A stretch of 20,599 nucleotides of DNA, from IMG/VR virus record IMGVR_UViG_2541047903_000005. The stretch is one strand, 5' to 3'. Of this stretch, positions 1-20,599 are shown one piece after another (positions within the stretch are counted from its first letter, which is position 1; each line of letters begins with the position of its first letter). The notes beneath the pieces were generated by a model. That model was not told the origin of the DNA, did not search any database, and worked only from the letters and a program-made list of their open reading frames with translations. The stretch comes from a virus. Its lineage: Duplodnaviria; Heunggongvirae; Uroviricota; Caudoviricetes. A program made the translations under genes and the position numbers.

Positions 1-834
1 GAAGAGATTCGCCAGGACATGCAGCAGCGGATTGATGCGGCGCGCCGGATGTTTGCCGAAAAAGTGGCGATGTATACCGGTCTGTCTGTTGATGCAGTCA
101 CGGGAACAGAGGCCGCCGTTTTTGAAGGTCAGTCCGGCATTGAGGCCGGGCTGGCGGATGAATTAATCAATGCGTCGGATGCCATCAGCGTGATGGCTGC
201 GGCGCTGAACACACATGATACAGGAGGCACTATGCCGCAATTAACTGCAACGGAAGCCGCCGTGCAGGAGAACCAGCGAGTGATGGGGATCCTGACGTGT
301 CAGGAAGCGAAAGGACGTGAACACCTTGCCACGATGCTGGCAGGACAACAGGGCATGAGCGTTGAACAGGCCCGGGCGATTCTGACCGCGGCAGCACCAC
401 AGCAGCCGGTGGCATCCACGCAGAGTGAAGCCGATCGCATTATGGCGTGTGAAGAGGCTAAAGGTCGTGAACAACTGGCGGCAACGCTGGCGGCGATGCC
501 GGAGATGACGGTGGAAAAAGCCCGCCCGATCCTTGCGGCTGCACCACTGGCGGATGCCGGACCCTCACTCCGTGATCAGATTATGGCTCTGGATGAGGCA
601 AAAGGGGCTGAGGCGCAGGCTGAAAAACTGGCGGCGTTTCCCGGAATGACGGTGGAGGCTGCCCGCGACATTCTGTCCTCATCGCCGGATAAAGCAGAAC
701 CGGTCTCTGCATCCACAACCGCCCTGTTTGAACATTTCATGGCGAATCATTCACCGGCAGCGGTGCGGGGTGGCGTGTCACAGACGTCAGCAGACGGTGA
801 TGCGGACGTGAAAATGCTCATGGCCATGCCATGA
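1..834 (+). CDS. C: Capsid assembly protease/scaffold C, C-terminal part (5' truncated at window edge)
   Basis: Frame is open from base 1 with no stop before the first Met; position directly upstream of D and E matches lambda C/Nu3; Ala/Glu/Gln-rich scaffold-like composition. Identity is from recalled similarity and synteny, not a search. Confidence 0.75.
   Translation, partial: EEIRQDMQQRIDAARRMFAEKVAMYTGLSVDAVTGTEAAVFEGQSGIEAGLADELINASDAISVMAAALNTHDTGGTMPQLTATEAAVQENQRVMGILTCQEAKGREHLATMLAGQQGMSVEQARAILTAAAPQQPVASTQSEADRIMACEEAKGREQLAATLAAMPEMTVEKARPILAAAPLADAGPSLRDQIMALDEAKGAEAQAEKLAAFPGMTVEAARDILSSSPDKAEPVSASTTALFEHFMANHSPAAVRGGVSQTSADGDADVKMLMAMP
232..834 (+). CDS. Nu3: Scaffolding protein Nu3-like, in-frame internal start within C
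   Basis: ATG at 232 preceded by AGGAGG (222-227) at good spacing; same frame and stop as C, as for lambda Nu3; contains three ~48-aa internal repeats (ILTCQEAKGRE / IMACEEAKGRE / IMALDEAKGAE). Confidence 0.55.
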   Translation: MPQLTATEAAVQENQRVMGILTCQEAKGREHLATMLAGQQGMSVEQARAILTAAAPQQPVASTQSEADRIMACEEAKGREQLAATLAAMPEMTVEKARPILAAAPLADAGPSLRDQIMALDEAKGAEAQAEKLAAFPGMTVEAARDILSSSPDKAEPVSASTTALFEHFMANHSPAAVRGGVSQTSADGDADVKMLMAMP

Positions 835-870
835 AGTCAGTGCTGACCATCAATATGAGGTTTTTACAAT

Positions 871-1218
871 ATGGTAACGAAAACCATCACTGAACAGCGT
901 GCGGAAGTACGTATTTTTGCCGGTAATGATCCGGCTCACACCGCCACAGGCAGCAGCGGGATTTCCTCGGCAACACCGGCACTGACACCCCTGATGCTGG
1001 ATGGGGCCACCGGGAAACTGGTGGTCTGGGACGGACAGAAAGCCGGTAGTGCGGTTGGCATACTGGTACTGCCGCTTGAAGGCACAGAGGCGGTGCTGAC
1101 GTATTACAAGTCGGGGACCTTTGCGACGGAGGCAATCCGCTGGCCTGAAAGTGTGGATGAACACAAAAAGGCCAACGCCTTTACCGGCAGTGCCCTGAGT
1201 CACGCGGCGCTGCCGTAA
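871..1218 (+). CDS. D: Head decoration protein D
   Basis: 115 aa; motifs NDPAHTAT, TPLMLD, KSGTF match recalled lambda gpD; sits between C/Nu3 and E. Confidence 0.9.
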   Translation: MVTKTITEQRAEVRIFAGNDPAHTATGSSGISSATPALTPLMLDGATGKLVVWDGQKAGSAVGILVLPLEGTEAVLTYYKSGTFATEAIRWPESVDEHKKANAFTGSALSHAALP

Positions 1219-1275
1219 CACGTTATCAGGCCACCGCGTTGGCCTGACTGATTTCTTAATGAAAGGAACTGATTT

Positions 1276-2304
1276 ATGGGATTGTTTACGACCCGCCAGT
1301 TACTCAGTTATACCGAACAAAAAGTTAAATTCCGTGCGCTGTTTCTGGAGCTGTTTTTCCGCCGCACGGTGAATTTCCACACCGAAGAGGTGATGCTGGA
1401 CAAAATTACCGGAAAAACGCCGGTGGCGGCCTATGTCTCCCCGATCGTTGAAGGAAAAGTGCTTCGCCATCGCGGTGGTGAAACCCGCGTGTTACGTCCG
1501 GGCTACGTCAAGCCCAAACACGAATTTAATTACCAGCAGGCGGTTGAGCGCCTTCCTGGTGAAGATCCGGCTCAGCTGAACGACCCGGCCTACCGTCGTC
1601 TGCGTATCATTACCGATAACCTCAAACAGGAAGAGCACGCCATTGTCCAGGTGGAAGAAATGCAGGCGGTGAATGCCGTGCTGTATGGCAAATACACCAT
1701 GGAAGGGGATCAGTTTGATACTGTCGAGGTGGATTTCGGGCGCTCTGAAGGAAATAACATTGAGCAGGCTGACGGTAAAAAATGGTCTGAGCAGGACCGT
1801 GATACGTTTGATCCGACGCATGATATTGACCTCTACTGCGATCAGGCCAGCGGCCTTGTGAATATCGCCATTATGGACGGTACGGTCTGGCGTCTGCTGA
1901 ATGGCTTTAAGCTGTTCCGCGAAAAACTGGATACCCGTCGCGGCTCAAATTCACAACTCGAAACGGCAGTGAAAGACCTGGGGGCGGTGGTGTCCTTCAA
2001 GGGGTATTACGGCGATCTGGCCATTGTGGTGGCGAAAACGTCTTATGTGGCAGAGGACGGTACCGAAAAACGTTATCTGCCGGAGGGCACACTGGTCCTG
2101 GGGAATACGGCAGCAGAGGGCATTCGTTGCTATGGTGCCATTCAGGATGCGCAGGCGTTGTCCGAAGGTGTGGTGGCCTCTTCCCGTTATCCGAAACACT
2201 GGCTGACTGTGGGCGATCCGGCCCGTGAATTCACCATGACGCAGTCCGCACCGCTGATGGTGCTGCCGGATCCGGATGAGTTTGTGGTGGTACAGGTGAA
2301 ATAA
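1276..2304 (+). CDS. E: Major capsid protein E
   Basis: 342 aa; long stretches match recalled lambda gpE (YVSPIV, PGYVKPKHE, DPAYRRLRII, LDTRRGSNS, TGDPAREFTMTQSAPLM); correct synteny. Confidence 0.95.
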   Translation: MGLFTTRQLLSYTEQKVKFRALFLELFFRRTVNFHTEEVMLDKITGKTPVAAYVSPIVEGKVLRHRGGETRVLRPGYVKPKHEFNYQQAVERLPGEDPAQLNDPAYRRLRIITDNLKQEEHAIVQVEEMQAVNAVLYGKYTMEGDQFDTVEVDFGRSEGNNIEQADGKKWSEQDRDTFDPTHDIDLYCDQASGLVNIAIMDGTVWRLLNGFKLFREKLDTRRGSNSQLETAVKDLGAVVSFKGYYGDLAIVVAKTSYVAEDGTEKRYLPEGTLVLGNTAAEGIRCYGAIQDAQALSEGVVASSRYPKHWLTVGDPAREFTMTQSAPLMVLPDPDEFVVVQVK

Positions 2305-2312
2305 TCCGTGAG

Positions 2313-2341
2313 CGGGGGCGAAATGCCCCCGTGTCTTTTTT
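2313..2341 (+). terminator. GC-rich hairpin (CGGGGGC-gaaat-GCCCCCG) followed by a T-run, just after the capsid gene
   Basis: Perfect 7-bp stem, 5-nt loop, then tgtcTTTTTT read directly from the sequence; could act as a partial terminator or mRNA stabiliser inside the late operon. Confidence 0.4.
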
Positions 2342-2355
2342 CACAGGAGGCTGAG

Positions 2356-2739
2356 ATGGCAACAAAAGAAGAAAATCTGAATCGTCTTCGTCAACTGGCT
2401 GGCCTGCTGGGGCGCGAGGCGGATATGTCGGGGAGTGCTGCGGATATTGCTCAACGTGTGTCTGAGTGGGAAGAGGAGCTTGCTGTTTCCCCGGAGGGCA
2501 TTATGCACTCTGATGAGAGCGGGGCTGATCAAAATCACACAGACGATGGTGAGCAGTTGCACAACACTGATGCTACGGATGATGTTAAAGCGGTCCGTGT
2601 GCGGAAATGCCTGCATGTGATGGGGTATTGCCCGGAGACAGGCCGTCCCGTTGAACTGACGTACCGGGGCATGCGTGTTATGGTGCCATCACCACTGGCG
2701 ACAGCCATGATACAGCACGGAACGGCTGAGCATGCGTGA
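2356..2739 (+). CDS. FI: DNA packaging / head assembly protein FI-like
   Basis: ATG at 2356 preceded by AGGAGG (2346-2351); ORF track gives an upstream in-frame start at 2308 with no RBS; acidic central region; position between E and FII as in lambda. Confidence 0.7.
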   Translation: MATKEENLNRLRQLAGLLGREADMSGSAADIAQRVSEWEEELAVSPEGIMHSDESGADQNHTDDGEQLHNTDATDDVKAVRVRKCLHVMGYCPETGRPVELTYRGMRVMVPSPLATAMIQHGTAEHA

Positions 2740-3085
2740 TTTTCAGAATGCCTTTGATGCTGCCCTTGCCGGGGTGGACAGCACGATTGTTGAAGTGATG
2801 GGGCTCTGTGCGCAGTTCACCTCGGGAGCACAGCGTGGAAGCGAAGTTCAGGGGGTTTTTGACGATCCGGAGTCGCTGGGTTTTGCCGGTGGCGGGGTCC
2901 GTATTGAAGGAAGCAGCCCGTCATTATTTGTGCGGACGGATACGGTGCGTGCCGTGCGGCGTGGTGACACGCTGACCATTAACGGCGAGATGTTCTGGGT
3001 GGATCGTGTTTCTCCGGATGACGGGGGCAGCTGTTATCTCTGGCTCAACCGTGGGCAACCACCCGCTGTTAACCGGCGACGATAA
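2732..3085 (+). CDS. FII: Head-tail connector (head completion) protein FII
   Basis: 117 aa; GVFDDPE, GSSPSLFVRTD, WVDRVSPDDGGSC, PPAVNRRR match recalled lambda gpFII; start overlaps FI stop (ATGCGTGA). Confidence 0.9.
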   Translation: MRDFQNAFDAALAGVDSTIVEVMGLCAQFTSGAQRGSEVQGVFDDPESLGFAGGGVRIEGSSPSLFVRTDTVRAVRRGDTLTINGEMFWVDRVSPDDGGSCYLWLNRGQPPAVNRRR

Positions 3086-3100
3086 ACGCAGGGTGAAATT

Positions 3101-3634
3101 ATGGCGATAAAAGGGCTTGATCAGGCGATTGATAATCTGAGCCGGGTTCGTAAAAACGCCATTCCGGCGGCTTCAGCAATGACGATTAACCGCGTGGCCA
3201 CAACGGCGATTAATCAGTCTTCATCACAGGTTGCCCGGGAGACAAAGGTACGCCGGAAACTGGTAAAGGAACGGTCCAGACTGAAACGGGCGACGGTCAG
3301 AAATCCGAATGCCAGAATTATCGTTAACCGCGGTGATCTTCCAGTGATTAAGCTGGGGATCAGGATGCTGGGCCGTCGTCCGAACAGCATACTTAAAGCC
3401 GGTCAGCATCGGTATCAGCGGGCATTCATTCAGCGATTAAAAAACGGTCTCTGGCATGTCATGCAGCGTGTGGCCGGGAAAAACCGTTACCCTATTGATG
3501 TGGTGAAAATCCCGATGGCGGCCCCACTGAAACAGGCATTTGATGAGAATATTGACCGTATCCGGCGTGAACGCCTGCCTAAAGAACTGGCATACGCGCT
3601 GAAACAACAACTGAGGATTGCGATAAAACGATGA
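3101..3634 (+). CDS. Z: Minor tail protein Z (tail completion)
   Basis: Starts MAIKGL, contains SQVARETKVRRKLVKER and HVMQRVAGKNRYPIDVVKIPMA, as recalled for lambda gpZ. Confidence 0.9.
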   Translation: MAIKGLDQAIDNLSRVRKNAIPAASAMTINRVATTAINQSSSQVARETKVRRKLVKERSRLKRATVRNPNARIIVNRGDLPVIKLGIRMLGRRPNSILKAGQHRYQRAFIQRLKNGLWHVMQRVAGKNRYPIDVVKIPMAAPLKQAFDENIDRIRRERLPKELAYALKQQLRIAIKR

Positions 3635-4026
3635 AACACACTGACATTCGTGCCGCAGTGCTGGATGCACTCGAGCAGCATGAACACGGGGCGACGCTGT
3701 TTGATGGTCGCCCCGTTGTTTTTGACGAAGAGGATTTTCCTGCGATCGCGGTTTATCTGACGGATGCAGAGTATACCGGTGAAGAGCTGGATGCAGATAC
3801 CTGGCGGGCCACGCTGCATATTGAGGTATTTTTACCGGCACAGGTACCGGATTCAGAGCTTGATCAGTGGATGGAAAGCCGGATTTACCCGGCGATGACT
3901 GCGATCCCGGCACTGGCAGGACTGATTACCACGATGGTTACGCAGGGCTATGAGTATCGTCGTGATGACGATATGGCGTTATGGAGTTCTGCAGATCTGA
4001 CTTATTCCATTACATACGAGATGTGA
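3631..4026 (+). CDS. U: Tail tube terminator protein U
   Basis: Starts [16 protein letters not shown], ends SSADLTY.ITYEM like lambda gpU; ATGA overlap with Z. Confidence 0.9.
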
Positions 4027-4033
4027 GGACGAT

Positions 4034-4780
4034 ATGGCAACACCAAATCCCCTGGAGCCGGTAAAAGGTGCCGGTACCACTCTGTGGGTTTACAACGGCA
4101 AGGCTGATGCTTATGCAAACCCGTTGTCAGACGATGACTGGCAGCGACTGGCTAAGGTGAAGGATCTGACGCCGGGCGAGATGACGGCTGAATCCTACGA
4201 TGATAACTACCTGGATGATGAAGACGCGGACTGGAGCGCGACCGGGCAGGGGCAGAAATCTGCAGGTGATACCAGTTTTACGCTAGCCTGGAAACCGGGA
4301 GAGGAAGGCCAGAAAGGGCTTATAGGCTGGTTTGAAAGCGGCGATGTCCGGGCCTATAAAATCCGTTTTCCGAATGGCACGGTGGATGTGTTTCGTGGCT
4401 GGGTCAGCAGTATCGGTAAGGCCGTGACGGCGAAAGAAGTGATCACCCGCACGGTGAAAGTCACTAACGTGGGTAAACCTTCTGTAGCGGAAGAACGCAG
4501 CAAAATTACGCCGGTCACTGCGATTAAGGTAACGCCGACAGGTACGGTTGAAAAAGGGAAAACAACCACCCTGACCGTTACTGTGGAACCGGAAAATGCA
4601 ACGGATAAGACATTCAGGGCGATTTCCGCCGATCCATCAAAAGCCACCATTAGCGTGAAAGATATGACGATTACTGTGACGGGGGTTAAGGATGGAAAAG
4701 TCAGCATCCCTGTGATTTCCGGTAATGGTCAGTTTGCTGCGGTGGCTGAAATTACCGTTAATAATGTGCCGGGTGGCTAA
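4034..4780 (+). CDS. V: Major tail tube protein V with C-terminal Ig-like domain
   Basis: [51 protein letters not shown] match recalled lambda gpV; C-terminal ~90 aa is Thr/Val-rich and Ig-like (Big_2-type). Confidence 0.95.
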
Positions 4781-4798
4781 AGAGCTGAGAGATAAGCG

Positions 4799-5230
4799 AT
4801 GTTCCTGAAAACAGAACAATTTGAATATAACGGTGTATCCGTCACGCTTTCTGAGCTGTCTGCGCTGCAGCGTATTGAGCATCTTGCCCTCCTGAAACGG
4901 CGGGCAGAAGAGGCTGAAGCCAGCGGCAACCTGCAGGTGAGTGTGGAAGATCTTGTCAGAACCGGCGCGTTTCTGGTGGCGATGTCCCTGTGGCATAACC
5001 ATCCACAGAAAACGCAGTCACCGTCAATGAATGAGGCCGTGATGAAGATAGAGCAGGAAGTGCTCACCACCTGGCCTGCCGATGCCATTGCCCGGGCGGA
5101 AGACGTGGTGTTGTGCCTGTCCGGGATGATCGAAGCTGTTCGTCCGGATACTGATATTACTGAAGTGGCGAAAAATAACACGCTGACTGATGATGATTTT
5201 TCTGCGGGAAAGTCTTCGACGGCGAGCTGA
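4799..5230 (+). CDS. G: Tail assembly chaperone G
   Basis: Starts MFLKTE.FE.NGV.VTLSELSALQRIEHLAL as recalled for lambda gpG; 143 aa. Confidence 0.9.
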   Translation: MFLKTEQFEYNGVSVTLSELSALQRIEHLALLKRRAEEAEASGNLQVSVEDLVRTGAFLVAMSLWHNHPQKTQSPSMNEAVMKIEQEVLTTWPADAIARAEDVVLCLSGMIEAVRPDTDITEVAKNNTLTDDDFSAGKSSTAS

Positions 5231-5670
5231 ACTTTGCCCTCAGACTGGCGCGTGAGATGGGGAGACCCGACTGGCGCGCCATGCTTGCCGGGATGACATC
5301 CACCGAATATGCCGACTGGCACCGTTTTTACCGCACGCATTATTTTCAGGATACCCAGCTGGATATGCATTTTTCCGGGCTGACGTACGCTGTACTCAGC
5401 CTGTTTTTTTGCGATCCGGATATGCATCCCTCTGATTTCAGTCTGCTTGTCCCCCGGCATGAGGAAGAGCAGGTGGAGAGGCCGGATGAGGACAAAATGC
5501 TGATGCAGAAAGCGGCAGGACTTGCCGGAGGCGTCCGGTTCGGTGGGGACGGAGGGCGCGATATTTTATCGTCTGCGGATGTGGCGGATGTCATGGTGGA
5601 TGATGCCGCATTAATGATGGCTTCAGCGGGGATTCCGGGAGGTGTGAGATATGTCCCAGCCGGTTGGTGA
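4799..5670 (+). CDS. GT: Tail assembly chaperone G-T fusion made by programmed -1 ribosomal frameshift
   Basis: Slippery heptamer G GGA AAG at 5206-5212 in the G frame; the -1 frame is the one that is open through to the stop at 5670 (ORF-track ORF 5257..5670); arrangement is that established for lambda G/G-T. Confidence 0.8.
5206..5212 (+). other. -1 frameshift slippery site GGGAAAG
   Basis: Read from the sequence (ttctgcGGGAAAGtcttc), 18 nt before the G stop codon. Confidence 0.8.
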
Positions 5671-8212
5671 TCTTGTTATTGACCTTAGTCTGGATGCTGT
5701 CCGTTTCGATGAGCAGATGAGCCGGGTAAGGCGTCATTTTTCAGGTCTGGATACCGACGCCAGAAAAACCGCCAGTGCTGTTGAACAGGGCCTGAGCCGC
5801 CAGGCGCTGGCTGCACAAAAAGCCGGGATTTCCGTCGGGCAGTATAAAGCGGCCATGCGAACCCTGCCCGCACAGTTTACGGATATCGCCACGCAGCTTG
5901 CCGGTGGTCAGAATCCCTGGCTGATCCTGCTGCAACAGGGCGGTCAGGTGAAGGACTCCTTCGGCGGGATGATCCCCATGTTCAGGGGGCTTGCCGGTGC
6001 GATCACCCTGCCGATGGTCGGGGTCACCTCGCTGGCGGTGGCGACAGGTGCGCTGGTGTACGCCTGGTACCAGGGAGATTCCACGCTTTCAGCGTTTAAT
6101 AAAACCCTGGTTCTTTCCGGTAATCAGTCCGGACTGACTGCCGATCGCATGCTGACGCTCTCCAGAGCCGGACAGGCCGCAGGGCTGACGTTTAACCAGG
6201 CGAGTGAGTCACTGGCAGCCCTGGTGAATGCCGGTGTGCGTGGTGGTGAACAGTTTGATGCCATCAACCAGAGTGTCGCGCGTTTTGCTTCTGCATCCGG
6301 TGTGGAGGTGGACAAGGTTGCAGAGGCTTTCGGAAAACTGACCACTGACCCGACGTCGGGGCTGATGGCGATGGCGAAGCAGTTCCATAACGTGACGGCG
6401 GAGCAGATTGCGTATGTTGCTCAGTTGCAGCGTTCCGGCGATGAAACCGGGGCATTGCAGGCGGCGAACGAGGCCGCAACGAAAGGGTTTGATGACCAGA
6501 CCCGCCGCCTGAAAGAGAACATGGGCACGCTGGAGACCTGGGCAGACAGGACAGCGCGGGCATTCAAATCCATGTGGGATGCGGTGCTGGATATTGGTCG
6601 TCCTGATACCGCGCAGGAGATGCTGATTAAGGCAGAGGCTGCGTTTAAGAAAGCAGACGACATCTGGAATCTGCGCAAGGATGATTATTTTGTTAACGAT
6701 GAAGCGCGGGCGCGTTACTGGGATGATCGTGAAAAGGCCCGTCTTGCGCTTGAAGCCGCCCGAAAGAAGGCTGAGCAGCAGACTCAACAGGACAAAAATG
6801 CGCAGCAGCAGAGCGATACCGAAGCGTCACGGCTGAAATATACCGAAGAGGCGCAGAAGGCTTACGAACGGCTGCAGACGCCGCTGGAGAAATATACCGC
6901 CCGTCAGGAAGAACTGAACAAGGCACTGAAAGACGGGAAAATCCTGCAGGCGGATTACAACACGCTGATGGCGGCGGCGAAAAAGGATTATGAAGCGACG
7001 CTGAAAAAGCCGAAACAGTCCGGCGTGAAGGTGTCTGCGGGCGATCGTCAGGAAGACAGTGCTCATGCTGCCCTGCTGACGCTTCAGGCAGAACTCCGGA
7101 CGCTGGAGAAGCATGCCGGAGCGAATGAGAAAATCAGCCAGCAGCGCCGGGATTTGTGGAAGGCGGAGAGTCAGTTCGCGGTACTGGAGGAGGCGGCGCA
7201 ACGTCGCCAGCTGTCTGCACAGGAGAAATCCCTGCTGGCGCATAAAGATGAGACGCTGGAGTACAAACGCCAGCTGGCTGCACTTGGCGACAAGGTTACG
7301 TATCAGGAGCGCCTGAACGCGCTGGCGCAGCAGGCGGATAAATTCGCACAGCAGCAACGGGCAAAACGGGCCGCTATTGATGCGAAAAGCCGGGGGCTGA
7401 CTGACCGGCAGGCAGAACGGGAAGCCACGGAACAGCGCCTGAAGGAACAGTATGGCGATAATCCTCTGGCGCTGAATAACGTCATGTCAGAGCAGAAAAA
7501 GACCTGGGCGGCTGAAGACCTGCTTCGCGGGAACTGGATGGCAGGCCTCAGGTCCGGCTGGAGTGAGTGGGAAGAGAGTGCCACGGACAGTATGTCGCAG
7601 GTTAAAAGTGCTGCCACGCAGACCTTTGATGGTATTGCGCAGAATATGGCGGCGATGCTGACCGGCAGTGAACAGAACTGGCGCAGCTTCACCCGCTCCG
7701 TGCTGTCCATGATGACAGAAATTCTGCTTAAGCAGGCAATGGTGGGGATTGTCGGGAGTATCGGCAGCGCTATTGGCGGGGCTGTTGGTGGCGGCGCATC
7801 CGCGTCAGGCGGTACAGCCATTCAGGCAGCTGCGGCGAAATTCCATTTTGCGACCGGAGGATTTACGGGAACCGGCGGCAAATATGAACCTGCGGGGATT
7901 GTTCATCGCGGGGAGTTTGTCTTCACGAAGGAGGCGACCAGCCGGATTGGTGTCGGCAATCTGTACCGCCTGATGCGGGGCTATGCGGAAGGTGGTTATG
8001 TCGGCGGTGCCGGAAGTCCGGCGCAGATGCGGCGGGCGGAAGGCATTAATTTTAATCAGAACAATCACGTGGTGATTCAGAACGACGGCCCCAACGGGCG
8101 GGCAGGGCCGCAGCTGATGAAAGCGGTGTATGAGATGGCCCGCAAGGGGGCACAGGATGAACTCCGGCTGCAGTTGCGTGATGGCGGTATGTTATCAGGG
8201 AGCGGTGGATGA
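5651..8212 (+). CDS. H: Tail tape measure protein H
   Basis: 853 aa; appears almost collinear with recalled lambda gpH over long stretches (GISVGQYKAAMR, LILLQQGGQVKDSFGGMIPMF, coiled-coil middle, Gly-rich C-terminal part); start overlaps the end of the T frame. Confidence 0.95.
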   Translation: MSQPVGDLVIDLSLDAVRFDEQMSRVRRHFSGLDTDARKTASAVEQGLSRQALAAQKAGISVGQYKAAMRTLPAQFTDIATQLAGGQNPWLILLQQGGQVKDSFGGMIPMFRGLAGAITLPMVGVTSLAVATGALVYAWYQGDSTLSAFNKTLVLSGNQSGLTADRMLTLSRAGQAAGLTFNQASESLAALVNAGVRGGEQFDAINQSVARFASASGVEVDKVAEAFGKLTTDPTSGLMAMAKQFHNVTAEQIAYVAQLQRSGDETGALQAANEAATKGFDDQTRRLKENMGTLETWADRTARAFKSMWDAVLDIGRPDTAQEMLIKAEAAFKKADDIWNLRKDDYFVNDEARARYWDDREKARLALEAARKKAEQQTQQDKNAQQQSDTEASRLKYTEEAQKAYERLQTPLEKYTARQEELNKALKDGKILQADYNTLMAAAKKDYEATLKKPKQSGVKVSAGDRQEDSAHAALLTLQAELRTLEKHAGANEKISQQRRDLWKAESQFAVLEEAAQRRQLSAQEKSLLAHKDETLEYKRQLAALGDKVTYQERLNALAQQADKFAQQQRAKRAAIDAKSRGLTDRQAEREATEQRLKEQYGDNPLALNNVMSEQKKTWAAEDLLRGNWMAGLRSGWSEWEESATDSMSQVKSAATQTFDGIAQNMAAMLTGSEQNWRSFTRSVLSMMTEILLKQAMVGIVGSIGSAIGGAVGGGASASGGTAIQAAAAKFHFATGGFTGTGGKYEPAGIVHRGEFVFTKEATSRIGVGNLYRLMRGYAEGGYVGGAGSPAQMRRAEGINFNQNNHVVIQNDGPNGRAGPQLMKAVYEMARKGAQDELRLQLRDGGMLSGSGG

Positions 8213-8538
8213 AAACCTTTCGCTGGAAAGTGAAGCCGGATATGGAGGTGAACTCGCAGCCATCGGTGCGTGAAGTGCGTTTTGGTTACGGGTACTCACA
8301 GCGTATGGCGGCAGGGCTGAATGCTGACCTGAAAACATACAGGGTGACGCTTTCCGTGACCCGGGAGGAGGCCCGGCATCTGGAAGCGTTCCTGGCAGAG
8401 CACGGTGGCTGGAAGGCATTTTTGTGGAAGCCACCCTATGCATACCGGCAGATAAAGGTGACCTGTGCCGGGTGGTCTGCGCGGGTCGGGATGTTGCGCG
8501 TTGAGTTCAGCGCGGAGTTTAAGCAGGTGGTGAACTGA
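8209..8538 (+). CDS. M: Minor tail protein M
   Basis: Starts MKTFRWKVKP, ends LRVEFSAEF.QVVN as in lambda gpM; ATGA overlap with H. Confidence 0.9.
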   Translation: MKTFRWKVKPDMEVNSQPSVREVRFGYGYSQRMAAGLNADLKTYRVTLSVTREEARHLEAFLAEHGGWKAFLWKPPYAYRQIKVTCAGWSARVGMLRVEFSAEFKQVVN

Positions 8539-9236
8539 TGCAGGATATTCGCGAAGAAAGTCTGAACGAGTCGGTTAAGTCAGAGCAGTCACCGCGGGTG
8601 GTACTCTGGGAAATCGACCTGACGGTGCAGGGCGGTGAGCGGTATTTTTTCTGCAATGAGCTGAATGAAAAAGGGGAGCCGGTGACCTGGCAGGGGCGTG
8701 AATATCAGGCGTACCCGATTGAGGGGAGTGGCTTTGAGATGAACGGGAAGGGCAGCAGTGCCAGACCATCGCTGACGGTGTCCAATCTGTTTGGTCTGGT
8801 CACCGGGATGGCGGAAGACCTGCAGAGTCTGGTGGGGGCCACGGTGGTCCGCCGCCGGGTGTATGCCCGTTTTCTGGATGCGGTGAATTTCGTTGCGGGC
8901 AATCCGGAGGCGGACCCGGAGCAGGAGCTGAGTGACCGCTGGGTGGTGGAGCAGATGTCGCAGCTGACAGCCATGACGGCCTCGTTTGTGCTGGCCACAC
9001 CGACCGAGACGGACGGGGCGCTGTTTCCCGGTCGTATCATGCTGGCGAACACCTGTATGTGGACCTACCGCTCTGATGAGTGTGGTTACACGGGCGGGGC
9101 TGTGGCGGATGAGTTCGATAAACCCACCACGGATATCCGTAAGGACAGATGCAGCAAGTGCATGCGCGGGTGTGAACTGCGCAGGAATGTCGGCAATTTT
9201 GGCGGTTTCCTTTCCATTAATAAACTTTCGCAGTAA
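8538..9236 (+). CDS. L: Minor tail protein L
   Basis: Starts MQDIR, contains VVLWEIDLT, RYFFCNE.NEKGEPVTWQGR, Cys-rich C-terminus ending GNFGGFLSINKLSQ, as in lambda gpL. Confidence 0.9.
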   Translation: MQDIREESLNESVKSEQSPRVVLWEIDLTVQGGERYFFCNELNEKGEPVTWQGREYQAYPIEGSGFEMNGKGSSARPSLTVSNLFGLVTGMAEDLQSLVGATVVRRRVYARFLDAVNFVAGNPEADPEQELSDRWVVEQMSQLTAMTASFVLATPTETDGALFPGRIMLANTCMWTYRSDECGYTGGAVADEFDKPTTDIRKDRCSKCMRGCELRRNVGNFGGFLSINKLSQ

Positions 9237-9246
9237 ATCCCGGTTT

Positions 9247-9990
9247 ATGACACAGACTGAATCAGCGATTCTGGCGCATGCCCGGCGGTGTGCGCCTGCG
9301 GAGTCGTGCGGCTTCGTGATAAGCACGCCGGAGGGGGAGCGGTATATCCCTTGTGTGAATATTTCCGCGGAGCCGGAGGCGTATTTTCGTATCGCACCGG
9401 AAGACTGGCTGCGGGCAGAGATGCAGGGGGAGATTGTGGCACTGGTCCACAGTCATCCCGGTGGGCTGCCCTGGCTGAGCGAGGCTGACCGGCGGCTGCA
9501 GATAAAAAGCGCACTGCCCTGGTGGCTGGTCTGCCGGGGTGACATTCACAAATTCCGCTGTGTGCCACATCTGACGGGACGGCGCTTTGAGCACGGGGTG
9601 ACGGACTGTTACACGCTGTTCCGGGATGCTTATCATCTGGCGGGGACTGAAATGCCGGATTTTCATCGCGAGGATGACTGGTGGCGCAACGGCCAGAACC
9701 TGTACCTGGACAACCTGGCGGAAAACGGCTTTTGCCGGGTGTCTCCGTCCTCTGCACAGGCAGGCGATGTGCTGCTGTGCTGCTTTGGTTCATCGGTGCC
9801 GAATCATGCCGCCGTTTACTGTGGTGACGGCGAGCTGCTGCACCATATTCCTGAACAACTGAGTAAACGGGAGAGGTATTCCGAAAAATGGCAACGACGA
9901 ACGCATTCAGTCTGGCGTCACCGCCACTGGCACGCATCCGCCTTTACGGGGATTTACAACGATTTGGCCGCCGCCTCAGCCTGTATGTGA
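9247..9990 (+). CDS. K: Tail assembly protein K (JAMM/MPN plus NlpC/P60 two-domain protein)
   Basis: Begins at the ATG giving MTQTESAILAHARRCAPAESCGF; the ORF-track ORF 8986..9990 starts upstream inside L and is an over-extension; JAMM motif HSHPGG...SEAD and an NlpC/P60-like Cys/His region (GVTDCYTLF ... NHAAVYCGDGELLHH). Confidence 0.9.
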   Translation: MTQTESAILAHARRCAPAESCGFVISTPEGERYIPCVNISAEPEAYFRIAPEDWLRAEMQGEIVALVHSHPGGLPWLSEADRRLQIKSALPWWLVCRGDIHKFRCVPHLTGRRFEHGVTDCYTLFRDAYHLAGTEMPDFHREDDWWRNGQNLYLDNLAENGFCRVSPSSAQAGDVLLCCFGSSVPNHAAVYCGDGELLHHIPEQLSKRERYSEKWQRRTHSVWRHRHWHASAFTGIYNDLAAASACM

Positions 9991-10568
9991 ACACGGCAGC
10001 GGAAGCCATTCGCGCCCTGTCGATGCAGATGCCGGGCTTTCGCCGTCAGATGAACGAAGGCTGGTACCAGATACGTATTGCCGGTGATGACACGGCACCG
10101 GAGGCGGTGTACGCCCGTCTTCACGAACAGCTGGGTGAGGGAACGGTCATCCACATTGTGCCGCGACTGGCCGGGGCCGGAAAGGGTGGACTGCAGATTG
10201 TGCTGGGGGCGGCAGCCATCGTGGGCTCTTTCTTCACGGCCGGTGCCTCGATGGCGTTATGGGGTACAGCCCTGAGTGCCGGCGGTTTTTCTGCCACCAC
10301 GATGCTGTTTTCACTGGGGGCCAGCATGATACTGGGCGGTGTGGCCCAGATGCTGGCCCCGAAGGCAAAAACACCGGATTACCGCGCAACGGATAACGGC
10401 AGACAGAACACGTACTTTTCCTCACTGGATAACATGATTGCCCAGGGGAACCCGATGCCGGTGCCTTACGGGGAAATGCTGGTTGGCTCCCGCCGTATAT
10501 CCCAGGACATCAGCACCCGTGATGAAGGCGGGGGCGGAAAGGTCGTGGTTATCGGGCGGCAGGGGTAA
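9888..10568 (+). CDS. I: Tail assembly protein I
   Basis: ICLYGDLQRFGRR, IVLGAAAI.GSFFTAGA, QNTYFSSLDNM.AQGN match recalled lambda gpI; overlaps the 3' end of K as in lambda; Gly/Ala-rich hydrophobic C-terminal half. Confidence 0.9.
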   Translation: MATTNAFSLASPPLARIRLYGDLQRFGRRLSLYVNTAAEAIRALSMQMPGFRRQMNEGWYQIRIAGDDTAPEAVYARLHEQLGEGTVIHIVPRLAGAGKGGLQIVLGAAAIVGSFFTAGASMALWGTALSAGGFSATTMLFSLGASMILGGVAQMLAPKAKTPDYRATDNGRQNTYFSSLDNMIAQGNPMPVPYGEMLVGSRRISQDISTRDEGGGGKVVVIGRQG

Positions 10569-10613
10569 AAAGAATAAAAAAATCCCGCAGTGATCGCGGA
10601 CAGGAACTGCGGG
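10569..10613 (-). terminator. Intrinsic terminator for the minus strand, immediately after the I stop codon
   Basis: On the minus strand an 8-bp stem (CCCGCAGT/ACTGCGGG, + coordinates 10584-10591 and 10606-10613) is followed by ATTTTTTTATTCTTTTT; the 14-nt loop is long but the T-tract is strong. Confidence 0.45.
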
Positions 10614-10672
10614 AGAGTTACGAAGATTAAGTGTAAGGAATTATTCTTATATCACGACAAAAAAATTAACGC
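10576..10672 (-). ncRNA. Candidate ~95-nt small RNA transcribed antisense to the tail operon, in the I-J spacer
   Basis: Bounded by a sigma70-like promoter (10679-10706, minus) and the minus-strand terminator (10569-10613); no ATG-initiated ORF on the minus strand in this interval; AT-rich. Boundaries are approximate and the call is a hypothesis from sequence only. Confidence 0.3.
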
Positions 10673-10678
10673 AGAGAA

Positions 10679-10706
10679 ATTATACGCGCCACAGTCAGTT
10701 TGTGAA
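10679..10706 (-). promoter_or_regulatory. Sigma70-like promoter on the minus strand: -35 TTCACA, 16-bp spacer, -10 TATAAT
   Basis: Minus strand reads TTCACAaactgactgtggcgcgTATAAT; + coordinates -10 = 10679-10684, -35 = 10701-10706; perfect -10 hexamer and 5/6 -35 match. Confidence 0.4.
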
Positions 10707-10778
10707 AATGTGAAGATATTCAGAATTTTTATGCCATTACCGGTTTTAACCAACAGGATTATCGGTGGGCATGAAAGA

Positions 10779-10814
10779 AAACCCCGGTATCTGCTGATAC
10801 CGGGGTTTCTCTTT
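10779..10814. terminator. Strong hairpin with U-tracts on both sides (bidirectional terminator-like) upstream of J
   Basis: AAACCCCGGTAT-ctgctg-ATACCGGGGTTT, a perfect 9 to 12-bp stem with 6-nt loop, followed by TTTCTCTTT on + and preceded by GAAAGAAA (T-run on the minus strand). Confidence 0.5.
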
Positions 10815-10911
10815 AGCATGGCAGAAATGTGTTTCATGCTTTTCGGGCGAAGGATATCCGACTTCTGTACGGAATGGCAAGTGGCGGTTAATTTATTCAG
10901 GGGAAGGCTGT

Positions 10912-13900
10912 ATGGGAAAAGGTGGCGGTAAGGCACACACGCCTCGTGAGGCGAAGGATAATCTCAAATCCACGCAGATGATGAGTGTGATTGATGCGAT
11001 TGGTGAGGGACCGATAGAAGGTCCGGTGAAGGGACTGCAGAGTATTCTGGTGAACAAAACCCCGCTGACGGACACGGACGGTAATCCCGTGATACACGGT
11101 GTGACTGCGGTCTGGCGTGCCGGGGAGCAGGAGCAGACACCACCGGAAGGCTTTGAGTCCTCCGGAGCTGAAACCGGACTGGGCGTGGAAGTGACGAAGG
11201 CAAAACCGGTGACGCGCACCATTACGTCCGCGAACATTGACCGCCTGCGGGTTACCTTCGGGGTGCAGTCACTGGTGCAGACCACGTCAAAGGGCGACCG
11301 TAATCCTTCCTCTGTCCGGATTCTGATTCAGTTACAGCGTAATGGCCGCTGGGTGACGGAAAAGGATGTCACCATTAACGGCAAGACCACCTCGCAGTTC
11401 CTGGCCTCGGTGATTCTGGATAATCTGCCTCCCCGGCCCTTTAACATCCGGATGGTCAGGGAGACGGCGGACAGCACCACGGACCAGCTGCAGAATAAGA
11501 CGCTGTGGTCGTCATACACCGAAATCATCGATGTGAAACAGTGCTACCCGAACACGGCCATTGTGGGGCTGCAGGTGGATGCGGAGCAGTTCGGCGGCCA
11601 GCAGATGACGGTGAACTACCATATCCGCGGTCGCATCATCCAGGTGCCGTCAAACTATGACCCGGAAAAACGCACGTACAGTGGTATCTGGGACGGCAGC
11701 CTGAAACCGGCATACAGCAACAACCCGGCCTGGTGTCTGTGGGACATGCTGACTCACCCGCGCTACGGCATGGGAAAACGTCTGGGGGCGGCGGATGTGG
11801 ACAAGTGGGCGCTGTATGCCATCGGGCAGTACTGCGACCAGACGGTCCCGGATGGTTTCGGGGGGACCGAGCCGCGGATGACCTTTAATGCGTACCTGGC
11901 ACAACAGCGTAAGGCGTGGGACGTTCTCAGTGATTTCTGCTCTGCGATGCGCTGTATGCCGGTATGGAACGGCCAGACGCTGACGTTCGTTCAGGACCGT
12001 CCGTCGGATGTGGTGTGGCCGTACACCAACAGCGATGTGGTGGTGGATGATAACGGCGTGGGTTTCCGCTACAGCTTCAGTGCCCTGAAGGACCGGCACA
12101 CGGCAGTGGAGGTGAATTACACCGACCCGCAGAACGGCTGGCAGACCTCCACGGAACTGGTGGAAGACCCGGAAGCCATACTGCGCTACGGACGCAACCT
12201 GCTGAAGATGGACGCGTTCGGCTGTACCAGCCGCGGTCAGGCCCACCGTGCCGGGCTGTGGGTGATAAAGACCGAACTGCTGGAAACGCAGACGGTGGAT
12301 TTCACGCTCGGGTCACAGGGGCTGCGTCACACACCCGGTGACATCATTGAAATCTGTGATAACGACTATGCCGGGACCATGACCGGCGGACGTGTCCTGT
12401 CCATCGATGCCGCCAGCCGTACCCTGACGCTGGACCGGGAGGTGACACTGCCGGAGACCGGCACGGCCACTGTTAATCTGATTAACGGCAGCGGTAAGCC
12501 GGCGAGCGTGGCCATCACCGCACACCCCGCGCCTGACCGGATACAGGTCAGCACCCTGCCGGATGGTGTGGAGACATACGGTGTGTGGGGACTCTCCCTG
12601 CCGTCACTGCGTCGTCGCCTGTTCCGCTGTGTCTCCATCCGGGAAAACACGGACGGCACCTTTGCCATCACGGCGGTGCAGCACGTACCTGAAAAAGAAG
12701 CCATCGTGGATAACGGGGCCCGCTTTGAGCCGCAGTCAGGCACCCTGAACAGCGTTATCCCACCGGCAGTGCAGCACCTGACGGTGGAGGTGAGCGCAGC
12801 TGACGGTCAGTATCTGGCACAGGCGAAATGGGACACGCCGCGGGTGGTGAAGGGTGTGCGCTTCAGTCTGCGTCTGACCAGCGGAAGCGGAGAAGACAGC
12901 CGTCTGGTGAGCACCGCCATCACCGCAGACACGGAGCACCGTTTCAGTGGTCTGCCGCTGGGGGAATACACCCTGACGGTGCGGGCCATTAACAGCTACG
13001 GCCAGCAGGGCGAACCTGCGACCACCACCTTCCGGATTAACGCGCCTGCAAAACCCGCCACCATTGAGCTGACGCCGGGGTATTTTCAGATAACGGCGGT
13101 ACCGGTGCTGGCGGTGTATGACCCGACGGTGCAGTTTGAGTTCTGGTTTTCGGAAAAACGCATCACGAACACGGCACAGGTGGAAAAATCTGCCCGTTAT
13201 CTGGGGACCGGCAGTCAGTGGACTGTCCAGGGCGATCGGATTAAGCCGGGGATGGATTTCTGGTTTTATGTGCGCAGTGTCAACCTGGTGGGCAAGTCTG
13301 CATTTGTGGAAGCCAGCGGGCAGGCCAGCAATGATGCAAAAGGGTATCTGGAATTTTTCCGTGGTCTGATAGATGAGACGCTGCTGGGGCAGGCACTGAA
13401 AAAGCGCATTGATGCGTCAGCCCTGCGATCGGATGTCACTCAACTGGAAGAGAATATCGGACAACTGGAAGAAGACATCCGTCAGCGGATGGACACGGAT
13501 ATTGCGGAAGTGACCCGGAAAATCGGGGAGGCGGAAAACAGCCTCACGCAGCTGGTTGCGAAAAAGAATGAGGATCAGACGCTGGCCATCGCGCAGGTGA
13601 GTCAGAAAGTGGACCGTGTCAGCAGTGAAATCTCACAGACGGTCAGTCAGAGCAGTGAGGAAAATACCCGACAGATAGCACAGGTCCGTCAGTACGTGGA
13701 CAAAAAGCAAAGTGAAATCAAGCAGACAGTCAGCCAGGGCCAGTCAGAAAACGCCCGACAGATAGCACAGGTCCGCCAGTACGTGGATAAAAAAGGGAGT
13801 GAAATTACCTCGACCACGGATAAAAAGCTGGGTGACCAGGCCGTGACCATACAGCAAATCCAGCGGGTTCAGTCAGACACGCGCAATGAGCTGAATGCCA

Positions 13901-14712
13901 TGTATATGCTGAAGGTGCAGAAAACAAAAAACGGTATTCCCTATGTGGCCGGGATTGGTGCGGGGATTGAGGATGTTGATGGTCAGACCCTGAGTAACAT
14001 TCTGCTGCAGGCCGATCGCATTGCGATGATTACCCCGGAGAACGGCAACACCACGCCGCTGTTTGTGGCGCAGGGGAATCAGCTGTTCATGAACGACGTG
14101 TTCCTGAAGCGACTGTTTGCGGTGAGCATCACGTCATCCGGCAATCCTCCGACGTTTTCCCTGACGCCGGATGGCAGGCTGACAGCCCGCAATGCGGATA
14201 TCAGTGGAGCCATCACGGCGAATACCGGCACGCTCAATAATGTCACCATTAACGAGAACTGTGTCATCAGAGGGAAACTGTCTGCAAACCAGATTGAAGG
14301 CGATCTCGTTAAAACAGTGGGTAAGGCTTTCCCTCGTGACTCCCGTGCACCGGAGCGTTGGCCATCAGGAACCATTACCGTCAGGGTTTATGACGATCAG
14401 CCGTTTAACCGGCAGATTGTTATTCCGGCGGTGGCTTTCAGCGGTGCCAGACATGAGCGGGAGAACAGCGATACTTATTCGTCATGCCGCCTGATAGTGA
14501 AGAAAAACGGTGCTGAAATTTATAACCGTACCGCGATGGATAATACGCTGGTTTACAGTGGTGTTATTGATATGCCTGCTGGTCGCGGCCACATGACGCT
14601 GGAGTTTTCTGTATCAGCATGGTGGGTAAATGGCTGGTATCCCACAGCAAGTATCAGCGATTTGCTGGTTGTTGTGATGAAGAAAGCCACTGCAGGCATC
14701 ACGATTAGCTGA
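10912..14712 (+). CDS. J: Central tail fibre / host specificity protein J (tip attachment protein)
   Basis: 1266 aa; N-terminal and central regions match recalled lambda gpJ ([91 protein letters not shown]); includes a coiled-coil expansion and a C-terminal receptor-binding region. Confidence 0.95.
13624..13830 (+). repeat. In-frame tandem repeat, 87-bp unit, about 2.3 copies, inside J
   Basis: Unit starts at 13624, 13711 and 13798 (agtgaaat...); encodes repeated 29-aa units SEI.QTVSQ...[13 protein letters not shown]. Confidence 0.75.
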
Positions 14713-14730
14713 ATTTTATAACCCCAATAC

Positions 14731-14757
14731 GGGCGCCAGAAATGGCGCCTTTTTTAT
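14731..14757 (+). terminator. Intrinsic terminator downstream of J
   Basis: GGCGCC-agaaat-GGCGCC followed by TTTTTTATT, about 20 bp after the J stop. Confidence 0.6.
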
Positions 14758-14779
14758 TGCAGAAAAGCGAGAGGTAATT

Positions 14780-15379
14780 ATGCGTAAATTATGTGCTGTT
14801 ATTCTGTCCGCAGTAGTCTGGCTGGTTGCCGCTGGTACGCCAGCGAGCGCAGCAGAGCATCAGTCCACACTAAGCGCCGGGTATCTTCAGACCCACACTG
14901 ATATGCCAGGAAGCGATAATCTGAACGGGATTAACGTGAAATACCGTTATGAATTTACGGACACGCTGGGGCTGATTACGTCTTTCAGTTATGCCGACGC
15001 AGAAGATGAACAAAAAACGCATTACAGCGATACCCGCTGGCATGAAGATTCCGTGCGTAACCGCTGGTTCAGCGTAATGGCGGGGCCGTCTGTGCGCGTG
15101 AATGAATGGTTCAGCGCGTATGCGATGGCGGGTGTGGCTTACAGCCGTGTGTCGACTTTCTCCGGGGATTATCTCCGCGTAACTGACAACAAGGGGAAAA
15201 CGCACGACGTGCTGACCGGAAGTGATGACGGTCGCCACAGCAATACCTCTCTGGCGTGGGGGGCTGGCGTGCAGTTTAACCCGACCGAATCCGTGACCAT
15301 TGACCTTGCTTATGAAGGTTCCGGTAGTGGCGACTGGCGAACGGATGCATTTATTGTTGGTATCGGATACCGTTTCTGA
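14780..15379 (+). CDS. lom: Outer membrane protein Lom (Ail/Lom/OmpX-family beta-barrel), prophage moron
   Basis: 199 aa; signal-peptide-like N-terminus MRKLCAVILSAVVWLVAAGTPASA; matches recalled lambda Lom (SAGYL, INVKYRYEFTDTLG, WGAGVQFNPTESV, ending GYRF); lies between two terminators. Confidence 0.9.
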   Translation: MRKLCAVILSAVVWLVAAGTPASAAEHQSTLSAGYLQTHTDMPGSDNLNGINVKYRYEFTDTLGLITSFSYADAEDEQKTHYSDTRWHEDSVRNRWFSVMAGPSVRVNEWFSAYAMAGVAYSRVSTFSGDYLRVTDNKGKTHDVLTGSDDGRHSNTSLAWGAGVQFNPTESVTIDLAYEGSGSGDWRTDAFIVGIGYRF

Positions 15380-15483
15380 CAACAGACGCCGATTTATCTT
15401 CTGTAAATATTGTTATGATACGCAGGTTCATCCGCCTTATGGGGTGAACTGCGTTTGAGGAAACGTAAAGTTACACTGTCCTG

Positions 15484-15518
15484 AAGCCCGTGGCGTCACT
15501 GCTGCGGGCTTTTTTTAT
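15484..15518 (+). terminator. Intrinsic terminator downstream of lom
   Basis: AAGCCCG-(14-nt loop)-CGGGCTT followed by TTTTTTATT. Confidence 0.55.
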
Positions 15519-16665
15519 TGGTGGAAAAGTATGACAGTAAAAATTTCTGGCGTGCTTAAAGATGGCACAGGAAAACCAGTACAGAACTGCACCATTGTGC
15601 TGAAGGCCAGACGGACCAGCAGCACGGTGGTGGTGAACACGGTGGCCTCTGAAAATCCGGATGAAGCCGGGCGTTACAGCATGGATGTTGAGTATGGCCA
15701 GTACAGCGTCACCCTGCTGGTTGAAGGTTTTCCACCTTCACATGCCGGGACCATTACCGTCTATGAAGGTTCCAGACCAGGTACGCTGAATGATTTTCTC
15801 GGTGCCATGACGGAGGATGATGCCCGTCCGGAGGCACTGCGCCGTTTTGAGCTGATGGTGAATGAAGCGGCACGTCATGCCGGAGCGTCATCACAGAGTG
15901 CAGCGGCGGCAAAGAAATCCGAAACGGCAGCAGCCTCATCGAAGAATGCAGCGAAAACCTCAGAAACGAATGCAGCTAACAGCGCACAAGCGGCAGCGGC
16001 CTCGCAGACTGCATCGGCAAACTCCGCGACAGCAGCCAAAAAATCAGAAACCAACGCGAAAAATAGCGAGACAGCCACAAAGGCCAGCGAAAAAAACGCA
16101 AAATCCAGCCAGACGGCAGCGAAAACCAGTGAGACGAATGCCAAAGACAGTGAAGCCAACGCAAAGGTGAGCGAAACAGCGGCGGCGAACTCGGCGAAAG
16201 CATCGGCAGCAAGCCAGACGGCAGCAAAAGCAAGTGAAGATGCTGCCAGAGAATACGCAAACCAGACAGCAGAGCCGTACAGATATGTTTTACAGCCGCT
16301 GCCGGATGTGTGGATACCCTTTAATGATTCGCTGGATATGATTACGGGCTATTCTCCGGGTTATAAAAAAGTGAAGATTGGTGATAATGTGGTTCAGGTT
16401 GCCAGTGATAAACAGGTTAATTTCAGTCGCGCATCAACGGCAACATATATCAACAAATCTGGCGAACTGAAAACGGCGGAAATTAATGAGCCACGATTTG
16501 AGTGTGATGGCCTGCTTATTGAGGGGCAAAGAACGAACTTCTTCCCGAACAGTACAGACCCTTCGAAGTGGAATAAGTCAACTTCACTGGACGTTACAGA
16601 AACAGGCACAGATAGTTTCGGGTTTAATTATGGCCGGTTTGTCGTACAGGATTCGATTGTTGGTA

Positions 16666-16670
16666 CAAGT
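16666..16670. repeat. Target-site duplication CAAGT (left copy) flanking IS2
   Basis: CAAGT directly abuts the IS2 end at 16671 and recurs at 18002-18006 next to the other end. Confidence 0.8.
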
Positions 16671-16681
16671 TGGATTTGCCC

Positions 16682-17587
16682 CTATATTTCCAGACACCTG
16701 TTATCACTTAACCCATCACTGGCCCACTGCCGCAGATATTCCCGTGGCGAGCGATAACCCAGCGCACTATGCGGATGCCATTCGTTATAATGCTCGAACG
16801 CCTCTGCAAGGTTCTTTGCTGCCGTTAACCCGTCTGGTTTGGGCATGATACTTATGTAGTCACGCTTTATCGTTTTCACGAAGCTCTCTGCTATTCCGTT
16901 ACTCTCCGGACTCCGCACTGCCGTGTTCTTCGGTTCAAGTCCCAACATCCTGGCGAACTGACGTGTTTCATTCGCCCGGTAGCATGAACCATTATCCGTC
17001 AGCCACTCCACTGGAGACGCCGGAAGCTCGCTGCCAAAGCGGCGTTCCACTGCTCCCAGCATGACGTCCTGTACTGTTTCACTGTCGAAGCCACCCGTTG
17101 TGACCGCCCAGTGCAGTGCCTCACGGTCACAGCAGTCCAGCGCGAACGTGACCCGCAGTTTTTCTCCGTTATCACAGCGGAACTCAAACCCGTCAGAGCA
17201 CCATCGCTGATTACTTTCTTTCACAGCCACTCTGCCGGTATGTGCCCGTTTCGATGGCGGTACAGCGGGTTTTCGCTCAAGCAACAGCGCATTCTGGCGC
17301 ATGATCCGGTAAACACGTTTGGCATTGATCGCAGGCATACCATCAAGTTCTGTTTGTCTGCGAAGCAGCGCCCATACCCGACGATAACCATATGTGGGTA
17401 GCTCTCCGATAACATGGTGTATACGGCGAAGCACATCCGTATCATCCGTGTGACGGCTGCGGCGGCCGTCCTTCCAGTCATCGGCTCGTCTGAGAATGAC
17501 GTGCAACTGCGCACGCGACACCCGGAGACAACGGCTGACGAAGCTTACTCCCCATCCCCGGGCAATAAGGGCGCGTGCGCTATCCAC
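16682..17587 (-). CDS. insD: IS2 transposase OrfB (InsD), DDE integrase core
   Basis: 301-aa ORF recognised as IS3-family transposase orfB; normally expressed as an InsCD fusion by -1 frameshift. Confidence 0.9.
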
Positions 17588-17910
17588 TTTTTTGCTCGCC
17601 CATATTCAACGGCTTCTTTAAGGAGTTCATTTTCCATCGTTTTTTTGCCGAGCAGACGCTGGAGTTCTTTAATCTGCTTCATGGCGGCAGCAAGTTCAGA
17701 GGCAGGAACGACCTGTTCTCCGGCAGCCACAGCAGTAAGACTTCCCTCCTGGTATTGCTTACGCCAGAGAAATAGCTGGCTGGCTGCCACACCATGTTGC
17801 CGGGCAACAAGGGAGACCGTCATTCCCGGTTCAAAGCTCTGCTGAACGATAGCGATCTTTTCCTGTGTAGTACGCCGTCTGCGTTTCTCCGGCCCTAAGA
17901 CATCAATCAT
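17545..17910 (-). CDS. insC: IS2 transposase OrfA (InsC), helix-turn-helix DNA-binding protein
   Basis: Starts [25 protein letters not shown]; the ORF-track ORF extends upstream to 17955 but the recognised start is the Met at 17908-17910. Confidence 0.85.
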
Positions 17911-18001
17911 CTGTTCTCCAATGACTAGTCTAAAAACTAGTATTAAGACTATCACTTATTTAAGTGATATTGGTTGTCTGGAGATTCAGGGGGCCAGTCT
18001 A

Positions 18002-18006
18002 CAAGT
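18002..18006. repeat. Target-site duplication CAAGT (right copy) flanking IS2
   Basis: See left copy at 16666-16670. Confidence 0.8.
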
Positions 18007-18926
18007 AAAGCGCATACCATTATCGGACTGTATTCGAGTACCGGAGGGGTTGATACTTCAGGGGACGAAAAGCATGTAACTATATCCTGTCGGGTAAAAA
18101 GTGAAGTTGATAATATCGCCGTTCGTATTTTATTTGAACATTATGATGGGGAGGTAAGGACATCAATAGGAGCAGCAAACCTGAACCTTACCACCCGCAT
18201 AATTAGCAAGACAGGTCAGACAAGCCGTGTTACAGCAAGGTCTGTTAAGGATGATGCAACTGGCTGGATATTTTTTGAGGCTACATTAAAAGCAGATACA
18301 ACAGAAAATACGGTTGGTGGTTTTGTCCAGTATTCTCCGGATACAGGGCAGATGGTTGCATCAGGGGATTATCTCGATGTAACCACTCCACAGATTGAGG
18401 CTGGTACAGGCGCATCATCTTTTATTGTTACGGGGACGGCACCGGTAACGCGGGCAAGCGATATGGTTACAGTTCCGATTAAGAATAATCTTTATAATCT
18501 TCCTTTTACGGTTCTTTGTGAGGTACATAAGAACTGGTATAAAACGCCAAATGCAGCACCGCGTGTTTTTGACACATACCGGCATCAGGCAGATGCGGGG
18601 ATCGTAATGGGGTTTGGTTCATCAGGTGGGTACGACGGTTTTCCGTATTGTGATATAGGTGGTTCAAACCGACGAATAAATGAAAATGCCGGGCTGGAAA
18701 AAATGCTTATTGGTATGCGGGTAAAGTCCGAACGGTCCACATGTGTAGTCAGTAACGGTAAGTTAAGCAGCGAAACTAAAACCAAATGGGAATATATCCG
18801 GAGTACAGCAACCATTCGCATTGGTGGACAAACTACAGCAGGATTACGCCATTTATTTGGGCATGTGAGGAATTTTCGTCTCTGGCATAAAGAGCTAACA
18901 GATGCGCAGCTTGGGGAGGTTGTGGA

Positions 18927-20599: not shown

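Follow-up and report, generated by a model that had tools for sequence, protein, structure and literature searches.

The closest described systems to the locus analysed here are two sets of small RNAs (sRNAs) from Escherichia coli prophages, one found in EPEC and one in EHEC. PasB of EPEC O127:H6 E2348/69 is an 83-nt RNA by Northern blot, encoded on the minus strand (NC_011601.1, 1466343 to 1466261; Pearl Mizrahi et al. 2021, PMC8550237, Table S6) in the interval between E2348C_1436 and E2348C_1437 of prophage PP6 (PMC8550237). Its log2 fold changes between an hfq deletion and the wild type are -6.8 and -2.4, the first of which is a 100-fold fall, and it has 37 RIL-seq interactions (PMC8550237). 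PasB baseMean values in RNA-seq (482 and 1082) are 30 to 200 times higher than those of the flanking I (4.8) and J (15) genes (PMC8550237). Expression so far above I and J is what an independently transcribed moron would show. A 2026 survey of the Pas RNAs (Zhu, Shabalina, Storz; bioRxiv 10.64898/2026.05.13.724894), which searched Escherichia by blastn with a word size of 28 and a query coverage above 75%, describes PasB variants that differ by a few nucleotides and places the PasB seed just 5' of the terminator.

The second set, EcOnc22, EcOnc23 and EcOnc24 of EHEC Sakai, comes from prophages Sp15 (Stx1), Sp14 and Sp11, respectively (Tree et al. 2014, PMC4104026 Table S2). These RNAs were seen as Hfq-CRAC peaks, run at about 85 nt on Northern blots and are destabilised without Hfq (PMC4104026). 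We found no link between PasB and EcOnc22 in the literature, including the PasB papers and a 2021 review; the former name no counterpart of PasB in EHEC. Here we analyse a gene at the junction of tail genes I and J in a stretch of 20,599 nucleotides (the window; IMG/VR record IMGVR_UViG_2541047903_000005, Caudoviricetes), and we compare it with both sets.

Results

A long, A/T-rich gap between I and J

The window carries, on its plus strand, the late operon of a lambda-like prophage in the order prohead protease, major capsid gene, tape measure, M, L, K, I, J, Lom and tail-fibre N-terminal gene. The I-like gene (Pfam Lambda_tail_I) ends with a TAA stop at 10566-10568 and J starts with the ATG at 10912, leaving a gap of 343 bp (10569-10911), compared with 60 bp in lambda (15445-15504). 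The GC content of the gap is 35-42%, as against 55-66% in its flanks. The initial annotation of this DNA had described an A/T-rich spacer of this length and had put the lambda spacer at about 60 bp, and on all of these points it was right. All 343 bp are matched at 100% identity in CFT073, and the RefSeq annotation of the gap, for example in that genome, is empty.

Further downstream, the Lom gene (14780-15379) is bracketed by strong plus-strand terminator-like hairpins at 14731-14750 and 15483-15512, which is the classic lom moron arrangement. Right after the tail-fibre N-terminal gene (15531-16757), the minus strand encodes an IS-type transposase (16682-17587; Pfam rve, HTH_21). Disruption of the side tail fibre gene is likely, and this may be a defective prophage.

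An antisense promoter and terminator around an AUG-free RNA

Hexamer pairs were scored at two spacings throughout the window. The minus-strand sigma-70 promoter in the left part of the gap (Table 1) scored 11/12 and is the best site in the window; it is also the sole pair to reach at least 10/12 across 20 kb on both strands, all others standing at 9/12. The A/T-rich block immediately 5' of its -35 hexamer is possibly an UP element or a regulator site. Transcription usually starts about 7 nt after a -10 hexamer, and the 97 nt from the G at that distance (10672) to 10576 contain no AUG. A terminator scan reported a stem at 10600..10584 followed by ATTTTTTT, whereas folding and comparison of alleles gave CCCGCAG/CUGCGGG as the conserved stem. 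The terminator ends 8 nt from the I stop. These results bear out what the initial annotation had read from the minus strand, namely a near-consensus sigma-70 promoter, about 95 nt without ATG, and a stem-loop with a T-tract right after the I stop.

Table 1. Features of the I-J gap and of related spacers. Positions are those of the window unless a locus is named.
Feature	Position	Strand	Details
sigma-70 promoter	10679..10706	-	-35 TTCACA 10706..10701, 16-nt spacer, -10 TATAAT 10684..10679
A/T-rich block immediately 5' of the -35	10707..10733	-	nearly invariant in 55 unique alleles
Predicted primary transcript, about 97 nt	10576..10672	-	start at G 10672, inferred 7 nt past the -10
Conserved single-stranded motifs	10622..10639	-	UCCUUA 10639..10634, AAUCUUC 10628..10622
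Intrinsic terminator	10576..10613	-	CCCGCAG 10613..10607, 16-nt loop, CUGCGGG 10590..10584, A, U7 10582..10576
Second non-coding module, independently assorting, nearly invariant	10740..10905	.	166 bp
10-bp G+C-rich hairpin	10778..10808	.	CCCCGGTATC-TGCT-GATACCGGGG, A run on one side, T run on the other
Pre-J hairpins of short spacer types and lambda	L004 669-692; L002 1931-1954; L155 (lambda) about 966-985	+	lambda hairpin seen by eye
Hypothetical second antisense sRNA, about 70 nt	10776..10880	-	-35 TTGCCA 10880..10875, 18 nt, -10 TATCCT 10856..10851

The predicted RNA has both marks of an Hfq-binding module, a U tract of at least six and an unstructured A/U-rich stretch before the terminator. 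Two conserved motifs, UCCUUA and AAUCUUC, fall in a region that is unpaired in the consensus fold; UCCUUA is complementary to a Shine-Dalgarno core and so anti-Shine-Dalgarno-like, and both motifs are candidate seed regions, Hfq contact regions, or both. Folding of 10576-10672 on the minus strand, a check that the initial annotation had proposed, recovered the terminator hairpin, with a modest z-score of -2.1 for the whole RNA. Because the terminator is the sole conserved structure in the consensus fold of 19 alleles, where it is invariant and there is almost no covariation, structure statistics add little here. A fold of this kind is in keeping with an sRNA of the Hfq type whose pairing region is single-stranded.

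The open reading frames in the gap look spurious

Two long ORFs span the gap, one of 113 codons on the plus strand (10590..10931) and one of 94 codons on the minus strand (10652..10936), and they would be expected if the gap were a decayed protein-coding moron whose promoter and terminator are leftovers or chance matches. Neither ORF matched Pfam, and both run through the 10-bp G+C hairpin (10782-10805). Related alleles differ by indels of 2, 3 and 5 nt that disrupt the frames, the two halves of the gap assort independently, and conservation sits on the promoter hexamers and the stem arms rather than on codons. Sister alleles, moreover, produce a stable small RNA. We regard a decayed gene as extremely improbable and agree with the initial annotation that the ORFs look spurious.

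PasB and EcOnc22 occupy the same junction

E2348C_1436 and E2348C_1437, the genes on either side of PasB, are the I and J homologues of that prophage, and the 3' end of PasB lies 6 nt from the I stop. The window, E2348/69 and Sakai Sp15 thus agree in position: in each, the gene separates I from J and is antisense to the late operon of a lambdoid prophage. The window allele and PasB can be aligned over the promoter, the 5' box, the AAUCUUC motif and the terminator: TTCACA-16-TATAAT, the first transcribed bases, the terminator stem and U7 are the same in both, and so are the motifs UCCUU and AUCUUC. Nucleotides 1-20 of the 23-nt Northern probe for PasB (AATCCCGCAGTGATCGCGGAGCT; PMC8550237) equal the plus strand of the window at 10581-10600, and AAUCUUC takes the position that corresponds to the PasB seed.

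The two alleles differ in the RNA body, which is 72% identical over 83 nt with a longest common run of 25 nt, and in the terminator loop, which has 16 nt in the window and 11 nt in PasB. The spacer of E2348/69 is of the short (240-bp) type and lacks the right-hand module of the window. A blastn comparison of the window with PasB gave no match at word size 28 and a match of only 25 nt (30% coverage) at word size 11, so that the allele falls outside the operational definition of PasB used in the 2026 survey. Judged by its sequence, it is very likely a divergent relative outside the published PasB set.

The two alleles also inform each other at the 5' end. The RNA-seq-derived end of PasB lies 22 nt past its -10 hexamer; trimming of the primary transcript would explain this distance, as would a published end that is only approximate. 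The position aligned with it in the window is about 10659, which would give an RNA of about 83 nt.

In Sakai Sp15, the gap between ECs_2945 (tail assembly) and ECs_2944 (host specificity; NC_002695.2, 2902691-2902930, locus L156) has a layout like that of the window. It holds GTTAATCTTCATCGTTCTCTCCC, which over its 23 nt equals the EcOnc22/23/24 probe in reverse complement, and this is followed by CCCGCAG...CTGCGGGATTTTTTT, a terminator as in the rest of the family. We infer that the EcOnc22 peak maps to the I-J gap of Sp15. EcOnc22 and the window allele are alike in I-J position, orientation, terminator and AAUCUUC motif, with about 73% identity between the alleles; the Sp15 promoter looks weaker than that of the window, with AATAAT as its -10 and an altered -35. 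PasB and EcOnc22/23/24 would accordingly be members of one family, a link that we draw here from the alignments.

The peak coordinates published for EcOnc22 in 2014 have to be raised by about 110 nt to reach the matching sequence in the Sakai record as it now stands, which is 5,498,578 bp long. This offset fits the 128-bp growth of the record from its old length of 5,498,450 bp. The old EcOnc coordinates need to be re-mapped before use.

The initial annotation had proposed an sRNA moron transcribed on its own, in the direction opposite to the late operon, and this is supported by analogy, homologous alleles at the same position having been found by experiment to be just that. The novelty that it implied is lost, as the PasB and EcOnc22 alleles have already been characterised. 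Its suggestion to search Rfam and prophage genomes was fruitful for the genomes, where the family is found at thousands of places (see below), and not for Rfam. A scan of the whole window against Rfam 15 at gathering thresholds returned no family, and in a permissive scan of 10400-11100 the best sub-threshold scores were 15-20 bits, compared with thresholds of 39-315. An identity with AgvB/AsxR (RF02702, RF02703) was rejected, there being no sequence match, and no covariance-model match at the gathering score or at an E-value of 10 or below. A full-text literature search for diagnostic sequence strings likewise gave no match.

A fixed scaffold with a variable body

To describe the family we sampled 16 E. 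coli loci chosen over a gradient of similarity, together with about 120 viral contigs, the latter gathered with a pattern taken from the conserved block upstream of the promoter, which gave 135 modules with 55 unique sequences. The layout of promoter, antisense RNA and terminator is present in 135 of 135. The A/T-rich upstream block, GCGUUA at the start, the U run, UCCUU and AAUCUU are fixed or nearly so, as are both terminator arms, the U tail and, in most alleles including PasB of E2348/69, the promoter hexamers. Among the 55 unique sequences the body from the U run to the stem is variable and mosaic; in one locus (L008), for instance, the 5' half belongs to one allele type and the 3' half to a second. 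Around a loop whose length ranges from 4 to 16 nt, both arms of the terminator are kept without change in 18-19 of 19 alleles. In the divergent member L040 the arms read CCCACAGT/ACTGTGGG where the others have CCCGCAG/CTGCGGG, a replacement of G-C by A-U that is compensatory.

By sensitive blastn, family members lie at 4576 places, spread over 1842 of the 5426 complete E. coli genomes, with at most 9 per genome. Among species representatives, genuine matches besides E. coli were confined to E. albertii; other pattern matches (Nostoc and others) were rejected as chance. Identical copies of the window allele are present in 633 complete E. coli records, among them CFT073, S88 and ATCC 25922, and the transcribed sequence of this allele is the commonest of the sample (31 of 135).

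Several sampled loci depart from this picture. In a frequent allele group (L038, L041, L084 and similar IMG/VR loci) the promoter reads TTCTGT-16-TATCAT instead of TTCACA-16-TATAAT, and alleles may thus differ in promoter strength. In L018 and L076, what appears to be the end of an insertion sequence, followed by a transposase start, lies between the -35 and the -10. L018 itself is a tiny contig (546 bp) assigned to Asaia platycodi and L025 one (3408 bp) assigned to Streptomyces flavalbus; both carry E. coli prophage I-J sequence and are probably E. coli contamination of those assemblies. In E. coli 14EC017 (NZ_CP024134.1; L016) the sRNA body and terminator adjoin I, the promoter region is replaced, and sodC follows on the opposite strand, which looks like a rearranged prophage remnant.

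A second, nearly invariant module before J

The initial annotation had taken the gap for a single 343-bp insert and had suggested comparing I-J spacers across prophages for a discrete indel. That comparison gave a different picture: because its halves assort independently, with a boundary near 10733-10740, the gap consists of two modules. Short-spacer loci and Stx phages are homologous to the gap only up to about 10732-10735. The right-hand module has 1694 matches, distributed over 1446 complete E. coli genomes, with no diverged copies among them; its identity reaches at least 99% in 1442 of the 1451 E. coli records. Over 47 sampled loci it is 98.2-100% identical, compared with 94.3-100% for the first 300 nt of J and 80-99% for the sRNA module.

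The main feature of this module is its G+C-rich hairpin, which looks like a bidirectional terminator. It has a fold z-score of -6.8 on the minus strand and also folds on the plus strand. In long-type spacers such as that of the window it is followed by TTTCTCTTT, and the terminator scan flagged it on neither strand. Short spacer types (about 240 bp) have a different plus-strand hairpin and T run before J, which the scan did flag. One IMG/VR contig (L121) with a long-type spacer has a deletion of 47 bp, including the hairpin, between two AGAAA repeats.

Our preferred reading, to which we give a little less than an even chance, is that a plus-strand hairpin has long stood before J at this junction and that the sRNA gene later entered upstream of it, in the space behind the I stop. 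The right half would then serve the late operon on the plus strand, its hairpin and U run acting as a partial terminator that lowers J compared with the genes before it, as a block to read-through in the lysogen, or as an mRNA-stabilising or processing element. The flagged plus-strand hairpins of the short types point this way, and their stems carry a compensatory change from ACAGGCATCC/GGATGCCTGT to ACAGGCACCC/GGGTGCCTGT (T:A to C:G) whose U.G intermediates pair on the plus strand. Even the 60-bp gap of lambda reads CCGCC-TGCG-GGCGG-TTTTGTC, although this was seen by eye and the consensus scan flagged no hairpin there. A late role also has to be squared with Q-modified polymerase, which reads through terminators, and with the natural variant L121, which does without the hairpin; it leaves 100 invariant bases between hairpin and J (10809-10905) unexplained. 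No plus-strand promoter that would use the pre-J hairpin as its terminator was found at the scan threshold.

The same half could instead encode a second antisense sRNA of about 70 nt, starting at about 10844 and ending at about 10776 after the hairpin and UUUUCUUUC, which would make two tandem sRNA genes in the gap. A promoter-like TTGCCA-18-TATCCT with an A/T-rich stretch upstream, the strong minus-strand hairpin (z-score -6.8) with UUUUCUUUC after it, and a near-invariance above that of the adjacent coding DNA all agree with such a gene. The promoter, however, scores 9/12, a value reached by chance about 15 times per 20 kb, the invariance means that the structure has no variation behind it, and neither the EcOnc table entries checked nor a full-text literature search held a match. 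We think a second sRNA unlikely, and we prefer the plus-strand hairpin as an old feature of the junction. EcOnc54 (Sakai Sp6) was considered as a match for the right half and rejected; it lies in a different moron, between L and K.

Discussion

A probable Hfq-dependent regulator

We are confident that 10569 to about 10735 of the window is an sRNA gene of the PasB/EcOnc22 family, a moron of the I-J junction, and that its product is most likely an Hfq-dependent regulator acting in trans. The anatomy of the gene, its homology, its distribution, its pattern of conservation and its maintenance by selection are established by the comparisons above. For sister alleles, transcription, size and Hfq dependence have been demonstrated (PMC8550237, PMC4104026), and by analogy with them we would expect this allele to be expressed, to have its 5' end in the range given here, to bind Hfq and to act in trans. 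In a lysogen, host RNA polymerase would start at the promoter at 10706..10679, reading against a silent late operon, and would stop at the CCCGCAG/CUGCGGG-U7 terminator just short of I. The product would be an RNA of about 83-97 nt, beginning at 10672 or trimmed to about 10659, in which Hfq would contact the U7 tail and the A/U-rich stretch that precedes the hairpin. The unstructured body could then pair in trans, in an Hfq-dependent manner, with host and prophage mRNAs. Within the window itself, a duplex scan of the sRNA against translation start regions did no better than shuffled controls. The body is mosaic between fixed elements, and different alleles therefore probably have different target sets.

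As the gene is convergent with the late operon, its RNA would be complementary over its whole length to the late polycistronic mRNA at the I-J junction, and it might act mainly in cis there, silencing leaky late transcripts in the lysogen, directing RNase III to cleave between I and J, or acting against superinfecting relatives with the same junction; conversely, the late mRNA might titrate the sRNA after induction. The overlap of the RNA with late mRNA is confined to the intergenic part, and many co-resident prophages, at most 9 in one genome, have the module at this junction, as such a role would lead one to expect. Against it, the RNA overlaps neither the J ribosome-binding site nor coding sequence, the divergence of the body between alleles would weaken antisense action across phages, and the RIL-seq chimeras of PasB join it to many unlinked core and accessory transcripts, which is typical of an Hfq sRNA (PMC8550237). 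We consider a mainly cis-acting RNA improbable, and a cis role could exist beside the trans action that we favour, the two being compatible.

A broader proposal, possible but doubtful, is that the I-J junction is a two-part regulatory cassette, in which a modular sRNA scaffold is paired with the invariant 166-bp element at 10740-10905. In the first part, promoter, Hfq module and terminator would stay fixed while the targeting body is swapped by recombination between co-resident prophages; the second would be either an unreported second sRNA or a conserved attenuator before J. If this were true, each prophage would give its host a regulon of its own, and the PasB, EcOnc22 and CFT073-type alleles would represent three specificities out of many.

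Implications for annotation

Roughly one complete E. coli genome in three has the family at least once, and O157 strains have up to nine copies. The family is common yet missing from Rfam and from RefSeq annotation, and published surveys catch only near-identical PasB alleles. The window allele occurs in many other extraintestinal isolates besides the strains named above; if its expression resembles that of its relatives, widely used model strains would contain an abundant Hfq client that is not annotated. With EcOnc22/23/24 and PasB joined, two literatures become one, and a fixed scaffold with a variable body offers a natural allele series for studying how acquired sRNAs gain targets. The general picture of prophage morons is unchanged by these results, which are a useful annotation rather than a surprise.

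Comparison with lambda and with AgvB/AsxR

Lambda has the same genes on either side of its I-J gap and a small hairpin with a T run just before J, but its gap of 60 bp has neither a promoter nor an antisense gene. AgvB and AsxR are prophage-borne like the gene in the window; they bind Hfq and are expressed in lysogens, as the window allele would be by analogy with its sisters. They differ in site, being morons of PR', whereas the gene in the window lies in the tail operon; in length, at 51-60 nt; and in their mode of action, the sponging of core sRNAs. In design, with a conserved 3' part and a variable targeting part, AgvB and AsxR resemble the build of the PasB family.

Follow-up and report, generated by a model that had tools for sequence, protein, structure and literature searches.

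Background

Late transcription in phage lambda is carried out by a Q-modified RNA polymerase that is resistant to terminators (PMC7547250), and late terminators that Q reads through (tR' and others) are expected to be silent for that polymerase and active for the ordinary one. Extra DNA carried in lambdoid late operons (morons) is edged by factor-independent terminators (Juhala et al. 2000, cited in PMC4104026). In the conjugative element Tn916, a terminator is reported to block premature expression of the element's genes until antitermination overcomes it on activation (PMC11658703). The small RNA PasB of EPEC strain E2348/69 (NC_011601 1466343-1466261, minus strand, 83 nt; Pearl Mizrahi et al. 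2021, PMC8550237, table S6) is Hfq-stabilised, validated by northern blot, and located inside a phage structural-gene operon (PMC8550237). EHEC Sakai produces EcOnc22, EcOnc23 and EcOnc24, RNAs of about 85 nt that are destabilised without hfq (Tree et al. 2014, PMC4104026); the PasB table of PMC8550237 gives no EHEC homologue. PasB homologues are expressed from repressed prophage in both EPEC and EHEC (PMC8550237, PMC4104026), and the distribution of PasB is treated in bioRxiv 10.64898/2026.05.13.724894.

Here we describe a hairpin that shares the PasB intergenic region, between the tail genes I and J, and lies 120-200 nt from the small RNA gene; PasB is transcribed separately, from the opposite strand, and does not include the hairpin. 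The hairpin is an ordinary element rather than a new type of regulator, and its PasB cargo has already been published. What is added is the boundary and full anatomy of a pasB locus variant present in about one quarter of complete E. coli genomes; because E2348/69 and Sakai prophages Sp11 and Sp15 carry another, 'short' module at this position, the published EPEC and EHEC data on PasB do not cover this variant or its long-form hairpin. The product of most interest is the recurrence of unrelated terminators ahead of J, with cargo repeatedly inserted just upstream of them. Our literature searches found no published description of the hairpin sequence, which is unmarked in the annotated records inspected, and none of the function of the corresponding lambda hairpin.

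Results and discussion

A pasB moron in the gap between I and J

The window (the whole stretch of DNA analyzed, 20,599 nt, IMG/VR record IMGVR_UViG_2541047903_000005) is the head-tail region of a lambdoid prophage, with the plus-strand gene order H, M, L, K, I, J, lom. The genes that frame the analysis are:

5651-8212, plus strand: gene H
9888-10568, plus strand: tail assembly gene I
10912-14712, plus strand: tail tip/host specificity gene J
14780-15379, plus strand: lom

The I-J gap measures 343 nt in the window, versus 60 nt in lambda and 9 nt in phage Oslo, and this extra DNA between genes that are adjacent in related phages has its own promoter (11/12 matches) and its own terminator (a minus-strand hairpin followed by T7), as is characteristic of a moron. 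The original prediction had offered the hairpin as a possible right edge of an inserted moron, and it does lie at the J-proximal boundary of the insert; what had been overlooked is that the insert is pasB, on the opposite strand, and that phages free of any insert also have terminators ahead of J. The gap contains:

10576-10672, minus strand: pasB small RNA gene, homologue of the 83-nt PasB of E2348/69
10576-10614, minus strand: pasB intrinsic terminator (9-bp stem 10614-10606/10591-10583, 14-nt loop, then T7)
10679-10706, minus strand: pasB sigma-70 promoter, TTCACA-16-TATAAT, 11/12 matches
10709-10724: CRP-like site TGTGA-N6-TCAGA (N6 = agatat), just upstream of the pasB -35 element
10736-10911: long J-proximal module, near-invariant, carrying the hairpin

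The 83-nt PasB aligns locally to 10576-10648 and by register occupies approximately 10576-10657, and the first 20 of the 23 bases of the published northern probe (AATCCCGCAGTGATCGCGGAGCT) match 10582-10601. E2348/69 PasB sits between the genes that RefSeq names 'tail assembly protein' and gpJ; the window copy agrees with it in homology, I-J position, orientation and synteny, and shares its terminator, body and promoter. Judged from the promoter, transcription would begin near 10672; the published 5' end lies about 15 nt further downstream, which points either to processing of the RNA or to an approximate published end. The EcOnc coordinates in the 2014 list refer to NC_002695.1; once shifted by about 140 nt to NC_002695.2 (calibrated with AsxR), the EcOnc peaks coincide with the PasB body within the Sp11 and Sp15 I-J gaps (the Sakai PasB-like loci are NC_002695.2 2166672-2166911, L122, and 2902691-2902930, L123), and by this alignment EcOnc22/23/24 are probably PasB homologues. 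Both gaps, that of Sp11 and that of Sp15, are of the short-module type.

Other small RNAs considered as the insert were set aside by position: the anti-sRNAs of the AgvB/AsxR type are located at the PR' moron site rather than between I and J, and HnrS (EcOnc10-12) is located in the lysis/terminase region of Sp9, Sp10 and Sp12. Rfam searched across the window, pasB and hairpin included, returned 0 matches at the gathering threshold and, under permissive settings, only sub-threshold matches of at most 19.6 bits, the two alignments shown matching through a terminator stem. The pasB gene is unannotated in all of the RefSeq and GenBank records inspected.

Structure and stability of the hairpin

The hairpin (10771-10814, CATGAAAGAAAACCCCGGTATCTGCTGATACCGGGGTTTCTCTTTA; within the wider stretch 10764-10823, GGTGGGCATGAAAGAAAACCCCGGTATCTGCTGATACCGGGGTTTCTCTTTAGCATGG) and the elements that overlap or adjoin it are:

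10779-10808, both strands: core hairpin, arms AAACCCCGGTATC and GATACCGGGGTTT, perfect 13 bp, loop TGCT
10771-10817, both strands: extended terminator unit, comprising A-rich tract GAAAGAAAA, stem-loop and T-rich tract TTTCTCTTT; terminator score d of +22.3 (plus) and +32.9 (minus)
10771-10797, plus strand: 8-codon ORF MKENPGIC with its stop (ATG 10771, TGA 10795-10797), judged not functional
10851-10880, minus strand: weak promoter-like site TTGCCA-18-TATCCT (9/12), which could start an antisense RNA of about 70 nt ending at the hairpin; unsupported

A repeat finder returned the two arms (10779-10791 and 10796-10808) as 13-nt segments, 100% complementary and spaced by 4 nt. The stem has a G+C-rich core of 10 bp, and pairing reaches approximately 10774-10813 if one bulge is allowed. 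With TTTCTCTTT lying 3' of the core on the plus strand and TTTTCTTTC on the minus strand, U-tracts flank the hairpin on both sides (UUUCUCUUU on the plus strand and UUUUCUUUC on the minus strand, each with U at 7/9 positions). The perfect hairpin with U-tracts on both sides that had been read from the letters is thus borne out by the repeat finder, by folding and by the sequence; the pairing is perfect as described, but the stem is 13 bp with a 4-nt loop rather than the 12 bp with a 6-nt loop originally given.

The folding energy, the first check that had been proposed, is -28.7 kcal/mol (plus) and -28.4 kcal/mol (minus) for the 56-nt hairpin stretch, with z-scores of -6.0 and -7.0, respectively, and 0 of 200 shuffles equally stable. 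Among all 44-nt segments on both strands the hairpin ranks approximately fourth to fifth (-27.1, versus a mean of -8.8 and standard deviation of 4.0). The statement that it is far more stable than its neighbors therefore holds for the intergenic region but not overall, the segment 10317-10360 in gene I being stronger (-34.5 kcal/mol). This gene I segment is the most stable local fold in the window, with 12-bp arms GGGGCCAGCATG and CATGCTGGCCCC lying in a Gly/Ala-rich coding segment.

The hairpin has the features of an intrinsic terminator, namely a short-looped, G+C-rich stem (about 5-14 bp) and, directly 3' of it, a U-rich tract. We scored perfect stems across the window with a d'Aubenton-Carafa type terminator score, using ViennaRNA energies (a built-in terminator scan missed the hairpin only because it counted the AAA/TTT extension as stem). 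The score exceeds zero in only six hairpins of the 20.6-kb window, at the following locations:

2313-2331, plus strand: just 3' of the probable major capsid gene (342-aa ORF, 1276-2304)
10782-10805, plus and minus strands: the pre-J hairpin, d +22.3 (plus) and +32.9 (minus)
14732-14749, plus strand: directly 3' of J
15486-15509, plus strand: 3' of lom
19535-19518, minus strand: near 19.5 kb

As sequence anatomy, then, a terminator on either strand stands as predicted, and the hairpin looks like a bidirectional Rho-independent terminator by sequence definition. It resembles the bidirectional terminators found between convergent units in being a perfect palindrome with an A-tract and a T-tract and in being terminator-grade on both strands, but no known convergent transcripts meet at it, and pasB, the closest unit on the minus strand, has its start downstream of the hairpin.

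The score is the better on the minus strand, and this, together with the promoter-like site at 10880-10851, raises a second minus-strand small RNA of about 70-75 nt, starting from TTGCCA-18-TATCCT at approximately 10844 and ending in UUUUCUUUC near 10771. The predicted RNA does have the form of a small RNA (a small 5' hairpin, an A-rich linker and a terminator; -31.9 kcal/mol, z -7.1), and several small RNAs per prophage are common (PMC4104026); however, that z-score is driven by the terminator itself, and the promoter is weak, with 9/12 matches and an 18-nt spacer, sites of this quality showing no excess over shuffled sequence (four found versus 2.5 expected). Moreover, the Hfq-CRAC list, which includes EcOnc22-24 (Sp15, Sp14 and Sp11), has no peak at the long-module gap of Sakai Sp12 (NC_002695.2 2217392-2217732), and the antisense U-tract is absent from the short, lambda and HK forms of the hairpin described below. 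We regard a second small RNA as quite unlikely.

Terminator-grade hairpins ahead of J in other lineages

Three further sequence forms of hairpin occupy this position. The short module carries its own hairpin, ACAGGCAYCC-nnnn-GGRTGCCTGT, followed on the tail-gene strand by TGTTTTTGTG, CGTTTTTGG or TGTTTTCTGG, with no U-tract on the opposite strand. Among the 16 distinct variants of this hairpin, 98.8% of cells are paired; at one position C-G gives way to U-A by way of U-G, a compensatory covariation that is statistically weak (the observed score is reached by 36/500 shuffles).

Lambda itself, which has no pasB, carries AAACCGCC-tgcg-GGCGGTTT followed by TGTCATTT between I and J (J02459, approximately 15467-15490). 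The lambda hairpin is like that of the window in its slot, its G+C stem, its 4-nt loop and its U-tract on the tail-gene strand; it differs in that its stem is 8 bp, of unrelated sequence and 25 nt from J (103-106 nt in the long form), and in having neither an antisense U-tract nor an adjoining small RNA gene. About 70 loci keep the lambda-type stem (AAACCGCC...GGCGGTTTTGTC) with four different loops, and in one variant, which has gained a lipoprotein-like gene, the stem reads GAGCCGCC...GGCGGCTT, a compensatory replacement of A-U by G-C. That gene encodes 116 amino acids (MNKTILFCTIIALTGC...) and lies between I and a lambda-type J (loci L297, 484-834, and L305); in L297 it ends 4 nt ahead of the pre-J hairpin, which could therefore be its terminator.

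In HK446/HK022-type loci the hairpin is GGCCACC-ttcg-GGTGGC followed by TTTTTTT (GGCCACC...GGTGGCTTTTTTT) and lies 17-19 nt before the J start, placing the lambda and HK types together at 17-25 nt ahead of J. J of this type is only 37% identical to the window J, and the hairpin is kept where the upstream DNA is unrelated. Phage Oslo of Salmonella, with its 9-nt gap, has no hairpin ahead of J.

We counted loci with a terminator-grade hairpin (d > 0) ahead of J, with same-size coding segments as controls:

Window-type J: sense 64/76; coding controls 0-1; antisense 41/76 (the 38-42 long-module loci)
Lambda-type J: sense 73/75; coding controls 0-1; antisense 0/75
HK446-type J: sense 71/73; coding controls 0; antisense 2/73

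Because loci within a lineage are close relatives, these counts amount to approximately four independent cases. The sense-strand terminator would appear, from these comparisons, to be a constant of position across lineages in unrelated sequence forms; bidirectionality is limited to the long form, the short, lambda and HK forms having no antisense U-tract.

Cargo at the slot comprises pasB, the lipoprotein-like gene (L297) and uncharacterized unrelated DNA in HK446/HK022-type loci, and a conserved terminator slot ahead of J may explain why cargo has been gained repeatedly at the I-J junction. A broader reading, which we hold tentatively and at rather less than even odds, is that the pre-J terminator may be a selected architectural element whose sequence was replaced independently at least four times with position and strand kept, partitioning the late operon and making a safe docking site for cargo, the long form being derived and also shielding the pasB promoter.

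Stem-loops of REP elements between cistrons stabilize upstream mRNA in E. coli operons. Given that lambda has a pre-J hairpin without a moron, the primary role of the element could likewise be processing or stability of late mRNA rather than insulation: Q polymerase would pass, endonucleolytic cleavage would occur in the adjoining U-rich stretch, and the stem-loop would then shield the V-to-I message from 3' exonucleases and uncouple J from the upstream tail proteins. The hairpins 17-25 nt ahead of J in lambda and HK022-like phages without a moron are consistent with such a role, as is the similar hairpin 3' of the major capsid gene (2313-2331), and it is compatible with insulation. It leaves the antisense U-tract of the long form unexplained, however, and the long-form hairpin lies 103 nt from J, not directly before its ribosome-binding site; phage Oslo, moreover, does without the hairpin. 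On balance we consider this unlikely as the primary role, but it is a serious alternative.

The long module is a recently spread recombination unit

Alignment of the gaps of the window, E2348/69 PP6, phage PhiR5_1 and phage ASU11 reveals a mosaic. All of the aligned gaps share a left module that reaches approximately 10735 and contains, besides pasB and its promoter, a conserved stretch. To its right lies one of two modules unrelated in sequence: a 'long' one of 176-179 nt, carried by the window and ASU11, or a 'short' one of about 75-100 nt.

The long module occurs in approximately 1,445 of 5,426 complete E. coli genomes, at least 99% identical in 1442 of 1451 records. Thirteen phage records contain it, each 100% identical, and the hairpin loop is TGCT in all 112 IMG/VR contigs. 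E. albertii is the only other species with the module among species-representative genomes, and no homologue appears outside Escherichia. All loci inspected place it in the I-J gap, and among the matches listed none lies under an annotated gene except for one truncated copy. The pasB module is about 9% divergent between carriers, versus 99-100% identity of the long module across about 1,450 genomes, indicating that the long module is a recently spread recombination unit with a breakpoint near 10735. Its invariance in E. coli genomes, phages and IMG/VR also makes covariation unusable for this form.

Near-identity of this kind fits recent spread and does not necessarily imply selection, and the hairpin might accordingly be a functionless palindrome on recently spread DNA, or part of a small protein gene: phage ASU11 annotates a 66-aa ORF across it (10731-10931) as a 'hypothetical protein'. 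Against the first stands the filling of the same slot by four unrelated hairpins, with U-tracts correctly placed. Against the second, the two plus-strand ORFs across the hairpin have no PHROG family, a 94-aa minus-strand ORF has only a marginal PHROG match (E 0.095, with no stretch above threshold), and a 1-nt deletion that converts TTTCTCTTT to TTTTCTTT in five contigs fetched breaks the 66-aa frame. Both seem to us very unlikely, and the protein-coding reading was rejected on the missing plus-strand PHROG family and the frameshifting natural indels.

Several rearrangements cluster at the hairpin. An IS element lies just upstream of it in locus L016 (approximately 6000-6031), separating it from the pasB module, with the pasB promoter-region motif retained about 1.3 kb upstream. 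A 47-nt deletion in locus L193 removes it, and in strain NZRM4165 (L121, 1501-1613) a deletion runs from inside gene I into its right arm; these two losses indicate that the hairpin is not indispensable for prophage persistence.

A dispersed palindrome of the REP/BIME type was also set aside, the hairpin being present in one to four copies per genome and lying in the I-J context in the loci inspected. The search for divergent homologues in other species returned only chance-identical stems in two MAGs. In a Hahellaceae MAG, two rrn operons have the same 13-bp stem, with other loops and a U-run, 3' of their 5S rRNA, and the stem recurs in an Oscillospiraceae MAG (stem loci L005 6564-6591, L008 2752-2779 and L007 3978-4005). 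These stems are a case of convergence, not homology; their position 3' of 5S rRNA, where a terminator is expected, supports the terminator reading of the stem.

The short open reading frame does not resemble an attenuator

The 8-codon ORF MKENPGIC that had been reported to overlap the stem is present (ATG 10771 to TGA 10795-10797). The accompanying suggestion of a leader-peptide attenuator would have ribosomes on this ORF melt the 5' arm, leading to read-through into J. Its geometry is suggestive in that the ORF spans the 5' arm and has its stop in the loop; short modules also have ORFs that start just ahead of their hairpin; and lambda has an ORF of 22 codons (MQNVLCETACGRFCHLWSVRNG) that begins in the TGATG overlapping the I stop and crosses the pre-J hairpin, its TAA stop overlapping J codons 2-3 (locus L205, 745-813; J02459, approximately 15444-15512).

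An attenuator of this kind would have a working ribosome-binding site, mutually exclusive folds and a conserved ORF with regulatory codons, and none of these is found. The sole Shine-Dalgarno-like run near the mini-ORF, GGTGGG, ends 1 nt ahead of the AUG, which is itself predicted to be paired within a separate upstream hairpin. An antiterminator alternative is absent from the minimum free energy and centroid folds of 10690-10830, in which the terminator is intact beside that upstream hairpin. The mini-ORF contains no regulatory codons. Natural 1-nt indels (among them a deletion in the A-run of the hairpin region) change its length from 8 to 14 codons and frameshift the longer crossing ORFs; the ORFs at the short-module and lambda hairpins have other lengths and frames, and HK446 has no corresponding ATG. 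The frame of the lambda ORF is lost in lambda-type variants with a 1-nt indel and may therefore be due to chance, which alone gives a 20-codon open frame in about 4/10 cases. The downstream gene, finally, is the tail protein J rather than a biosynthetic operon. Poor spacing, a sequestered start codon, the single fold and the shifting frames thus all tell against the attenuator, and we judge it extremely unlikely.

A proposed insulator terminator at the edge of the moron

The reading that we favor, and think probable though well short of certain, is that the hairpin is an insulator terminator forming the J-proximal boundary of the pasB moron, placed in the regular terminator slot ahead of J. 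The hairpin structure, its U-tracts and scores, the pasB context, the mosaic modules and the recurrence in position are observed directly; termination itself, the transcription that it would target and the read-through by Q are what we infer from them.

In the repressed prophage, ordinary RNA polymerase would be halted at the hairpin. On the plus strand this would keep polymerase out of J, lom and the tail-fiber genes (stf), the polymerase arriving either as stray transcription through I or divergently from the A+T-rich pasB promoter region (no convincing plus-strand promoter was found between I and the hairpin, and none with at least 9/12 matches). On the minus strand, in the long form, polymerase coming back out of J would be blocked from the pasB promoter. 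In the lytic cycle, polymerase that starts at the late promoter and is modified by Q would pass the hairpin, and J would be made. Because all forms have the terminator ahead of J and the late polymerase is terminator-resistant, the element would act only on ordinary polymerase, that is, in the prophage state or on transcription from promoters other than PR'.

Sense-strand terminator-grade hairpins bracket J in the window, and likewise lom. With J bracketed in this way, expression of J, lom and the tail-fiber genes should be tightly tied to Q antitermination, and the proposal in the original prediction that J requires a terminator-resistant (Q-modified) polymerase is reasonable by analogy with lambda.

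The hairpin would thus share with late terminators of the tR' type their expected silence for Q polymerase, and it is like the moron-flanking terminators in being factor-independent and at the edge of extra late-operon DNA. It differs from the latter in that the moron here is a small RNA gene directed against the operon, with its own terminator at the other end. A further difference is the location of this bidirectional hairpin upstream of the promoter of the moron. The Tn916 terminator is an analogy in function only, since the element, the sequence and the antitermination system are all different. If the insulator role is true, the locus would provide a simple example of a prophage keeping accessory transcription out of its structural genes.

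A candidate CRP site upstream of pasB

The center of the CRP-like site in the gap lies about 44 bp ahead of where pasB is predicted to start, and the site is kept in all pasB variants fetched; the match alone is not significant (2 observed versus 0.82 expected). PasB levels in static overnight LB exceed those in virulence-activating medium, and Spf shows the reverse (PMC8550237); such a pattern for PasB would fit activation by cAMP-CRP through this candidate site.

Follow-up and report, generated by a model that had tools for sequence, protein, structure and literature searches.

An 87-bp in-frame tandem repeat in the probably lengthened helical shaft of a lambda-type central tail fibre protein J

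The alpha-helical shaft (AHS) of the phage lambda tip attachment protein gpJ was located by cryo-EM at residues 809-861, after the second FNIII domain and before the beta-prism (PDB 8IYK/8XCI/8XCK; Ge & Wang 2024, PMC11101478). In that structure the shaft is a three-helix bundle that connects the beta-prism and the receptor-binding domain (RBD) with the FNIII clamp beneath the tail tube. On receptor binding, residues 841-861 refold to beta-strands, residues 809-840 are remodelled and the fibre, 29.7 nm at first, folds back to 13.2 nm (PMC11101478). By way of the lambda shaft, binding of the receptor is relayed to the opening of the tail. The central fibre protein of the F2-type pyocin, PyoF10/BHP1, has an exceptionally long AHS, which was solved as a coiled coil of three strands (PDB 25vf; PMC13455828). 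On the side of coiled-coil geometry, SF-assemblin is a segmented coiled coil, forming a two-stranded filament, in which a 29-residue repeat is made of four heptads plus one skip residue (PMC2119799). Regarding length polymorphism of the J shaft, no publication was found with the search terms tried.

The window analysed here, the whole stretch of 20,599 nucleotides from a virus of the Caudoviricetes (IMG/VR record IMGVR_UViG_2541047903_000005), contains gene J of a lambda-like E. coli prophage (10912..14712, on the plus strand like all features of J given below), an open reading frame translated into a tip attachment or central tail fibre protein of 1266 aa. All six gpJ Pfam domains are detected and their order is kept. 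Among them are PF24801 and PF13550, two consecutive FNIII/Ig domains after the hub, namely PF24421 (aa 609-712) and PF24489 Ig_J_second (aa 714-816; 13051..13359; E=3.5e-40), the latter bounding the shaft upstream, the central straight fibre or beta-prism domain PF09327 (aa 980-1107; 13849..14232; E=1.9e-24) and the RBD, PF12421 (aa 1136-1266; 14317..14709; E=1.4e-37). Homology to the lambda hub (lambda residues 1 to ~600) is evident from the phmmer match of J aa 1-836 to 8iyk_J, with 1430 bits. Identity to lambda J amounts to 74% in the hub and FNIII part and to 64% in the beta-prism part (J aa 998-1135 against lambda 863-1000) and falls to only 41% in the RBD, which suggests that the receptor may differ from that of lambda. 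Tail assembly genes precede gene J, lom (Ail/Lom, 14780-15379) follows it, and from 15531 onward comes the side-fibre gene stf, whose N-terminal domain is of the lambda (collar) type (PF08400, E=2.8e-68); the region is collinear with that of the annotated CFT073 prophage. Judged by its sequence, J is a lambda-type tip attachment protein (gpJ) on every point tested. Because stf is interrupted by an IS3-family element, the prophage may be defective, in which case the J allele is perhaps not under current selection here. Between 13380 and 13900, no open reading frame of at least 80 aa besides J was seen on either strand, and a search for inverted repeats found none.

As pointed out in the earlier note, J exceeds lambda J (1132 aa) by 134 residues, and the added block does lie downstream of the second FNIII/Ig domain and upstream of the tail-tip fibre domain. 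When compared with the PDB by phmmer, J 1-836 aligned to lambda J 1-838 and J 975-1265 to lambda 840-1131, and since these two lambda-matching stretches flank it, all the extra length falls into a single block (aa 837-974; 13420..13833) inserted at lambda residue ~839; a multiple alignment with lambda and the E13 allele agrees. The block sits between PF24489 and PF09327, abounds in Q, S, E, V, T and K, and has its insertion point inside the lambda AHS (809-861), both halves of which are kept in J (807-836, equal to lambda 809-838, and 975-996, equal to lambda 840-861). The 87-bp duplication visible in the DNA, although situated inside the block as claimed, supplies only 29 of the 134 extra residues. 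The others read as older degenerate 29-residue units plus a 7-residue duplication. Two such units, aa 853-881 and 882-910 (13468..13641), are in register with the duplicated ones and conserve I12, V15, V/I19 and L/I26 in a 29-register layout, while the 7-residue element is a 21-bp tandem duplication (QLEENIG / QLEEDIR; aa 844-857; 13441..13482; 76% identity in a repeat search) that neither the 1230/1231-aa alleles nor those of AR_0013 and AF57 (1259 aa) have. The last 29-aa unit (aa 969-997; 13816..13902) includes lambda-type sequence, its aa 976-996 corresponding to lambda 841-861 in the alignment to lambda 840-861. A phmmer search for the wider distribution of aa 837-974 among 1.84 billion representatives gave 20 matches, mostly short fragments; of those inspected, the two strongest (P0241, P0242) are J fragments and the two weakest (P0257, P0259) unrelated proteins.

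The shaft as a whole is assigned to aa 809-997 (13336..13902), that is, about 189 residues against 53 in lambda, or some 3.5 times the lambda length, on the grounds of a modelled helix, its hydrophobic periodicity and the alignment of both ends to the lambda AHS. AlphaFold2 (monomer, pTM 0.32) returned a continuous helix at model residues 19-207, corresponding to aa 809-997, with one 1-residue break and pLDDT mostly above 90. Hydrophobicity gave a Fourier peak at 3.625 residues (29/8) with a power of 136, the 95th percentile of shuffled sequences being 81 and none of 1000 shuffles reaching the observed value; this period lies inside the 3.5 to 3.67 range of coiled-coil cores. The expectation of a coiled coil was therefore supported, and the segment is indeed rich in Q, E and K, but its periodicity is not the 3.5 of plain heptads. 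Moreover, BLOSUM self-similarity at lag 29 reached z=12.6 against shuffles, and still z=7.5 without repeat copy 2, so that the 29-residue repeat is not a chance feature; secondary lags appear at 11, 18, 22, 40 and 58, and core residues are conserved in five units of the 29-register layout. From the peak at 3.625 and a lag-29 similarity that persists without one copy, the shaft reads as about six degenerate 29-residue units and not as plain heptads. Each unit has eight core positions, the equivalent of four heptads plus a skip residue. By analogy with the solved lambda and F2-pyocin shafts, three parallel chains would form the bundle, and lambda together with the periodicity suggests that the long shaft would be straight; glycines in it (e.g., G943, G962 and G973) could produce kinks that are absent from the monomer model.

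Within this architecture, the most recent duplication of a 29-residue unit is seen as the 87-bp tandem repeat. Tandem Repeats Finder reported a period of 87 bp over 13624-13793 with 2.0 copies, 84% matches and a score of 247, and a repeat search delimited copy 1 (aa 905-933; 13624..13710) and copy 2 (aa 934-962; 13711..13797) with 77% ungapped identity. Both read in frame with J. The earlier count of ~2.3 copies is fair, as a third unit after copy 2 starts with SEIT and then degenerates.

Alleles of J in E. coli form a series of shaft lengths when residues are counted from VGKS to YVAGIG, a measure on which lambda has 87. The classes observed are 87 aa (lambda, E13), 115 aa, 185/188 aa (CFT073, EC8 and STEC17-183, with J of 1230/1231 aa), 217 aa (AR_0013 and AF57, with J of 1259 aa), 224 aa (this window, CE10 and FDAARGOS_1259), 257 aa (NRZ14408, through a 174-bp tandem duplication of 90% identity) and 268 aa (F1022, through an additional 11-aa unit). 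Besides 87 bp, in-frame tandem duplications of 21, 33 and 174 bp occur within J shafts, and length steps inside the long-shaft family are 7, 11, 29 or 58 aa. Full-length alleles were recovered with the full-length J as query, a 240-aa query returning only fragments of up to 418 aa. A long-shaft J is present in ~725 of 5426 complete genomes (1060 copies), and the junction of the 87-bp duplication in only 14 of them; it was further found in three IMG/VR contigs and six metagenome contigs, and the two-copy pattern did not appear among species-representative genomes. In a phage collection, PhiR49_2 and PhiR40_1 were the only isolated phages that covered at least 80% of this J region, with matches 108 bp shorter than the query, which fits a one-copy allele without the added heptad.

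The distribution of sequence identity along these alleles points to recombination. Along 12782-13740 the window shows no difference from CE10 and FDAARGOS_1259, and along 13860-13980 none from the CFT073 type. In AR_0013 the 87-bp duplication stands beside a left flank of CFT073-like sequence devoid of the heptad duplication, and one RBD cluster is paired with shafts of 115, 188 and 224 aa. Copy 2 agrees at 81-82 of its 87 positions with the common single-copy unit found in alleles of the CFT073/EC8 type. In a search for a donor of copy 1, as an unequal crossover between two sampled alleles would need, the best unit among the sampled single-copy alleles reached only 70 of 87, and no one-copy genome exceeded 93.3% identity in the left flank. 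Alleles with one and two copies are ~7% apart in flanking DNA. Because the two-copy alleles seen all carry the same two diverged units, the 87-bp duplication was likely one old event that was later moved by recombination.

Altogether, the region is probably a lengthened AHS of the trimeric central tail fibre J, built from 29-residue units by duplications that keep the phase and serving as a rigid spacer. According to this proposal, a 134-residue insert would have been placed between the two halves of a lambda-type shaft, and the 3.625 periodicity would make the trimeric bundle nearly straight. The 87-bp and 21-bp duplications, the latter adding one heptad, would have arisen through recombination out of register or through slippage in replication, and they would have persisted because, with inserts of 7, 11, 29 or 58 residues, the hydrophobic seam stays in phase; homologous recombination between J alleles would then have carried the two-copy form. 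The fibre is predicted to exceed that of lambda by ~20 nm, to which the 87-bp duplication would contribute ~4.3 nm and the heptad 1 nm. As the lengthening leaves the RBD unaltered, reach and fold-back geometry would be expected to change and receptor specificity would not.

Whether such differences in length matter for infection can be answered in two ways. Shaft length might be selectively neutral, the duplications being tolerated accidents in a permissive spacer. In favour of this, many length classes exist side by side and are freely recombined with different RBDs, the two-copy allele makes up only 14 of ~1060 long-shaft copies, and the present copy belongs to a prophage with a disrupted stf. 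The lambda shaft is nevertheless active in triggering, so that a 3.5-fold longer one is unlikely to be kinetically silent, and the steps of 7, 11, 29 and 58 aa indicate structural selection on the lengths that are tolerated; we therefore regard neutrality as a real but rather unlikely possibility. More speculative, and in our opinion doubtful, is the idea of the J shaft as an adjustable molecular ruler, tuned in phase-preserving steps (7, 11, 29 and 58 aa, with 87 to 268 aa observed) independently of the RBD. Such a ruler might match the span through capsule or O-antigen to the outer-membrane receptor and determine the fold-back geometry by which the mouth of the tube reaches the membrane; alleles of the long and extra-long classes would then be adaptations to thickly coated extraintestinal strains (CFT073, CE10, IAI39).

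The earlier note had also proposed that copy number can vary by slippage or recombination, and this was partly confirmed: unit number is not invariant among related prophages, CFT073, EC8 and STEC17-183 having a single unit in place of the two of this J, CE10 and FDAARGOS_1259, and a sister lineage carries a 174-bp (2x87) duplication. In its strongest form, a contingency-type hypervariable repeat often gaining and losing 87-bp units by slipped-strand mispairing, with mixed fibre lengths in phage populations, the proposal would agree with a tandem, in-frame array, with the existence of both one- and two-unit alleles and with the further duplications in the shaft. The units are, however, not near-identical (16-23% diverged, with a longest identical in-register run of 22 nt), and copy number does not vary among very close relatives, since all 14 junction-bearing complete genomes have exactly two copies and one junction place each. 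Moreover, a junction query detected no three-copy allele in the 5426 complete E. coli genomes, and a spaced three-unit pattern had no match in metagenome contigs or species-representative genomes. Nothing here indicates ongoing slippage, and hypervariability is very improbable; the 87-bp duplication is real, and it makes this J an uncommon but stable length variant of a well-known protein.

Equally little credence can be given to a long shaft that acts as docking platform for side fibres, as in the F2 pyocin, where three side-fibre trimers attach to a J homologue at the G955 glycine kink of its extended AHS (PMC13455828). The J shaft also has glycines and a side-fibre gene follows downstream, but the N-terminus of this stf is not of the F-pyocin type, in which OB and stem domains dock on the shaft, and in Ur-lambda the PF08400-type domain forms a collar on the gpV/gpM junction instead of binding the J shaft (PMC12617516). 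This collar-type domain led us to reject docking, against which also speak the interruption of stf and the occurrence of shafts of 115, 188 and 224 aa in the same kind of tail module. An assembly artefact, brought to mind by the database fragment P0241 with perfect 29-aa duplications, one of them inside the beta-prism, which resembles a misassembly, is effectively refuted by the divergence of the two window copies and by a junction shared among 14 independently finished genomes, the three IMG/VR contigs and the six metagenome contigs.

The lengthened shaft adds modestly to what is known of a very well studied protein, with some practical use. Alleles with shafts of 87 to 268 residues on the same hub, and sometimes with the same RBD cluster, are a ready-made experimental series for asking how a conformational signal passes through a helical bundle 8 to ~30 nm long and whether fibre length influences receptor access under capsule or O-antigen. 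For annotation, it explains the J length clusters of 1132, ~1157, ~1230, 1259, 1266 and 1302 aa, and J fragments with perfect 87-bp duplications may be treated as possible assembly errors.

Among known systems, lambda gpJ belongs to the same family, with the same order of hub, FNIII-1, FNIII-2, AHS, beta-prism and RBD and the same I-J-lom-stf context, the differences being the shaft of ~189 instead of 53 residues, the insert of 29-residue units at ~839 and the divergent RBD. Also related are the one-unit long-shaft alleles of CFT073, EC8 and STEC17-183 and of the induced phages PhiR49_2 and PhiR40_1, which share the shaft family (93-95% DNA identity) and its 29-residue architecture but lack one 29-aa unit and the 7-aa unit (1230/1231 versus 1266 aa), and are ~50 times commoner in complete genomes. 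PyoF10/BHP1 of the F2-type pyocin is a J homologue whose hub aligns to this J at E=1e-121, yet the alignment ends at residue ~696, no shaft sequence similarity was detected, and the pyocin shaft has an insertion domain and glycine-kink docking where the side fibre here is of the lambda collar type. SF-assemblin, an unrelated eukaryotic and two-stranded protein, offers an analogy of geometry without homology: it establishes that a coiled-coil rod can be built on a 29-residue period with eight core positions. Finally, duplications and deletions in the tape measure protein, which sets tube length during assembly, change phage tail length. In both proteins, in-frame duplications in an alpha-helical rod alter a virion dimension stepwise, but in J the rod is itself the external fibre.

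The window is a head-tail module from an E. coli prophage of the lambda-like kind, and for most of its length it shares 97-99.5% identity with prophages from CFT073, CE10-like and other human isolates. Its gene J (10912-14712, plus strand) encodes a tip attachment protein of 1266 aa with the complete domain set of gpJ (FNIII-A, Phage-tail_3, Ig_J, Ig_J_second, Phage_Tail_Tip and Ig_GpJ_C), compared with 1132 aa in lambda. When aligned by phmmer with PDB chains, residues 1-836 paired with lambda 1-838 and residues 975-1265 with lambda 840-1131, so that all 134 surplus residues form a single block at aa 837-974 (13420-13833). This insert falls exactly between the lambda shaft segments 809-840 and 841-861, both of which are kept. 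Upon binding of LamB by lambda, residues 841-861 become beta-strands, residues 809-840 remodel and the fibre folds back, which leaves 13.2 nm between FNIII and the tip instead of 29.7 nm (PMC11101478). The receptor-binding domain (RBD; 14317-14709, aa 1136-1266) shares only 41% identity with that of lambda, against 74% for the hub and FNIII regions and 64% for the beta-prism, and the C-terminal part of J matched the PDB chain "A8 gpJ 713" (9wca) with a higher score than lambda gpJ713; the receptor may be other than LamB.

An earlier note had described 13380-13900 (aa 824-997) as a coiled-coil expansion built on an 87-bp repeat; this span is a near-exact match to the helical shaft, and the observation was confirmed and its interpretation essentially right. 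AlphaFold2, run with an alignment of 14 alleles, predicted aa 809-997 as a single helix (pLDDT mostly >90). The analysis shows this to be a long helix, set within the lambda shaft and with a core period of 29/8. Self-similarity of the shaft at a lag of 29 residues was strong (z=12.6 vs shuffles) and persisted after deletion of the second repeat copy (z=7.5 at that lag, 4.8 at lag 58), with side peaks at lags 11, 18, 22 and 40. The top Fourier peak of hydrophobicity lay at 3.625 residues, exactly 29/8, a value reached by 0 of 1000 shuffles, so that the proposed heptad-like character holds only approximately. Coiled-coil theory predicts nearly unsupercoiled helices for a periodicity of 3.625 residues, and those of the shaft would be almost so. 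In a 29-residue register, aa 853-997 comprise five consecutive units with common core residues at positions 1, 12, 15, 19, 22 and 26, and a sixth unit fits upstream of aa 853; register and periodicity together make the shaft a rod of roughly six such units.

The 87-bp in-frame repeat itself was recovered by two programs. Tandem Repeats Finder gave 13624-13793 (period 87 bp, 2.0 copies, 84% matches), and find_repeats gave copy 1 (13624-13710, aa 905-933) and copy 2 (13711-13797, aa 934-962), which are 77% identical without gaps and whose longest in-register identical run is 22 nt. J is indeed lengthened as the note had claimed, but of its 134 additional residues just 29 come from the 87-bp duplication. 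A 21-bp in-frame tandem duplication of the 7-aa heptad QLEENIG (13441-13482, 16/21 identical) is also present, and it accompanies the repeat in 12 of 14 two-copy genomes (AR_0013 and AF57 lack it).

The long-shaft J family was found in 725 of 5426 complete E. coli genomes (1060 copies), and the junction between both copies in 14 of them, once each. The two-unit pattern appeared in 3 of 102 unit-bearing IMG/VR contigs and in six metagenome contigs, and no metagenome contig or species-representative genome matched a three-unit pattern. One pair of units (SQSSEENT...KKQ followed by SEIKQ...GQSENA) recurs in all two-copy alleles seen. Copy 2 agrees with the common single-copy unit in 81-82 of its 87 positions, no single-copy counterpart of copy 1 exceeded 70/87, and no one-copy genome has a left flank more than 93.3% identical. 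The shared pair, the divergence of the copies and of the left flank, and the 22-nt run speak for a single old duplication, or for import from an allele outside the sample, and against ongoing slippage. The suggested variation in copy number stands insofar as one- and two-copy alleles exist, but the repeat appears old, and is rare and stable.

Counted from the VGKS motif to YVAGIG, shafts fall into discrete allelic classes from 87 to 268 aa: 87 aa in lambda and E13 (J of 1131-1132 aa); 115 aa in Stx-converting phages and Salmonella (1156-1161 aa); 185/188 aa in CFT073, EC8 and STEC17-183 (1228-1232 aa), probably with PhiR49_2 and PhiR40_1, placed here by matches 108 bp shorter than the query; 217 aa in AR_0013 and AF57 (1259 aa); 224 aa in the window, CE10 and FDAARGOS_1259 (1266/1268 aa); 257 aa in NRZ14408 (1302 aa); and 268 aa in F1022. 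The step from 188 to 224 aa equals exactly one 29-aa plus one 7-aa unit (QLEENIG), and the 217-aa class has the former without the latter, so both events were independent. In a sister J lineage, a 174-bp (2x87) tandem duplication (90% identity) occurs together with one or two additional 11-aa units, which sit exactly where the window has its heptad duplication; at this place other J lineages, for example locus L015, have such units (QLENAINREMT). Leaving a 3-aa indel apart, length changes in the long-shaft family are of 7, 11, 29 or 58 residues, all whole coiled-coil core periods, which suggests that surviving duplications are structurally filtered.

The shaft region is visibly mosaic. Over 12782-13740 the window does not differ from CE10 and FDAARGOS_1259, and over 13860-13980 it is identical to the CFT073-type allele, where CE10-type alleles differ at 10 positions; the recombination patch (13740-13980) has its breakpoint inside copy 2. 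In AR_0013 the two-copy array follows a CFT073-like left flank. One RBD cluster is shared by shafts of 115, 188 and 224 aa, and the 188-aa class in turn occurs with two or more RBD clusters. Shaft length therefore behaves as a module shuffled independently of receptor specificity.

J itself, its shaft and the existence of long shafts among J homologues were already known; within a limited coverage of the literature, we found no description of the 29-residue modular build of an E. coli prophage shaft, nor of a discrete length polymorphism (87-268 aa) by in-phase tandem duplications. Among 1.84 billion representative proteins, phmmer found just 20 that match the insert, which makes it a narrow, Escherichia-centred elaboration. 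Two database proteins look anomalous. P0241, a J fragment of 538 aa, contains two 29-aa stretches in perfect duplicate, the first in the shaft (AEVTKKITASENSITELVAKKSGEQSLAI x2) and the second inside the beta-prism; since the latter would disrupt beta-structure, misassembly rather than a real allele is suspected. P0121 (1882 aa, labelled Bacillus thuringiensis Sbt003), the best-scoring full-length match, has a shaft segment identical to lambda's and an additional bactofilin-type domain (PF04519); finding a J of lambda type in a Bacillus record points to contamination or to a chimeric gene call.

At about 0.148 nm per residue, the shaft would span some 28 nm vs 8 nm in lambda and the FNIII-to-tip distance some 50 vs 30 nm, to which the 87-bp duplication would contribute 4.3 nm and the heptad 1 nm. 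Conservation of the N-terminal cap and of the C-terminal convertible segment suggests a retained lambda-type trigger, with the insert serving as a rigid spacer. As to the role of the extra reach, access through capsule or O-antigen ranks first, speculative as it is; neutral drift of shaft length comes second and seems rather doubtful. Side fibres are unlikely to dock on the shaft as they do in the F2 pyocin: the N-domain of this prophage's stf is of the lambda collar type, and in Ur-lambda that domain binds gpV/gpM. This stf (PF08400 N-domain, within 15531-17950) stops at 408 aa, whereas its counterpart in the collinear CFT073 prophage runs to 687 aa; a transposase ORF of the IS3 family, with rve domains, lies at 16682-17587 (minus strand), and an IS600-family element is listed at the stf site in the best genome match. 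This probably inactivates the side fibre, and the prophage may therefore lack side fibres or be defective.

By analogy with lambda and the F2-pyocin J homologue, the helix would form a parallel trimer; the "exceptionally long" alpha-helical shaft of the latter is a solved three-stranded coiled coil (PMC13455828). The geometry of the 29-residue unit, four heptads plus one skip residue, is that of SF-assemblin (PMC2119799).

Follow-up and report, generated by a model that had tools for sequence, protein, structure and literature searches.

A lambda-like prophage that lies next to ompW/yciE/trp carries, behind J and lom, a gene whose reading frame is broken, which raises the question of what interrupts it, how recently the interruption arose, and whether it is of consequence. 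The window, by which we mean the whole 20,599-nt stretch of DNA that was analyzed (IMG/VR record IMGVR_UViG_2541047903_000005), covers the late-gene half of the prophage only. The original prediction named the gene as a side tail fiber, and this is supported by its place behind J and lom, where stf lies in lambda, and by the presence of a Stf N-terminal anchor domain. Upstream, the 16 head and tail ORFs are all open, and a single IS2 element is the sole disruptive lesion in the window. We consider it very probable that IS2 transposed into this stf-position gene, splitting a 687-aa fiber, and that the event is recent, restricted to one lineage, and neutral or nearly so. Coordinates are collected in Table 1.

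Table 1. Coordinates of the interrupted fiber gene, the inserted element, and neighboring genes in the window
Feature	Position	Strand	Description
J	10912-14712		lambda-like tail module
lom	14780-15379		between J and the fiber gene (start 15531)
5' fiber fragment, codons 1-380	15531..16670	+	anchor, Ala/Ser/Thr/Lys-rich shaft, conserved linker, first ~85 residues of D1
Left target-site duplication copy, CAAGT	16666..16670	.	sequence reading
Complete IS2 isoform	16671..18001	-	1331 bp; IRR end 16671, IRL end 18001; transposase genes antisense to the fiber gene
IS2 orfB (InsD/TnpB, 301 aa), DDE integrase core	16682..17587	-	open; Pfam rve, rve_3, HTH_21
IS2 orfA (InsC/TnpA, 121 aa)	17545..17910	-	protein identical to K-12 InsC1; Pfam HTH_Tnp_1
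A6G slippery window, intact	17587..17593	-	read from sequence; role per PMC3299598
Right target-site duplication copy, CAAGT	18002..18006	.	sequence reading
3' fiber fragment, codons 381-687 and stop	18007..18930	+	rest of D1 and whole D2; severed from the start codon
92-aa ORF, phrog_1361	18927..19205	+	GTG start overlaps the fiber stop (GTGA); conserved partner of this fiber type
98-aa ORF, phrog_1443	19215..19511	+	conserved small ORF, after the 92-aa ORF

The span 16666-18006 consists exactly of IS2 and both copies of CAAGT. Read in IS orientation (reverse complement), the element starts with TAGACTGGCCCCC and ends with GGGGCAAATCCA. Published features of IS2 include imperfect inverted repeats of ~41/42 bp, an IRL that starts with TA, an IRR that ends with CA, and an A6G window at which a programmed -1 frameshift joins OrfA to OrfB (PMC3299598). 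The element in the window matches this description, with TA at the start of IRL, CA at the end of IRR, a length of 1331 bp, and imperfect terminal inverted repeats in which a 33-nt core is 79% complementary. Both ORFs are open, with orfB overlapping orfA in the -1 frame, and both exceed curated IS2 cut-offs: orfA scores 275.8 bits against NCBIfam PRK09413 (IS2 repressor TnpA; cut-off 229), and orfB scores 695.8 bits against PRK09409 (IS2 transposase TnpB; cut-off 597). A 5-bp repeat flanking the element would be expected by chance at a rate of ~1/1024. Exact ends, length, repeats, and profile scores thus bear out the prediction of a complete 1331-bp IS2 with a 5-bp CAAGT duplication. Transposition of IS2, a member of the IS3 family (IS2 group), proceeds by a copy-out-paste-in route via a minicircle (PMC3299598), and the copy in the window inserted by a 5-bp staggered cut that duplicated CAAGT after codon 380. 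Because it is structurally complete, this copy is presumably still mobile.

The element was called simply IS2 in the original prediction, and comparison with other copies refines this to an isoform. Aligned to IS2A of E. coli K-12, it is equal at 1274 of 1331 positions (95.7%), with 57 substitutions and no indels, and is assigned to IS2 as an isoform on this basis, for which identity above 90%–95% was required. OrfA is 100% identical to InsC1, and OrfB has 17 residue differences from InsD1. Copies 100% identical to the one in the window occur in many E. coli chromosomes (ExPEC) and on F-type plasmids, where the RefSeq label for the isoform is often just "IS3 family transposase." The isoform appears to be active in ExPEC lineages. 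IS2 is a multi-copy element in E. coli (median of four places per genome) and the source of the window is a draft scaffold, which raises the concern that an assembler, for which repeats are classic trouble spots, put IS2 into a fiber gene that is intact in the real chromosome. Such an assembly or scaffolding artifact is very unlikely, since it would not leave IS2 with exact termini at either end and a precise 5-bp duplication around it, and the same 5-bp signature is seen for six other IS2 insertions in finished genomes.

Excision of IS2 and one CAAGT in silico produces one continuous ORF of 687 aa (2064 bp) that starts at 15531, as had been predicted. Continuity of the frame is weak evidence by itself: one in three frames is open by chance, and the removal of 2, 5, or 8 extra bases also keeps the frame and gives a protein of ~687 aa. 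On these grounds the two halves might be regarded as naturally separate genes, or as an old fixed pseudogene, with a coincidental match in frame. Uninterrupted alleles of the empty site refute the idea of separate genes. The joined sequence corresponds to one annotated CDS of E. coli O7:K1 CE10 (WP_015674652.1) with one SNP in total, located at 15868 in the 5' part of the gene, and no SNPs across the 2593 bp that separate the insertion site from the end of the window. At least 80% of the fiber gene is present in 290 of 5,426 complete E. coli genomes, and in nearly all of the best 60 matching genome records listed it is uninterrupted. Essentially all of the 120 top protein clusters listed are ~687 aa, including one cluster with 1063 members. 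The gene is also intact in the isolated phages PhiR49_2 and ev243 (97%–98% identity), where it is annotated as a side tail fiber or tail fiber, and depositors named the homolog in PhiR49_2 and PhiR40_1 "side tail fiber protein." A structural model described below places residue 380 inside a continuous beta-sandwich, and the junction is absent from every other genome searched; both also speak against these alternatives. We assign these alternatives a negligible probability, and the reading of one fiber gene split by IS2 is retained below.

The intact fiber combines domains of different affinities. Residues 1–131 correspond to Pfam phage_tail_N (PF08400; E value 7.5e-68, 227 bits, cut-off 26.6), and residues 1–94 match PDB chain 9e7m_Ta, a "Tail fiber protein" (E value 2.5e-48). 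These are followed by an Ala/Ser/Thr/Lys-rich shaft (residues ~110–247) that is predicted to be helical in a low-confidence model. The next domain, D1 (~290–535), resembles the head spike fiber Rcc01080 of RcGTA (PDB 6tb9), with an E value of 4.3e-5 for the single sequence and 2.4e-41 for a profile of the 33-member family, and NCBIfam GTA_spike_fiber is matched at residues 329–530 (72 bits, cut-off 36). The terminal domain, D2 (~537–687), has a score of 18.8 bits against Pfam Laminin_G_3, below the threshold of 27.6 (E value 0.0018, covering only the last 52 profile positions); the same profile is matched by 22 of the 33 family members (best E value 5e-13). The family profile for D2 also matches C-reactive protein (9.5e-6), sialidase CBM40, and the BoNT Hc domain.

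Structure prediction for the distal fiber depended on the alignment that was supplied. Single-sequence AlphaFold2 on the distal 531 residues produced a pLDDT of 37, and a model built on an alignment of 33 sequences reached 88.7 (pTM 0.86). The diverse sequences in this alignment came from an exhaustive search of representatives, whereas the top 120 matches from a word-indexed search were all near-identical E. coli proteins. For D2, Foldseek searches with this model identified CBM40 and C-reactive protein (CRP) at TM scores of 0.55–0.60 (target length), together with laminin LG, neurexin LNS, and viral "Concanavalin A-like" proteins. Residue 380 is residue 133 of the model and lies within the continuous, confidently predicted beta-sandwich of D1. 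The insertion is therefore after codon 380 and ~85 residues into D1 (~297–535), not at the border between shaft and domain. The expectation that the fiber is truncated after its anchor and shaft is accurate in that both are kept, but the break falls within D1 and a stub of this domain is retained. Removal of a LamG-like C-terminal domain also needs qualification: profiles and predicted fold both support this character for the last ~150 residues, but this protein on its own is below the Pfam threshold, and D2 is best described as ConA/LamG-like at the level of profile and fold only. Together these domains make the fiber a mosaic in which a lambda Stf anchor is joined to an RcGTA head-spike-fiber-like domain and a tip of LamG-like character, and no Tfa chaperone accompanies it.

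The interrupted ORF continues into IS2 as far as 16757 and encodes 408 aa, of which 380 are from the fiber and 28 are encoded by the IS. Translation from the native start would yield only this protein, composed of the docking domain, the predicted-helical shaft, the stub of D1, and 28 IS2 residues. Absent from it would be the whole ConA/LamG-like tip and the greater part of the head-spike-fiber-like domain, through which the fiber is expected to bind the host surface. From a 408-aa stub that lacks the distal binding domains, we infer that phage induced from the lysogen would be without functional side fibers and would still be viable by means of the intact J. In lambda, stf is dispensable and readily lost (PMC2762979). 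For purposes of annotation, the two fragments and IS2 should be recorded as one disrupted fiber gene.

There is no tfa chaperone gene directly downstream of the fiber gene, where the 92-aa and 98-aa ORFs are found instead; neither ORF has a match in Pfam or NCBIfam. In CE10, AF57, and AR_0013 the annotation places the 92-aa ORF immediately behind the intact gene, and homologs of this ORF occur in N32 (IS2-disrupted) and AVS0096. The overlap of its start with the fiber stop suggests translational coupling, such that translation of the 92-aa ORF may depend on translation of the fiber, and a polar effect of IS2 on both small ORFs is possible. The original prediction also raised the ability of IS2 ends to affect adjacent genes. 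This is true in general, as IS2 ends can activate neighbors and an outward -35 element is located in IRR (PMC9330008). In the window, IRR (the 16671 end) faces left, antisense into the 5' fiber fragment, and the downstream ORFs lie beyond IRL; activation of these ORFs by a fusion promoter is not expected because the outward -35 points away from them. Matches to the promoter consensus near the IS numbered three, compared to 4.5 expected from shuffled sequence, and a terminator scan was likewise not above shuffled sequence. A plus-strand match across the left junction (16660–16688) was considered as a fusion promoter and rejected, since such matches do not exceed the shuffled expectation.

We searched genomes and protein records for other carriers of the insertion. 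Across the 5,426 complete E. coli genomes, neither IS2/fiber junction was found. A single contig on record encodes the chimeric 408-aa ORF, namely KE701794.1 of GCA_000460515.1, and over 11,069 nt this contig and the window are identical. The duplication is perfect, the IS is identical to many other copies, the flanks are essentially unmutated relative to intact alleles, and there is a single known carrier, from which we conclude that the insertion is probably recent and private to the lineage of one isolate. The suggestion that it was possibly recent is upheld. The insertion site also provides a clean natural marker by which this isolate can be told apart from CE10 and other close relatives.

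The best candidates for shared carriage turned out to have other structures. N32, the top match, was rejected as a carrier of the same insertion; its IS2 is in a downstream small ORF of another prophage. FDAARGOS_1260 and FDAARGOS_1259 have the closest backbones (99.8% identical upstream over 15.5 kb) and were rejected because they have a different fiber module. FDAARGOS_1260 (L007, NZ_CP069438.1 190914–194615) occupies the same ompW site, and its fiber module is itself a pseudogene. A near-identical backbone with a different fiber module indicates that mosaic exchange took place precisely where stf begins.

An independent IS2 insertion was identified in AVS0096 (NZ_CP076344.1, locus L003:3711–5041), in the opposite orientation, with the duplication GTACA, 3 bp upstream of the insertion in the window and corresponding to window positions 16663–16667. 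This IS2 is a different variant, with 59 differences from the copy in the window. The fiber allele is 94%–96% identical, the prophage is at another chromosomal site, near potAB, and the insertion is also private to one genome. Further IS2 insertions occur in homologous fiber modules of N32, Z0117EC0051, AR13438, ECOCN22, and LST200A (loci L002, L004, and L010–L012), and IS600 occurs within the same fiber gene in AF57 and AR_0013 (loci L008 and L009). All seven IS2 events (the window and six others in finished genomes) have a 5-bp duplication, and six out of seven are antisense to the fiber gene.

These events bear on whether the insertion was neutral. Two independent hits within 3 bp in a 2-kb gene have a chance of ~0.3% by our own post hoc estimate, which makes a local target preference plausible, and IS2 is reported to choose its targets non-randomly, in connection with DNA curvature (PMC3299598). 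Loss of Stf in lambda is selected in structured environments (PMC2762979). The site could be a genuine hot spot for IS2, or lysogens could repeatedly be selected for loss of the side fiber or for an effect on neighboring prophage-end genes, perhaps reversibly by precise excision. The private AVS0096 insertion, of a different variant and in the opposite orientation, and at least five further IS2 insertions plus one IS600 insertion in homologous fiber modules fit this explanation. We nevertheless judge it improbable: only two events are known at the site, both singletons, and no same-orientation junction exists in the 5,426 genomes. A metagenome scan for IS2 ends within 15 bp of the left flank also found none. 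The outward -35 faces antisense into the 5' fragment, promoter matches are not above expectation, and IS hits are expected to accumulate in dispensable prophage genes even without selection.

A more specific form of the argument, drawn from two private IS2 hits 3 bp apart in opposite orientations and at least six further IS hits in the fiber module, is that the nonamer GGTACAAGT in D1 is a true IS2 hot spot and, more broadly, that disposable side fibers of E. coli prophages are repeatedly inactivated by IS3-family elements under selection, in a way that may be reversible through precise excision. We hold this to be improbable as well. The AVS0096 event suggests that target choice here may not be random, which fits a neutral hit at a preferred site and also leaves room for selection. 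For the insertion in the window, the simplest account is a neutral or nearly neutral event in a dispensable prophage gene. The fiber module gathers IS3-family insertions in many strains and would be convenient for studying IS2 target choice or the loss of accessory fibers.

Several other features of the prophage were recorded. The 15.5 kb upstream of the fiber gene is collinear with CE10 and differs by 46 SNPs, 34 of which fall in a patch at 12582–14334, the C-terminal half of J. This patch looks like recombination in the region of the tail tip protein that binds the receptor. In lambda, tail genes I and J are adjacent; here 343 bp (10569–10911) with no convincing ORF lie between them, and the interval is unannotated in CE10. 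The gap between lom and the fiber gene contains a strong terminator-like hairpin at 15483–15512 (13 pairs followed by a T run). At the right end of the prophage are a gene with a YkgJ-type CxxCxxCC cysteine cluster (19629–19961, minus strand) and a VapA/VapB-family gene (PF05526, R_equi_Vir; 20147–20599, plus strand). Both adjoin an ompW remnant, yciE/yciF, and the trp operon in CE10 and on contig KE701794.1, and they are possible cargo ("moron") genes. No Rfam family was identified anywhere in the window.

Overall, a well-known element has inserted into a dispensable prophage gene, an ordinary and well-documented kind of event that leaves current understanding unchallenged; only the possible hot spot at the site and the recurrence of IS hits in the fiber module are mildly new. 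The element shares with IS2A of E. coli K-12 MG1655 (insC1/insD1) its length, asymmetric ends, OrfA, -1 overlap with A6G, rve DDE core, and 5-bp duplication, and differs in its nucleotide and OrfB residue changes and in belonging to an isoform common in ExPEC and on F-type plasmids. Other IS insertions in fiber modules of lambdoid prophages are alike in being IS3-family elements that have clean target duplications and disrupt either stf or the small genes behind it. They differ in position, except in AVS0096, and none has the junction seen in the window.

Comparisons of the fiber itself extend to two systems. D1 is shared with Rcc01080 of RcGTA and with the phage baseplate and fiber proteins Pa193 gp46 and E217 gp45 (fiber residues ~290–535). 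Unlike in the RcGTA fiber, the domain here belongs to a siphovirus tail, where it follows the anchor and shaft of a lambda Stf and has an extra LamG-like domain after it. No similarity was found between the distal fiber and lambda-type distal Stf, in a comparison that left out lambda Stf itself. The parallel drawn in the original prediction with the stf frameshift of laboratory lambda (PMC2762979) is a fair analogy, not homology of the lesion. The two cases are alike in the J-lom-stf position, a homologous N-terminal domain (PF08400; 9e7m_Ta), a dispensable accessory fiber, and an intact J, but the lesion in lambda PaPa is a 1-bp frameshift and the lesion here is an IS insertion.
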